In this document: piece after piece, positions 1 to 64,000 of the stretch
Layout of the letters: each line of letters starts with the position of its first letter
Numbering within the stretch: position 1 is the first letter of the stretch
Source of the DNA: a virus
Virus record (IMG/VR): IMGVR_UViG_3300031746_000002
Span: 32,001-96,000 of that record
Reading direction: 5' to 3' (one strand)
Length of the DNA: 64,000 nucleotides
Made by a program: the position numbers and the translations under genes
The notes under the pieces: generated by a model
Told to the model about the DNA's origin: nothing
The model's input: only the letters and a program-made list of their open reading frames with translations
The model's database searches: none

Positions 1-272
1 GTTAATGATTATTTTACTCGAAAAAAGGAGAAAAAGAATGAAGTGTAATCACAAATGGTTGTATCTTATTTTCGGAAACAGACTTTGCAAGCGCTGTCCT
101 ATGAGTTTAACATTATTCATGCCAGTACCGGATAAAGATGGAGTAAAGCAAGAAACAAAACCTGAAACAAAATGTATAGCACAATGGATGCCAATACTTC
201 TTACAGAAACTACAGCAGCAATCAATTCACTTGTTAAAATCGCATTAGAAAAGAAATGAGGGGTTATTAATT

Positions 273-989
273 ATGAAGAAAACAATTCTTGTAGACCCGG
301 GACACGGTCTATATTATAGTACTGCGAAAAAAGTATATGTTTTTCAACGACAAGAAATAAATGGTGTTATTGAAGATTTGCTTACAATTGAAACAGGAAG
401 TGTTTTAATTCAAAAGCTATTATTAGCGGGATACAATGTTTTATGTACTCGCCATTATGCATTAAAAACAGTAATGAGCAAGGAAACAAAGAAACCTGAA
501 TATTTTGATGGAGCGTATCTTTTTCTTTCAGAAGATTTGCCAAAGAAAATACCTATTGATTTTAAATTAAATGATATGCATGATGATAATTATAAAAAGG
601 ATGTTAACTGTAGATTTATATATGCTAATAAAATTAATAAAACGAATCCTATTAGTTTACTTCTTTCGATTCATTATAACGCAGGTGATCCATCTACTAA
701 TGGAACAGAGGTGTGGTATCAGCACGGACATGAAAATAGAAAAAAGTTTGCAACATTACTTTCAAATATGACAGCTAGGGCATGTGGATTTAAAAATCGA
801 GGAGCAAAAGGTGAAGATCTTGCATATGCTGCATTAAGAGTTCCCGATTGCTTATCGGTTATTTGGGAAATAGGATTTTTCACCTCTGTTTCAGATTCAT
901 TTAAGATGAAACAAAATGGATTTTATGAAAGGGTAGCGCAAGCTGCAGTTGATTCAATTATATTTGCAGATAAAAATGGATTATTATAA
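273..989 (+). CDS. N-acetylmuramoyl-L-alanine amidase (Amidase_3), probable endolysin
   Basis: ILVDPGHG, SIHYNA and VIWEIGF zinc-amidase motifs. Confidence 0.9.
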   Translation: MKKTILVDPGHGLYYSTAKKVYVFQRQEINGVIEDLLTIETGSVLIQKLLLAGYNVLCTRHYALKTVMSKETKKPEYFDGAYLFLSEDLPKKIPIDFKLNDMHDDNYKKDVNCRFIYANKINKTNPISLLLSIHYNAGDPSTNGTEVWYQHGHENRKKFATLLSNMTARACGFKNRGAKGEDLAYAALRVPDCLSVIWEIGFFTSVSDSFKMKQNGFYERVAQAAVDSIIFADKNGLL

Positions 990-999
990 GGAGGAATAA

Positions 1000-1671
1000 A
1001 TGCCACCACTTCAAAAAACTGTAAATTTGATTATGCCAAACATTGAATTAAAAAAGGGTATGATACCAATGTATAAATCGAATGAGCGAACTCCGTTCTA
1101 TTATAGTATTGTTGGAAAATTAACTGCAAAACTTGATCCAAAAATTTGCGCAGATAATTTTACTGATCATAGAATTGGCTATGATCATTGTGGATTAATA
1201 GATAAAGAACCATTATATATGCTTCATGAGCATCCACCAAAAGCATCTAGAGACGAACTCAGTCAACTTTTTTGGCAACGAAATATGTTAAATCAGCACG
1301 ATATCGAAATATGGGAATATAATGATGTTTTACCAGATTCAACAATAGATAAAATAATTGCAGAATTTTGGAATCTTGCAGAATTGCGTTGGGATGATAA
1401 GCAGAAAAAATTTGTAGGTTTAAAATATAACTGGCCTGCAATATTTTTATCACCATTTGCATTGATTGGACTTGGTGTAAAAACAAATGCAATGCATTGT
1501 GCAGAGTCTGTTTTTGAATCGTGGAAACATGAAGATATTATTCTTTCAAAACAAGGTCCAAAAGATTGTTTAGTATGTCCCAATGAAATCATAAATTGTG
1601 GTTTATTTAAAAGAGTTTACACAATTAAAATGATTAGCAAAACGAACAAAATAATTATTACATATGCATAA
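1000..1671 (+). CDS. Permuted papain-like amidase (YiiX/NlpC-P60 permuted family)
   Basis: His (YDHCGL) precedes KYNW and the catalytic Cys (MHCAESV), the permuted order. Confidence 0.65.
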   Translation: MPPLQKTVNLIMPNIELKKGMIPMYKSNERTPFYYSIVGKLTAKLDPKICADNFTDHRIGYDHCGLIDKEPLYMLHEHPPKASRDELSQLFWQRNMLNQHDIEIWEYNDVLPDSTIDKIIAEFWNLAELRWDDKQKKFVGLKYNWPAIFLSPFALIGLGVKTNAMHCAESVFESWKHEDIILSKQGPKDCLVCPNEIINCGLFKRVYTIKMISKTNKIIITYA

Positions 1672-1675
1672 CTTA

Positions 1676-1744
1676 GGGGTCAGTTTCTTATCTCAATGAA
1701 ATGGGGTATTACGACATAAAGTATCGTAAAAAGAAACTGACCTC
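1676..1744. other. Branched stem-loop after the lysis genes
   Basis: GGGGTCAGTTTCTT...AAGAAACTGACCTC outer stem enclosing two small hairpins. Confidence 0.55.
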
Positions 1745-1990
1745 GCGTGTTCTTTAAATAGTCTATTAGTTATCATAATCTATAGTTTCAGGCTTCGTTC
1801 TGCTCATTTATAATGGTTCTGTAATAGATATTCATATCTGCCTTAAAAATGACACAAATAAGCTTATCTATATAATAAAGGAAAAGCATATGGACAACGG
1901 TGATGTTGTAGCAATTATAGCATTTATAATCATTGCAATTTTAGTAATGATTGAGGATAGTATTCGCAGTAATAAAAATGATAAATTATA

Positions 1991-2035
1991 AATTATTATG
2001 TTTACGTTTTCACCGAAATATAGTATAATATAACT
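1991..2035 (+). promoter_or_regulatory. Early sigma70-type promoter, copy 1
   Basis: TTTACG(2001)-N17-TATAAT(2024); about 40 bp nearly identical to the copies at 4874 and 61531. Confidence 0.85.
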
Positions 2036-2065
2036 AAGGAAACAGAACAAAGGAGAAAACGAAAA

Positions 2066-2410
2066 ATGATAAATGAAATCTTCTTAGAAAAAGCAAGGAA
2101 GTTAATCACTGCAAAATTAACAGAAGCAACTAAGGAATTAGGATGCCTTCCTCCTGAAATAGGTACCATTCGTTATTCCGCAGATAAGTTCAGATTTAAA
2201 GTTGAAATCTTTGAAGGCCCATCAGCTCAAAATGATACTCATGGAGCAACAGTTACTGTAATTGACCATGACCAAAAATTCAGGCTTCCAAAAATTGGAA
2301 TTTGTAGTTTGATAAAAATCAACAGAACAAAAGCAGTCATTCAATGTGATGCAACGAAGAAACGATATCTCCTTAGAATTAGCGCAATGGAAAAGTACGC
2401 TATAAAATAA
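2066..2410 (+). CDS. Hypothetical early protein
   Basis: ORF with AAGGAG RBS directly after the early promoter. Confidence 0.7.
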   Translation: MINEIFLEKARKLITAKLTEATKELGCLPPEIGTIRYSADKFRFKVEIFEGPSAQNDTHGATVTVIDHDQKFRLPKIGICSLIKINRTKAVIQCDATKKRYLLRISAMEKYAIK

Positions 2411-2428
2411 AGGAAAAGGAGAACAAAC

Positions 2429-2899
2429 ATGAAAGTGGTGAACAAAACAAATCTCGACACAAACCGCCTCAGAAATCTTTTCACTGAAACAAAAGGTAAT
2501 GTCAAATCTAGCGGATTATTGGTAATCGTTTATAACTGTAATCGATTAGCGCATGGTATGGCTTGGAATGTTAGGTCTTTCAGAATGAACCATAAGCAGA
2601 ATTATATAAAATGTAATGATGCTATCGAACTATGGATTAATACTGCAAGACAATATCCTATAACGACCATTTTAAGATCAAGAGATGGTTATAAATCATT
2701 TATGTGTATTGATCCTTATAATTTGATTACTCTCATTTTTCTACATGAAATTGGGCACGTTAAGGATTATCAAAAAGGTAAATCATCAAAATATAGACAA
2801 ACACATTGTGATGAATATGCTATAAAACAAGCAGAAAAATATGGGATAGCATGGGAAACAAGTAGATTAGTTCCTGTTATAATAAAGGAAAAGGAATAA
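2429..2899 (+). CDS. Putative HExxH zinc metalloprotease-like protein
   Basis: FLHEIGH motif; RBS. Confidence 0.55.
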   Translation: MKVVNKTNLDTNRLRNLFTETKGNVKSSGLLVIVYNCNRLAHGMAWNVRSFRMNHKQNYIKCNDAIELWINTARQYPITTILRSRDGYKSFMCIDPYNLITLIFLHEIGHVKDYQKGKSSKYRQTHCDEYAIKQAEKYGIAWETSRLVPVIIKEKE

Positions 2900-2988
2900 T
2901 ATGAAACTTAAAGATTTGATTTGTATTGGAATAGCAGTTATTTTAGGACAGTGGTTAGTTCAATTAATTTTAAATAAAGGAGGAAACA

Positions 2989-3900
2989 ATGGATTTAACA
3001 CAATTAAAGAATTATGCAGAAACAACAAGGGATATACCAAAAGAAATAAATGCACAGCAGATGATGGCTGAACTTGCATCAGCAGTAAATATTCCTGAAA
3101 AGCATAGCAGGAAATATAGAATTGAACACGAGATAATAAAGCAAGGAACTCCTGTTACTCTTATTAGTATGCGTAATGCTATTTTGATGGGATATAAATC
3201 ACTCAATATTATTTTTGATACTGATTTAAAAATTCATAAATTAAAATCAAAAGATGGTGGGCTTCTTATGAGTGACCATCCACAGGAAATATTCCTTGCC
3301 CATGAAGGATTAAAAGCTGCACATGGAGTAGTTCTCATGGGTGGTTTAGGATTAGGCTATGCAGCAACGAAGCTTGCACAAAGGAAAGATATTTCAAGGA
3401 TATACGTAATTGAAATTGATAAAGAAATAATCAAGCTAATTAAACCACATTTGGGACCAAAGATAACAGTAATAAATGAAAGTATCTATACATTCTTACG
3501 ATGCTATAATTACAAAGTTGATTATGTCTTTTTAGATACATGGTACCAGACTGGTGAAAGTACATATTGGGACACTGTATTTCCTTTAAGAATATTAGCA
3601 AGAAAAAGATTTGTTAAATCTGAAAAGGATATATTCTGCTGGGGAGAAGAAGAGATGTTAGGACAGGTAAAAACATCAATGTGTCATGTACTCAGCGGTG
3701 ATTTGAAACCCTGGAATAAAGCATTGTATGCAGTTCATGTTGCAATCATACGTAAATTAACTAAATCAGATGGATTAAGAGACATACCAACTGTTGTTAA
3801 TAAATTCTTCACAGATGTTGGTTCAAAGGAATGGGAGAAGGAATGGCATTTTTCTAAGTGTCTTAAAATTGCTGATAAAAACTATAAGGAGCAAAAATGA
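2989..3900 (+). CDS. Class I SAM-dependent methyltransferase / spermidine synthase-like protein
   Basis: VLMGGLGLG, YVIEIDKEII and DYVFLDTW motifs. Confidence 0.75.
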   Translation: MDLTQLKNYAETTRDIPKEINAQQMMAELASAVNIPEKHSRKYRIEHEIIKQGTPVTLISMRNAILMGYKSLNIIFDTDLKIHKLKSKDGGLLMSDHPQEIFLAHEGLKAAHGVVLMGGLGLGYAATKLAQRKDISRIYVIEIDKEIIKLIKPHLGPKITVINESIYTFLRCYNYKVDYVFLDTWYQTGESTYWDTVFPLRILARKRFVKSEKDIFCWGEEEMLGQVKTSMCHVLSGDLKPWNKALYAVHVAIIRKLTKSDGLRDIPTVVNKFFTDVGSKEWEKEWHFSKCLKIADKNYKEQK

Positions 3901-4163
3901 ATTTAGTAACTCGTGTAGAAAGAAATGAAAACAATAAACCTTTATCTTGTGATGTAACTTATAATGGGGTTACTATTACTTTTGCTATAGTTAAGAATGG
4001 CGAGATAAGAGATATAGGCAGAAGTTGTAGCTCAAACATACTTTATGACTATGATCAATTCAGAGTATCAAAAATAGTTTATTATAAAATGTTGAAACAA
4101 GCAATGGGAATATTAAAAGGGAAGGTTAAGCATAATGAAACAACACAAACAATTACCAAATAA
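3897..4163 (+). CDS. Hypothetical protein
   Basis: ATGA-coupled ORF with RBS. Confidence 0.6.
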   Translation: MNLVTRVERNENNKPLSCDVTYNGVTITFAIVKNGEIRDIGRSCSSNILYDYDQFRVSKIVYYKMLKQAMGILKGKVKHNETTQTITK

Positions 4164-4321
4164 TCCTTATCATATTACAGATAAGAAATCAAAGAAACAT
4201 TATTGGATAAAAACTCATTGTAGTACTTGTGGTATTCATAAAGAATTAAATACTAGTTGGCAATTTGAAATATGTTATAGGTCTTGTATACAAAGGAATT
4301 ATATACCTTAAGGAGGAAACA

Positions 4322-4534
4322 GTGAAAAAAATTCTAGATGCAACTTGGTTTACTGCTGGAAGCAATTGTATTGGTATTGTTATTATCCAAGACTTAATAA
4401 CAAAAGAAAAGAAAGCATATATTGGATTAGGTAAAGGTCTTGACGAAGGCGAAGATGCAACTGAAATCACAAGTAAAGGTAATCAATTACCATTGGAAAT
4501 ATTACAAGAAATTTGTGCTAAATTAAAAGTATAA
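4322..4534 (+). CDS. Hypothetical protein (GTG start inferred)
   Basis: AGGAGG RBS before in-frame GTG at 4322. Confidence 0.6.
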   Translation: MKKILDATWFTAGSNCIGIVIIQDLITKEKKAYIGLGKGLDEGEDATEITSKGNQLPLEILQEICAKLKV

Positions 4535-4539
4535 TATAT

Positions 4540-4611
4540 TTAGCCTGTGGGTTTTCAGAAGCTTAGTTCACCACTTTCCTTCTGATGAAAGTTTTCCAGC
4601 CCACAGGCTAA
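4540..4611 (+). ncRNA. Putative antisense hairpin sRNA A
   Basis: Stem TAGCCTGTGGG/CCCACAGGCTA, inner stem TCAGAAG/CTTCTGA, 17-nt loop complementary to AAAGTGGTGAA sites in early genes; TATAAT at 4530. Confidence 0.55.
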
Positions 4612-4628
4612 CCTTAAAGGATAAGACA

Positions 4629-4856
4629 ATGAATAATTTACCTGATGGATATGCAGAATTCATAGATAATGTAATGCAACATTTAATGGACCGTGATTAT
4701 AAAATTGTAAAAGTTATTACAATACCAGTTTTTGGGCAAATAATGCAAGTCAATGTTTGCGAAGTAGTTGGTGGAAAAGATGATGGATTAATTTTCGGTA
4801 AAGCTCAGGGTACTAATATTGCAATATTATTGGATAAGAAAGAATATGAAAGATAA
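4629..4856 (+). CDS. Hypothetical protein
   Basis: ORF with AAGGA RBS. Confidence 0.6.
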   Translation: MNNLPDGYAEFIDNVMQHLMDRDYKIVKVITIPVFGQIMQVNVCEVVGGKDDGLIFGKAQGTNIAILLDKKEYER

Positions 4857-4873
4857 CAGGTGTAAAATAAATG

Positions 4874-4918
4874 AATTATTATGTTTACGTTTTCACCGAA
4901 ATATAGTATAATATAATT
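4874..4918 (+). promoter_or_regulatory. Early sigma70-type promoter, copy 2
   Basis: TTTACG(4884)-N17-TATAAT(4907); repeat of copy 1. Confidence 0.85.
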
Positions 4919-4961
4919 AAGGAAAAGGAAACAAGGATAAATCGAAACAAAGGAGGAAGGT

Positions 4962-5966
4962 ATGGAAAACCCCAAAGTGGTGAAACTCCTAACATCAGAT
5001 GAAGTTAGGAGCAGGTTAGTAAGTGATACAAAAGGAGAAGCAGTAGAAACAATTACAATGAAAGAGTTTGAATTTGTTGATGAAGCAAAGGATGACATAA
5101 CAATTCTTTCATTAAGGAAAAAAAGATTTGAAGTTGAACCAGATGCACTCGAATCAATCTTCAGGCATGTTGGAGTACCTACCAATTTCTTTTTACGCTG
5201 CAGTAAATCAACGAAGCAGAGTATCTCAAAACAATTCCTTGAAACAAATCCAAAAGAAGTACAGGTGCTTTATGGAGAAAATAGGATTAAAAATATTTTC
5301 TCAACAAAAACACCTTATGTTCCTACACTTGAAGTATTTGATGCAGCCCAAAAATCTGTAGGGAAATCGATGATTGAAACTTACACGCAGAGTAAAGGTA
5401 AGTTCATAATCAACTGGATAACTGAATATGCATCACATCCAGTGAAAGCAGTAAATGACATTTCAAAAGCTGGCATTACAATTGAAATAGGAAAACCAAA
5501 CGTACATTTCGATTTCGGGATTTGTGTAGGTGGTTTCATTTTCCGGCTGATATGTACTAATGGAATGATAACATCAAGGAACGAAATCACACAGGTCAAA
5601 GGTAGTTCAAAGGAAGAAATACTTACTAATATTAAAGGATTAGTAAGTGAGTCCTATGAAGCAGTTACAAAAAAAGAATTGCCAAGATTTGTTCATATGG
5701 CAACTGTACCAATCGACGATCCCGCTAATGCAGTTCACCAGCTGGCAAGGCAGAACCATATTCCAAGAGGTCATATAAAAACATTGCTTGACAGAGTACC
5801 ATCACTCGGGCAGAAGCCCACAATGTATGGAGTTATAAATCTGATAACTTCATATGCAAAAGAAATTCCGGATTATTACCAGAGAAGGAAAGTTCAATCA
5901 TTGGGCGGCGAAGTATTAAGAACTCAGCACAAATGCCCGACATGTCTCCATACTCTGGCATCATAA
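4962..5966 (+). CDS. DUF932-like phage protein
   Basis: GFIFRLICTNGMI motif and TMYGVINLITSYA helix. Confidence 0.65.
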   Translation: MENPKVVKLLTSDEVRSRLVSDTKGEAVETITMKEFEFVDEAKDDITILSLRKKRFEVEPDALESIFRHVGVPTNFFLRCSKSTKQSISKQFLETNPKEVQVLYGENRIKNIFSTKTPYVPTLEVFDAAQKSVGKSMIETYTQSKGKFIINWITEYASHPVKAVNDISKAGITIEIGKPNVHFDFGICVGGFIFRLICTNGMITSRNEITQVKGSSKEEILTNIKGLVSESYEAVTKKELPRFVHMATVPIDDPANAVHQLARQNHIPRGHIKTLLDRVPSLGQKPTMYGVINLITSYAKEIPDYYQRRKVQSLGGEVLRTQHKCPTCLHTLAS

Positions 5967-6028
5967 TCCGAAACAGGGAGTTAATCACTCCCTGTCTACT
6001 GGGGATAATCTCCCAGTACTGATGAGGA
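5967..6028 (+). ncRNA. Hammerhead ribozyme, type II; predicted cleavage after C5996
   Basis: TCC-GAAA-[CAGGGAGT/ACTCCCTG]-TC-[TACTGGG/CCCAGTA]-CTGATGA-GGA: full catalytic core and three stems. Confidence 0.9.
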
Positions 6029-6035
6029 AGATAAA

Positions 6036-6272
6036 ATGAAAATAGATTACATCAAAAAAGAAAATAAAATTATAACTCAGATAGACATACTTCATAAAGG
6101 TATATTATACAGCTTTATGAATAATGAAGGCAGAGCTATTGAAATTAGTAGACGAACTAAAGGTAAATGTAAATCACCGAATTATGAACCTGGAATTGCT
6201 AAAGGATATTATGTTGATATAATAGAACTTGCTAATAAAGCTATTATGAAAAGTTTAAAGAAAAAGGCTTAA
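6036..6272 (+). CDS. Hypothetical protein
   Basis: ORF whose RBS overlaps the ribozyme 3' end. Confidence 0.6.
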   Translation: MKIDYIKKENKIITQIDILHKGILYSFMNNEGRAIEISRRTKGKCKSPNYEPGIAKGYYVDIIELANKAIMKSLKKKA

Positions 6273-6294
6273 TAATATATAAAGGTATAAAGCA

Positions 6295-8103
6295 ATGAAT
6301 AAGAAAGCATTACAAAATCAAAAACAAAAGCAAGAAATACTTGAAGAACTTGCTAAACACAATATCAATATATCTATTGGTGATACTATATTAACTAGTG
6401 ATGGAGACCTTTATGTAATTGATAAAATAGATAAAGAAGGTATTCATTTAAAAAATCGTTTAGAAGATGACCCTGAACAAAGCCATTATGGAACTATAAA
6501 TGTAAAGGATTTTATAAGCAGAGATTATATCAAGCTGGATAAACCTATAGAAGAGTTTGAAAAAGAACTAGCTAATAATTTTTTAAATCTAGATAAATAT
6601 GAAGAAGACAAAACTGAAAGCACTTCAACTGAAATAGCTGTGAAAAGTTCAAAAGCTCAATTGGTTAATTTGAAAAATTCTTTGGAAGATAAAAAAAGAA
6701 ACATAATGATTTTAGAAAGAATACTTTATGCTAAACGAAACTATATGCAAAGTATAGTTCATGATTTAGAAGAAAAAGTTGAAAAAATATATAAAGTCTT
6801 AGACATCATTGAATTGTATCTTGGCATTTATGAAACAATTATTCAAATACAAAAAGGACCTAAAGCAAAGGATAGTGACCCAATAACATTTCGCCAAGCA
6901 GTATTATTTATGGATGAAGAAGTTGGTGACCCAGAAGATCAAGGTTTAGATTTTAAAAAGATAGAACAGTTTGATGATTGGTTATTAAAAAATTATAAGA
7001 AAATACTTACAGAAGAAAAATGTGTTGTTGTTATGAAACCACGAAGACATGATAAAGATTATGGTGGAAATTGGTATGAAAATTTTATTATGAATAGAGA
7101 AAATCATAGAACATATTTTTTGATTAGGAATGGAATGAATTTTTATAGGATAGACTCTAATATTCATGTTGATAAGTTATTTTTTCCAGGCAAAGATGAA
7201 ATGGAAGAAATATATAAAATAGCTAATGAAGATTTTGGCCATGACAAGGATGAAGCAGAAGATATAATATTAAGCTATAAACGTAATGCATTAATGATGC
7301 AAGGTTTAATTGATAGGACTGAAATATTTCACCCATTGCCTCATTACATTAATATATTCGATCAAAAGACTTATAAAAAAGCAATTCAATTTGTGAGAGA
7401 TGGGGAAACATGTTTACCTGATGGACATAAATCATTTAAAGACTGGAAAGAAGCATTAAATTCAAAAATAAAAATAGGTTCAAGGATTGTATTTTCTGGT
7501 TTTGGACATGGTGAGTTTAGTACTTATGAAAGCAGTCATTATGCTAATCAAGCAAAATATTATCATAGGTTTCCTTGTGTACCAGAAAATATGCCAGAAC
7601 GAGGAATTTATACAGTAGAATTATATTATACATCAAACAGCAGATATAGTGAAGGTAAAGAAATGTTGTTATGTAAATATGCCCAAGGTGGTGAAAGACG
7701 AATTGGTTGGGGTTATGAAGCAATTGAAAGAAAAAATAGGACATCATTTTATTTATATCGAAATGACTATTGCGTGTTTAACTATGATATGTTAGAATTA
7801 GATGATATCGAATTTTATATAAACAGCAGGATTGATAGGGAAAATTATCGTGAGAATATTCCTTTATTATGGGAAATTAAAAAACAACGGTTAAAAGAAC
7901 TTGAATGGGAAAAAGGATTTGTAGAACATTTGAAATTGGAAATTGATTACGATAATAAAAAGGAATTAGAAAAAATAATATGGGACTGTATTACTTGGTG
8001 GAAAAATAAAGTTATTTGGAAACGTCCCATAATGAAAGATGATGCGAAAGCATTGAGAATGATTAAAGGAAGAATAAATAGAATTATAAGGGAGAAAAAA
8101 TGA
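6295..8103 (+). CDS. Hypothetical coiled-coil phage protein
   Basis: 602-aa ORF behind a GCTTAATAAT motif. Confidence 0.7.
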   Translation: MNKKALQNQKQKQEILEELAKHNINISIGDTILTSDGDLYVIDKIDKEGIHLKNRLEDDPEQSHYGTINVKDFISRDYIKLDKPIEEFEKELANNFLNLDKYEEDKTESTSTEIAVKSSKAQLVNLKNSLEDKKRNIMILERILYAKRNYMQSIVHDLEEKVEKIYKVLDIIELYLGIYETIIQIQKGPKAKDSDPITFRQAVLFMDEEVGDPEDQGLDFKKIEQFDDWLLKNYKKILTEEKCVVVMKPRRHDKDYGGNWYENFIMNRENHRTYFLIRNGMNFYRIDSNIHVDKLFFPGKDEMEEIYKIANEDFGHDKDEAEDIILSYKRNALMMQGLIDRTEIFHPLPHYINIFDQKTYKKAIQFVRDGETCLPDGHKSFKDWKEALNSKIKIGSRIVFSGFGHGEFSTYESSHYANQAKYYHRFPCVPENMPERGIYTVELYYTSNSRYSEGKEMLLCKYAQGGERRIGWGYEAIERKNRTSFYLYRNDYCVFNYDMLELDDIEFYINSRIDRENYRENIPLLWEIKKQRLKELEWEKGFVEHLKLEIDYDNKKELEKIIWDCITWWKNKVIWKRPIMKDDAKALRMIKGRINRIIREKK

Positions 8104-8295
8104 AAAGAATAGAAAAATTAATGCTGAAATATGGAACGGTATGTATACAAAATACTGGAACAAGAACAGAGATATATATCATGCTTGGTGATATGATTGA
8201 GTCTCCAGGTTGTAAATTAATTAGTACAGGTATAACATTGAAACATGCGTTAAAAAATATAGACAATAAAGATTTGAAAGCAATGAGGAGAAAAA

Positions 8296-9096
8296 ATGAT
8301 AAATGATAAAACAAAGCTTTTGAAATTCTGTGTAGCTGGATATCGTGGTAAAGTTGGTTCATACATACTTAATGGACTTATAAAATATCTACCAACTGCA
8401 GTGAATATTTATTGTTTTGATACTGGAGACACTGCAGAAGATATATATAAAAGGATAAAGGACTCTGATATTATTTTTAATTGTATATCATTTGAAGAAA
8501 CATTAAATTTTTTAGAATTTCATAAAGAAGATTTAAAAAATAAAATAGTCATTGATCAATCATCTTGGAAAACAGATGTGTTCAATTGGAATATGAAAAA
8601 TAAAGATATCCGCATTGAATACATGCATATATTGTTCGACCCATCAAGAACACCAAAAGAAGATAGGCACATACTTTTGTTTACATCTGTAGATTTAAAA
8701 ATGAACAGATATTATGAAATAGATGGTTTTGATTTAAATGATTTTTGTAAAAAGGGATTAGAAAGTGATTATATGTTTTTCAATGAACCAACATTCAGAG
8801 CAAATAAAGAACAAAGGGAAACTGATCACCATTGTAATCCAAATATTTGTTTGCTTCGTAGAATAATAAAAGAACATGATGAAACAATAGCATATCAACA
8901 ACCTATGTTATATGATGCACTTAATAAAGTTATAAAGGATTATGAAAAGAAATTTCATCGCGACCAGTATGATTATGAAACTAGAAATTTTAAAAAGCTA
9001 AGAGAACTTGTTGATAGGATAAATACAATGAGTCCCACACTGAAACAAGGATTATATAAAAATCCATTCTATAAAAAACTAAAGGAGACAAAATGA
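8296..9096 (+). CDS. Divergent prephenate dehydrogenase (TyrA)-like protein
   Basis: VAGYRGKVG Rossmann loop, VIDQSSWK, HILFDP (cf. HPMFGP), HDETIAYQQ. Confidence 0.6.
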   Translation: MINDKTKLLKFCVAGYRGKVGSYILNGLIKYLPTAVNIYCFDTGDTAEDIYKRIKDSDIIFNCISFEETLNFLEFHKEDLKNKIVIDQSSWKTDVFNWNMKNKDIRIEYMHILFDPSRTPKEDRHILLFTSVDLKMNRYYEIDGFDLNDFCKKGLESDYMFFNEPTFRANKEQRETDHHCNPNICLLRRIIKEHDETIAYQQPMLYDALNKVIKDYEKKFHRDQYDYETRNFKKLRELVDRINTMSPTLKQGLYKNPFYKKLKETK

Positions 9097-9431
9097 AAAC
9101 ACAAATTTTAGTAGGTAAAGCAGAAGTCAATGGCAGGTTTTATAAGGTTAAAGTAAAAAAGACTATTGACGAAGAGAAGTTTACATTACGTAAGATGAGT
9201 AAAGAAAGATTTGATAAGATAGTTGCTACATATGAAAAAGGACAAGCTGCAGCTGAGAAATATTTTGCAGAGCAAAGGGCTGCAATGGAATATAGGAAGC
9301 AAAAACCAGTGACACCAGCTGAGGTTATTAAAAGTGATGCTGTAGAAAAAATTGCAGAAATAAAAACACTGAAACTGAGTATTTGGGCTAGAATAATGCA
9401 GTTCATTAAAAAGCTATTGGGGAAGAAGTAA
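9093..9431 (+). CDS. Hypothetical protein
   Basis: ORF with RBS. Confidence 0.6.
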   Translation: MKTQILVGKAEVNGRFYKVKVKKTIDEEKFTLRKMSKERFDKIVATYEKGQAAAEKYFAEQRAAMEYRKQKPVTPAEVIKSDAVEKIAEIKTLKLSIWARIMQFIKKLLGKK

Positions 9432-9550
9432 TCTGAACAATTTGTTTCAAAGGGCTTAATAATTAAGATAGTATGGTATAACCTATACCTTTATGGTTAT
9501 AATTGAGCCAGCGAAGCCCAGCTATCACAGATTTAGTCCAGGGAGGACAA

Positions 9551-9844
9551 ATGGCAGACAAAAAGGGAATTCAAGGGGAATTAGCAGTACTTAGCGAAAG
9601 TGAATTTAGAGGTAACCAAAACTGTAAAGTAGTCGTTGTAAAGGAATATAAAGGTAAAGCATATTGTCATATCAGAAATTTTTATAAAAATTCTGATAAA
9701 GACGAATGGGGTTTTGGTAAAGGGATTTCTCTTGATGCATTTGAACTTAACTCATTGCTTCAAAGTAAAGCATTGGAAACTGCTTTGGAAAAATTAAATA
9801 AATTTGAGAGAACTTCTAAAAAAGGAAATACTAGTTTAGATTAA
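9551..9844 (+). CDS. PC4/YdbC-like ssDNA-binding protein
   Basis: KEYKGKAYCHIRNFY...KGISL; GGAGG RBS before ATG 9551. Confidence 0.8.
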   Translation: MADKKGIQGELAVLSESEFRGNQNCKVVVVKEYKGKAYCHIRNFYKNSDKDEWGFGKGISLDAFELNSLLQSKALETALEKLNKFERTSKKGNTSLD

Positions 9845-10306
9845 AAGGAGGAACAGATGAGAGTATGGATATTAATTGATGTTGATGACAATTCACCAGA
9901 TTTTACTCCAGATGTAAAACGCAAAGGCAAGTTAACTATAATTGGGCATTTCCTGCATTCTTTCAAACCAGTAAAGATGGAACCAAAAAAAGCTGTCGTA
10001 ATTAAAAAAGATAAATCAAGAGTTAAGTACAATTTCAATGAACATGCAGAAGCTGAATTCATTGAGAAAGTAGAAGCTAAAGAATAACATGTTTGATGAT
10101 ATTATAAAAACTTGTAAAGAAAAATCATGCAAAGATTGTGAATGGTGTGTTAATGACACTGAGAAAAAAGATAGATGGTGTTTTTGGAGACTTGTCCCAT
10201 GCTGCTCACTTCCTCGCTATTGGACTGAAAAAGATACAAGGCAAGTAATGATAGTTCTTAAGTTTATGAAAGAAGAAAAAATAACAAATATTTTAAAGGA
10301 GGTAAC

Positions 10307-10834
10307 ATGAAAAAGGGATTAGTAATTACGCTGTTAGTTTTAATTAGTTTGGTTACAATTTTTTGCTGTACTTACATTTCTTACAGCAATAAAGAAATTC
10401 AGTTAAAGAATTTAGCAGCTGCACAAGAAGAATCGAACAAAGCAATCTTTGACAAAGTATGGAAAATCATTTGCCAAAAAACACAGATTGCAAACAAATA
10501 CAAAGATGATTTTGTAGATGTTTATGAAAAAGTAATGTCTGGAAGGTATCAAGAAAAAAACAGTGTACTTTTCAGTTGGATCCAAGAACATAATCCGCAG
10601 TTAGATGCAAAGGTTTATGTTTCATTGATGGACACAATAGAAGGGCAGAGGGAAAGTTTTACACAAGTACAAGTGAAATTACGAGATATTAAAAGGGAAC
10701 ATGACAACATCAGGACATTATTTCCGGGTTCTTTCTTTGTAGGACGCAGACCAGAACTTAAAGTAACGATAGTAACATCAGACAAAACTGAAGACACATT
10801 CAAATCAGCAAAGGAAAATGACGTAAAGTTATAA
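10307..10834 (+). CDS. Membrane-anchored coiled-coil (LemA-like) protein
   Basis: N-terminal TM helix, helical body, FPGSFF motif. Confidence 0.5.
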   Translation: MKKGLVITLLVLISLVTIFCCTYISYSNKEIQLKNLAAAQEESNKAIFDKVWKIICQKTQIANKYKDDFVDVYEKVMSGRYQEKNSVLFSWIQEHNPQLDAKVYVSLMDTIEGQRESFTQVQVKLRDIKREHDNIRTLFPGSFFVGRRPELKVTIVTSDKTEDTFKSAKENDVKL

Positions 10835-10846
10835 GGAGAAATTATC

Positions 10847-11953
10847 ATGTGGATATTTCTATTTTTATTAATTCCAATAATTACTGCTGCTTACTTACTT
10901 TATAAATATCCTAAGAATACAACATGGTGGGAAGCAGCTGTCACGGTAATTATACCAATGGTTGTTGTGATATTGATTAAGTTCTTATCACAACAGTCAT
11001 TGATGTATTCTAACGAATACTGGAATTCATATGCTACTGAGGCAAGGTATTATGAAGACTGGAATGAAGAAGTAATAGAAATTCATTATACATATGATAG
11101 TGATGGAAATATTAGTGGTTCATATACAACTACCAGCATTGATTATCATCCACCATACTGGGAGCTGCATGGTAATTGCGGCGAAACAGCAAATATTCCT
11201 GAGTCAACATTTAATAACTTAAAAACTTTATGGAATAATAATGCTTTTGTAGAACTTCATAGAGGATTTTATGATAATGATGGAGATTTATATACAACGA
11301 AATGGGATAATATAATGTTGCATATAGAAACCATTACTACAATGCATAATTATAAAAACAAAGTTAAATCATCAAGCTCTGTCTTTGGTTATAAAAAGAT
11401 TGATAAAAAAATAACACCAGTTATTGAGTATAATAAAATTAATAATTATAGTTGTGATTTCATTTATAATTATAAGAACATGGGAGATCAGGACTATCTT
11501 CGCAGATGGAATGCTTATTTAGGAGCGAAGAAAAAAGTTGTAATAATGATAATACCATATTATAAAGGAAAGCTTGAAGATGCATTCAATCAAGAAGCAT
11601 ATTGGACAGGTGGAAATAAAAACGAATTCATTGCATGCATTGGTATAAGTTCAAGCACTATTAATTGGGTTCATATAATTTCTTGGACACCTTTAACAGT
11701 ATTGAAAGCGCAAATAGCAAGAGAAATTAAAGAAATGAAAACAGTTAACATGTTTAAGATAGTAGAATATTTAGGAAATACTATTGATAAGACTCCAGGT
11801 TTTGTTCGTAAAGATTTCGAAGAATTTAATTACATTAGTGTTCCTGTACCGCTTTGGGGTTATATTATAGCAGGACTTTTGTCAATCATAGTTTCTTTTG
11901 GTATGGCTATGTGGGTTATAGAGAATGAATTTAATACTGATGGGAGTTATTAA
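10847..11953 (+). CDS. Membrane protein with two N-terminal and one C-terminal TM helices
   Basis: Hydrophobic segments flanking a large soluble domain (YWTGGNKNE). Confidence 0.6.
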   Translation: MWIFLFLLIPIITAAYLLYKYPKNTTWWEAAVTVIIPMVVVILIKFLSQQSLMYSNEYWNSYATEARYYEDWNEEVIEIHYTYDSDGNISGSYTTTSIDYHPPYWELHGNCGETANIPESTFNNLKTLWNNNAFVELHRGFYDNDGDLYTTKWDNIMLHIETITTMHNYKNKVKSSSSVFGYKKIDKKITPVIEYNKINNYSCDFIYNYKNMGDQDYLRRWNAYLGAKKKVVIMIIPYYKGKLEDAFNQEAYWTGGNKNEFIACIGISSSTINWVHIISWTPLTVLKAQIAREIKEMKTVNMFKIVEYLGNTIDKTPGFVRKDFEEFNYISVPVPLWGYIIAGLLSIIVSFGMAMWVIENEFNTDGSY

Positions 11954-12606
11954 TGAGAAGTTTAATTATCAGTGATTTACACATGGGAGATGGTACAGGT
12001 ACAGATGATTTTATAGCACAGGATGATAAAGTATTAAATTTTATAGAAAATATTAATCCTGATATATTATATTTAAACGGTGATATTTTTGAATTATGGC
12101 AATGTAGTATGCGTAAGATAAGAAAGTTTCATTATACATTTACTAATTATGTTGAAGGCAAATATTACAAACCAGTGATTTTTCCTCAGATAGTTAAACT
12201 TAAAGGTAATCATGACTATTCATTACTGGGACAAATGAAAGCAGAAATAACTACAAGATCAGGAAAAAAAGTTCTTATTACTCATGGTTTTCAAAATGAT
12301 CCTTTGATGACAAATCCTATTTCAAGATTTTTCACTTGGTGCTTAGGAAGAATAGAAAGACTTATTCCAAATATAGATAATGTTTTTAGTGCATCTAAAA
12401 GAATAAATAATAAAGCTAACGAATATGCGATGCAACAACTTAAAAAATATGATATAGTTATTTTAGGACATACTCATAAAATAGAATGTAAACAATATTT
12501 AGTATTAGGTCGATTTGTTACTTATGCAAACAGTGGCACTTGTACTAATGGAAAAATACAAGGTATTTTATTAGACACTGATACTGATGAAATTAAAATA
12601 GTATAG
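11953..12606 (+). CDS. Calcineurin-like metallophosphoesterase (LpxH/YbbF-like)
   Basis: SDLH, NGDIFE, GNHD, THG and GHTH motifs. Confidence 0.85.
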   Translation: MRSLIISDLHMGDGTGTDDFIAQDDKVLNFIENINPDILYLNGDIFELWQCSMRKIRKFHYTFTNYVEGKYYKPVIFPQIVKLKGNHDYSLLGQMKAEITTRSGKKVLITHGFQNDPLMTNPISRFFTWCLGRIERLIPNIDNVFSASKRINNKANEYAMQQLKKYDIVILGHTHKIECKQYLVLGRFVTYANSGTCTNGKIQGILLDTDTDEIKIV

Positions 12607-12793
12607 GAGGAACCATGCCAGATGTAACTATGTGCGAATTTAAAGATGAATGTAAAAATTTTCATAGTCAATGCTATGCCCAAAACACTATTAAAAATTG
12701 TAAGATAAGACAACAGAAATTAAAAGATCATATAAGAGTTGGCAAAGTTTTTAATAAAATGCATCATCATATTAAAAACCAAGAGGCTGACGA

Positions 12794-13153
12794 ATGAAAA
12801 TATATTACGCTCATAGCAAAGCAATTTATGGTACGCAAAGAGAAAAAGAAGAGTTATGTTTTTTAAAACTTGTATTTGATGTTGTTGACCCTAATAATGA
12901 TATGGGTGAAAGAGGTAATATAAAATATTATCTTGAAGCTATAAATAAATGTGATTTAGTAATTTGTTCTGAATATCAAGACTTTATAGGTAAAGGTGTT
13001 TTTCAAGAAATAGATTGGGCTATAAAAAATAATAAACCAGTTCTATGTATGCGTCCACATGATAAAACATTTCTATTATCTTTAGTTAAAGATACGAAAA
13101 TTCATGATGTTACAGACTGGCATGTTAAGTATGGAAAACTTACTGTTTATTAA
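12794..13153 (+). CDS. Nucleoside 2-deoxyribosyltransferase-like protein
   Basis: KIYYAH, CDLVI and GVFQEIDWA..NKPV pattern. Confidence 0.55.
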   Translation: MKIYYAHSKAIYGTQREKEELCFLKLVFDVVDPNNDMGERGNIKYYLEAINKCDLVICSEYQDFIGKGVFQEIDWAIKNNKPVLCMRPHDKTFLLSLVKDTKIHDVTDWHVKYGKLTVY

Positions 13154-13173
13154 TAACAAAATGAAAATAAATA

Positions 13174-13218
13174 AATTATTTTGTTTACGCAATTATTCTA
13201 ATATGGTATATTATTATT
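13174..13218 (+). promoter_or_regulatory. Early sigma70-type promoter, diverged copy 3
   Basis: AATTATTTTG-TTTACG(13184)-N17-TATATT(13207), preceded by TG. Confidence 0.7.
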
Positions 13219-13253
13219 AAGGATAAAACGAATAAGAGAAGTAGATGCTGAGC

Positions 13254-13440
13254 AAAGGAAAACGGAATGAGTAAAGGAAAACGGAACATAATTCAAACCT
13301 ATAAGTCAATCTTGCCAGTTCATAACTTTGCTGGTATTCCAACTGCCTATCCAATACAACTTATTATAAATATTTTTTCAACCTATGATGTTAACATCGT
13401 AGGTAATTCAAGGAGGAAAACGGAAAATGAAAAACGGAAA
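13254..13440 (+). repeat. Repeated AGGAAAACGGAA motif (13256, 13275, 13414; partial at 13431)
   Basis: Direct repeats over the RBS/start of ORFs 13267 and 13427. Confidence 0.8.
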
Positions 13441-13759
13441 AGCTGTCGGCAGGTTATCGCTGAAATTGAAAAGAAGATTGACCAAAGAACTTATTTTAAA
13501 AGGAGTAAACAAAGAAGTAATTGAAACCGCAATTAAATCTGCAGAAATGGCAACAGAAAAAAAGTACCCAAAACTCACCCGTCAAAACATCAAACAAGCC
13601 AATCAATTGTTAGCTGAAGAAGGTACAGTAATTCTTAAACTCAGTGCAAAAGGTAAAATCTATTTTATCAACCATACAAGAGTAAAGGTTCATGATAAAA
13701 GAATAGATTATCTTCGCTCTGATGAAATGCGTAAAAACAAAGCAAATAAACACCAATGA
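13427..13759 (+). CDS. Hypothetical basic protein
   Basis: AGGAGG RBS. Confidence 0.65.
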   Translation: MKNGKAVGRLSLKLKRRLTKELILKGVNKEVIETAIKSAEMATEKKYPKLTRQNIKQANQLLAEEGTVILKLSAKGKIYFINHTRVKVHDKRIDYLRSDEMRKNKANKHQ

Positions 13760-13817
13760 TTTTGGGAACTAAAGTGGTGAAGTACTGACGAGCACAAATT
13801 TAAGGAGGAAACAATTA

Positions 13818-14447
13818 ATGCTTAAAAGTCTTTGGGACAGGGTTAGAAACAATGAGGCTACAGAAGAAGAACGAAATGCATTTGCTAGCGAAATTAAAAT
13901 TATTGTTAAAGCGCGTAAATCAAAAATCAATAAAGAAGTCGCTAGAAGTACCATGAGAGAGTATGATGATTTATTAAATGAAGTTTGTAATCATACTTAT
14001 ATGTGCGTCATAAAGTACAAATATAACTCTAAGATTACAACAGTTGTTTATAAACTAGTAGACCAATACACTATTTATCTATACAGGAAAACAAGACGTA
14101 ACAAAGTTATTCCTCCTGAGTTAATAGATACTTTTACATCATCTCAACGTCCTGAAAATTTACGATATTTTAGAAACGATCCCAATAATGAAAATTTAAG
14201 CTTTGATGAAGTATTAGCAAATAAAAAAGATTGTGTTGAAAATGATTTAATATACGATAATTACATAGAAAAAATAAAAGGGGTTTTAATAAAAAATCAT
14301 GACACTGTTTCATTAAAAATACTTGAAGGAAAATTAAAAGGATATACTGATGCAAAGATAGCTAAGACATTAGGAGTAAGTACACCCAAAGTAAATTGTA
14401 TTAAACGGGAAAATCTTATGGAGGCTGTTTCACAAGTATTATGCTAA
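13818..14447 (+). CDS. Phage sigma70-family (ECF-like) sigma factor
   Basis: Region-2-like EYDDLLNE segment and C-terminal HTH GYTDAKIAKTLGVS. Confidence 0.65.
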   Translation: MLKSLWDRVRNNEATEEERNAFASEIKIIVKARKSKINKEVARSTMREYDDLLNEVCNHTYMCVIKYKYNSKITTVVYKLVDQYTIYLYRKTRRNKVIPPELIDTFTSSQRPENLRYFRNDPNNENLSFDEVLANKKDCVENDLIYDNYIEKIKGVLIKNHDTVSLKILEGKLKGYTDAKIAKTLGVSTPKVNCIKRENLMEAVSQVLC

Positions 14448-15853
14448 ACCTTTATATTAATAATCTGATAAGATTTGATAGTACATCTATTTCATCGCAA
14501 CTATATGAAATATTGAAGCAGAGGTTTACCTATTCAAATCCAGAATATTATAAACAAAAAGCAATGGGATTTTATGTGGGACATACTCCACAAAAATTAT
14601 ATACACATTTCATTGACCGTAATATCATTGCTTTTTCTAGAGGTACTATTAGTGAATTACGAAAAATACTTGATGGGAATGGCGTTCAATGTAAAATATA
14701 TGATGAACGAAAAGAAGGACATAAAATATCATATAGGTTTGAACGTAACATAAACCTTTATCCTTTTCAAACACAAGCAATAAATGATTTATCAGCTAAA
14801 ACACAAGGTATATTAATAGCACCTCCAGGAGCTGGTAAAACAATAATGGCTATGGGTGTAATTAATAAACTTAAAAAATCTACTTTAATCATTGTTCATA
14901 CTTCAGAATTGTTAAGACAATGGAAAGAGCAGATACAAGAAAAAACAAATCAAAAGACAATAGGACAAATCGGTGCTGGTAAATATCAATTGGAAAATAT
15001 AACTATAGGAATGTTACAAACATTGACTAAAGTTAATAAAACAAAAATGAAAGAAATAAATAACTTTTTTGGTATAGTTATAACAGATGAATGCCATCAT
15101 ACTCCGGCAAATACACTGTTCTATTTTTTAAATTCTTCTGAAGCTAAATATCGTTATGGTTTAACAGCAACACCAAAAAGAAAAGATGGTAAAGAATTTT
15201 TGTTGAAAGATACAATAAGCCATCATAGCATTGAAATTACTAATAGTGACTTAGAGCAGCATGATCAGTATGTTGCTGGAGATGCAGAATTTATTTTTGA
15301 TAGTAATTTTATGTATGATATTGCAATGGATGATGAAGTTAAAGCAGACTGGAATATGGTCATTGATGCAATGATAAGTAATGAAGGCAGAAATCTTACA
15401 ATTGTTAATGAAATAATAAAGGATATAGATGCTGGCAGATTAATTTTAGTTCTAACTACACGTGTAGAACATTGTCAAAATCTGCAAGCAATGTTAGAGG
15501 AACGGGGATATAAATGTGAAGCAGTTTATGGTGACCCAGAAAAGCATCATAGAGAAGCTGCTCTACGAAGAATAAAAGAAGGTCAAAGCAGAGTAATGGT
15601 AGCTACAGAAAATTTAGCAGCAGAAGGACTTGATATTCCAGAATTAGATACATTACATCTTGTTATACCAACTACTAATAAATATAAATTAAAACAAATG
15701 ACTGGTAGGATTAGACGTAAGTACGATAAGAAACAATTACCTTTAGTTAAGGATTATGCTGATATAAAAATAGGTGAATTAAAAGGTGCAGCTAAGAAGC
15801 GATTAAAGATATATAAGGATTTAGGATTACACATACGAAATATTTTCTTATAA
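14441..15853 (+). CDS. Superfamily 2 DExH helicase
   Basis: APPGAGKT, DECHH, TAT, EGLDIP and QMTGRIRR motifs. Confidence 0.92.
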   Translation: MLNLYINNLIRFDSTSISSQLYEILKQRFTYSNPEYYKQKAMGFYVGHTPQKLYTHFIDRNIIAFSRGTISELRKILDGNGVQCKIYDERKEGHKISYRFERNINLYPFQTQAINDLSAKTQGILIAPPGAGKTIMAMGVINKLKKSTLIIVHTSELLRQWKEQIQEKTNQKTIGQIGAGKYQLENITIGMLQTLTKVNKTKMKEINNFFGIVITDECHHTPANTLFYFLNSSEAKYRYGLTATPKRKDGKEFLLKDTISHHSIEITNSDLEQHDQYVAGDAEFIFDSNFMYDIAMDDEVKADWNMVIDAMISNEGRNLTIVNEIIKDIDAGRLILVLTTRVEHCQNLQAMLEERGYKCEAVYGDPEKHHREAALRRIKEGQSRVMVATENLAAEGLDIPELDTLHLVIPTTNKYKLKQMTGRIRRKYDKKQLPLVKDYADIKIGELKGAAKKRLKIYKDLGLHIRNIFL

Positions 15854-15898
15854 AAGGCTTATAAATATAATACAGATAAAAAACAAAAGGAGGCGTAG

Positions 15899-16207
15899 AT
15901 GAAAACAATCCGTAAAGCAATTGAAAACAAGTGGACAACAATCACACTTGAAAAAGAAGAGGAACAGAAATTAATTGCAAGAACGATAAAGAAAAATGCT
16001 AATCGTCTTGCAAAGGTTACAAGCTTTGTTAATGAAAAAGACAAAGACATTAAAGAAGTAATTGATGGTATCGAACTTGACAAGGCAAAAGTAATTGAGC
16101 TAATCTTCTTACAAATAGCTGAACCGTTAGAAGATGTTGTCAGCGATTATGTTGAGGAACAAATTGAAAATGGAAAAATCAAACCCAGTAAAAAAGACAT
16201 TGAATGA
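15899..16207 (+). CDS. Hypothetical protein
   Basis: GGAGG RBS, downstream of a GCTTA motif. Confidence 0.6.
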   Translation: MKTIRKAIENKWTTITLEKEEEQKLIARTIKKNANRLAKVTSFVNEKDKDIKEVIDGIELDKAKVIELIFLQIAEPLEDVVSDYVEEQIENGKIKPSKKDIE

Positions 16208-16904
16208 AGCTGAAGCAGATTTAGCTAAAGACTTAGCCAGACGATTAATCCGAAAAAAGAAGTTAACAAAAATAATAACAAAATTGGATAATCGTTATCG
16301 TGGCAAAAGTAAACCTGCTGATGTTTTGGAATACTACAAAACAATTCAGAATAACAAACGTATCAATAATGCATTGATAGTTGAAAGAAGGGAGCAGTTA
16401 AATATGAAACAATCAGTTAAAGAAGAGACAAAAGTTAAAACTGCCCCTGATGAACAGCAGCCTATAAAACCAAATGGTTCTGAAGCAAAAGAATTATTAA
16501 GTTATGCATTGAAATCATTCAAAAAGAAATTTGGTGCAAATGCAATGTATACTAATAATGAATTTGCAATATCAATGAGTACTTTAAAAAACATGTTGAA
16601 ACTATACGATGCAAACCAGATTAAAGAATTCATTGAAGAATATTATAATTTAGATGATGCATTTTTACAAAGTGCTGGTTATAAGTTAAGATTTCTGCCA
16701 TCTAAAATAAATACTATCATTGCAACACGAAGTAAATTTAAAACTAAACATCAAGACTTTACAAAAAAAGATTATGGAAAAAGTTTATCTAATAGCCAGC
16801 TTCATGAATATATAGCAATGAAAAAGAGCGGTGAATGTACAGGTAAAGAACCCTGGGCTAAAGAATATGAAAAAGAAATACATGATAGGGAATTAGATGG
16901 ATAA
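16134..16904 (+). CDS. Hypothetical protein, possible replication initiator (start uncertain)
   Basis: Position directly upstream of the DnaC-like loader and DnaB. Confidence 0.45.
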   Translation: MLSAIMLRNKLKMEKSNPVKKTLNEAEADLAKDLARRLIRKKKLTKIITKLDNRYRGKSKPADVLEYYKTIQNNKRINNALIVERREQLNMKQSVKEETKVKTAPDEQQPIKPNGSEAKELLSYALKSFKKKFGANAMYTNNEFAISMSTLKNMLKLYDANQIKEFIEEYYNLDDAFLQSAGYKLRFLPSKINTIIATRSKFKTKHQDFTKKDYGKSLSNSQLHEYIAMKKSGECTGKEPWAKEYEKEIHDRELDG

Positions 16905-17637
16905 TCTACAAGAAAAACGATTAGGTAAAATAAAATTTAATCTTTTAAAGAACTGTACCATTTGTAAAGGTACTGGTATTACAAAAGATGAACATACATG
17001 TATATGTTTACTTAACTATGAAAAATATGTGCATTATGATTTTGCTGGTATTGAAAAAGAATACTGGGAATTAACATTGGAAAAAGATTGGATAGGAGAT
17101 AAGGTAGCAAAAAAATATACACAACTTTATATAAAGCATTTGGTTAAAGCTTATGAGAATGGTTTAGGTATTATTTATCTTGGTAAAAATGGTGTTGGTA
17201 AAACAATGTTATCTAATGTTGTATTGAAAGAAGCATCAGACAAAAATTATAGTGTTAGAAATATTACTTTGGAAGAGTTATTAAAATTAATCAAAACTTC
17301 ATTTGAGTCTTCAGATGCAAAAGATGAATATGAAAAAATAAAACAAATGGATTTTATTTGCCTTGACAATGTAGGGTTAGAATATAAACCAAAAGACTTT
17401 GGAGTTTTTACTGTAGCTGAGATGGACGTATTAATAAGGTATAGACGACGTAATCTTTTACCAATTATTATAACTTCAAATTTAACAAGTAAAGAAGAAT
17501 TCATGGAAAATTATGGTTCATCTATTTTAAGTCTATTAATTTCTGCTTCAAAATTTATTATTGTTCAAGGCGAAGATTACAGATTAAAACAAGGTGAAGA
17601 CTGGGAAAATAAATTAAAAGGAATAAGCGGTGAATGA
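16897..17637 (+). CDS. dnaC: DnaC/IstB-like helicase loader ATPase
   Basis: N-terminal CxxC...CxC, GKNGVGKT, LDNVG, IITSN, GEDYR. Confidence 0.85.
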   Translation: MDNLQEKRLGKIKFNLLKNCTICKGTGITKDEHTCICLLNYEKYVHYDFAGIEKEYWELTLEKDWIGDKVAKKYTQLYIKHLVKAYENGLGIIYLGKNGVGKTMLSNVVLKEASDKNYSVRNITLEELLKLIKTSFESSDAKDEYEKIKQMDFICLDNVGLEYKPKDFGVFTVAEMDVLIRYRRRNLLPIIITSNLTSKEEFMENYGSSILSLLISASKFIIVQGEDYRLKQGEDWENKLKGISGE

Positions 17638-19057
17638 AATAACTATCCAACGAAAATTACTTAAATTAATGCTTCTTAGTAAAGAAGTTACTTCAGAAGC
17701 AAGTAAACGTTTAGCTTCAAAAATGTTTACATCAGAATATGCTAAATGGTTTTATGAAAAGACAACAGAATATTTTATTAGATTTGGATCATTGCCTACA
17801 CTTAAAATTTTAATGGATATTTTAAAGAGGCATACTAACAATGAAAAAATAGTTGAAGAACATAGATTATTTTTAAAACAAATTAAAGTTGAAGAAGTAA
17901 AAGCAAAAGAAGCAAATTATTATATTGAAACTATTAATGAGACATATACTAAGTTAGAAGCTTATAATATTCTACAAAGTGCTGTAGTTGATATGGAAAA
18001 ACCTGGTTCTAATATATTTACTGGAATTGAAAACTTACAATTGAAGTTAGGACAGTTAAGTTATGCTACATCACCAACACCAGTTCAAAGAATAGAAGTA
18101 GTTAGTGGATTATTGGAAAGACTTAAACTATATGAGGATTTTAGGTATGATGCAGAAGGAGTAACAACGGGTTTAACAGAGCTTGATAATCATATAGGTG
18201 GATTTCATAAGGGAGAGCTTGTAATCATCATTGGGGGGACGGGTGAAGGTAAATCCATAATCCTATTGAATTGTGCGACTGCTGCGTATCTAGACGCACA
18301 CAGTGTTATCTATATAACAATGGAAATGAGTGAAAATGATGTACTTATACGATATCATTCAAGAATATCAGGTTTGAACCATAATAAAATAAGGAAACAT
18401 AAACTTGACCCATTTGAAGAACGGGAACTTTATTCTAAAATTATTACTAATACTTTAAAAAAACCAGACAGAGAAAAATTTAAAAAATGGTTTGCTAGTC
18501 AATCATTGAAAAAAATAACTGTAGATGAACTATATGCAGCAGTAGCCAAAAATTTTAAATTTAAAGACAGTAGGCTTTATTTCTTAGATTTAATGAAAGA
18601 TTGCACTATTGAAAAAATAGAAATTGAAATTAAACAACTTATGAGAGGTCATACTTATGATGCAATTTATTTAGACCATCTTAACACAATAGAAACATCA
18701 CATAAATCAAATAATTGGGTTAGGGATATAGGTATCATAGCACGTAGATTAAAGAACCTTGCTAAAGAACTTAATGTACCTATAATAATTCCTTGTCAAA
18801 TGGTTTCAAAAAAAGAAGGTGAAGAAATAACAGCTGAAGATACAAAGTATGCAAAAGCTGTTGCAGAAAATGCTGATTGGGTTATAGGATTTAAACAATC
18901 TGAAGAAGATAAGATGACAGGTATAATTAAACTTGAATTAGCAAAGCATAGACATGCAGAAAAGATTATAATAAAAGCTAGAGAGAATTTTAATAAGATG
19001 CGAATCAGTGATTTTGAGGATAAAAATGGCATCACTATTAAAAAAGACAACATGTGA
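17630..19057 (+). CDS. dnaB: Replicative DNA helicase
   Basis: TTGLTELD, GGTGEGKS, MEM, LDHL, LKNLAKELNVP. Confidence 0.9.
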   Translation: MNEITIQRKLLKLMLLSKEVTSEASKRLASKMFTSEYAKWFYEKTTEYFIRFGSLPTLKILMDILKRHTNNEKIVEEHRLFLKQIKVEEVKAKEANYYIETINETYTKLEAYNILQSAVVDMEKPGSNIFTGIENLQLKLGQLSYATSPTPVQRIEVVSGLLERLKLYEDFRYDAEGVTTGLTELDNHIGGFHKGELVIIIGGTGEGKSIILLNCATAAYLDAHSVIYITMEMSENDVLIRYHSRISGLNHNKIRKHKLDPFEERELYSKIITNTLKKPDREKFKKWFASQSLKKITVDELYAAVAKNFKFKDSRLYFLDLMKDCTIEKIEIEIKQLMRGHTYDAIYLDHLNTIETSHKSNNWVRDIGIIARRLKNLAKELNVPIIIPCQMVSKKEGEEITAEDTKYAKAVAENADWVIGFKQSEEDKMTGIIKLELAKHRHAEKIIIKARENFNKMRISDFEDKNGITIKKDNM

Positions 19058-19265
19058 TATTGGCGAAGAAGATGAAGAAGTTTGTTTAGAACATAAAACT
19101 TCTAATCTAAGCGGATCAAAAATGCCTTGGCACAGAGATGGAAAATTATTTTGTGAAGGTTGTGGAAAAGGAGTTAGTTCAGTTTCAGTAGTTATTGAGG
19201 GGGCATTTTGCGATACTTGTATTATAGGTGTAATGAATAAAAGGATTATAAAGAATAAAAAATGA
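19026..19265 (+). CDS. Small Cys-rich zinc-finger protein
   Basis: CEGC and CDTC pairs; GAGG RBS. Confidence 0.5.
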   Translation: MASLLKKTTCDIGEEDEEVCLEHKTSNLSGSKMPWHRDGKLFCEGCGKGVSSVSVVIEGAFCDTCIIGVMNKRIIKNKK

Positions 19266-19627
19266 AAATACGACATTTACTTTTAGATTTTGAAGGAATA
19301 CAAAAAAATCTTAAATTACTTGATGACCCTAATAAGCTTGCTATAGTAATGATAAGAGCAGCTGAAGTGGCTTCAATGACAGCATTAAGCTGGAGCTTTC
19401 AAAAATATTTACCACAAGGTTTAACTGTTACTGTGTATTTAGCTGAAAGCCATTTATTAATATCAACAACACCAGAAAATAAAGAATGTAATATTGATGT
19501 AAGCGTTTGCAAAGAATCAAGTGATTTAGAAGCAGTAGAACAATATTTCAAAAAATTATTTAAACCAAAAAATATTATTAAGAATTGTATTGAACGTGGT
19601 TCTAAAAATATAGAAATAAAAGGATGA
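19262..19627 (+). CDS. speD: S-adenosylmethionine decarboxylase proenzyme-like
   Basis: RHLLLDF, QGLTV, LAESH autocleavage motif, DVSVC, ERG. Confidence 0.75.
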   Translation: MKIRHLLLDFEGIQKNLKLLDDPNKLAIVMIRAAEVASMTALSWSFQKYLPQGLTVTVYLAESHLLISTTPENKECNIDVSVCKESSDLEAVEQYFKKLFKPKNIIKNCIERGSKNIEIKG

Positions 19628-19630
19628 TAT

Positions 19631-19689
19631 GGGACTGGCTTTGGTTGGGCTATTTAATTCCGTTTTCCTAGTTTAGCCGAGCCAGTCTC
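19631..19689 (+). ncRNA. Putative antisense hairpin sRNA B
   Basis: About 21-bp stem with several G-U pairs (favouring the + strand) and loop TTTAATTCCGTTTTCC complementary to the repeats at 13256-13425. Confidence 0.55.
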
Positions 19690-19705
19690 TCCTTTTGGAG
19701 ATGAT

Positions 19706-27971: not shown

Positions 27972-30900
27972 ACAGCAACCGTTCGTTCATCTTCATACAC
28001 ATTCCACATATTCTACGCAGGACGCTATTGGGTATCCTTCTGAAATTTTAAAACATGCAGAAGATATAGGGTTTAGGTCTATAGCAATAACAGACCACGG
28101 TAATATGAATATGGTTGCTAATCTTTATTTGGCTTCTAAAGATTTAAAGATCAAACCAATTTATGGTTGTGAATTTTATATGGTACCAAACTTAGAAAAA
28201 TGGAAAGCTAGAAAACTAGAAATTGAAGAACAAGTAAAGTTAATGAAAAAAAATTCTGAGGAAAAAGTAACACGTAAAGATTTCAAAGAGCTTCAAAGCG
28301 AATTACGTAAACGATTTCATATTATACTACTTGCAAAAAATATGGAAGGAATTAAAAATTTATATGAATTATGTTATCAATCAAATTTTGGTGATAACTT
28401 TTATTATAGACCACGAATCGATGTAAACTTAATAGAAAAACATTATAAAGGATTAATATGTACATCAACATGTTTAGCAGGTTATCTTAACAACCGTTTA
28501 GAAAAAGTTAAAGTGCTTGAAAGATTTAAAGACATGTTTGGTGAAGATTTATATTTTGAAATAATGATGAATGAAATGCCAGAACAAAAAGTATTAGACA
28601 CTGAAATACTTGAAGCATCAGACAGCCATGAAATACCTATAATTTATACGGGTGATGTCCATTATATATTAAAGGAAGATGCGATAGCTAGAGACGCCTT
28701 GCGTATGTTAAGATTGAAACAAGTAGTGTCTTCTAAGCAGAAAGATGATAGTGTAAATTGTGAGCAGATGTATTTACGAACTTATGATGAAGTAATGGAA
28801 GCATACAGTGATTTTAAATATAATAAAATATTCAGCAAAGATATGCTTAAATTATTTATGAAGAACACATTAGAAATCGATGAAAAAATAGAACGACTAG
28901 ATTTTTCATATAAAACAGAACATACTATCAGATGGAAAAATGATTATGATAGATTAAAGGAATTATGTTATAATGCTTTAGACAAACGTATACCAAAAGA
29001 TAAACAGAAAGAATATGGAGCACAACTTAAAAAAGAGCTTGAAGTAATTCATGAAAAAAATATCAGCAGTTATTTTCTATTAATGAAAGTAATTGTTAAT
29101 TATGCCAAGGAAGAAATGATAGTTGGTTGTGGCAGAGGTTCAGCAGCAGGTTGTTTAGTAAGTTATCTTTTAAATATCACTGAGATTGACCCATTAAAAT
29201 TTGGATTATATTTTGAACGATTTATAAACATTGAAAGAAAAGAACTTCCAGATATCGATTTGGATTTTCAATATCCAGAAAAAGTAAAAAGTTATTTAAG
29301 CAACAGATTTGGTTATGACAATGTTGCAAGCATTGCTTCATATGGAACATTTCAAATTAAAGGATTATTAAAAGATCTCATAAGGGTTTATGAAGTACCA
29401 ATGGATATGATGCAGGTGAATAGACTCACAAAGGATATTGATAAAGAATTATCAGTACTGCTTCAAGACACAGAACAAAAAGGTATTGTAGTAACAACAT
29501 ATGATGTAGCTTATAAAACTTCTAAATCACTTAAAGAATTTTTAGATAAGCATGAGAAAATAGCAAAAGTGATGCAGATATTACATGGACAAATAAGACA
29601 TATCACAAGGCATGCTGCTGGTGTAATAGTTTGTAAGGGTTTAAAATCAAAACTTCCATTACAACGAATTAAAGATATTTTATGTACTTCATTTATGGAA
29701 GGCGGATCAAAGCACGAACTTTCTAAAATGGGATTTGTTAAACTAGATATTTTAGGATTGAATGCATTATCAATAGCAGACGACACATTAAAGTTAATAG
29801 GTAAAACATATGAATACGTACATCCTGATCATTTAAATATTGAAGATAAGAAAGTATATAATGATGTATACAACAAAAAAAATTATATAGGTATATTTCA
29901 GTTTGATGCAAAGAGCATGAGAGACGTTGCTAGCAGCGGTAAAATAACAACGTTTGAAGATTTAATAGCTCTGAATGCATTGGATAGACCTGGACCAATC
30001 AGAAGTGGAATGCATTTAGATTTCTTTAAAAATAAACAAGACTCTTCAAAGATAGAATATTTGCATGAAAGATTACGACCAATACTTGAAGGAACATACG
30101 GTATTTTATGTTACCAAGAACAAATGATGCAGATAGCACAACAATTAGCTGACTTTGATCTAGCTGAAACTAATGTACTACGAAAAGCAATTGTAAAAAC
30201 AAGTAAAGAAGATATAGACAAGAATGAAAAACTTAGAGCTGAACTTAAAATAAGATTTTTAAAAGGTTGTGCAGATAACAAAATCAATAAAGATATTGCA
30301 GAAAAGATATGGGAATTGATGGCTAAGTTTGCAGGTTATGCTTTTAATAAGGCTCACAGTGCGTCATATGCTATGGTAGGTTATCAATTAGCTTTTCTTA
30401 AAACATATCATCCAAAAGAATTTTATGCTGCTGTATTAAACAATGACCAGTTTGATAACTATAGTGCTATAATACAAGAGATAAAAAATAATGGTATAGA
30501 GATTGAGTCTGTAGATATAAGATACAGTGAAATTAATTTCTCTCTTAAGGATGGAAAAATATATTGGGCATTTTCAAAAATCAAAGGAGTGGGAGATAAA
30601 GCAGCTGAAGCCATTATAGATGTAAGAAAATCTTACGAATTTAAAGGTATTAAAACATTTTTGAAAAGTCCTATGAACTGGCGAATAGTTAATAAAAGAG
30701 TGGTAGAGTCTTTGATCAGTTGTGGTGCATTTGATTTTCAAACAAATTTTGGAGGTAATGTAAAACAACTATTAGAATTTTATAACATGTGGAACAAGGG
30801 ACAAAAAAATAAATTTAAGAAAAGTGAAAAGAATGATCCAGACTTAGTGAAAAGAAAAATGAATGAAACTATGCAAGAAGTTGAAGAGTTAAAAACTGAA

Positions 30901-31305
30901 GATTATAATATTACTGAGAAATCATTTATAGAATATAATTTATTAGGCACTAATTTAAAATATTCACCTTTTAGTTTGGGTGAAAGACCAGAAATAATAA
31001 AGCAGCTTGTTGATATTGGTATAAATGGTAGTTTTAAAGATGAGAAACAATTTTTCATTGTATCACCAATGTCGATACGAGAACAACGGGATAAAAAGAA
31101 ACGATTGATGGCTTTTGTAACATTTATGGATTTTATGGGTGAAGTTAAAAATGGTATTGTGTTTTCATCAAATTATAAATCTGGAGCATTAGAAATAGGT
31201 AATGTTTATTCTGTCTGTGGAGAGTTAAAAGAAAATAATTTCTTTGTTTCAAAAATAAAAACAGTAGAACATTTAGGAAAAAAAATGTCAGGAGAGGAGG
31301 ATTAG
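27961..31305 (+). CDS. dnaE: DNA polymerase III alpha subunit
   Basis: HLHTHSTYS PHP domain, GRGSAAG, PDIDLDF, KLDILGL, YAFNKAHS. Confidence 0.97.
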   Translation: MANKQQPFVHLHTHSTYSTQDAIGYPSEILKHAEDIGFRSIAITDHGNMNMVANLYLASKDLKIKPIYGCEFYMVPNLEKWKARKLEIEEQVKLMKKNSEEKVTRKDFKELQSELRKRFHIILLAKNMEGIKNLYELCYQSNFGDNFYYRPRIDVNLIEKHYKGLICTSTCLAGYLNNRLEKVKVLERFKDMFGEDLYFEIMMNEMPEQKVLDTEILEASDSHEIPIIYTGDVHYILKEDAIARDALRMLRLKQVVSSKQKDDSVNCEQMYLRTYDEVMEAYSDFKYNKIFSKDMLKLFMKNTLEIDEKIERLDFSYKTEHTIRWKNDYDRLKELCYNALDKRIPKDKQKEYGAQLKKELEVIHEKNISSYFLLMKVIVNYAKEEMIVGCGRGSAAGCLVSYLLNITEIDPLKFGLYFERFINIERKELPDIDLDFQYPEKVKSYLSNRFGYDNVASIASYGTFQIKGLLKDLIRVYEVPMDMMQVNRLTKDIDKELSVLLQDTEQKGIVVTTYDVAYKTSKSLKEFLDKHEKIAKVMQILHGQIRHITRHAAGVIVCKGLKSKLPLQRIKDILCTSFMEGGSKHELSKMGFVKLDILGLNALSIADDTLKLIGKTYEYVHPDHLNIEDKKVYNDVYNKKNYIGIFQFDAKSMRDVASSGKITTFEDLIALNALDRPGPIRSGMHLDFFKNKQDSSKIEYLHERLRPILEGTYGILCYQEQMMQIAQQLADFDLAETNVLRKAIVKTSKEDIDKNEKLRAELKIRFLKGCADNKINKDIAEKIWELMAKFAGYAFNKAHSASYAMVGYQLAFLKTYHPKEFYAAVLNNDQFDNYSAIIQEIKNNGIEIESVDIRYSEINFSLKDGKIYWAFSKIKGVGDKAAEAIIDVRKSYEFKGIKTFLKSPMNWRIVNKRVVESLISCGAFDFQTNFGGNVKQLLEFYNMWNKGQKNKFKKSEKNDPDLVKRKMNETMQEVEELKTEDYNITEKSFIEYNLLGTNLKYSPFSLGERPEIIKQLVDIGINGSFKDEKQFFIVSPMSIREQRDKKKRLMAFVTFMDFMGEVKNGIVFSSNYKSGALEIGNVYSVCGELKENNFFVSKIKTVEHLGKKMSGEED

Positions 31306-31306
31306 T

Positions 31307-31582
31307 ATGTTTAAGTATGAACTTGGGCAAAAAGCAAAGGACAAGATTTCAGGATTTGCAGGTATCATAGTGGCAAGGATAGAGTTTCTTAATGGGTGTA
31401 AAAGATATTCATTAGCTCCAGAAAAACTCAAAGATGAAAAACCAATTGATAGTGAATATTTTGATGAAGAACAAATAATTGTAAAAGCATTGAATAAAGC
31501 AAAAAAAGAAAAGGAAAAAGAAGGACCAGGTGGTCCATACAAAAAACCTAATGATGGATTAAAAGTAAAAGTAAAGTTTTAA
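31307..31582 (+). CDS. Hypothetical phage protein
   Basis: ORF with GGAGG RBS. Confidence 0.65.
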   Translation: MFKYELGQKAKDKISGFAGIIVARIEFLNGCKRYSLAPEKLKDEKPIDSEYFDEEQIIVKALNKAKKEKEKEGPGGPYKKPNDGLKVKVKF

Positions 31583-31591
31583 GGAGGAACA

Positions 31592-31990
31592 ATGGCAGAT
31601 CAGGAAAAAGCTACGGATAATACTATATTGGATAGGCTGCATATAATGTTAAATTATCAGAAACAAATTTATGCTGCTGATAATGTACTTAAGACTAAAA
31701 CTCATAATGATAGAGCACATTGGTTCTGTGGTGGTATCATTATGGAAGCTTCTGAAGTAATGGATAAAACAAAGTTTCGTCATTGGAAAGATGAAGAAGA
31801 AGCACCAATAGCTGAAGTCAAAAAAGAAATAATTGATTTGATACATTATGTTTTAGATTTATGTATTGAATTTGATATGACAGCTGAAGAAATATATGAA
31901 GTCTATGTAGCTAAAGCACAGAAAAATTTAAAGAGGTTTGAAATAGGTAAAAAAGCAGCAGATAAAATTGATGAGCAGACTAATAAATAA
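31592..31990 (+). CDS. All-alpha dimeric dUTPase / MazG-like NTP pyrophosphatase
   Basis: EASE...HWK...EIIDLIHY...YVAKAQKN. Confidence 0.8.
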   Translation: MADQEKATDNTILDRLHIMLNYQKQIYAADNVLKTKTHNDRAHWFCGGIIMEASEVMDKTKFRHWKDEEEAPIAEVKKEIIDLIHYVLDLCIEFDMTAEEIYEVYVAKAQKNLKRFEIGKKAADKIDEQTNK

Positions 31991-32042
31991 TTATAAAAAA
32001 GCTTATTAATTATAATAAGTTAAATTCAAAAGGAGGAAGAGT

Positions 32043-32618
32043 ATGAAAATTCACGTGGACGAAGACAAGCCGGTAGTTCAAGAAGGACGTTACAAAGTAA
32101 GGTTCATTAAACACGAAGCAGGTATTCCAGGGCAGGGACCGGGAAGTTCAGGCACAAGGTTAACATTTCAGGTTTTATCCAAAGAGTTTAAAGGTGAAAC
32201 TGTAAATTGTATAATTTGGATGAAAAAAGATGATGATAATGAATATCATATACTTGAAAGGGAACCTGGCTATAAACTTCTGTTGGGATTAAATAAAGGT
32301 AAAGAAATTTCTGATATTAAATTCAAACCTCTTTATGATGAAGTTTATTGGGTTGAAGTAATTCACAAGCAGAACAAAGATGGTGATAGAACATTCGCCA
32401 ATGTTACTGAAATAGAACCATATGAAAAAGAAGAAGAGAAAGAAGAAAAACCAGAGAAAACAGAAAAAAAGAAATCATCTGATGATGATGATAAAGACAC
32501 TGAAGACAAAGATTTTAAAGATGATGACAAAGGGAAAGACAAAGACAAGTCTTCAAAAAAGAAAGGCAAAGAAGAGGAAATAGACGACAAAGAACTAGAC
32601 GATGGAGATGATGAATAA
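32043..32618 (+). CDS. Probable ssDNA-binding protein (DUF669-like OB fold with acidic tail)
   Basis: EGRYKV start, FANV end of fold, long acidic C-terminus. Confidence 0.6.
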   Translation: MKIHVDEDKPVVQEGRYKVRFIKHEAGIPGQGPGSSGTRLTFQVLSKEFKGETVNCIIWMKKDDDNEYHILEREPGYKLLLGLNKGKEISDIKFKPLYDEVYWVEVIHKQNKDGDRTFANVTEIEPYEKEEEKEEKPEKTEKKKSSDDDDKDTEDKDFKDDDKGKDKDKSSKKKGKEEEIDDKELDDGDDE

Positions 32619-32650
32619 GGAATAAAGAACAAACGAATAGGGAGGATAAC

Positions 32651-33238
32651 ATGGCAGTTAAATATGATAAGAAGTGGTTAATGGACCAGTTGAAGTTAAG
32701 GGATATTGATTTTGATACAATAATAAAACCTCTCGACCACAAGAAATACCGAGAGGAAATAAAAGAATTCAGCATAGAACTAGATGAAGACCCATGTTCT
32801 GATTTACAAGCAGTACTAGCTAACTATGCCAAAATCGATGCATTCAATCAGCGGACATTAAAAATTAGTTCTATAGCAAGGCGGTCTTTAATGCGGAAAG
32901 AACACATGTTAAAGACTATAAATTCAGTAATTGAATTGGAACTATTTAAACTTCAATCAACTGACTCTGAGATTATAGAGCTATCATCTGCTGACAAAAG
33001 GAAAGCGATGGCTGAACAAAAGATACAAGACTTAAGGTTACTAGAGGATCAAATCACTACTGACCTTGTAGAAGCTAAGGCATTCATGCATGATATTGAT
33101 ATTAAGAAAGAAGCTATCGAGTCAAGTTATAATTCACTGAGTAGGCAACAGGCTTTGATAGAGGGTCCAATACTTGTAGTTGACCCAGGTAAATTAAAGT
33201 ATCATGTAGGAAAATCAGTGAAAGTAAATCCAGATTAA
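32651..33238 (+). CDS. Helical protein, possible recombination mediator (UvsY-like)
   Basis: Coiled-coil between SSB and RecA. Confidence 0.4.
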   Translation: MAVKYDKKWLMDQLKLRDIDFDTIIKPLDHKKYREEIKEFSIELDEDPCSDLQAVLANYAKIDAFNQRTLKISSIARRSLMRKEHMLKTINSVIELELFKLQSTDSEIIELSSADKRKAMAEQKIQDLRLLEDQITTDLVEAKAFMHDIDIKKEAIESSYNSLSRQQALIEGPILVVDPGKLKYHVGKSVKVNPD

Positions 33239-33249
33239 GGATTACTGTT

Positions 33250-34224
33250 ATGGAAAAGAAAAATATTAAGCAAGCAATTGAAGAAGTAAGAAAGTTTGGT
33301 GTTGATATTGGCAAAGCTTCTGATGGTTCCGCTGATGATAATATTAAAGTGATACCTACTGGTTCTTTGATGTTAGATATGGCAATAGGAACTGGTGGGT
33401 ATCCTTGCGGAACATTGATAGAAGTTTTTGGCCCAGAGTCTGGTGGTAAATCAACACTATCTTTGCTTGCAGTAAAACAATGCCAAAAAGCTGGTGGCAC
33501 TGCAGCGCTTTTAGATATAGAGAATTCATTTAATAAAAAATGGGCTAGATCATTAGGTGTTGATGTGGATAATCTTTGGAGAGCACAGCCTGATAATGCA
33601 GAAAAAACTTTGGACACTGCAATTAAACTTATTGATGGTGGTTTTGATTTAATTGTAATTGATAGTACTGCTGCATTAATACCCAAAGCAGAAGTAGAGG
33701 GTAATCTTGAAGATGCAACAATGGCACCGTTAGCTAGGGTTATGTCTAAAGGTTTACGAAAAATTGTTAATCGTATAAAAAGAACAGATGCAGTGCTTAT
33801 TTTTATAAATCAGATACGTGAAAAAGTAGGAACAATGTGGGGAAGTCCAGAAGATACACCGGGTGGAAGAGCATTAAAATTTTATAGTGCATTAAGAATA
33901 AGAGTGGCAAAAGTTTCAAGATCAGAAAGGCTTAATGAACTTAATGAACCAATGGGACATAGTGTTAAATTTAAAGTAGTAAAAAATAAAGTAGGACCAC
34001 CTTTACGAGAAGGAGAATTTTATCTCAGCTATACTAAAGGTGTTAAACGAAGTGAAGAAGTCTTTGCTCTTGGCATAAAGTTTGAAATCATTGGTTTTAC
34101 TGGTGGAAAAACTTATACATTTGAAGACTATAAATGGAATGGAAAAGAACAATGCAAAATGGCGTTAAAAGAAAGCAAAGAGCTAAGACAAAAAATAACT
34201 GCATTGATACTAAAAAAATTATAA
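33250..34224 (+). CDS. recA: Recombinase RecA
   Basis: GPESGGKST, IDSTAAL, FINQIREK, GGRALKFY, KNKVGPP. Confidence 0.97.
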   Translation: MEKKNIKQAIEEVRKFGVDIGKASDGSADDNIKVIPTGSLMLDMAIGTGGYPCGTLIEVFGPESGGKSTLSLLAVKQCQKAGGTAALLDIENSFNKKWARSLGVDVDNLWRAQPDNAEKTLDTAIKLIDGGFDLIVIDSTAALIPKAEVEGNLEDATMAPLARVMSKGLRKIVNRIKRTDAVLIFINQIREKVGTMWGSPEDTPGGRALKFYSALRIRVAKVSRSERLNELNEPMGHSVKFKVVKNKVGPPLREGEFYLSYTKGVKRSEEVFALGIKFEIIGFTGGKTYTFEDYKWNGKEQCKMALKESKELRQKITALILKKL

Positions 34225-34742
34225 ACGAGAAGCATTGGTTTATACTGTATTATGCAGGCATAAGATTACATAAGCTGTTAATTTTGTTAAACAGATGTTT
34301 TGCTGATACTGAAGTTTGGTACCCTACATATACAATAAGGAAATATAATAATAGGAAATTAATCTATGAAACACGATATATTCCATTTTATCCAAACTAT
34401 CTTTTTATCTATACTAATCTTGAATTTGTTTTTTCAAACAAGATTACAGATGAAACTGCTAGAGTAAGATTTATAAAAAGTAACAATGCTTATTATTATC
34501 TTGATGATGAAGAAATTGGAATAATAAAAGAATTAGAAAAAGAACTTGCTGTTTCTAAAGATATAATTGAAGATGAATGTATTTTTAAAGAGGATGATGA
34601 AGTTAGAATAATTTCAGGACCGTTCGAAAATTGTAATGGTAGAATTTTAAAAATATCCAAAGAAAAAGTTATAGTACATATCGTAATATTTGGTAGAGAA
34701 ACAAAATTTGAAACTGAAGTTAAAGGTATAGTAAAATTATGA
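34134..34742 (+). CDS. nusG: NusG paralog (NGN plus KOW) antiterminator; start uncertain
   Basis: WFILY, PFYPNYLFI, VRIISGPFENCNG, IFGRET. Confidence 0.85.
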   Translation: MEWKRTMQNGVKRKQRAKTKNNCIDTKKIINEKHWFILYYAGIRLHKLLILLNRCFADTEVWYPTYTIRKYNNRKLIYETRYIPFYPNYLFIYTNLEFVFSNKITDETARVRFIKSNNAYYYLDDEEIGIIKELEKELAVSKDIIEDECIFKEDDEVRIISGPFENCNGRILKISKEKVIVHIVIFGRETKFETEVKGIVKL

Positions 34743-35749
34743 AGATCAAAAGTGTAAGATTAAAAAACTTTCAGGGTTATGAAGATACTAAAATAGAATT
34801 TGCACCAACATTCAATGTAATTATTGGTAGGAATGAAAGTGGAAAATCTAGTATTGTTAGAGCATTGAACTTTGTATTTTGTAATGAATGGTCAAAAGAT
34901 TTTGTTCGTAATGATGCAGATGAAACTCAAATCATAGTTACATTAGACTCAGGTATAAAGATCTTTAGAACTAAAGGTAATACTACTAATCGATGCACAA
35001 TTAAATATAATGATGATAAAAAAGATGTTTTTGAAAATTTTGGTACAACACTTCCTAAAAAAGTATCTGAAATACTTGAAGTCAATCCATTGAAATTAGA
35101 TGAACATACAGAAATCAATATGATTGTTGCTGGACAGCATGATGGATTATTCTTATTGCAAGAACCAGGAACACTGAAAGCAAAACTATTAGGCAAAATT
35201 TCTGGCTTACATTATATAGACTTTGCATTAAGAGACATTGCAAAGGATAAGAAAAATTTAATGATTGTTACACAGGAAAGAAATAATGAACTTCAACTCA
35301 TCTCCAAAGAATTAGAACAGTTTGAAGACATCAGTATTTATGAAAAACAATTGAGTTCTATAGAAAAGGATATAATATCATTACAAGATGACGAAACGAA
35401 GTTACAAAAATTATTAGATACAAATATACAATTAAAAGAATTGAATGTTAAAATAGCTAATTTAGCAGATGATGCTGAACGATATGATAAAATAAATTTT
35501 GAAGATTATGATAAATTAGAATTACTTATGAGAAAAATGGACATGTTAAATGTATCATTTCAAACTATTAATAATTTTGAAACTCAAATAGAAAATAAAA
35601 AGCAGCAGCTTAAAGATTTAAAAGAGGATATGGACAAAGTTGTAGAACAATATGTTTCATTATTAAAGACATCAAAGACTTGCCCAGTATGTTCAGCTGA
35701 AATTACAACAGGACAAGTTAAGAAAATAATAGAGGAAATCAATGTATAA
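34739..35749 (+). CDS. sbcC: SbcC/Rad50 N-terminal half ending in the zinc hook
   Basis: LKNFQ, GRNESGKSS, Q-loop, coiled coil, CPVC. Confidence 0.85.
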   Translation: MKIKSVRLKNFQGYEDTKIEFAPTFNVIIGRNESGKSSIVRALNFVFCNEWSKDFVRNDADETQIIVTLDSGIKIFRTKGNTTNRCTIKYNDDKKDVFENFGTTLPKKVSEILEVNPLKLDEHTEINMIVAGQHDGLFLLQEPGTLKAKLLGKISGLHYIDFALRDIAKDKKNLMIVTQERNNELQLISKELEQFEDISIYEKQLSSIEKDIISLQDDETKLQKLLDTNIQLKELNVKIANLADDAERYDKINFEDYDKLELLMRKMDMLNVSFQTINNFETQIENKKQQLKDLKEDMDKVVEQYVSLLKTSKTCPVCSAEITTGQVKKIIEEINV

Positions 35750-36695
35750 AATTTTATACTTTACAGATACTCATTTTTCTTATCAACGACCGAAATATCG
35801 TATTGATGATTTCTTAGAAACACAAATAAATAAATTACAGCAGATACAACAAATTATAAAAGATGAAAAGATCGAATTAGTAATTTTTGGCGGAGATATG
35901 TTTCATTCATATCAACCACATAATGTAATACTTGGTGAAGTGTTACATGGATTTTTAAAATTTGATAGGTTGATATTTACTATTATGGGCAATCATGACT
36001 TAATAGGATATAATCATAATGCATTACCGGAAACAGGATTAGGAGTTATGTGTAAAGCTGGTGTAGTACAATTGATAAAGCAGGAAACAAAATTTATACC
36101 AAAAAATAATCCAGAACTAACAATGTTTGCTATACATTATAGAAAACAGCAGGATTTATCAACGTATGATTTAAAACCAGAGAAAGATAAAGTGTATGGT
36201 ACAAAAATTATTGTTAGTCATGATATGATTACACCAACTGAACAAAAATATGAATCGATTTTAATTAAAGATGTAGCAAAAGTTACAAATGCAGATATTA
36301 TTTTATGTTCACATTATCATGGTTCATTCTTAGAAAAAGTAAATAATACTTGGTTTGTAAATCCAGGTGCATTAGTAAGACGAAAGATTACTGATGCTGA
36401 TCATAAACCACAAATTGCTATCATTGAAATTGATAAAAAAATTAAAATAGATTTTATATCATTAGTTACTAAAAAGAATAATGAAATTTTTAACATTGAA
36501 GCTATGGATAAAATTAAAACTAAAAAAGTTAACCTTGAAGATTTTATAACGTTGTTAAAAGAAACAAGAATAAAGGATACAGATATTGATAAGCATATAG
36601 ACAGATTAGGAGAGAAGCTGAAGATCAGCAAGGATATAATAAGTCTAGCAAAAGAACGAGTGCAGAAGGCTAGAATAACATTAGGGGGTGATTAA
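35742..36695 (+). CDS. sbcD: SbcD/Mre11 nuclease
   Basis: DTH, GGDMF, GNHD, SHYH, NPG. Confidence 0.9.
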   Translation: MYKILYFTDTHFSYQRPKYRIDDFLETQINKLQQIQQIIKDEKIELVIFGGDMFHSYQPHNVILGEVLHGFLKFDRLIFTIMGNHDLIGYNHNALPETGLGVMCKAGVVQLIKQETKFIPKNNPELTMFAIHYRKQQDLSTYDLKPEKDKVYGTKIIVSHDMITPTEQKYESILIKDVAKVTNADIILCSHYHGSFLEKVNNTWFVNPGALVRRKITDADHKPQIAIIEIDKKIKIDFISLVTKKNNEIFNIEAMDKIKTKKVNLEDFITLLKETRIKDTDIDKHIDRLGEKLKISKDIISLAKERVQKARITLGGD

Positions 36696-37025
36696 ATGAA
36701 ACTACCAGAATTAAAAAAAGGTGAAACATATGCGAAGGTAGAGATTATGCGAATTAATTCAGTGGGTTCTGATAATAATTCTTTTTCTGAAAAAGCTATA
36801 AAGTTTTGTGTTAAAAATTGGCGTAAAACTTTAGATCCCATAATGCGAGATAAAAATAAGAAAATAATTGGAAGAATTGTTAATGTAATATACGCTCCAG
36901 CTGACAAGGCACTTCAAGCAATTGCAATCATCAAAGAAAATAGAGTAAAAGAGCAAATGCCCGTTAATATCGAATTTGTGGACAAATTGCAATAAATTTT
37001 CTTAGAAAGGGCTTATTAATTAAAT

Positions 37026-37286
37026 ATGGATAATAAATTATTAGAACTTAAATCAAAGATAGATAGCATCAAGGAAAAAGTTCAGCTGTTAAAAGGTCAG
37101 CAACAATCATTGGCAAACTCTAAAAAAGAATTGCTTGATATGTTAAAGCAGAAAGAAAACATTTCAAGTACTTCAGAATTACATGATAAAATTGCAGAGC
37201 TTGAAGCTGATATTAAATCTAAGCAGGCAAAGTTAAATAAAGCACTTTCATCAATAACAATATCCGCTGGAGAAGAAGATGAGTGA
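37026..37286 (+). CDS. Coiled-coil protein, possible third SbcC piece
   Basis: Heptad pattern; overlaps the SbcC C-terminal gene. Confidence 0.55.
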   Translation: MDNKLLELKSKIDSIKEKVQLLKGQQQSLANSKKELLDMLKQKENISSTSELHDKIAELEADIKSKQAKLNKALSSITISAGEEDE

Positions 37287-37920
37287 GATTACCACAAATG
37301 ATATTATAAGAAAGTATAATAGTTATAAGTCTGAAATAGACCAACGTAAAGGACAGAAATTACAGTTGGAAAAAACTATTGAAAATCTAAAAAAATCTAT
37401 TGAAGAAGATGCAGGTCAAGAAAAGATACTTACAGATACAAATGCTTTTCTACAAGAATTAAATATACAGCGTAGAGAAACAACTGTAACTAGAATAGAA
37501 GATATTGTTACAGAAGCATTACAAGAAATTTTAAATAATGATAACATTAATTTCAAAATTATATTTGAAGCAAAACGTAGTGCAGTTAATACAGAGTTTA
37601 AAATTTTTAATAGTATTAACATGACTGAGTATGACATATTGACTTCACGTGGAGGCGCATTAGCTCATATAGTGAGTGTTGCTTTAAAAATAATCATTTC
37701 AAAATTATTAGGTTTAGAGCATTGTTTAATATTTGATGAGTCAGCAACATTTCTTGATGATGAAAATGTTGTAAGGTTTGCAGAATTTTTACAGAAAGTA
37801 AGTAAGCAACTTGATGTACAAATAATCTTTGTAACTCATATCAAACCAATTATTTCAGCAGCTGATAATGTTATTAAAATAAATTCAGTTAAGGGAAAAA
37901 GTTATGTCGAAGAGGACTAA
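37279..37920 (+). CDS. sbcC: SbcC/Rad50 C-terminal half
   Basis: Signature-like SRGG, Walker B LIFDE, VTH. Confidence 0.85.
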   Translation: MSEITTNDIIRKYNSYKSEIDQRKGQKLQLEKTIENLKKSIEEDAGQEKILTDTNAFLQELNIQRRETTVTRIEDIVTEALQEILNNDNINFKIIFEAKRSAVNTEFKIFNSINMTEYDILTSRGGALAHIVSVALKIIISKLLGLEHCLIFDESATFLDDENVVRFAEFLQKVSKQLDVQIIFVTHIKPIISAADNVIKINSVKGKSYVEED

Positions 37921-38530
37921 GTTTACTCAAGAATATATTACAAACTATTTATCAAAAGTATTTATACCAGCAAACCATGATGAATTAATTGTTGGGTTAG
38001 ATATGTCATTAGGAGCTTTTGGTGTTTGTGCGGTTAATACAAAAAAAGATATGCAAATGAATCAGTTGATTAAAGTAAAAACTAGAGGCGCTGAAAGATT
38101 AGCAAACATTAGAAGTCAATTAAAAATAACATTGGAACAAAATAATATTAAATTTGCTGTAATTGAAAGTTATGCTTATGGTAAAAGTGTAGGTAGATTT
38201 TTTGAAATAGGGGAATTAGGCGGAGTTATTAAACATTTATTATTTATACGAAATATACCATATATACTTATATCTCCAATGACACTTAAGAAATGGATAA
38301 CTGGTAGTGTTAAGGGAGACAAATCAGCAATACTATTACAGATATATAAAAAATATAAAGTAGAACTTAATGATAATAATTTGGGCGATGCATTTGTATT
38401 GGCACAAATTGGATGTGCTTTAAATAGTTTAGCAATAGGAAATAGTTCTATAGATGACTATCCAAAATATCAACAAGAATGTATAAAATCATTTATAGAT
38501 AAAATAAAGGAGAGAGAAAATGGCAATTGA
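37904..38530 (+). CDS. ruvC: RuvC-like Holliday junction resolvase
   Basis: VGLD, VIES, PMTLKKWITG..GDK, DNNLGDA. Confidence 0.85.
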   Translation: MSKRTKFTQEYITNYLSKVFIPANHDELIVGLDMSLGAFGVCAVNTKKDMQMNQLIKVKTRGAERLANIRSQLKITLEQNNIKFAVIESYAYGKSVGRFFEIGELGGVIKHLLFIRNIPYILISPMTLKKWITGSVKGDKSAILLQIYKKYKVELNDNNLGDAFVLAQIGCALNSLAIGNSSIDDYPKYQQECIKSFIDKIKERENGN

Positions 38531-39129
38531 TATTAATAGTGAGATTAAGGAATCATCTGAGGACTCGTATGAGGGTCAATTTTCTACAATTACCACAGTT
38601 AAAGACAAAGATGGTAAAGAAATTCAAATGCCATCTTTAGTGAAATCATTTTTTGATGTATTTAAAAAATGGTTAGAAAAATATAAAGATAAGCGTGTAT
38701 GTATTAAGATTACAACTATTGAAGGTACCAATGATGAAACAAAAATAGAAAGTCATGATACAAAAGAAGAGAGTATAACAATAGAAGGGAAACCAGAATG
38801 ACATTTAGAATTATATTGATTGAAACAAAAACTTGGTTAAGAACTATTTGGTATAATATTAAGAATTATAAAAAGATAAAAGAAGCAAAGAAACAGGAAG
38901 AACTACAAAAAATTGCTGAAGCTAAAAAAACACCACAAGAAAAAATGCAAGAAGAATTAGCTAAAAAGTCACCACAAGAGCTTAAACGAATAAATAAAAG
39001 AATTGAAGAATTAAGACTTAGAGGCAGACCAATTATTTGTGCTAATTGTAAAAGACCGGGTATCACAAAACAAACAGGTGCTTTTATTAAAACAATGGTT
39101 GATGGTGAAGAACTTTATATTCATGAGGC

Positions 39130-39720
39130 ATGCAAATGATTATTTTTATTCCGCAAGGTGAGCATTTAGAAAAATATGAAAATGGTATGAGAGTTGTATG
39201 TATAGAAGCTTGTGATGGTAATATGGATATAATGGGCAAGCATGGTACTGTAATAAATGATAAATATAAGCGCCCACTCATATTATTTGACCAAGAGGTT
39301 AATGGTCATGACGGATATGAAAAAGGTTCAAAGAATAGAGCTAGGTGTTGGTTAGTTAACAATCAGTATCTAATAGTAATGCCACGGCAGGCAAATAAAA
39401 AAGCCGAAGATAAAACGAAAACAAAGGAGGAAACAGAAATGGCAAAGATGAGAAAGTTGTTTGAGTTAATTGTGTTTGACCCAAAGCAGCAGAAGGTGAT
39501 TTACAAAGACATCATTCCAGCTGATGATGAGAAAGAAGTATTGATTGAAGCTGATATCAAAGCCATCATGACAAAAGAAAGCATAGCAAAGCTTCGTGAT
39601 ATTGATATTCTTATTACCGAAAGAGGAAGTGTCAGGTCTGATATTTCAGAAATTCCAGTGAAGATGGTTATTCAAGCTGGGAAAACAATATTGTTAAGAG
39701 AAGAAGAGGGGAAAAACTAA
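39130..39720 (+). CDS. Hypothetical protein with strong internal start at 39439
   Basis: In-frame ATG 39439 preceded by AGGAGG. Confidence 0.55.
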   Translation: MQMIIFIPQGEHLEKYENGMRVVCIEACDGNMDIMGKHGTVINDKYKRPLILFDQEVNGHDGYEKGSKNRARCWLVNNQYLIVMPRQANKKAEDKTKTKEETEMAKMRKLFELIVFDPKQQKVIYKDIIPADDEKEVLIEADIKAIMTKESIAKLRDIDILITERGSVRSDISEIPVKMVIQAGKTILLREEEGKN

Positions 39721-39726
39721 TTGAAT

Positions 39727-39797
39727 TTCCGGGTCGACTAATGGCAGGTCAACAGGCTTTGAACCTGTCAGTGTAGGTTCGAATCCTACCCCGGAAG
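39727..39797 (+). tRNA. tRNA-Gln(TTG), CCA not encoded
   Basis: Canonical cloverleaf; anticodon arm ACAGG-CTTTGAA-CCTGT. Confidence 0.93.
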
Positions 39798-39810
39798 TTT
39801 AGGAGAAAAC

Positions 39811-40161
39811 ATGAGTATATTAAAAATAGCTATTGGTTTGGAAGAAGACAACATAGAATTATTCAAAGAATTAAGAGCAATAGGAGTAGAACCAGAAGCA
39901 GGAGACACAGCAGTAAAATGGAATGCTAATGACCCTGATGAAGTTATAAAAGCAAAAGCTGCATTTAATGTTGCATTAAAACAATACGGAAAAGATGCTA
40001 TCATTTATTCTATAGGTAAGGATGGGAAGAAAGATAAAGAGCTTAAAGAGTTTGACCCATTAGCAGAGGAAATTTTAGTATTACCAAAACCACATCCGGG
40101 ACCAGACCCAGGTTCTGAATTTTCTTATGGCAGCGAATTTGATATGAAGGAGTTAGGATAA
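39811..40161 (+). CDS. Hypothetical phage protein
   Basis: GDTAVKW...EFDPLAEEIL motif; RBS. Confidence 0.65.
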   Translation: MSILKIAIGLEEDNIELFKELRAIGVEPEAGDTAVKWNANDPDEVIKAKAAFNVALKQYGKDAIIYSIGKDGKKDKELKEFDPLAEEILVLPKPHPGPDPGSEFSYGSEFDMKELG

Positions 40162-40163
40162 TT

Positions 40164-41663
40164 ATGCCAACACTACCTTTAGTATATACAGAACCTATGT
40201 GTTCAGACCCAATGACACAACTTATAAATTCATGCTTAGCAAGCATAGTATGTACAAGAGAAGAAGCTGCAATATTAAGAAAATTTAATGTATTACATAA
40301 TTTAAATCCATATTCACTTCAAGAGGAAATAAGTATAAGAGGTACTTTTCAAATTCCATTAGAAGTAACAAAAAGAAATGATATGAGTTGGGTTCCTTCT
40401 GGAGTACTTGATAGTGAAGCAGCTAAAAAATTATTAGAAGTAAGATTTAAGAATTGTAGGTTTATGTCTAATGTAGATGTGGCACATGAAGAACTTGTTT
40501 ATTCAAGAGATTCGCAAAAAGCAATTATAAGACGTTTATTAGATAGACAACTTCATGAGATTAAAACATTACATAGAAAAGAAATGAAGAAAGAAATGGA
40601 ACGAAGTAAACAATGCTTAGCTCCATTATCAATATTACCTACTCATGTAAAGGAGAATGATGCTATGGTTCTGCTTACAATGCAAGACATACGTCAAAGA
40701 TTTAATAAAATGGAAGCTGAACGATATGATATTGAAATGGGTTTTGGTGATACTCTTCTTGCTTATTCAGGGGCTACTAATATGGCAACAACTAATTATA
40801 AAAATTATGAAACTGCAGGTACTGTTACAAATGCTCAATACGGATACTTTGAAGAAACATTGCAACAGTATTACCCCCAAATTCAAATTAACCACATGAT
40901 GCCCGAAGGTACAATAATAATAGATGAACAAAGATTTGCTGAATATCCATTACATACTACGTATAGTACAACTACTGATACTAATAGTTATGAAGATTAT
41001 GCTTCAAGAATGCGGTATTATGAAATGATGGGAATTCCAAGTCCGTTTATGGCAAGTCCATACAATCCACAATTATTTGAAAATATTTCATCAGAAGCAT
41101 ATGAGTTACGAGAAAAACAACAGAAAGAAAGGCAATTCAAACTTCAATCAGCTGATGAAAAAGCACAGAAACTTTTGAAAGATATGATTAGTGAAATTGA
41201 TTTCAGACGATATAAAGAAAAAGGATATCTATTAGTTAAAGGTGAAAGTGGTAGAATTTATCGTATCTGGAATAATAATACAATGTTAGATGTTTATGAA
41301 CTAGAAGCGCATCAAAAAGATTATTCACAAAATGATAAAGACAGTCAAATGAGAATAATTAAACCTAATGAATTAGCTATACATTTATTGAAAGATGATA
41401 AGCTCACACTTCGTAGAAAACTTTGTATACATAGTCCAAGTAAAAATCTTCCGCAAACAGACGAAGTCATATTGAAATTTATCTTAGCTAAAAACGATGA
41501 AAAACGATTACTTGAAATGTCACATCATTTTATACAAAGTGAACAACCAACAGCACCTTCAGAACCATTTGGTTTTGGTCCATCACCAATTGATCCATCA
41601 AGAATAATGGATCCGAGATTATTTACTCCACAACCACATGAAAGGCTAGGGTTAATGAGATGA
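40164..41663 (+). CDS. Hypothetical multi-domain protein
   Basis: 499-aa ORF; C-terminal GESGRIYRI...LCIH domain. Confidence 0.65.
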   Translation: MPTLPLVYTEPMCSDPMTQLINSCLASIVCTREEAAILRKFNVLHNLNPYSLQEEISIRGTFQIPLEVTKRNDMSWVPSGVLDSEAAKKLLEVRFKNCRFMSNVDVAHEELVYSRDSQKAIIRRLLDRQLHEIKTLHRKEMKKEMERSKQCLAPLSILPTHVKENDAMVLLTMQDIRQRFNKMEAERYDIEMGFGDTLLAYSGATNMATTNYKNYETAGTVTNAQYGYFEETLQQYYPQIQINHMMPEGTIIIDEQRFAEYPLHTTYSTTTDTNSYEDYASRMRYYEMMGIPSPFMASPYNPQLFENISSEAYELREKQQKERQFKLQSADEKAQKLLKDMISEIDFRRYKEKGYLLVKGESGRIYRIWNNNTMLDVYELEAHQKDYSQNDKDSQMRIIKPNELAIHLLKDDKLTLRRKLCIHSPSKNLPQTDEVILKFILAKNDEKRLLEMSHHFIQSEQPTAPSEPFGFGPSPIDPSRIMDPRLFTPQPHERLGLMR

Positions 41664-42006
41664 AAGCTATTTACATTAAATGGGAATGTATCGAATCAGT
41701 GTTTCAACCAAAATTAATAAATGTTAATGAAATAAAAGAAACTATATATTACAGAAAATATATGGGCATAGGTATTATGGTTTCAGAAACAAAAGATAGC
41801 ATCATTTATACTCCAGCAATAAATGAAGGAAATTGTTGTTCATTAATAACAGTGCCAAAAAAATCGATTACACAATTAAAAGCTATAGACATAAACATGT
41901 TTGATGATATACTTGCAAAAGAAAATGAAAAGAAACAAAACGAACGAAAACAGAAAAAAGAAAAGAAAAAAGAAGAGAAGAACAAAGATGCAAATGGAGA
42001 TAAGAA

Positions 42007-42903
42007 ATGAAATATGTAGTGGACTATAATGTTAAAAAGAAATATGGTGGGTTTATTCCTACTAGTTTAATCACATATAAGATGCTTGCTAATGATGATG
42101 TATATAAAGATTATGGTAAACGGCTAGATGCTTTGATGGGAGATGAAATACCAATTCGTAGAGTGATTGGTGGTAATGTAAAGCAAAGGGGCGGTGGTAA
42201 ATTAGGTACTGACTATGATTTATCAAAGATCAATTCATTGCTTGCAAGATTTTTAATTAAGAAATTTACAATGCAAAATGATTTAATTTTAGATCCGTTT
42301 TTAAATAGAGGCGAAATAGGAATTGTAGCGAATGTATTGAAAAGACATTTTAAAGGTATAGACATCAGCAAACTTTATGTTGATTTCGTAAACAAACGAT
42401 GGGATACGTTGCTTAAAGAAAAAAATGAAATGATAAAACCAAACTATAGTTTCGATGTTTCTCTTGGAGATGCAACATTGATGACTGGTATTAAAGATAA
42501 TTCAATTGATGATATAATAACATCACCACCTTATTGGTATATGGAAATATATAATGATGTACCTGGAGAACTTAGCCATTACAAAAAATATAAAGACTTT
42601 TTAATTGAATATGAAAAATTTATTAAAAGAGCTTATGAAGTAATGAAACCACTTGACATTGGTGATTATAAACATTTCTTTGTTATTATAACTGGGAATG
42701 TCAGAGGACGAAAAGGATTTACAATACCATTTACTAATCATACGCAGCGGTTAGCTGTAAAGCATGGATTTAAATTATGGGATGAAATTATATATGTACG
42801 TAAAGAAATGGCTACAGTGTTTACTTACAAACGTGAAGAAGTGATGAAACGAGTTAAACGGGTGCATGAAACTGTTTCAATTTTTGTAAAGGTGGATAAA
42901 TAA
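42007..42903 (+). CDS. DNA amino-methyltransferase (N4C/N6A)
   Basis: ILDPF (degenerate motif I), GIDIS, TSPPY. Confidence 0.8.
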   Translation: MKYVVDYNVKKKYGGFIPTSLITYKMLANDDVYKDYGKRLDALMGDEIPIRRVIGGNVKQRGGGKLGTDYDLSKINSLLARFLIKKFTMQNDLILDPFLNRGEIGIVANVLKRHFKGIDISKLYVDFVNKRWDTLLKEKNEMIKPNYSFDVSLGDATLMTGIKDNSIDDIITSPPYWYMEIYNDVPGELSHYKKYKDFLIEYEKFIKRAYEVMKPLDIGDYKHFFVIITGNVRGRKGFTIPFTNHTQRLAVKHGFKLWDEIIYVRKEMATVFTYKREEVMKRVKRVHETVSIFVKVDK

Positions 42904-43085
42904 TGGCTGATATTAAACCACAATATCTTTGGTTGATTGAAAGAATGAAAAAATTAAAACATGGAACTATGATAATTCATATTCAAGATGGTGTACCAGT
43001 TAAAACTTCAAAGGAAGAAAGTGTTGCTGATTTTACATTTCAGGAATATCTAAAAGATATAGAAAATGAAAAGGATAAAAAATAA
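42903..43085 (+). CDS. DUF2292/YezD-like small protein
   Basis: LKHGTMIIHIQDGVPV pattern. Confidence 0.55.
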   Translation: MADIKPQYLWLIERMKKLKHGTMIIHIQDGVPVKTSKEESVADFTFQEYLKDIENEKDKK

Positions 43086-43087
43086 TT

Positions 43088-43939
43088 ATGCCAGTAGGAA
43101 TTTATAAACGAACTAAAAAAAATAGCAATAAAGGAAAGCATCTTACTAAAGAATGGTGCGATCATATAAGAAAAGGTAACTTAAAAGCTATCAAAGAAGG
43201 AAGACATAAATCTTGGAATAAGGGTTTAACAAAAGAAACAGATAAAAGATTAATGAATACAAGTAAAAATTTAAAAGGAAAAATTTCATGGAGTAAGGGA
43301 TTAACTAAAGAAAATAATTCGAGTTTAAGACATATGAGTAAATTATTAAAAAATCATACTACTTGGAATAAAGGATTAAAAAAAGATACCGACAAAAGAG
43401 TAAAAAATAGTGCAGAAAAATTAAGTAAAAAACTAATAGGACGAAAACTTTCTAAAAAGCATTGTATAAATATAGGTAAAGCAAGAATTGGTAAGCATCC
43501 GTCTATAAAAATAAGAAAAAATATGATAAAAGCTACAGCTAAAAGAATTTTTGAAGGAAAACAGAAACTTGGTACTAATGGTAAATATTCTAATGTCGTT
43601 ACTTATTTTTATTCAAAGAAAAATAATAAAACGTTTAGGACTGTTTCTAAAAACTATGAATTGAAATGTATTAAACATCTAGAAAATGATAATAATATAG
43701 TTAGTTATGATATGAATTGCTTAGCAATCAGATATTTTTATAAACAAAAATGGCATAACTATTTTCCTGATTTTATAGTAAAAGTTAAAAAAGGGAAAGA
43801 TATAATAATTGAATGTAAACCAAGTAATCATTTAAATGATGAGCAAGTCAAAATTAAGATAAAAGCAGCAAAAAAATATTGTAAGAAAAACAATACGATA
43901 TTTAAAGTTTGGACAGATGAAACAAAGGAAACCAAATGA
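43088..43939 (+). mobile_element. Free-standing homing endonuclease (WNKGL repeats plus TnsA-like PD-(D/E)xK domain)
   Basis: Three W[NS]KGL repeats, YFPDF...IIECKP. Confidence 0.8.
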
Positions 43940-44366
43940 ACGAACTATATTATAAAAAAATTATTAAAATATTAAATCTTGATAGTTATGATACTGAAAA
44001 AATAGAAAATTTAATTAAACTATTTATAGACACAGATCCAGAGTTTAGTCCCACAATGTTTAGGCTTTGGGTTCGTAATAAATATTATTTAGGTGCAATA
44101 TGAAATCGACTAAAGCAATGAAAGAACTTGACAAACAAATTAGGAAAACTATTAAAGAAATTATTAAAGACTTTGTAGGGTCACATAACGATGAAGTTAC
44201 AAGAAGCAGAATAAATTTAAAAGTTACAGAAGTATTAAACAAATTTTATCCAAAGTGCAAAGTAAAGATTAAGTTGAAGTCTAAACGAAACAGCATATAC
44301 AAATTCGAAGTTAAAGTGACTGACCTGTAAACAGAGGCATGCAGTAATAAGCTGACTGTAACGAGG

Positions 44367-44414
44367 AGGGCACTTCAAATAGTAGAAATACTATCTGGAG
44401 TGCCCTGTTTTTTT
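44367..44414 (+). terminator. Rho-independent terminator/attenuator before the late genes
   Basis: AGGGCACTTCA...TGGAGTGCCCT stem with GAAA-capped inner stem, followed by T7. Confidence 0.85.
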
Positions 44415-44825
44415 ATGAGACTATTTAAAAGAAAAAAACGATTTATAAAATTAGATTATAAATTTTTTGAAGACCAGCTTGAATATGATAAGTTTGTCGA
44501 AATACCAATGCCGATAGATAGCATATATGCATTAGCTGAAGACGCTAATGCATTACGTATATTACGAGAACGTCAAGATAAAAATAAGGAATATGTAGAA
44601 CTATTGAAACGATACATAAAACAAAAAAGATTTACCCCAATGCAAACATATGTAGTAACACTGCGTTTAGGATATACCAGAACTACATTCAAAAAAAAGT
44701 ACTATATTGGACCGCGAACAAATGCTCAAATAGCTACGATGCTAGGAATTAGTAAAGTGATGATAACTAAACACATCAAACGAGTTCGTGATAGAGTATC
44801 TCAGATTATCAAAAACAAGGGTTAA
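44415..44825 (+). CDS. Sigma70 region-4-like HTH regulator
   Basis: TPMQTYVVTLRLG...TNAQIATMLGISKVMI. Confidence 0.7.
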   Translation: MRLFKRKKRFIKLDYKFFEDQLEYDKFVEIPMPIDSIYALAEDANALRILRERQDKNKEYVELLKRYIKQKRFTPMQTYVVTLRLGYTRTTFKKKYYIGPRTNAQIATMLGISKVMITKHIKRVRDRVSQIIKNKG

Positions 44826-44923
44826 CCAATAATATTATTATATATTATAGATACAAAGAAATAGCACTACAATAATTGTAAACAATTGTAGTGAGCAGAA
44901 ACTGAGAGTGAGGTAAACGAACA

Positions 44924-45736
44924 ATGATAAATGAATCAACAGGGAAGACAATCAACGATTCAAAATATTCAGATGCAGTTATTTTAATGATCCAAAAAGG
45001 AATGTCAGATAGAGCTATTGCAAGTGAACTTAAGGAAAAATATAAATTCAAAGCAGATGGACGAACAGTAAAAGCTTTTAGAGATAATTTTGTTTTGTCA
45101 AATAAAGAAACACAGAAAAAGATTGCTGAATTAAAAAAGCAACGTGAAGAAAAGATAAAGAAAATACAAGAAGAGTTACCAACAAGAATTTTTGAGTCTA
45201 TAGAGTCTAGAAATAATCATATTAAAACATTGCAAGAACAAATTAAAGTAACTTCAAAAATTCAAGGCGAAATCCATGAATTCAGAAACCAGAAGCTTAG
45301 TGATATAAAAAGTATATATGAAAAGCTTGTAGCTGAATTACTTGCTTGGAAACCAGTAATTGATAAAGAAAAAGTTGAAGACAAAAAATCAAAGCAATTA
45401 ACTCAACTAAAAGATTTGGAAATTAAGCTAGAAGAATTAAAAAAGTTACCAGTTGAAAGAGCACTTACATTATATAGAGCAAACAATGATGCACAGATTA
45501 TGAAGTGCATCGATGAAATCAGAGTGCTTCAAGGTGAGATTGAGCAATACACACAACTTTATGATTTACAAGGATTAATAGACTTCGTAGCAAAAAAGGT
45601 AATCGATATTGTTGGAATGTTAATAATCCCAGAAATAGATAAAAATAAAGTAAGCATTGTAGTACCTCGGTTTAAAGCGGAAGTATCTAAAGCAATAGAT
45701 GAGATAAAAGAAAAAACGATGCTGGAGGCAAAATGA
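44924..45736 (+). CDS. HTH plus coiled-coil protein, possible terminase small subunit
   Basis: GMSDRAIASEL HTH; upstream of the large terminase. Confidence 0.45.
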   Translation: MINESTGKTINDSKYSDAVILMIQKGMSDRAIASELKEKYKFKADGRTVKAFRDNFVLSNKETQKKIAELKKQREEKIKKIQEELPTRIFESIESRNNHIKTLQEQIKVTSKIQGEIHEFRNQKLSDIKSIYEKLVAELLAWKPVIDKEKVEDKKSKQLTQLKDLEIKLEELKKLPVERALTLYRANNDAQIMKCIDEIRVLQGEIEQYTQLYDLQGLIDFVAKKVIDIVGMLIIPEIDKNKVSIVVPRFKAEVSKAIDEIKEKTMLEAK

Positions 45737-45938
45737 AAACTAAAGAATATACAGTACCTATAGTAGCAGGTCTTCTTCAAACAGCAGCAAATCAAATTGA
45801 AGATGCATTATTAAACGATAACCGAATAACCGAGGATAATAGAGAACTACTGAAAAAATTATATCGTAGTACACAAACATCAAGTTGTTTAGCTAATCAG
45901 TTATCTCAAAACCTCAAAACACAAAAGGAGAAAATAAA

Positions 45939-48569
45939 ATGAAATGGTTATCTAGAATAACAGCAGTTGCAACTGAAGTTGAAGAGGTAACAAAAGAAGT
46001 ATATAGACGTACGTTTGAAGATATGGCAAAGCGCTACATTGAACTCAATAAAAAAATGGAAGAGTCAGAAGCATTAATAGAACAAGCAATAGAAGAGATC
46101 AATGCAAGACTTGAAATAGCAAAGCTTACTGAAGTTACTGAAAAAGAAGAAAATATACTTAAAGCAATGCTCTATAAATTAGAGGAGCATAAAAAATCTA
46201 TAGATGGTTGGGAATTAAAATTAGCTCAAGCAAAAAAGAAATCACTCAAATCAAAAGACTTCATAGAAGAAATAACCGAAACATTTACTGAAATTAATCC
46301 TGCCTATAAGCAAATGATAGAATTCATTGCTTCAAAACATACAGAATATCCAGAACTAGATGATATTGATACTTATAAAATAACTCTTAAAAAAGAAAAG
46401 AAAGCCGGACTTAAGATAAATGCTGCTTTTGTAGAAAAATTTAAAGCAGCATTGGGTAAGTTCATAAACTGGTTAAAAGATAAATGGGACAGCATAATTG
46501 GAAAGATAGATAAAAAATATGCTGACATTGAAGATGCTATGAAAGAATTAGAAAATGCCCCGATGTTGGTAGTTAAAGAAGCTTCAATAGAAAAAGAAGC
46601 AAAATCAATAACAATTGAAGAATATAAAGCTGGAATAGTTGATGCTGTTGAAAGAGCATTTCCAGGAAAAACTTTTAGTATTGGTGTTTCTAGTATTTTA
46701 ACAGATCAGAATTTTCATACTCCTTTAGAGGCATTAGTTGAAGCTGGAATATGTGCAAAGCCAACAAGCAAATATGATTTTATGGCTATCATTGATGCAG
46801 ACAAAAAAGAAGCAGATGATTTAACGACAGTAATAGCTGATCATGATAATAAAATAGGTTATATAGGAATGGGTGGGGATAAAGTTGTTTTAGAAGAAAC
46901 AGCTTCATTAAAAAAAGAAGCAAGAGATTGGAAATATAAAGTTTACATTCCTGTTAATGCAGATAAATATGAAGACCCAACTGATGAAGGTGCATTAGAA
47001 CTTGCAAAAATAGCAGTCAATGAAATTACAAGAATACTTTCTACTGTTCCTGCTGAAAAAGATGATCTTAAAGATCAGTTAGAAAGTGTTAAGATGGAAT
47101 TTGAAGATGTTGTAGCAGTCGAAGATTTCGATGCAGCTTTAGAAACATTATATGATATGGGAGATAGTGAATCTATTTGGATAGAGACATATGAAAAGAA
47201 AGGTTCATTAAGTAAAGAAGCAGAAGAAAAAACTTTTGAAATTCCAACAGGCAATGCTCAGCTAGTATATAGTATAGATGGCATAGTAGGTGAAGAGTTT
47301 GAAGTTGATAGAGGAGGCACAATGCTTCCTATTGGAAAATATAAAGTTGTTACAAAACCAAAAGTTGATGTAGAACATTCTGGACCCTGGGGAACTTATT
47401 CAACTATCCTTGTTGAAAGAATTGCAGGGAATAGAGTTACATTGAAAAAGAAAGCAGGAGCAGTATGTAAAGAATGCGGCAAAGATATGATGGACCCAAC
47501 AGCAAAATCATGTACTTATCCTAAAATTAAGATTGATGGGGAAATCTATAATAGAGACACAGAATATTTTGATGTAAATGAAAGATGTCATGATTGTAAC
47601 ATAGTAAATAAAAAAGGAAACATACATCATTTTGGCTGCGATATTGAAAGATGTCCAAAATGTAACGGTCAAATTATAAGCTGTGAATGCAAAAAAGAAT
47701 TTCTTATTGGTCCAGATGGACAGGAAAGCAAAGCATCAATGAAAAAAGAAGCAACATCATATACTGATTTCTTAACAAACCGCGGAACTGAAATTAAACA
47801 GGCTATTAAGCAGTTAAATGAAATTCATAAAATATATGATAGTCTTTCTGAAGAAATTCTTGATAAAGCTCATGACAAAGTAGCAGGAATATATGATAAA
47901 AATGTTCCAGATTATATAGAAGATTGGGTTGCTGATGGAGATGCAGACGTTGATAGTATTGCTAGTTTAGCACTTAGTAATCAGGACAATTATGGAACAG
48001 AAAAACAAATGATATTATATGCTATAGAAGATTTTTATAACGTGATTATGAGAGGTAGAAAAGAATCTTCATTGAGAAAGAAAGCAGATAGTTATAATCC
48101 TTATATGTATACCTCTCCAACTGGTCCAGCTACTTCAGATGCTAAAACTAATCATAAGAAATATATGGTTAAATTTAAAGAAGCTGATGGGTCATGGAAA
48201 TTCTCTACAATGGAAGATGATCTTGAAGCAGCTAAGTCACAGGCACAAGAAATATATAATAATGAAAAGAAGAAATCAAAGGTAATTGATACTACTACAA
48301 GCAATGTTATCTTTGTTATAGGTGCTGAAAATAGTGAAACACTTAAACGTTATGCAAGTTTAGATGCTGATATTGATGCAATGGAAAAAAATGAACATAA
48401 AAAACATGTTGAAGGATTTAAAAAAGCAGCATCTTTACAAGCTAACATAGAAAAAGAAGTATATCAATGTGATAATTGTCATATCAGGCTTGGTAGATTT
48501 ATAAAGCAGCTTCCAGACAGTTGCCCACGCTGTGGAAAGCAAGTAAAATTTGACAATGTAATAAGGTAG
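45939..48569 (+). CDS. Modular head-region protein with repeated S-L-x-K-x-A motifs
   Basis: Six or more motif copies separating short unrelated modules. Confidence 0.65.
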   Translation: MKWLSRITAVATEVEEVTKEVYRRTFEDMAKRYIELNKKMEESEALIEQAIEEINARLEIAKLTEVTEKEENILKAMLYKLEEHKKSIDGWELKLAQAKKKSLKSKDFIEEITETFTEINPAYKQMIEFIASKHTEYPELDDIDTYKITLKKEKKAGLKINAAFVEKFKAALGKFINWLKDKWDSIIGKIDKKYADIEDAMKELENAPMLVVKEASIEKEAKSITIEEYKAGIVDAVERAFPGKTFSIGVSSILTDQNFHTPLEALVEAGICAKPTSKYDFMAIIDADKKEADDLTTVIADHDNKIGYIGMGGDKVVLEETASLKKEARDWKYKVYIPVNADKYEDPTDEGALELAKIAVNEITRILSTVPAEKDDLKDQLESVKMEFEDVVAVEDFDAALETLYDMGDSESIWIETYEKKGSLSKEAEEKTFEIPTGNAQLVYSIDGIVGEEFEVDRGGTMLPIGKYKVVTKPKVDVEHSGPWGTYSTILVERIAGNRVTLKKKAGAVCKECGKDMMDPTAKSCTYPKIKIDGEIYNRDTEYFDVNERCHDCNIVNKKGNIHHFGCDIERCPKCNGQIISCECKKEFLIGPDGQESKASMKKEATSYTDFLTNRGTEIKQAIKQLNEIHKIYDSLSEEILDKAHDKVAGIYDKNVPDYIEDWVADGDADVDSIASLALSNQDNYGTEKQMILYAIEDFYNVIMRGRKESSLRKKADSYNPYMYTSPTGPATSDAKTNHKKYMVKFKEADGSWKFSTMEDDLEAAKSQAQEIYNNEKKKSKVIDTTTSNVIFVIGAENSETLKRYASLDADIDAMEKNEHKKHVEGFKKAASLQANIEKEVYQCDNCHIRLGRFIKQLPDSCPRCGKQVKFDNVIR

Positions 48570-48572
48570 GCT

Positions 48573-51491
48573 ATGCCACGCAAAGCAAATATTAGAGGTG
48601 TTGATTTTATAAAACCAAAGAAAACAAAAGAAAAATCACTCTTCGATTCTTTTGATAGATCAGTAGAAGCAAAGAGCAGCAACTTAGGAATATATTGGGA
48701 AGAAAATCCTGTTGGAATTAGAGAATTTGTAACAAGCTTTGACCATATGGGAATACCCAATGGTTTGAGTGATGAACAGTACGAACCATTAGAATTTTTA
48801 TTTGGAAATGAACCAAAGAAAATTTTTGATAATGGTAACACAACAGGAATTGAAGAGTGGGGCAAAGGATGTATAAGCGGTGATGCTAAAATTAGGGATG
48901 TAGAAACAGGAACAGAATATACTATTGAACAACTATATAAATTAAAAAAAGAAATAACAGTACAATGTATTGATGAAGAAAATAAAATTAGAATATCGCA
49001 AGCATCAGTTCCTTGGATTAAAGGAATAGATGATTTATATGAAGTAAAAACAAAATTGGGAAAATCAATTAAAGTAACTAAAGAACATAGATTTAAAACA
49101 CAAAATGGCTGGAAACAATTAAAAGATCTTAGAGTTGACAGCGTTATATTAGATGACAATGATAAAGTAGAATGTAAGTTATGTGGAGAATATGTAAAAT
49201 CGATTCCAAACCACTTACAATGGAATCATCCAGATATAAAGTTAAATGATTATAAATTATTATTTCCTAAAGCAAAGGTATTATCAGATACATGGAAAAA
49301 ATCATGTGGCAGAGCTGGAAAGAAACATTGGGCATTTGGAAAAAAACATCTTAATTCTGGTATAGGATTTGTTAAATATAATAAATCGAGAACTGGTAAA
49401 ACATTTAATGAATATTTTGGTAAAGAAAAAAGTAAGCAAATAAAAGAAAAAATAAAAAATACAGTAAATAAAAATAATAGTCTTTTAACATTAGCTGAGT
49501 CTAAAAAAAAATATGGACGATCTGGTAAAAAACATCATAATTGGAAAGGCGGCATTAGTTATACTTATAAAATCGGTGATACTTATTTAGGAACATTTGG
49601 AAAAAAGCTTCATGAATATATTAGGAAAAGAGATAAAAATCATTGTAAGTTTTGTAAGAAACCAGTTAAAAATAAATTCAAAGGTGATATACATCATATA
49701 AATTATAACAAACTAGATGGTAGATTAGAAAATTTAATATTACTTTGTAAAAGCTGTCATTGTAAAACGCAATATGGTTTACGAAAAGTATGGATCGAAA
49801 AATGTTTAAATAAGATAATTAAACCCAAATGGGACACTATAACATCTATTACATTTTGGAAACATGATAAATATTATGATTTGGAAGTTGAAAAATATCA
49901 TAATTATTTAGCAAATGGTTTATATAACCATAATTCAGGGAAAGATTTAATAGCAGCAATTGGCTTATGTTATATCACACATGTTTTGCTTTGTTGTTCA
50001 GACCCACAGAAGTTGTTAGGAATAGGCGATATATCTGGGGAACCAATTGACTTTGTAAATGTAGCAACAAATGCAGACCAAGCATCAACAGTATTCTTTA
50101 CAAAGTTTACTGAAAGAGTAAAGCGTTGGAAATGGTTAAAGGATAAATATAATTTTAAAGTATCAGGACGAAGTTTAAATGCATTGACTACTAATAAGAA
50201 TAAGGAAATAAATTTATTCAATGATGATGTAGTAATAACATCAAACGGTATTTTATTTCCAAAGATGATAAGAGCATTCAGTGGTAACTCAGAGCAAGAA
50301 GCCCAGGAAGGTAAGAACTATTTAGTATTCATATTAGATGAAGCCAGCGGCTTTGCAGAGACAAAGACATTAAGTGCAGAGAAGATATATAAATCATTAA
50401 AGAGTTCAGCAAGAACAAGGTTTGGTGATAAGTGGAAATGCTTCATACTTTCATTTCCAAGATATAAAGATGATTTCATAGAAGTAATGCACAAAAAAGC
50501 AAAGAAACATTTGCATTGGCACACAGCAAAATTAGCAACATGGCAAGTAAAACCACCACATTGTTTCAGCGGCAAATGGTTTGAATATGAAGGACATAGA
50601 ATTCCATTAGAATACAAAGAAGATTTTGATGATGATCCAAGAGATGCAAAAGCAAAGTTCTTATGTATTCCGCCAGATGCAATTAATCCATTTATAGAAG
50701 AACAGGAAAAGATAGAGCTTTGTATAAATAAACAACGAAAGCAAATGTTCACATGTTATGATTCTCAGAAAGATAATTACGTACAGAAGAAACTAACGTT
50801 AGCACCTTGGATTAGAGTATTGCCAGCACATACTTATACATTGACTATAGACTTAGGAGTTAGTCAATGTAGTTGCGCATTATCATTGCATCATAAAGAA
50901 ATAAAAGGAAATATAGATATAATAGTACAAGACCTTGTAACAAGATGGGAGCCTATACCAAAGAAAGGATTGAGAGTAGATTTCTTTAATGTAGGTTCAA
51001 CCATTTCAATGCTTGTAAAAACATTGGGAGTAAAACAAGTAAGAGTATTCTTTGACCAATGGCAGAGTGAATTACTAATAAACATTTTAAAGAAGATAGG
51101 TATCAATGCTTTAATATATTATTTGGGTTATGAAAACTATCAAGACTTAAGAGAAAGAATTTATACAGGCAGAATAGACCTGCTTGATTATGCACCACAA
51201 ACAAAAGAGTTAAAAGAGATTTCATTAATTAAAGGTAATAAAGTAGACAGACCAGAAAATGGAACAAAGGATATTTGCGATACAGTAGCTGGTGCAATTT
51301 ATGTTCTAACAAAATATGATGAAGAGCATAGAGATAATAGGAAAGATAAAAGAGCACTGCTAGCAAAATTAAATGACGGTGAATTTATTGGATCTAATAT
51401 TTCTGAAATTGATGGTGAAGGAAATTATATTAAGCAAGAAGAAAATGCATTTGAAGGCGCAATCAGCGTATGGGATATTGCTGGTAAATAA
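48573..51491 (+). CDS. terL: Terminase large subunit containing an intein
   Basis: Spliced Walker A GKG|SGKD, ILDEAS Walker B, IDLG and KDICD nuclease motifs. Confidence 0.9.
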   Translation: MPRKANIRGVDFIKPKKTKEKSLFDSFDRSVEAKSSNLGIYWEENPVGIREFVTSFDHMGIPNGLSDEQYEPLEFLFGNEPKKIFDNGNTTGIEEWGKGCISGDAKIRDVETGTEYTIEQLYKLKKEITVQCIDEENKIRISQASVPWIKGIDDLYEVKTKLGKSIKVTKEHRFKTQNGWKQLKDLRVDSVILDDNDKVECKLCGEYVKSIPNHLQWNHPDIKLNDYKLLFPKAKVLSDTWKKSCGRAGKKHWAFGKKHLNSGIGFVKYNKSRTGKTFNEYFGKEKSKQIKEKIKNTVNKNNSLLTLAESKKKYGRSGKKHHNWKGGISYTYKIGDTYLGTFGKKLHEYIRKRDKNHCKFCKKPVKNKFKGDIHHINYNKLDGRLENLILLCKSCHCKTQYGLRKVWIEKCLNKIIKPKWDTITSITFWKHDKYYDLEVEKYHNYLANGLYNHNSGKDLIAAIGLCYITHVLLCCSDPQKLLGIGDISGEPIDFVNVATNADQASTVFFTKFTERVKRWKWLKDKYNFKVSGRSLNALTTNKNKEINLFNDDVVITSNGILFPKMIRAFSGNSEQEAQEGKNYLVFILDEASGFAETKTLSAEKIYKSLKSSARTRFGDKWKCFILSFPRYKDDFIEVMHKKAKKHLHWHTAKLATWQVKPPHCFSGKWFEYEGHRIPLEYKEDFDDDPRDAKAKFLCIPPDAINPFIEEQEKIELCINKQRKQMFTCYDSQKDNYVQKKLTLAPWIRVLPAHTYTLTIDLGVSQCSCALSLHHKEIKGNIDIIVQDLVTRWEPIPKKGLRVDFFNVGSTISMLVKTLGVKQVRVFFDQWQSELLINILKKIGINALIYYLGYENYQDLRERIYTGRIDLLDYAPQTKELKEISLIKGNKVDRPENGTKDICDTVAGAIYVLTKYDEEHRDNRKDKRALLAKLNDGEFIGSNISEIDGEGNYIKQEENAFEGAISVWDIAGK
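48870..49934 (+). mobile_element. Intein (355 aa) with HNH homing endonuclease
   Basis: Starts CISGD, TKEHRF block B, HHINYNK...NLILLCKSCH, ends YNHN before Ser. Confidence 0.92.
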
Positions 51492-51502
51492 AGGAGGAAA
51501 TA

Positions 51503-53161
51503 ATGTTAACAAAGCAAGCAATAATAAATGACCTTAAAAAGATTTTGGCTTATTCAACCCAGAAACTTAGTGCTATGTCATTAGATGATATAGAAGAAGA
51601 ATTTGGAAATTTGTATGATACTATAAAATGGTCAAAAAAGAATGTAACTGCTGAACAGCTGAAAACAATAATACTTGATATAAACAAAAGATTCAATGTT
51701 GAAGATATAGAACAAAAACTAGAAGATATATTTGATAAAATTGATAGTGTTATTAGCAGAGCTGCTTCATTAGAAAAGAAAGCAGCTATTGATAACTTGA
51801 TGGAATTGATGGATCGAGACTTTGAAATCACTGATGCAGACATGGTTGAATTAAAAGAAGATGAAATTGAATTCGTATTAAAGCACCCAGCAAAATTTGA
51901 TATGAAAGCAAATGAAATTAAAAGTCTAGAAGATAAGTTAAAGCGGCTTAGGGCATCATTGAAAAAAGAAGCAATACTCAGTGTTGGTACTGAAGTAGAA
52001 ACTCTTGATGGTTCTGGAGTAATAACTAAAGTTAAAGATATGGGATTGAACGATTCTTATTATACTGTAAAATTAGAAAATGGGGAAGAGCATGATTATT
52101 ATCCTGATGCTAAAGAAGTATGGCTTAAAGCTACATTAGAAAAAGAAGCAGGATTAGGAAAGCATATTGCAGAAACATTAGAAGCAGCTGGAATTAATGT
52201 AGCTTTTGAAATGAGTGAGGATGGAATTATAGTTGAAGATGAAAAGGATGCAAAGAAAGTAATGAAAGTTCTTGATGACTCTGGTAGCTTTGGACCCACA
52301 GCATATAATAATGAAACTAAAGAAATTATGATAGGAGAGTATAAAGAAAAGAAATCTTTATTAAAAAAAGAAGCTTCAAAATATACACGTTGGGCATCAA
52401 CTGATAGCCAAGAAGAAGCCATTGAAACTATAGAAGAAACACTTAATCTATTAGGTATTAAACTTGGCGGAGGAACTGCTATAGGTAAATCACCACAAAC
52501 TGTGATTTTAGATATTAAATATCAAGACGGTGCAATAAGTGTTAATGCTGAAGGTGAAGTTAAATTATTCGGTGATGATGTTACTGGCATAATTAATGAA
52601 AAAGATGGCATAGCAGATAAATTAAAAGAAAATGGTATTGAAGTTAAAGAATCAACTGAAGCTAATCCAAACTATGAAATCAAAACAGGTTCTGCTAATG
52701 AGCTTAAAGAAATAGAAGCAAGCATCAGGAAGAACCACCCAAACATTACAGACCTTGAAGTAGGAAGGCAGATGAGGGATATTATAACAGTAGCAAAAGG
52801 GAAAGCTACAGATAAGAAAGTTATTGCAAGATTAACAACAGCAGAAATCAGTAACATGTTTCCAGAATTTGATAAGACAGGAGGGGTATGGCAAGTGGAA
52901 GAAAAAAATGGTAAGAAGACAATCATACGACCTGACATTAAAGCTATTGAAGAAGCAGTAGAAAACAAAGGGCATATCAGAAAGGTTAATGATATAGTCC
53001 TTTATGATGATGGAAGTCCAGATAGCAAAATGTTTGAAGTCCAGATAAAAGAAATCCTTGATGGCGGCAAATACAAGGTTATAGCAATGCAAACAGGTAA
53101 AGAATTCACAGCAGTGGAATCACAGCTCCTAGATGAGTCAAAAATTGAAGAGCTAATGTAA
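51503..53161 (+). CDS. Modular acidic head-region protein with repeated S-L-x-K-x-A motifs
   Basis: ASLEKKA, ASLKKEA, ATLEKEA, SLLKKEA. Confidence 0.65.
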   Translation: MLTKQAIINDLKKILAYSTQKLSAMSLDDIEEEFGNLYDTIKWSKKNVTAEQLKTIILDINKRFNVEDIEQKLEDIFDKIDSVISRAASLEKKAAIDNLMELMDRDFEITDADMVELKEDEIEFVLKHPAKFDMKANEIKSLEDKLKRLRASLKKEAILSVGTEVETLDGSGVITKVKDMGLNDSYYTVKLENGEEHDYYPDAKEVWLKATLEKEAGLGKHIAETLEAAGINVAFEMSEDGIIVEDEKDAKKVMKVLDDSGSFGPTAYNNETKEIMIGEYKEKKSLLKKEASKYTRWASTDSQEEAIETIEETLNLLGIKLGGGTAIGKSPQTVILDIKYQDGAISVNAEGEVKLFGDDVTGIINEKDGIADKLKENGIEVKESTEANPNYEIKTGSANELKEIEASIRKNHPNITDLEVGRQMRDIITVAKGKATDKKVIARLTTAEISNMFPEFDKTGGVWQVEEKNGKKTIIRPDIKAIEEAVENKGHIRKVNDIVLYDDGSPDSKMFEVQIKEILDGGKYKVIAMQTGKEFTAVESQLLDESKIEELM

Positions 53162-53337
53162 GTCATATGAAAATACCTGAATGGGTATTAAAATTGAGCA
53201 GAAGACTCCAGGAACGATATGGCGATGATGTAGGGAAGGTATTATTTATTGCTATAGGATTAATTGTAATAATAGCATTATTCGTATACATGCAATTCAC
53301 AGTTTACAGCATACTATCTAAATGAGGAGGAAACAGT

Positions 53338-54558
53338 ATGGAATTCATTAAAAGCAACACAGACCTTGTTGATAACCAAAGATCTGAGGAAACAGAAAAT
53401 GGAGACCCAGTATTAAATGCACTTAAAAAGAAAGCAGGCAGCACAGGTGATTACAATGTAACAAGATGGTTGTCTGATAGAAGCTTTGCAGGAACAAACA
53501 CAAAGCAAGAAATCATTGAGCTCGACAGACAGCTTATAAAAATGATAAACGAAAAAATGTTCGGTTATAAATATATAGAAGAATATCTGTCAACAGTAGG
53601 CTACCAGAAAGCATTGATACGTGCAAGGTTTAAAGTTTTAACAGGTGCAGATTATGAGGACTTTATGCCTTATGCAAAGTTCTTAAAGACTCCTCCAACA
53701 ATTCCTGGAATTAACTACGGCTGGGGAGTAAGTAAAGATTCTAAGTACGAACATTATTTCATTCAGCCATATTATCTGGGATATTCTATCTGGGGGCAAA
53801 AGGGTTATCTTGATAGGAAAGAAGTCAATGCATTTCTTACACTGGAACTTGCACAGAAAGCAATGGAGAAACTAGTAAAAGAATTTATCTATTATGATGT
53901 AATTGTAGATGTACCAGCAACACAGAAACCAGTATTACTTACAGAGCCAGTTGGTACATATGAAAGAGGGCAGAGAAAACAAGAACAGCAAGACATTGCA
54001 ATGAAGAAAGCAATGTTAGAAATTCAAGCCGATAGTGATGCAGATGAAGAGCCTTCACCCGAAGAAACAGCGAAAAAGGAGGAAACGATGGAAGAGGCTG
54101 ATAAGAGGAAACAAATTCCATTTGACTCAATTCGAAAAGAACTTACTCCTCATGATATGTTTGAAAATGAGAAACAAGAAGTTTCTGGAGATATAGTTCC
54201 AAAGACAATAAAGAAAGTTGTTGATTACATAAAAGCAAAAGATGAAGCTATCACTGCTTATGTAGTTACAATAGATAGTTTCAAATATAAGCAAGAGGAA
54301 CTTGAGTCTATCATAAAGAATGTTACTCCTGCTATAGAAGAGGAAAAGGTTGAAGAGTATTTCACATCAAACGCAGTAATTACAGTAGTGATTAATATAC
54401 AGAATAAGAAAGCATCAACAGGCAACATGAAACAAGGCTACATGGTTTTCACAGTTTTTAATGGTGATGTAGTTAGTGATGATACATTCAAAGGTGAAGA
54501 CGATAAGATATATGGTCTTACTGAAGCTGGACTAGATCAGTACTTCAGTATAAGATAA
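53338..54558 (+). CDS. Hypothetical virion-associated protein
   Basis: Between terminase and portal; ALKKKA near the N-terminus. Confidence 0.55.
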   Translation: MEFIKSNTDLVDNQRSEETENGDPVLNALKKKAGSTGDYNVTRWLSDRSFAGTNTKQEIIELDRQLIKMINEKMFGYKYIEEYLSTVGYQKALIRARFKVLTGADYEDFMPYAKFLKTPPTIPGINYGWGVSKDSKYEHYFIQPYYLGYSIWGQKGYLDRKEVNAFLTLELAQKAMEKLVKEFIYYDVIVDVPATQKPVLLTEPVGTYERGQRKQEQQDIAMKKAMLEIQADSDADEEPSPEETAKKEETMEEADKRKQIPFDSIRKELTPHDMFENEKQEVSGDIVPKTIKKVVDYIKAKDEAITAYVVTIDSFKYKQEELESIIKNVTPAIEEEKVEEYFTSNAVITVVINIQNKKASTGNMKQGYMVFTVFNGDVVSDDTFKGEDDKIYGLTEAGLDQYFSIR

Positions 54559-54584
54559 ATTGGAACAACGATAAGGAGATTACA

Positions 54585-56516
54585 ATGGCAAAGTTAGAAG
54601 ATTTTAGTGAAGCACAAAAAAAACGTGCTATAGAACGTTTGGAAAAATTAAATCCTTTAAGTCTTAAAAGGCCTTTACATAAGGGTGAAGAAAATATAGC
54701 TTCTAAAGTAGAGGAACAAATATTTAAAAGACAGGCAGCATTGAAAAGAGAAGCTGGAGACTCTTATTCATTTTCAATGGATTCTACAGCAGGTGTTTCA
54801 AGAGTACCCATTCTATTTGTAGACCCACTATTTGACCCAGTCTTGTTGTTATTTCCTACAGGCGATCTTGAACAATTAAATAAACGGTTACGACATTATT
54901 ATATGTATCATTATTTAGTAGGGAATTTAATAGACCTACACAGCGAATTTCCATTGTCTGATCATGTGCTTGAATGTGAAGATGATAGCATAAAGAAATA
55001 TTACAATGATTTCAAAGACAGAATAGGTGCATTAGATATAATGACACAACAGTTAAGAGGTTATCATTTATTGGGAGAAGCAGTACATTATGGGAACTGG
55101 GATAACAATAACTTTGAATGGGAAAGCTTCACACAGTTCCAGCCAGAAGATATAGAATTGATGGATACGTTTGTAAGTCAACCAGTATTCTTCTTGAAAG
55201 TAAAGAAAGACTCTGAAATAGGAAAGATAGTAAACAACACTTCAGATATGGTAGCAAGAGCAATCACTGAATTACTTCCAGATAAATTAGTATCAGCAGC
55301 AAGGACAGGAAGAAGGGTGCATCTCGATTCAAGCCGAGTTTTGTACTTTGCTAATAAGCCAGAAGGAAGTATGAAGCGTGGACATTCATTGCTTAAAAGA
55401 TGTTTGAAAGATCTAGTGCATGAAGATAGGTTAAGGTTACTTCAACAGAGTTTTATTGAAAGACATTCAAAGCCAATTAAGATATTTAAAGTGGGTTCAA
55501 AAGAACTTGGTTGGATCCCATCAGACAGGCATATGGTGAAACTGCAGAAGTTACTTGCGCAAGCAGCAAATGACCCTGATTTCAATTTAATATATCACCC
55601 ATTCTTAGAGGTTGATTATGTAGGGACAAAAGAAAAGATCACAAACCTCAGTGAAGAATTCGATGATGTACAGAAAAAGATTATGGTAGGATTATTTGCT
55701 AATGATGCATTAGTGCATGGGGAAGCCACTACTTACGCATCTAGTACTGTTCAGCTTAAAATCATAATGTATAGATACTTAGCACAGAGGGCGAAGCTGG
55801 AGAACCTTTGGAAGTATAGAGTGTATCTACCATTAGCAATGAAGAGGGGATTTGTAAGAAGGAGTAAAGCAGAGATAGATCACAATCTACGAATTAATAG
55901 TAAGCTTGATAAATATATAAAGGTTAAAGGACAGGATAGATTAATTGAAGCAGAATTTGTAACAGGTTCTCAAGGACAGAGACTTAATGGTGATGATGGT
56001 AAACCTTTATTAAGGATAGGGAATTCTGTTTATAGAGGCAGTGAATATGATAAATATATAATCCCAGAATATATTTGGCAGAAGAGGAACTTAGTAGACA
56101 GTTCATCTGAAAGGGACATGTTAAGACAACTTAGAGATAATAGTGAAATTCCATTTGAGATGATTGCAGATGCAATGGGTTGGGATATGAAGCATATTGA
56201 AGACATGCTTAAGAAAGAACAGTCAACAGTATTTGATCCAAAATACCGTGCAATAGTAGATGAAAAAACAAAAGATGATGATGCTTATAAAGAGCAGATA
56301 CTTTTAAAGAAGACTCCAGAAGAGGCATTGAAAGAATTAGAAAGACAAAAGCAGAAAGAGAAAGCACCAGTGGTTGAACAAGAAACAGCAGAACAACCTG
56401 AATTAAAAATTCCTGCTAAAGAAGAGACCCCAGAATTACCGCCAGAAGAGGGCGAAAAGAAAGAACCAAAGAAACCCCGAACACCAGTAGGTGGCGAGGA
56501 AACGATAAAGGAATAA
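54585..56516 (+). CDS. Portal protein (probable)
   Basis: Size, position after the terminase, helical pattern (GNLIDLHSEFP, LLGEA, GHSLL, KKIMVGL), acidic tail. Confidence 0.7.
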   Translation: MAKLEDFSEAQKKRAIERLEKLNPLSLKRPLHKGEENIASKVEEQIFKRQAALKREAGDSYSFSMDSTAGVSRVPILFVDPLFDPVLLLFPTGDLEQLNKRLRHYYMYHYLVGNLIDLHSEFPLSDHVLECEDDSIKKYYNDFKDRIGALDIMTQQLRGYHLLGEAVHYGNWDNNNFEWESFTQFQPEDIELMDTFVSQPVFFLKVKKDSEIGKIVNNTSDMVARAITELLPDKLVSAARTGRRVHLDSSRVLYFANKPEGSMKRGHSLLKRCLKDLVHEDRLRLLQQSFIERHSKPIKIFKVGSKELGWIPSDRHMVKLQKLLAQAANDPDFNLIYHPFLEVDYVGTKEKITNLSEEFDDVQKKIMVGLFANDALVHGEATTYASSTVQLKIIMYRYLAQRAKLENLWKYRVYLPLAMKRGFVRRSKAEIDHNLRINSKLDKYIKVKGQDRLIEAEFVTGSQGQRLNGDDGKPLLRIGNSVYRGSEYDKYIIPEYIWQKRNLVDSSSERDMLRQLRDNSEIPFEMIADAMGWDMKHIEDMLKKEQSTVFDPKYRAIVDEKTKDDDAYKEQILLKKTPEEALKELERQKQKEKAPVVEQETAEQPELKIPAKEETPELPPEEGEKKEPKKPRTPVGGEETIKE

Positions 56517-56646
56517 ACGATGAATGGTATACTCATTCCTGTTGTAACAATCATAATTGGTAGTGATGGTAAAGAATATACGACAGTTAGAACAATATTC
56601 TATACAGCTGATTATTCAACTCGTAATTGGTTAGATGAGGACTGCT

Positions 56647-56880
56647 ATGAAATTAATAATCAAGAGCCATGAGGGTGAATTTGAAGTTGATACATCAGAC
56701 ACAATAACAATTGGAGAATTAGTAGAAGTAGCAAGAAAACATTTCAAGCTTCAAAAACGCGGACATTATGTGTTAGGTAAGTTCAATCACGTATCCGTTG
56801 AATTTATGGCTTCATCAAGATTATCAGAGTTATGTTTAAAAGATAATGATGTGTTAATCTTTGAAAACTATACAAGTTAA
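56647..56880 (+). CDS. Ubiquitin-like beta-grasp protein (YukD/EsaB-like)
   Basis: TIGEL...LSELCLKDNDVL pattern; no terminal GG. Confidence 0.55.
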   Translation: MKLIIKSHEGEFEVDTSDTITIGELVEVARKHFKLQKRGHYVLGKFNHVSVEFMASSRLSELCLKDNDVLIFENYTS

Positions 56881-56921
56881 CAAAAAAGGCTTAATAATAA
56901 GATAAGCATAGGAGGGATTCA

Positions 56922-57167
56922 ATGAGTCAGGTTGAAGAAAGAGTAAAAGACTTGATTGATGAATTGTCAGGAATAAGTGGAAATGAAATAGTTTCTACTG
57001 ATCGTATTGAAGAAGATTTATGCATTGATGAATTAGATAAAGTAGAATTGATGATGTCTATTGAAGATGAATTTGTGCTAGATGGAATATCAGATGAAGA
57101 TACTGAGAAAATAAAAACAGTGCAAGACTTAGTGGATTATGTAGAGAAGAATAAACAAGATGAATAA
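56922..57167 (+). CDS. acpP: Acyl carrier protein homolog with Ser-to-Glu at the attachment site
   Basis: EDLCIDELDKVELMMSIEDEF...ISDEDTEKIKTVQDLVDYV. Confidence 0.85.
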   Translation: MSQVEERVKDLIDELSGISGNEIVSTDRIEEDLCIDELDKVELMMSIEDEFVLDGISDEDTEKIKTVQDLVDYVEKNKQDE

Positions 57168-57551
57168 TAGAATGACTGCATCAGAATACCTTAATACTCA
57201 TTGCCCTTGCGGAATGAAACTTGATAGTACTTCTACCATTCCTTCTTATCTTCAAACTATATATCATAATAATGAAATAGTTTATGCAATTTGTATGCAT
57301 GGGCATGTAGTAATTGATAAACTAAATAAAGGAGAGAACAATGAAAATCGAAACAAGGAAGAAGCGGACATTCAAAGCACATGAAGAAACAGTAATTGTA
57401 TTAGAGTCATTTGATGAAATAGCATTCATGAGGGATATAGTCGATGCATATATCTTTACAACTACAAGCGATGAACTGCAGCCCACAGCAACAAGAGAAA
57501 GATTCGTTAATGATTTAAAAGCTCTTTGCGAATCAAAACTAAAAGAATAAC

Positions 57552-57818
57552 ATGCAACTTACTCATTGTTTAAATTGCACAAAGAAAATTCCTAAGTCAA
57601 AGCAGAAACAAGGACTTCGGATATACTGCACTAAATGCAGTAAGATAGTAAATAAAAAACAGATTAGTAAAAGGGTTATGAAGTTTTATATATTTCACCC
57701 TGAAAAGAAATATAGATGGTGTAAAGTTTGTCAATCATATGGAATGCGACGTAAGATTAAAGATGGAATTAAAATATATCATTGCAAAAATTGTAATGAG
57801 ACATGGAGCAGAAAATGA
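57552..57818 (+). CDS. Zinc-ribbon protein
   Basis: Four CxxC pairs. Confidence 0.6.
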   Translation: MQLTHCLNCTKKIPKSKQKQGLRIYCTKCSKIVNKKQISKRVMKFYIFHPEKKYRWCKVCQSYGMRRKIKDGIKIYHCKNCNETWSRK

Positions 57819-58225
57819 AAACAATAACATCAGATATAATCATTGATCTAATTGCAATAGGATTAGTATTAACAACTGTAACATTAGTTGGCTGTATTCA
57901 TCGACCAGCAACAACTATCACTACTACTGTAAGTACAGGAGCAGTGCATGTTGATGTGCCTATAAACAATACAGGGGTTGACGCCAGTTCAGCAACAATA
58001 AATGCTAATGATAATAAGGTAGGGGTCAATGATAACAAAGCAGGCGTCAATGATAACGTAGTAAAGGATAATAAGGTTTATATAGAACACATAGTTTATG
58101 TCCCATCAGCTACTGTAGTAGGAGTAATAGGAACATTGAAACCGTGGCAGTTCATTTTTATTGTGTTAGTTTTAGCTGTAGTTGGTATAATATGTTTTAT
58201 GATTTATATTAATAAAAAAAAATAA
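57815..58225 (+). CDS. Lipoprotein with C-terminal TM helix (u-spanin-like architecture)
   Basis: Lipobox LVGC, NDNK repeats, C-terminal hydrophobic helix followed by KKK. Confidence 0.5.
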   Translation: MKTITSDIIIDLIAIGLVLTTVTLVGCIHRPATTITTTVSTGAVHVDVPINNTGVDASSATINANDNKVGVNDNKAGVNDNVVKDNKVYIEHIVYVPSATVVGVIGTLKPWQFIFIVLVLAVVGIICFMIYINKKK

Positions 58226-58235
58226 AGGAGGATTT

Positions 58236-58487
58236 ATGGTAAGAGGAAAGTTTGTAGTTACACAGATCAACATTTATAAAGGAAGTAAAAAAGAAGGAGA
58301 CAAGTGGGTTGAATGCGAAGGTAGGACAATTTATTTAAGTCCAGTAATGGAAGGATCAAAAGAGAATGAAATATTTGGCAATGCAAGTCCATGTGGAAAA
58401 ATTGAAATATCTATTTTAAATTCAGATGCATTTAATCAGTTTGAATGGAATAAAGAATACTATGTCGATTTTACAAAGGCAGAATAA
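58236..58487 (+). CDS. Hypothetical phage protein
   Basis: ORF with AGGAGG RBS. Confidence 0.65.
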   Translation: MVRGKFVVTQINIYKGSKKEGDKWVECEGRTIYLSPVMEGSKENEIFGNASPCGKIEISILNSDAFNQFEWNKEYYVDFTKAE

Positions 58488-58733
58488 ATGAAAGTAAAAG
58501 TTTGCGTTACTATTCCTTCAAATCTTTATATCTTAATGGAAGCATTCAGAAAAAAGATTAAGATGACAAGAAGTAAGTTCATTGAAAAAGCAATCAACAA
58601 TTTCTTGGGCCCTACATATGACATAAAAGAATTGAAGAAATGGAAGAAAGTTTACAAAGCATTAGAGAAAGACGATATAATAACCAGCAGGGAAATGATG
58701 AAGATAGTAAACAAAACATTACCAAAGAAATAA
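58488..58733 (+). CDS. Ribbon-helix-helix (CopG-like) regulator
   Basis: VCVTIP...MTRSKFIEKAI. Confidence 0.75.
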   Translation: MKVKVCVTIPSNLYILMEAFRKKIKMTRSKFIEKAINNFLGPTYDIKELKKWKKVYKALEKDDIITSREMMKIVNKTLPKK

Positions 58734-58790
58734 ATGTTTACCCGATACAAAAATATAAATAAAAAAACTAGGGTAAAAAAGGAGAACAAA

Positions 58791-64000: not shown

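Follow-up and report, generated by a model that had tools for sequence, protein, structure and literature searches.

A candidate antisense hairpin in an early operon of an uncultured phage and its complementary tag at early gene starts

A hairpin located in an early operon of an uncultured phage (hairpin A) was found to display, in its apical loop, the complement of a short tag that recurs at the starts of early transcription units. The chances that hairpin A serves as an antisense regulator embedded in this operon, c4-like in action and outside the c4 family, are judged to be about even. An earlier sequence-only reading had described the hairpin as a trans-acting sRNA that represses translation of the phage's own early regulon through a shared seed, and this interpretation is partly supported, by a tag that is selected at the nucleotide level beside early starts, by conservation of the hairpin in one relative, by the joint absence of hairpin and tag in another, and by the presence of a second hairpin.

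The window analyzed here, a 64,000-nt stretch of DNA, is part of a 138.9-kb virus record with a CheckV completeness of 68%, found in sediment metagenomes; the phage is uncultured. The record is AT-rich and carries 185 of its 196 crude ORFs on the + strand, indicating that transcription proceeds almost entirely from that strand, and that the strand of hairpin A is the transcribed one. The seven sequencing runs listed consist of DNA contigs, none of them registered as RNA. A contig from run X7 spans hairpin A (4319-4748) with 0 differences to the window, and one from run X4 (4420-4930) does so with one difference and one gap, while a contig from run X5 links 4120 to 4563 via 39 letters that correspond to the sequence of L006, one of the two relatives described below. 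Among the differences listed between run contigs and window, none falls at hairpin A or its targets. The features discussed are collected in Table 1.

Table 1. Hairpins, pairing segments, target sites and early promoters in the window
Feature	Coordinates	Strand	Description
Early promoter copy	2001..2029	+	drives the unit containing hairpin A
Target 1	2431..2443	+	GAAAGTGGTGAAC, codons 1-5 of ORF 2429 (second gene of the P2001 unit)
Hairpin A	4540..4611	+	outer stem 13-14 bp, asymmetric internal loop, inner stem 6-7 bp, 17-nt apical loop
Apical loop of hairpin A with seed	4562..4579	+	core GTTCACCACTTTC at 4566-4578
Second unpaired segment of hairpin A	4591..4599	+	GTTTTCCAG, 3' internal loop
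Early promoter copy	4884..4912	+	drives ORF 4962
Target 2	4963..4984	+	TGGAAAAC, CCC, AAAGTGGTGAA; codons 1-8 of ORF 4962
Variant early promoter	13184..13212	+	TTTACG, 17 nt, TATATT
Hairpin B targets	13256..13425	+	three exact AGGAAAACGGAA (13256, 13275, 13414) in the leader and RBS of ORF 13427
Target 3	13771..13781	+	AAAGTGGTGAA in a non-coding gap, 37 nt ahead of the ORF 13818 ATG
Hairpin B	19631..19689	+	long G-U-rich stem; loop TTTAATTCCGTTTTCC, antisense to GGAAAACGGAA
Early promoter copy	61541..61569	+	drives the ligase gene
Target 4	61620..61630	+	AAAGTGGTGAA, codons 5-8 of the NAD-dependent DNA ligase gene

The early units are headed by a repeated promoter (TTTACG, 17 nt, TATAAT, with extended identity), copies of which were located at 2001, 4884, 61541, 66885, 76595 and 80555. 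As the sequence-only reading had stated, there is one tag site in each of the four units of the window (2001, 4884, the variant 13184, and 61541); in the whole record, five of seven early-promoter units carry a site. The distance from promoter to site varies from about 45 to 550 nt. A search with the early-promoter pattern returned two contigs, both unrelated.

Hairpin A begins 5 nt past the stop codon of a 70-aa ORF (4322-4534) and ends ahead of the Shine-Dalgarno sequence of a 75-aa ORF (4629-4856), 17 nt from its ATG. Its internal loop consists of 12 nt on the 3' side. The predicted fold has an energy of -31.4 kcal/mol (z = -5.55), which was equalled by 0/200 shuffles; folding strength is equal on both strands, a point against reading it as an antisense RNA. 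Consensus scans revealed neither a promoter nor a terminator belonging to hairpin A, and none was found between the 2001 promoter and the hairpin. Hairpin A thus appears to sit inside the early polycistronic transcript begun at 2001-2029, and the discrete trans-acting sRNA of the sequence-only reading gains no support from these scans. Hairpin A and target 1 (2431) are, as in c4 systems, located in one early unit, and the fold leaves both of its pairing stretches unpaired, with the apical loop holding the seed and the internal loop the second segment.

An Rfam cmscan of 4450-4700 with E-values up to 10 gave four chance-level matches, none of them to C4, and at the gathering threshold the whole window yielded tRNAs and one hammerhead, and nothing else. 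Several other identities of hairpin A were considered and rejected. An intrinsic terminator would have a GC-rich stem with a U run after it; the stem of hairpin A is followed by AACCTTAAAGG, and a + strand terminator scan of 1600-6400 gave none. A hammerhead, prompted by the internal CTGATGA, was discarded on the missing remainder of the core, the negative Rfam result, and the lack of the motif in L006. Other self-cleaving ribozymes were sought together with it (hammerhead, twister, pistol, hatchet), with no Rfam match. The neighboring ORF 4629 (75 aa) gave three weak hits, one of them to an NHL-repeat protein; a role as an RNA chaperone next to hairpin A was dismissed, since the hits are weak and to repeat proteins.

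Further structured elements were noted in this part of the genome. An element at 1673-1745, between ORF 1000-1671 and the 2001 promoter, folds with -29.8 kcal/mol in a 90-nt frame; it consists of a 14-bp outer stem around two small hairpins, has no U tract, and its loops have no repeated complement elsewhere. A type II hammerhead at 5966-6036 immediately follows the stop codon of ORF 4962, 1.4 kb downstream of hairpin A, and scores 52.4 bits (gathering score 37). The homologous element of L006 (2113-2180) falls below the Rfam gathering score; changes in its stem I are compensated, and GTA replaces GTC at the cleavage site.

The coordinates originally given for the loop core and its complements were all correct: GTTCACCACTTTC at 4566-4578, its 13/13 complement GAAAGTGGTGAAC at 2431-2443, and the 11-mer AAAGTGGTGAA at 4974, 13771 and 61620. 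The window contains five exact copies of AAAGTGGTGAA, four on the + strand and one, antisense, in the loop of hairpin A; no further exact copy was found in the rest of the 138.9-kb record. A genome-wide count had been proposed as a check in the sequence-only reading. For the window, the expectation from dinucleotide shuffles is 0.08 copies, and 0/100 shuffles reached five. Under a third-order Markov model, 0.28 copies were expected on the + strand versus the four seen (p = 2e-4), and AAAGTGGTGAA ranks 279th among repeated 11-mers, so that copy number alone is modest evidence. Placement near start codons was confirmed, the exact + strand copies being located at +3 (ORF 2429), +12 (ORF 4962), +12 (NAD ligase) and -47 (ORF 13818). 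A fifth site, with one mismatch at which a G.U pair is possible, was found at position 108695 of the record (76695 on the scale of the window), at +24 of a gene that is the first after the 76595 promoter. This gene, whose start region (record 108671-108705, window scale 76671-76705) lies outside the window, is referred to below as the 76671 gene.

When loop duplexes were computed for 185 translation-initiation regions, these five sites were the top five, with energies of -15.8 to -21.9 kcal/mol versus a median of -8.4, and target 1 formed the best duplex (-21.9 kcal/mol). Accessibility of the tag is no better than background, the 11-mers having opening energies of 1.6-4.2 kcal/mol versus a median of 3.5. 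In RNAcofold calculations, the ORF 2429 and 76671 targets gain 5.4-5.7 kcal/mol even when the hairpin is opened; the ddG of 0 obtained for three targets is uninformative, as loop-to-strand pairing with the stems kept is not representable in this method. Net pairing energies, estimated as the duplex minus about 3 kcal/mol each for opening of loop and target, would be -9 to -16 kcal/mol.

Codon usage indicates that the tag matters as a nucleic acid. Wherever the tag lies in coding sequence (four sites), its reading is AAA GTG GTG (Lys-Val-Val), and GTG is a rare valine codon in this phage (196/2403, 8.2%). The crude proteome contains 20 KVV tripeptides, of which the four located at residues 2-9 of early genes are all encoded by AAAGTGGTG, whereas the use of GTG in the remaining ones is 0/16. 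The occurrence of the rare GTG-GTG in all four N-terminal KVV tripeptides indicates that the tag is selected as a nucleic acid, and selection at the nucleotide level is supported. Against a tag in this position, a ligase that is 71% identical to that of the phage (P0010) begins MDIRKTVERLL and has no KVV.

Ligase domains were confirmed in the product of the NAD-dependent DNA ligase gene (61608-63422), the nearest named cellular relatives of which belong to the Spirochaetota (44-49% identity), a hint at the lineage of the host or at the source of the gene. ORF 13818-14447 had been taken for a sigma gene, an assignment that was not upheld: it has no sigma match in Pfam or PHROG, and its best Pfam match (E-value 0.0059) is to an unrelated domain. 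For ORF 2429, a search among 5.8 billion clusters returned only itself. In ORF 4962, an 8-bp hairpin (4986-5011; CTCCTAAC ... GTTAGGAG) directly follows the tag, and its version in the relative L007 (CTTCTAAC ... GTTAGAAG) shows a synonymous and compensated change, so that selection seems to act on an mRNA structure within the first 17 codons. A large hairpin was also noted directly after the first gene of the 80555 unit (record 113058-113125, about 81058-81125 on the window scale). Its 5' arm, CAAGGAAAGTGAAAGTGGG, resembles the tag of hairpin A and forms the third-best duplex with loop A genome-wide (-19.8 kcal/mol).

A second pairing segment had been described in the sequence-only reading, with GTTTTCCA (4591-4598) complementing TGGAAAAC (4963-4970) to give a bipartite duplex over the start codon of ORF 4962; these coordinates, too, were accurate. 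In its full extent, GTTTTCCAG, the segment complements in the correct order both TGGAAAAC at 4963-4970 of ORF 4962 (8 nt) and CTGGAAAAC of the 76671 gene (9 nt), where CTGGAAAAC adjoins the tag on its upstream side. Matches of at least 9 nt were obtained with 4/3000 shuffles and with 5/3000 random genomic 14-mers. The bipartite duplex is therefore statistically real in this genome, and does not extend to the hairpin of L006, which lacks the second segment and has CTCCAC in its place. The reverse complement of hairpin A reads CTGGAAAAC, 13 nt, AAAGTGGTGAACTAAG, and parallels CTGGAAAACGGAAAAGTGGTGGAATTAAG of the 76671 gene. As this likeness extends past the 11-mer, it suggests that hairpin A may have derived from an inverted copy of the start of an early cassette.

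Two relatives were found, both of them short JGI metagenome contigs (L006 and L007), and the comparison thus comprises three genomes. L006 encodes a homolog of ORF 4962 with 83% amino acid identity, and a hairpin with a predicted energy of -32.1 kcal/mol (z -5.6) occupies the matching place. The loop (4563-4580) is identical at 18/18 positions, in surroundings that are 75% (75-aa gene and leader) and 82.5% (ORF 4962) identical. The 29-nt inner hairpin carries five substitutions, of which four make up two compensated pairs and the fifth affects the first loop base; two of the six inner pairs are altered on both sides, and 12/12 cells are paired. The outer stem of L006 has no recognizable sequence in common with that of the window, yet forms 12 pairs. 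The gene upstream of the hairpin differs between the two genomes, which places the hairpin at a mosaic junction at which both arms were replaced coherently. A shuffle control for stem covariation is powerless with two sequences (126/500). In the target gene of L006 the tag is intact, and the flanking codons are altered. In these two hairpin sequences, the seed is therefore more conserved than the rest of the RNA and the stems are compensated, and the invariant loop with changed but paired stems supports the view that hairpin A is a conserved structure.

L007 (80% amino acid identity) has the promoter along with both genes, the 75-aa one and the target, and lacks a hairpin upstream of the 75-aa gene. 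At the position of the tag it carries AACGAAGTAAA, in which 4/11 letters, and also the encoded peptide, are changed. Loop and tag thus persist together in L006 and are missing together from L007; a matched substitution in loop and target was seen in none of the three genomes. Scans of viral contigs with single proteins (ORF 4962, ORF 6295, ORF 2989, alignment A1) gave no relative. A 23-mer loop pattern had no match, a 16-mer pattern matched 32 viral stretches and an 18-mer 10 stretches of genome contigs, with a hairpin in none of them, and a search of a phage collection gave no match.

When the whole genome was scanned for folds, a single further long, large-looped hairpin between genes was obtained, tRNA, ribozyme and terminator-like stems aside. 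This hairpin B shares the design of hairpin A and has a predicted energy of -29.5 kcal/mol (z -5.1) as + strand RNA versus -16.3 (z -2.0) as - strand RNA, a difference that is due to its G-U pairs. Since it folds well only as + RNA, the RNA of the transcribed strand would be the folded species. The sequence to which its loop is antisense, GGAAAACGGAA, was seen in 4 copies versus 0.05 expected (rank 27), three of them at ORF 13427 and one at +14 of the 76671 gene. In the RBS of ORF 13427, the tag falls between the Shine-Dalgarno sequence and the AUG. The tags of hairpins A and B abut each other in two genes, the 76671 gene and the L006 target gene, giving the composite GGAAAACGGAAAAGTGGTGAA, that is, GGAAAACGGAAAAGTGGTG(A/G)A; in the 76671 gene the composite tag reads CTGGAAAACGGAAAAGTGGTGGAA. 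No other site gives as good a bipartite match to hairpin A as the start of this gene, which matches hairpin B as well. In L007, the B half of the tag is retained and the A half is lost. The gene right upstream of hairpin B (19262-19627) is S-adenosylmethionine decarboxylase-like (Pfam AdoMet_dc, E = 5e-22). Farther along the window, a weak and long Rfam tRNA match (26771-26892, 31.6 bits, 122 nt), not called by ARAGORN, follows an ARAGORN tRNA-Leu at 26692-26769.

These findings are consistent with the following model. Hairpin A would be a functional RNA structure, transcribed within the early polycistronic message that the 2001 promoter drives. In five early units, its 17-nt apical loop would pair with the 11-13-nt RNA tag AAAGUGGUGAA, located in the leader or the first codons. 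In this phage, the second unpaired segment, GUUUUCCAG, would pair in addition with the adjoining CUGGAAAAC, and hairpin B would read the neighboring half-tag GGAAAACGGAA. Because the regulators come from the early transcripts themselves, the likeliest effect would be delayed negative feedback on early genes. At sites located at about +4 to +13, pairing would block initiation by preventing 30S binding. For the remoter sites, at -47 and +24, which are not in the usual region of initiation block, steric hindrance of the ribosome is unlikely; nucleases may attack the duplex there instead. From the sequence we infer pairing, repression rather than activation, and the mode of action (in trans or within the transcript).

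A broader version of this model, which we regard as rather doubtful, is that an approximately 21-nt composite RNA 'operator', GGAAAACGGAAAAGUGGUGAA, is carried on the early-promoter cassettes across the start and the first codons, and that hairpins A and B, in different operons, read its adjoining halves. The two would then form a combinatorial, RNA-only timer of early-gene shut-off, and would represent a widespread kind of self-regulation in phages that is as yet undescribed in print.

Among the alternatives, the one that fares best, and that is still unlikely, is that hairpin A is a processing or structural element of the early mRNA, such as an RNase III-type site or a 3'-end stabilizer, the likeness of loop and tag being due to descent, with no pairing involved. 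Intergenic hairpins in T7 early RNA provide an analog. In favor of this reading, hairpin A is located at a mosaic junction, and the reverse-complement hairpin parallels the start of the 76671 gene, as an inverted duplication would; the hammerhead downstream also shows that intergenic RNA is processed in this phage. However, a relic would not be expected to keep all 18 letters of its loop while stems and flanks diverged, or to be lost jointly with the tag in L007. Descent also leaves unexplained the rare GTG-GTG at four gene starts, and the match of hairpin B to the other half-tag.

It is improbable that AAAGTGGTGAA is instead a protein-binding site, either a DNA operator or roadblock or the site of an RNA-binding repressor or nuclease, of which the loop copy would be another instance. 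Three sites lie about 45-65 nt past early transcription starts, a plausible position for a roadblock, whereas the other two are separated from their promoters by about 400 and 550 nt, and yet are near start codons. A DNA-binding protein would recognize the inverted copy in the loop equally well, and hairpin A shows no strand asymmetry, but the sites have a strong + strand bias (4-5 copies versus 1), and recognition of duplex DNA gives no reason for selection to keep the flanking stems through full turnover of their sequence. A protein that binds the tag as RNA would in turn miss its complement in the + strand loop. The operator motif that the sequence-only reading had offered as an alternative, TTTCACC in the promoter spacers, is not kept: it is replaced by TTCTCATC in L006, by TTTTCGGAG in L007, and by TTTTCGTCG in the phage's own 76595 promoter. 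A DNA operator was rejected on this lack of conservation together with the spread of promoter distances (about 45-550 nt). No protein emerged as a candidate binder; the 75-aa ORF next to hairpin A has only its weak hits to repeat proteins.

Coincidence, with an unremarkable stable hairpin whose loop complements a moderately repeated word by chance, is very improbable. It draws on 11 control elements of about 70-90 nt, each of which has 3-34 chance complement hits of at least 10 nt in the record (longest 10-15 nt), and on the 344 different 11-mers in the AT-rich record with at least three + strand copies and an antisense copy. As single complements of 10-15 nt are common in the controls, the case for hairpin A rests on evidence other than copy number: placement, the codon test, loop conservation, co-loss in L007, and hairpin B are mutually independent, and agree.

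Downstream boxes have been described at about +4 to +24, the range in which the tag lies, and in a last and barely credible alternative the tag would be a similar enhancer that pairs with helix 44 (the penultimate stem) of the host 16S rRNA, the loop mimicking the rRNA and competing for the tag. Helix 44 of the 16S rRNA of one gammaproteobacterial MAG contains GGTCACCACTTTG, which matches GTTCACCACTTTC at 11/13 positions; the tag would pair with this segment over 10 bp (-14.6 kcal/mol), and the segment is present in 10/401 sampled genomes of that MAG's phylum. Set against this, an 11/13 match in a 1.5-kb RNA has a chance of about 2% per rRNA, with three examined, the segment occurs in 0/401 and 0/151 sampled genomes of two other phyla, the latter of which includes a Leptospiraceae MAG (the Spirochaetota being nearest to the phage ligase), and rRNA pairing of downstream boxes is reported as refuted (PMC4611024).

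If the embedded antisense regulator is real, a large phage with no recognized lysogeny genes in the parts examined would co-regulate its early units, the DNA ligase included, by RNA pairing, and rare codons would be the price of a tag written into the first codons. Nature would also have supplied the material for its analysis: five targets, two regulators, a variant that has lost both hairpin and tag (L007), and a variant with swapped stems (L006).

The closest known parallel is the c4 RNA, which is described as phage-encoded in the operon of its target, with short complements, probably displayed in loops, that block translation around the RBS (PMC12197685, PMC8198154). The likeness to c4 of P1 and P7 consists of a regulator that lies in the operon with a target and has short loop complementarity near the RBS. 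c4 RNA pairs through two segments (a'/b'), which is paralleled by the loop and second segment of hairpin A. It differs in that hairpin A matches no Rfam family at E-values up to 10, the C4 family being presumably RF01695. While c4 controls one operon in the immunity region of a temperate phage, the tag is found here on five dispersed early units and mostly in coding sequence, and hairpin B reads a neighboring half-tag. The maturation of c4 by RNase P has no detectable counterpart here.

P22 sar and lambda OOP are small antisense RNAs that lower the expression of a regulatory gene of their own phage (PMC12197685). They are encoded on the opposite strand of a single target, to which they are fully complementary, whereas hairpin A and its dispersed targets lie on one strand, and only 11-13 nt are shared with each. 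In loop-seed sRNAs of Gram-positive bacteria, such as RNAIII and RsaE of S. aureus, pyrimidine-rich loops pair with purine-rich sequences at or after the RBS of several mRNAs, and duplexes of this type can be cleaved by RNase III. Hairpin A resembles them in the predicted pairing of a loop seed at or past the RBS of several mRNAs. These RNAs are cellular, however, each having a promoter and a terminator of its own, and their seed is of the UCCC type, whereas the seed of hairpin A is unrelated to that type and specific to a tag on the phage's own promoter cassettes. A literature search turned up no account of a comparable tag system spanning several early units, although one may exist in print. 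Most of the antisense RNAs known from phages act on a single gene, for immunity or lysis-lysogeny, in a temperate phage; if the embedded regulator proposed here is real, regulation of several targets through one 'seed', as practiced by bacterial sRNAs, would also organize the temporal program of a phage.

Follow-up and report, generated by a model that had tools for sequence, protein, structure and literature searches.

A complete type II hammerhead ribozyme lies on the + strand of a viral genome, between the TAA of an ORF at 4962-5966 and the ATG of an ORF at 6036-6272. With a probability of roughly 0.8, it is a functional ribozyme that cuts a polycistronic phage transcript between two genes, in the manner proposed by Perreault et al. 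(2011; PMC3088659). On sequence criteria the element is a genuine type II hammerhead, and it is very probably active. The window, which is the whole stretch of 64,000 nucleotides analysed here, corresponds to 32001-96000 in a linear viral record of 138.9 kb, whose completeness is estimated at 68%.

The Rfam model Hammerhead_II (RF02276) matches positions 5966-6036 (+) over its full length with 52.4 bits against a gathering score of 37 and with an E value of 6.4e-8, calculated for both strands of the 64-kb window against 4227 Rfam families. The match was seen again in a permissive scan and in a search of the whole record. The original prediction, which had named a search with Rfam hammerhead models as its check, had described a complete type II hammerhead, and this is borne out by the Rfam score, by the intact core and by covariation in a relative. 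Its parts, namely GAAA, a GUC triplet with a predicted cut after C5996, CUGAUGA and three stems, were all located at the positions that it had given, and the ribozyme begins, as had been claimed, right after the stop of the upstream gene: the TAA occupies 5964-5966, one base ahead of the CC of the ribozyme, which runs from 5967. Inspection of the sequence showed all invariant core positions to be present, and the outermost pair of stem III, A5973-U5995, corresponds to A15.1-U16.1. [quoted passage not shown] Shuffled sequences had a mean of -16.1 kcal/mol (z -3.30), and 2 of 200 shuffles folded equally well. In four DNA sequencing runs, one identical contig was found over 5700-6057, and elsewhere only short A-rich fragments. 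The features of the locus are listed in Table 1.

Table 1. Features of the hammerhead locus and its flanking genes, in positions of the window
Feature	Position	Strand	Basis or remark
Upstream gene, 334 aa	4962-5966	+	Only phrog_1362, function unknown, matched (Pfam, PHROGs, NCBIfam)
Stem II, 5' strand UCC	5967-5969	+	Pairs with GGA 6026-6028, 3 bp, open stem
Core GAA (G12, A13, A14)	5970-5972	+	Sequence and Rfam match; GAAA 5970-5973 includes A15.1
Stem-loop III	5973-5995	+	5973-5981 pairs with 5987-5995, 9 bp; loop UAAUC
C17, predicted cleavage position	5996	+	GUC 5994-5996, an NUH triplet with H17 unpaired; predicted cut between 5996 and 5997
Stem-loop I	5997-6018	+	5997-6003(4) pairs with (6011)6012-6018, 7-8 bp
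Loop I bases free for predicted pseudoknot	6006-6011	+	Include AUCU 6008-6011
Core CUGAUGA (C3 to A9)	6019-6025	+	Sequence and Rfam match
GAGGA, Shine-Dalgarno (SD)-like	6024-6028	+	G8 and A9 of the core plus stem II strand GGA 6026-6028
3' tail	6029-6034	+	Within the SD-to-ATG spacer; AGAU 6029-6032 complementary to AUCU 6008-6011
Downstream gene, 78 aa, orphan	6036-6272	+	Sole match is its own record; no family (Pfam, PHROGs, NCBIfam)

The + strand of the window carries 58 of the 59 ORFs of at least 100 aa, and most of these have an AAGGAGG-like site 5-10 nt from their ATG, from which it follows that the host ribosomes use Shine-Dalgarno pairing. The window holds a replication set consisting of a ResIII/DEAD helicase, a DnaB-like helicase, Pol III alpha, an NAD-dependent ligase and an IstB-like ATPase. 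For a 602-aa gene, only a weak match to phrog_10243 was obtained (E 0.0059) and nothing convincing. No terminator-like site was found on the + strand in 2500-9500, and promoter-like sites in the same interval were no more frequent than in shuffled sequence (37, with a mean of 39.9 in the shuffles), so that co-transcription of the genes flanking the ribozyme is plausible. Searches for other ribozymes gave none in the window at E <= 1 and none in the remaining 78.9 kb at the gathering score; at these thresholds the 138.9-kb record yielded no ribozyme besides the hammerhead. Two further features of the window were observed. A tRNA-Leu(CAG) was called by ARAGORN at 26692-26769, and the Rfam tRNA model matches 26771-26892 directly after it with 31.6 bits; the latter stretch has about 50 extra bases in the region of the anticodon arm and no ARAGORN call, and could be an intron-bearing or degenerate tRNA. 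The only Pfam match of the 972-aa ORF at 48573-51491 is an intein splicing domain over residues 112-454 (PF14890, E 7.2e-17).

The ribozyme is shared with a relative, the metagenome contig L127, which encodes an upstream protein that is 83% identical. The same hammerhead is found at L127:2115-2185 with 35.0 bits, just under the Rfam cut-off of 37. It was detected when 121 bases were scanned alone and was missed in a scan of the whole 2.8-kb locus at E <= 1; sub-threshold ribozymes can drop out through the speed filters of such a search. The two elements differ in 10 of 71 aligned columns. Six of these columns make up three compensatory pairs of stem I (A-U to G-C, C-G to U-A and G-C to A-U), and the other four are one change in loop III, one change of C17 to A, and two changes in the tail. 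The cleavage triplet of the relative is GUA, which is a permitted hammerhead triplet, A being a permitted H. All 13 core positions are identical, including an unchanged CUGAUGA, and stems I-III are fully paired in both copies (19/19 pairs in each, 38/38 cells, none broken), against 40-60% paired in a control in which the partners were slid by 1-3 columns. The covariation is that of two sequences, the window and its relative, and with so few a shuffle control has little power: the observed covariation value was reached in 62 of 500 shuffles.

Downstream of the ribozyme the two loci diverge. The relative has 14 extra bases with a canonical AAGGAG of its own, and its ATG lies 23 nt past the core GG. 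Similarity ends after the first 11 bases of the downstream ORF; the small downstream proteins (78 aa in the window and 58 aa in the relative) are unrelated, as are the next genes. Searches against Pfam, PHROGs and NCBIfam assigned no family to the downstream genes of the relative, and its 151-aa downstream protein had no match in this phage record. In the relative the ribozyme is kept, whereas the canonical SD stands apart from it, 14 nt further downstream. What is conserved is therefore the ribozyme, and the placement of the SD inside it is a peculiarity of this phage. The ribozyme stands at a break in synteny between window 6036-8103 and L127 2199-2839. A role as a marker of gene-cassette boundaries was considered and set aside, since a single relative in which homology ends about 11 nt into the downstream gene is an anecdote. 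A second indel separates about 465 nt of the window (4164-4628, including an 89-aa ORF at 4265-4534) from about 92 nt of the relative (690-781), and sits between homologues of small genes of 88 and 75 aa. At L127 2125-2201, overlapping both the hammerhead and the stretch from AAGGAG to ATG, the Rfam freshwater-2 RNA gave a weak match (25.1 bits against a cut-off of 49.9), which is probably driven by a common hairpin plus the SD/ATG consensus.

Other relatives are few. Contig L128, also from a metagenome, ends inside the upstream gene and so does not reach the ribozyme region, and a protein search gave two further relatives of the upstream protein, of 82-84% identity, on short contigs. No relatives of the upstream protein were found in viral contigs with either the single protein or an alignment of three proteins, and positions 4000-9000 gave no blastn match in a phage collection. 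The exact pattern of the window ribozyme had no further copies in viral contigs or in genome contigs.

The placement of the element was compared with that of other hammerheads in viral contigs. Viral contigs were scanned with a pattern that describes a type II hammerhead having a GUC triplet and a CC/GG stem II, and at least 120 stretches matched. The 145 matches listed, including the window, comprised 118 with both stems of at least 4 bp and 27 that were rejected; 110 of the 118 were unique. These 110 form a biased, regex-defined subset of the matches listed, with Rfam scores for the compact cases described below. The filter is conservative, because the copies in contig L042 failed the simple test of stem III (3 bp). 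Among the matches listed, an ORF of at least 50 codons stops 0-8 nt before the CC in 84 of the 110, and in the window the gap is 1 nt. Placement next to a stop codon is typical of the class. Two contigs carry arrays: eight pattern matches lie within about 4 kb of L025 (891-4791) and five within about 2.3 kb of L042 (10789-13089).

On the downstream side, ATG-initiated ORFs of at least 50 codons within 80 nt were counted. Among the matches listed, the start lies at least 12 nt away with a separate GGAG, GAGG or AGGA motif in 65 of the 110, and at least 12 nt away without such a motif in 15; it lies within 3 nt in three, and 18 have no such ORF. The remaining nine, including the window, have a start 4-11 nt past the core with the core GAGG as the only possible SD. 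Besides the window, these compact cases among the matches listed are found in L018 (three copies), L028, L082, L088 (two copies) and L121. Of the eight comparators, two score above the Rfam cut-off (48.7 and 38.2 bits), five score 30.0-34.6 bits and one is unmatched, with the Rfam rows of L028 and L088 assigned by record and not by mapped coordinates. The contig L121, which has a type II hammerhead at 2003-2059, also carries a type-P5 twister ribozyme at 135-187 (-), with 54.4 bits against a cut-off of 37.6.

Perreault et al. (2011; PMC3088659) have reported that in most type II hammerheads loop I pairs with the bases that follow stem II directly, in a pseudoknot of four or more pairs. Such a contact had been suggested for the window from the complementarity of the tail AGAT to ATCT of loop I, and this complementarity does correspond in position to the published tertiary contact of the class. 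AGAU at 6029-6032 and AUCU at 6008-6011 would give four contiguous base pairs, and five of the six possible pairs could form. For the window copy alone, a match of this length is not above chance; it is equalled by 1102 of 5000 shuffled tails (22%), and among the matches listed 16 of 109 foreign tails reach four pairs with the window loop I. In the relative, the tail and loop I have five contiguous pairs (five of six possible) at the expected position, and its two tail changes remove the first pair of the pseudoknot and add one pair further in. In the set of 110 hammerheads among the matches listed, 55 have at least four pairs between tail and loop I, against a mean of 19.5 and a maximum of 32 in 200 permutations of the tails, in agreement with the published pseudoknot. 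Perreault et al. have also described one construct in which shortening the pseudoknot from 6 bp to 4 bp made cleavage about 20-fold slower (PMC3088659). The short pseudoknot of 4 bp counts against reading the window element as competent for cleavage.

In the proposed mechanism, the ribozyme would be part of a long + strand phage message in which both flanking genes are co-transcribed. It would fold during transcription and then cut itself between C5996 and U5997. The upstream RNA would retain an intact ORF with its stop codon and would end 30 nt later in the 9-bp hairpin of stem III, with a 2',3'-cyclic phosphate. The downstream RNA would start with a 5'-OH and at once with the hairpin of stem I, followed by GAGGA, a spacer of 8 nt and the ATG of the 78-aa gene. 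The two halves would be expected to separate after the cut because only the 3-bp stem II joins them. Both the chemistry of the ends and whatever protection they may give against exonucleases are what established hammerhead chemistry would predict. The likely role of the ribozyme would be to split a polycistronic transcript into hairpin-capped mRNAs that may be separately stable. Folding of the hammerhead and translation of the upstream gene may compete, because the 5' part of the ribozyme would be hidden under any ribosome that terminates at 5964-5966. The single copy in the 138.9-kb record counts against this mechanism, since many phage hammerheads come in arrays.

The ribosome-binding site of the downstream gene overlaps the ribozyme. 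No SD-like motif other than GAGGA at 6024-6028 precedes the ATG at 6036, and the spacer from G6027 to this ATG is 8 nt long. The original prediction had GAGGAAG as the 3' strand of stem II doubling as the SD. Part of this stands, in that GAGGA is the sole SD candidate; the strand of stem II is only the GGA within it, the first G and A being G8 and A9 of the core and the last A and G belonging to the pseudoknot tail. In a nested-fold model of the 5950-6075 context, which leaves out the pseudoknot and tertiary contacts so that masking in the folded ribozyme may exceed the computed value, stem II has an ensemble probability of 0.026. Opening the region from -13 to +2 of the start at 6036 costs 2.47 kcal/mol, and 21 other starts in the window cost 0.62-5.17 kcal/mol. 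GAGGA itself was modelled in two contexts of the precursor, where it opens for 0.53 and 1.54 kcal/mol, and in two of the 3' product, where 2.51 and 0.46 kcal/mol are needed; cutting thus brings no consistent relief of GAGGA. A helix stable enough to block the 30S subunit until cleavage, as SD sequestration would have it, is not found in the nested-fold model. The 3-bp helix and the 4-bp pseudoknot are a small barrier.

These observations bear on an alternative in which the ribozyme gates translation: stem II would hold GAGGA, the pseudoknot would hold the spacer, and the 78-aa gene would therefore stay silent until the cut. Cutting and loss of the 5' fragment would then free the SD, and the element would be a natural on-switch or timer. 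Three bases of the only SD candidate for the ATG at 6036 do lie in stem II, but that stem is a rarely formed helix of 3 bp in the model, and the opening cost of the start falls within the range of other starts. The phage relies on SD sites, and eight other hammerhead candidates in viral contigs, among the matches listed, have the same geometry; yet only two of these eight pass the Rfam cut-off, and the relative, with an AAGGAG of its own and a more distant ATG, does not conserve the coupling. Cleavage by hammerheads is as a rule fast and constitutive, and little time would remain for regulation. Engineered hammerheads that sequester the SD do control translation in bacteria, as described by Felletti et al. 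(2016; PMC5052635). Overall, this alternative is unlikely, and the control of downstream translation by cleavage that had been proposed earlier is not upheld by the low probability of stem II, the ordinary opening cost, a product that is no more open than the precursor, and the separate SD of the relative. The same doubt attaches to its general form, in which a minority of phage type II hammerheads including that of the window would have recruited the GAGG of the core and stem II as the sole SD of the next gene, with ribosomes loading only after the cut and loss of the 5' half, or after unfolding. The SD overlap is true of the window, non-conserved and a minority variant, and it is best read as compaction: a phage without the 14-nt SD-bearing spacer uses the GAGG that is present in every such core. 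As far as the folding model goes, any translational effect would probably be at most modest and the gating weak.

A second alternative, which is less likely again, is that the element is a non-cutting relic or a structural element, in which the hairpins of stems III and I serve as intergenic stabilisers or pause sites and the core no longer cuts usefully. The short pseudoknot, a stem II of only 3 bp and the single copy in the record would be in keeping with such a relic, as would the copy in the relative, which falls below the Rfam cut-off (35.0 against 37) and has an A at position 17. The last point loses force in that GUA is a permitted triplet. A relic would also have to account for a core that is identical at 13 of 13 positions despite differences at 10 of 71 positions of the element and a residue divergence of 17% in the upstream protein. 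The substitutions spare the core and keep every stem pair, so that selection on the whole ribozyme, and not just on two hairpins, fits the comparison. That the resemblance to a hammerhead arose by chance and has no biological meaning is a view to which the AT-rich, repeat-poor context lends something, but it is practically refuted by the Rfam match (E 6.4e-8) and by conservation with compensatory changes in the relative, beside a fold z of -3.30. The reading as a functional hammerhead that cuts between two genes is preferred.

Several features of the element agree with known systems. Perreault et al. (2011; PMC3088659) have reported that natural type II hammerheads are common in bacteria and that multiple hammerheads flank genes in prophages, and have suggested that long phage transcripts are processed in this way to gene-length mRNAs. 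The window element has the same core as the type II hammerheads with a loop I/3'-tail pseudoknot (RF02276), the same closed stems I and III and short open stem II, a tail directly after stem II, and a bacterial or phage setting. Nothing essential is different from that class, although the predicted pseudoknot of the window is among the shorter ones and the spacer between SD and ATG contains the tail. As in the prophage hammerheads described in PMC3088659, the site is intergenic, on the same strand and right after a stop codon, and the neighbouring genes vary between relatives; the phage record of the window differs in having one copy and no array. By cyPhyRNA-seq on total RNA of Desulfovibrio vulgaris, three type II hammerheads close to phage-like genes have been reported to cleave themselves (PMC8782182). 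These are alike in ribozyme type and phage-like neighbourhood, and their cutting in cells has been detected, whereas host and sequence differ and the relevant passages mention no SD overlap.

Engineered systems offer a further comparison. In RiboJ-type insulators a self-cutting hammerhead removes what lies upstream, so that the RNA starts at a fixed 5' end with a hairpin before the ribosome-binding site. RiboJ was engineered from a ribozyme of a plant satellite RNA, whereas the window element is natural and phage-borne. Felletti et al. (2016; PMC5052635) state that the first artificial riboswitch built on a hammerhead controlled the initiation of translation, and that it did so by sequestering the SD. 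In the engineered hammerhead and twister SD switches of that account, as in the window, the SD is one strand of a ribozyme helix and its release by cutting is conceivable. In the engineered switches an anti-SD helix is supplied for the purpose, usually together with an aptamer that senses a ligand, whereas the window has a helix of 3 bp, negligible modelled masking and no evident sensor. A natural hammerhead that uses its core as an SD was not found in the literature by title and abstract. The terms "Shine-Dalgarno" and "ribosome binding" have no occurrences in the main text of Perreault et al. (2011; PMC3088659), and the supplementary alignments of that paper could contain such cases.

The type II class, its pseudoknot and its placement between genes are already known in phages. 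The present element is a further type II hammerhead with good support, including covariation, from a large, uncultured phage of sediment origin that has replication genes of its own. If gating were true after all, nature would here have an equivalent of the engineered hammerhead switches that mask the SD, and the translation of a small accessory gene would be tied to RNA processing, or to folding that depends on Mg2+ or temperature. The window and its relative are a natural pair with the same ribozyme, in which the SD lies inside the core in one and 14 nt further on in the other. Such a pair is suited to asking whether phage hammerheads influence translation besides transcript processing.

Follow-up and report, generated by a model that had tools for sequence, protein, structure and literature searches.

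In the genome of a large, uncultured phage (over 139 kb), we identified a hairpin, H3 (19632-19689, + strand), whose loop is complementary to sequence at ribosome-binding sites heading what may be its own early/replication operon. We read H3 as a loop-presented antisense (anti-RBS) element inside that operon, a tentative reading to which we give a probability of roughly 0.4. The hairpin is exceptionally stable, its fold is weaker on the opposite strand, its loop is accessible in the folding model, and the complementarity of the loop is enriched toward the leaders of early genes. All positions refer to the window, a 64,000-nt stretch of DNA comprising bases 32001-96000 of a 138,900-nt IMG/VR virus record (completeness estimate 68%) derived from sediment metagenomes.

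A stable hairpin within the replication module

The window is approximately 30% G+C, and its + strand shows positive G-C and A-T skew in every 2-kb segment. The replication module includes genes for an SF2 helicase (14441-15853), a DnaB-like helicase (17630-19057), a DnaG-type primase (20231-21241), and a PD-(D/E)XK nuclease (21199-21984). H3 occupies a 78-nt intergenic gap (19628-19705) in this module. Upstream of the gap is an AdoMet decarboxylase-family gene (AdoMet_dc; 19262-19627, + strand), whose stop codon stands 4 nt before the stem. Downstream is ORF 19706 (19706-20227, + strand), a small membrane-protein gene whose 173-aa product, of no known function, is hydrophobic in its N-terminal segment.

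In H3, a 20-bp stem containing a single bulged U closes a ~23-nt loop; the stem pairs comprise 8 G-C, 6 A-U, and 6 G-U. The minimum free energy of the + strand is -32.8 kcal/mol (z -3.7; 0/200 shuffles as stable), against -22.1 kcal/mol for the - strand, and H3 is the most stable 80-nt window across the whole 138,900-nt record. An initial annotation of this DNA had described a long stem with about six G-U pairs and proposed the + strand RNA as the folded form, and both statements were borne out. On the + strand, every one of the six non-Watson-Crick pairs is G-U, a pattern expected from selection on the sense RNA. The putative seed, ATTCCGTTTTCCT (19657-19669, + strand), is part of the apical loop, and its bases are unpaired with a mean probability of 0.74. 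The folding model thereby supports an accessible loop and the + strand RNA as the folded species. The loop reads UUAAUUCCGUUUUCCUAGUUUAG, with UUCC/UUCCU present and UCCC absent.

We searched Rfam and found no family for H3 or for the 13.2-13.4 kb leader described below. Elsewhere in the window, a type II hammerhead ribozyme (5966-6036, + strand; RF02276, 52.4 bits versus a gathering score of 37) fills a 69-nt intergenic gap. The 1.2-kb gap at 26672-27870 has no called ORF; ARAGORN predicted a tRNA-Leu(CAG) there (26692-26769), and the weak 122-nt Rfam tRNA match right behind it (26771-26892, 31.6 bits) may be an interrupted or degenerate tRNA. A 15-codon ORF inside H3 (19629-19676, + strand) would encode a hydrophobic product, with its ATG in the left copy of a flanking repeat, behind AAAGGA, and its TAG in the 3' arm; it is probably incidental.

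The loop is complementary to repeated sites at 13.2-13.4 kb

The seed is complementary over 13/13 nt to AGGAAAACGGAAT (13256-13268, + strand) and over 12/12 nt to two further copies (13275-13286 and 13414-13425, both + strand), as the initial annotation had stated. Its description of these targets as SD sequences beside start codons holds for the first and third copies. The first covers an SD plus the AT of the ATG of a doubtful ORF at 13267, and the third overlaps the SD of ORF 13427, but the second lies within the leader or doubtful ORF 13267 and not beside a credible start codon. A partial copy, AAAACGGAA (13431, + strand), follows the third; the repeats cluster beside a promoter with spacings of 19, 139, and 17 nt. 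The common motif AGGAAAACGGAA occurs exactly four times, a count that is the same for the window and for the whole record: three copies are on the + strand (13256, 13275, 13414) and one is on the - strand, in the H3 loop. When the reverse-complemented H3 region was compared with 13200-13460, likeness ended at the 13-mer. The leader (13219-13445) is no more structured than its shuffles (z -0.01).

ORF 13427 (13427-13759, + strand; 110 aa) is the first credible gene of this unit. No relative of its protein was found (an ORFan), and its winged-helix-like Pfam matches are faint and below the cut-off. A sigma-70-like gene (13818-14447, + strand; 209 aa) follows, a lead that comes from the ESM Atlas only (score 0.97; ten best named clusters all sigma-related; TM ~0.5), with no Pfam sigma family at E ≤ 0.01. 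The target had been presented as the sigma-factor operon. The sites are indeed translation-initiation regions heading an operon with this sigma-70-like gene, but they belong to a module that is carried by seven cassettes.

Against the whole genome, the H3 loop match is unremarkable. An antisense match of at least 13 nt somewhere on the + strand was found for 7.5% of 20,000 random 23-mers and for 13.9% of 20,000 shuffled H3 loops, rates that are high because the + strand is purine-rich; the BLAST E value of the loop match is 0.13. Requiring a three-copy target lowers the chance figure to 1.3-1.8%, with the three copies constituting one local repeat.

The target belongs to a seven-copy early promoter-leader cassette

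We performed a sigma-70-like promoter search in which H3 was not used. This yielded nine regex hits, two of which (27111 and 74273) were dropped as they lacked conserved flanks. The remaining seven early cassettes are at 2001, 4884, 13184, and 61541 and, beyond the window end but on its scale, at 66885, 76595, and 80555. In each, an A+T-rich upstream element is followed by TTTACG, a conserved spacer of 17 nt, TATAAT, and then a leader rich in purines. The early promoter at 13184-13212 (+ strand) is a variant member (TTTACG-17-TATATT) and heads the unit that contains the targets and, 6.4 kb downstream, H3. We found no match to the cassette pattern elsewhere in IMG/VR. At ~3757-3775 of the record (G000:C1; window scale ~-28243 to -28237), there is an inverted ~17-nt copy of the cassette -10 region, with overlapping 11-mer reverse-complement matches.

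The cassette leaders are variations on AAGGAAAA-G-AA, of which AGGAAAACGGAA is one. At 76680-76712 (window scale), the target motif of H3 and that of a second hairpin, H2, are adjacent within the first codons of a gene. Across cassettes, the target motifs keep their nucleotides in differing reading frames and in non-coding positions, which points to modules at the nucleic-acid level rather than a shared peptide. The H3 target is the 5' module of the seven-copy early cassette and is not special to the sigma operon.

Loops of H3 and a sibling hairpin match early leaders

We defined the natural target class, after the targets were known, as the first 120 nt of the seven early-cassette transcripts (840 nt in total). 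The 13-nt antisense match of H3 to these 840 nt has P 0.0002 with 30,000 random 24-mers and P 0.003 with 20,677 pyrimidine-rich 24-mers, a set that includes H3's own windows. The sibling hairpin H2 (4541-4611, + strand) carries a loop antisense to AAAGTGGTGAA at 2432, 4974, 13771, and 61620, with a mean unpaired probability of 0.63 for its seed. Its 11-nt match to the same 840 nt has P 0.0023 (random) and 0.018 (pyrimidine-rich). Two of the four hairpin loops tested, those of H2 and H3, thus match early leaders in antisense; the loops of H1 (1685-1745) and of a hairpin at 61462 had no antisense match to the 840 nt. H1 itself (+ strand) is a long branched hairpin (-27.5 to -28.7 kcal/mol) that lacks a U-tract and lies in a 394-nt gap upstream of cassette 2001.

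Record-wide, 27 sites are antisense over at least 11 nt to the 840 nt, and strong local structure was present in H2 (-30.8 kcal/mol) and H3 (-35.2 kcal/mol) only, with the remaining 25 between -3.9 and -17.5 kcal/mol. H2 and H3 are also the only two of the 27 that match more than one early unit. When the reverse-complemented H3 loop was aligned to the cassettes with gaps allowed, it scored 28 (P 0.005 in 3000 shuffles; 4/2992 random segments as good), the alignment to cassette 76595 covering 25 positions with an 11-nt gap. The corresponding figures for H2 were P 0.008 and 65/2998 random segments as good.

Predicted duplex energies between H3 and the target SD sites are -23.8, -18.2, -18.5, and -20.5 kcal/mol. 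Among 195 crude gene starts (median -9.2 kcal/mol), the top two duplexes of H3 (-20.5 and -18.5 kcal/mol) each fall on the first gene of a different early unit. For H2, such first genes take three of the top eight places among the same 195, with the second gene of a further unit ranked first. The initial annotation had assigned H3 and the hairpin at 4540 the same architecture with different seeds. The kinship survives in the loops, where H2 is also antisense to early leaders and the pair exceeds chance, but not in the hairpins as wholes, which are not similar (P 0.31). The early-leader P values were obtained post hoc, and the sites are not independent because the cassettes are mutually homologous; we accordingly put the combined evidence at roughly P 0.001-0.01 instead of using the raw products. 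On this basis, the H2 and H3 loops are probably genuinely linked to the early 5' modules.

Transcription context

Upstream of H3, the only cassette-type promoter-like site on the + strand is that at 13184. A terminator scan that required a loop of 3-8 nt gave three sites in 12000-22000, all on the - strand, and none on the + strand; the first clear terminator after H3 is at ~22.8 kb. H3 and its targets may therefore share one long transcript, and the earlier designation of H3 as a middle transcript is not supported. Among the + strand promoter-like sites listed, none falls in 19348-19809 (14 weaker ones stand outside the list), and the upstream regions of H2 and H3 share no significant motif (P 0.077). 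Without a promoter-like site just upstream or a motif shared with H2, H3 is only a candidate as a discrete small RNA. In a search of sequencing runs, no run recorded as RNA contains this stretch, a result that is uninformative on expression.

H3 had also been placed in a replication operon behind a GCTTA motif. The replication module is confirmed, but 18500-20000 holds no GCTTA, and the motif in question is a one-mismatch GCTTAWTAAT at 15857, 3.8 kb upstream, a possible second transcription entry. The exact motif GCTTAWTAAT occurs eight times, always on the + strand (6267, 9454, 22002, 26673, 32001, 37011, 56889, 63433), and is a candidate second promoter class; with one mismatch it shows no excess (32 found vs 31.6 expected).

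Proposed mechanism

On the antisense reading, H3 would belong to a long early/replication unit transcribed from the 13184 promoter and maybe also fed from 15857, and its apical loop would carry, in antisense, the purine-rich 5' module (SD plus first codons) of the early cassettes. H3 would be transcribed minutes later than the 5' end of the unit and would probably persist as a stable remnant, either 3' or left by processing. Pairing of the loop with AGGAAAACGGAA(U) at the ribosome-binding sites heading the unit would follow. The strongest predicted targets are the ORF 13427 site, within the same unit as H3, and the opening gene of cassette 76595, outside the window, with weaker binding expected at other early leaders. 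Such pairing may prevent initiation, form a double-stranded RNase III substrate, or both, resulting in delayed negative feedback on early genes, and H2 may act likewise through the neighboring sub-motif AAAGTGGTGAA. A 13-bp helix within a 23-nt loop would be topologically strained, and probably ~7-9 bp would form at first. That H3 RNA accumulates, pairs, and represses is what we infer from the sequence.

Relatives, strain variants, and alternative explanations

We performed blastn against 50,697 phage records and found no match. Single-protein IMG/VR scans with the primase, AdoMet_dc, and ORF 19706 returned no relatives, and GTDB genomes held none. The best identities were 41% in an IMG/VR alignment scan (primase; locus L005, record G001) and 33-36% in JGI metagenomes; a primase with 72% identity (P0002) is encoded on a contig of 4,095 nt. 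In G001, the closest retrievable relative, dnaB directly precedes the primase gene and the whole insert is absent, which places H3 within an accessory insert of 1.2 kb. The early cassettes are absent from G001 as well. On the reverse strand of G001 (958-1032), a 57-aa zinc-ribbon-like ORF is immediately succeeded by a long hairpin, a possible parallel to H2 and H3, whose interior/loop TCACCTCCTTTC is the complement of a perfect extended SD and resembles the anti-SD end of 16S rRNA.

We also compared contigs of four sediment runs, in which cover was low. An identical strain in run X3 spans H3 (18911-19813) with no differences, and run X5 contains a strain of roughly 85% identity. Metagenome variants depart from this sequence at 19621 (one) and at 19725 (another); the former departs before H3, so the AdoMet_dc gene also exists without this hairpin directly behind it. 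Two contig joints skipping 18525-20311 and 19599-21162 were left out, as their sides comprised only 21-24 letters. Together with the accessory insert and a 9-nt direct repeat flanking H3, the contigs indicate that the H3 locus is a mosaic boundary too.

This setting suits a purely cis-acting role, in which H3 is an intercistronic hairpin at a mosaic boundary that serves as an attenuator, an RNase III site, and/or protection from 3' exonucleases, and in which the loop match arose by chance or as a by-product of cassette recombination. We regard this as the main rival to the antisense reading, possible though somewhat unlikely. H3 is fitted closely between its neighbors, beginning 4 nt past a stop codon and ending 8 nt ahead of the next SD. 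RNase III substrates need ~20 bp or more of double-stranded RNA, and the 20-bp stem in its 78-nt gap is of that length. The 3' tail TCCTTTTGGAGATGAT (19690-19705, + strand) opens with a brief U-tract (T at 5 of the initial 8 nt, TCCTTTTG) followed by the SD (GGAG) of ORF 19706, and its CUCC...GGAG could make a small alternative hairpin. Upstream, AAAAGGA (19617-19623, + strand), which overlaps the end of the AdoMet_dc gene, pairs with TCCTTTT (19690-19696), as in many terminators, and extends the structure to -35.0 kcal/mol. The accessory insert with its two breakpoints, a 9-nt direct repeat GATGATATG flanking H3 (19623-19631 and 19698-19706, + strand; P 0.007 in 50,000 random placements), and the whole-genome null of 7.5-14% for the antisense match all sit well with this role. 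Passages of PMC2839356 describe PeSL stem-loops of T4-like phages that terminate at such boundaries. However, a cis-acting role leaves unexplained why two of four tested loops are antisense to the same cassette class. H3 is also absent from the terminator scan, which requires a 3-8 nt loop, and the four clear terminators of the genome combine perfectly paired, G+C-rich stems with 5-7 consecutive T. The cis-acting and antisense readings are compatible, and both can hold.

It is improbable that the element acts at the level of DNA, with AGGAAAACGGAA as the site of a phage DNA-binding protein (e.g., the 110-aa ORFan or the sigma-like protein) and the inverted repeat as an origin-like or single-strand initiation structure. 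A double-stranded site would be the same in either orientation, and the motif is direct at 13.2-13.4 kb and inverted between dnaB and dnaG. The repeats beside a promoter, the position of H3 within the replication module, and the sub-cut-off winged-helix-like matches of ORF 13427 would also be accommodated. Yet the palindrome mismatches are 6/6 G-T on the + strand, which argues for selection on a single strand, most simply RNA; nor would a DNA site explain why a binding motif falls exactly in a loop, twice and with two different motifs, and no iteron-like array is present at H3.

Finally, a MITE-like mobile element with imperfect terminal inverted repeats and a 9-bp target duplication, landed in an overlapping stop/start junction, would account for the direct repeat on both sides, for the compact SD/stop/ATG junction that excision would restore, and for the variant contig that lacks H3 after 19621, but is very hard to credit: the 138.9-kb record holds a single copy of H3, elements of this type are rarely as short as 58-66 nt, a G-U-only asymmetry is unexpected for terminal inverted repeats, and the exact outer-stem pattern was found in 10 stretches among the genomes of 185,579 prokaryote species, approximately the chance number by estimate, none of them like H3 in the interior.

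Comparison with known systems

T7 and SP82/SPO1-type phages carry long imperfect intercistronic RNase III hairpins in early polycistronic mRNA, and the processed 3' ends stabilize mRNA and can pair with upstream RBSs. The predicted 20-bp imperfect intercistronic stem of H3 resembles these hairpins. The c4 RNA of P1/P7, which Citron and Schuster reportedly described in 1990, is said to be a small structured RNA inside the operon that it controls, with loops that are complementary to repeats spanning a ribosome-binding site. H3 is similar to c4 (P1/P7 immI; Rfam RF01695) in that its loop is complementary to three exact repeats, two of them at SDs, possibly in the same operon. Unlike c4, it is a single hairpin located 6.4 kb downstream of its targets, and it belongs to a large phage for which no lysogeny genes were seen in the annotated stretch. 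The RF01695 covariance model gave no match at the gathering score over the window, nor at E ≤ 10 in 19560-19760.

In S. aureus RNAIII and the Rsa RNAs, according to passages of PMC2790875 and PMC2837412, an unpaired pyrimidine-rich loop motif binds the SD of several mRNAs and blocks initiation, and RNase III takes part in RNAIII action (passages of PMC2790875). The H3 loop is likewise predicted to pair with target SDs. It differs in lacking the UCCC of these C-rich-loop RNAs, in a complementarity of 12-13 nt that runs past the SD core, and in that no promoter or terminator of its own was found; moreover, H3 is phage-encoded and would be aimed at the phage's own early genes. Judged by these features, H3 is outside the c4 and RNAIII/Rsa families, and those two appear to be its functionally closest systems. 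The antisense RNA that P1/P7 embed in their own operon and the SD-binding loops of RNAIII/Rsa make the initial annotation's view that this is not a described system too strong.

The PeSL cassettes of T4-like phages, in the portions of PMC2839356 and PMC4122927 that treat them, combine an early promoter, a stem-loop, and an SD/start and mediate module shuffling, with stem-loops that act as terminators or attenuators (PMC2839356). The H3 targets similarly lie in a repeated cassette of sigma-70-like early promoter, leader, and SD/start at module boundaries. H3 itself has no adjoining promoter and is unrepeated, and none of the seven cassettes is at H3; the sequences are not similar, and the phages belong to unrelated lineages. 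The same portions of PMC2839356 do not describe the stem-loops as antisense to their own cassette leader.

Implications for early-gene control

If H3 were merely a processing or stabilizer element, the finding would be ordinary. A wider, more doubtful proposal built on the H2 and H3 sequences is that a large lytic phage may shut off its own early genes via a small family of hairpin RNAs embedded in its early operons. Each loop would be antisense to a different sub-motif of the early cassette, itself taken to be mobile, one hairpin would reach several early units, and the distance between promoter and hairpin would set the delay, forming an RNA timer layered on the sigma cascade. Early-gene shut-off in large lytic phages is usually ascribed to proteins, namely sigma/anti-sigma factors, RegA-/RegB-type factors, and nucleases. 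If the antisense action of these hairpins is true, the repeated cassette would be both a recombination module and a common address for RNA control, and a strong hairpin with a loop antisense to a repeated leader would become a search rule for the genomes of uncultured phages.
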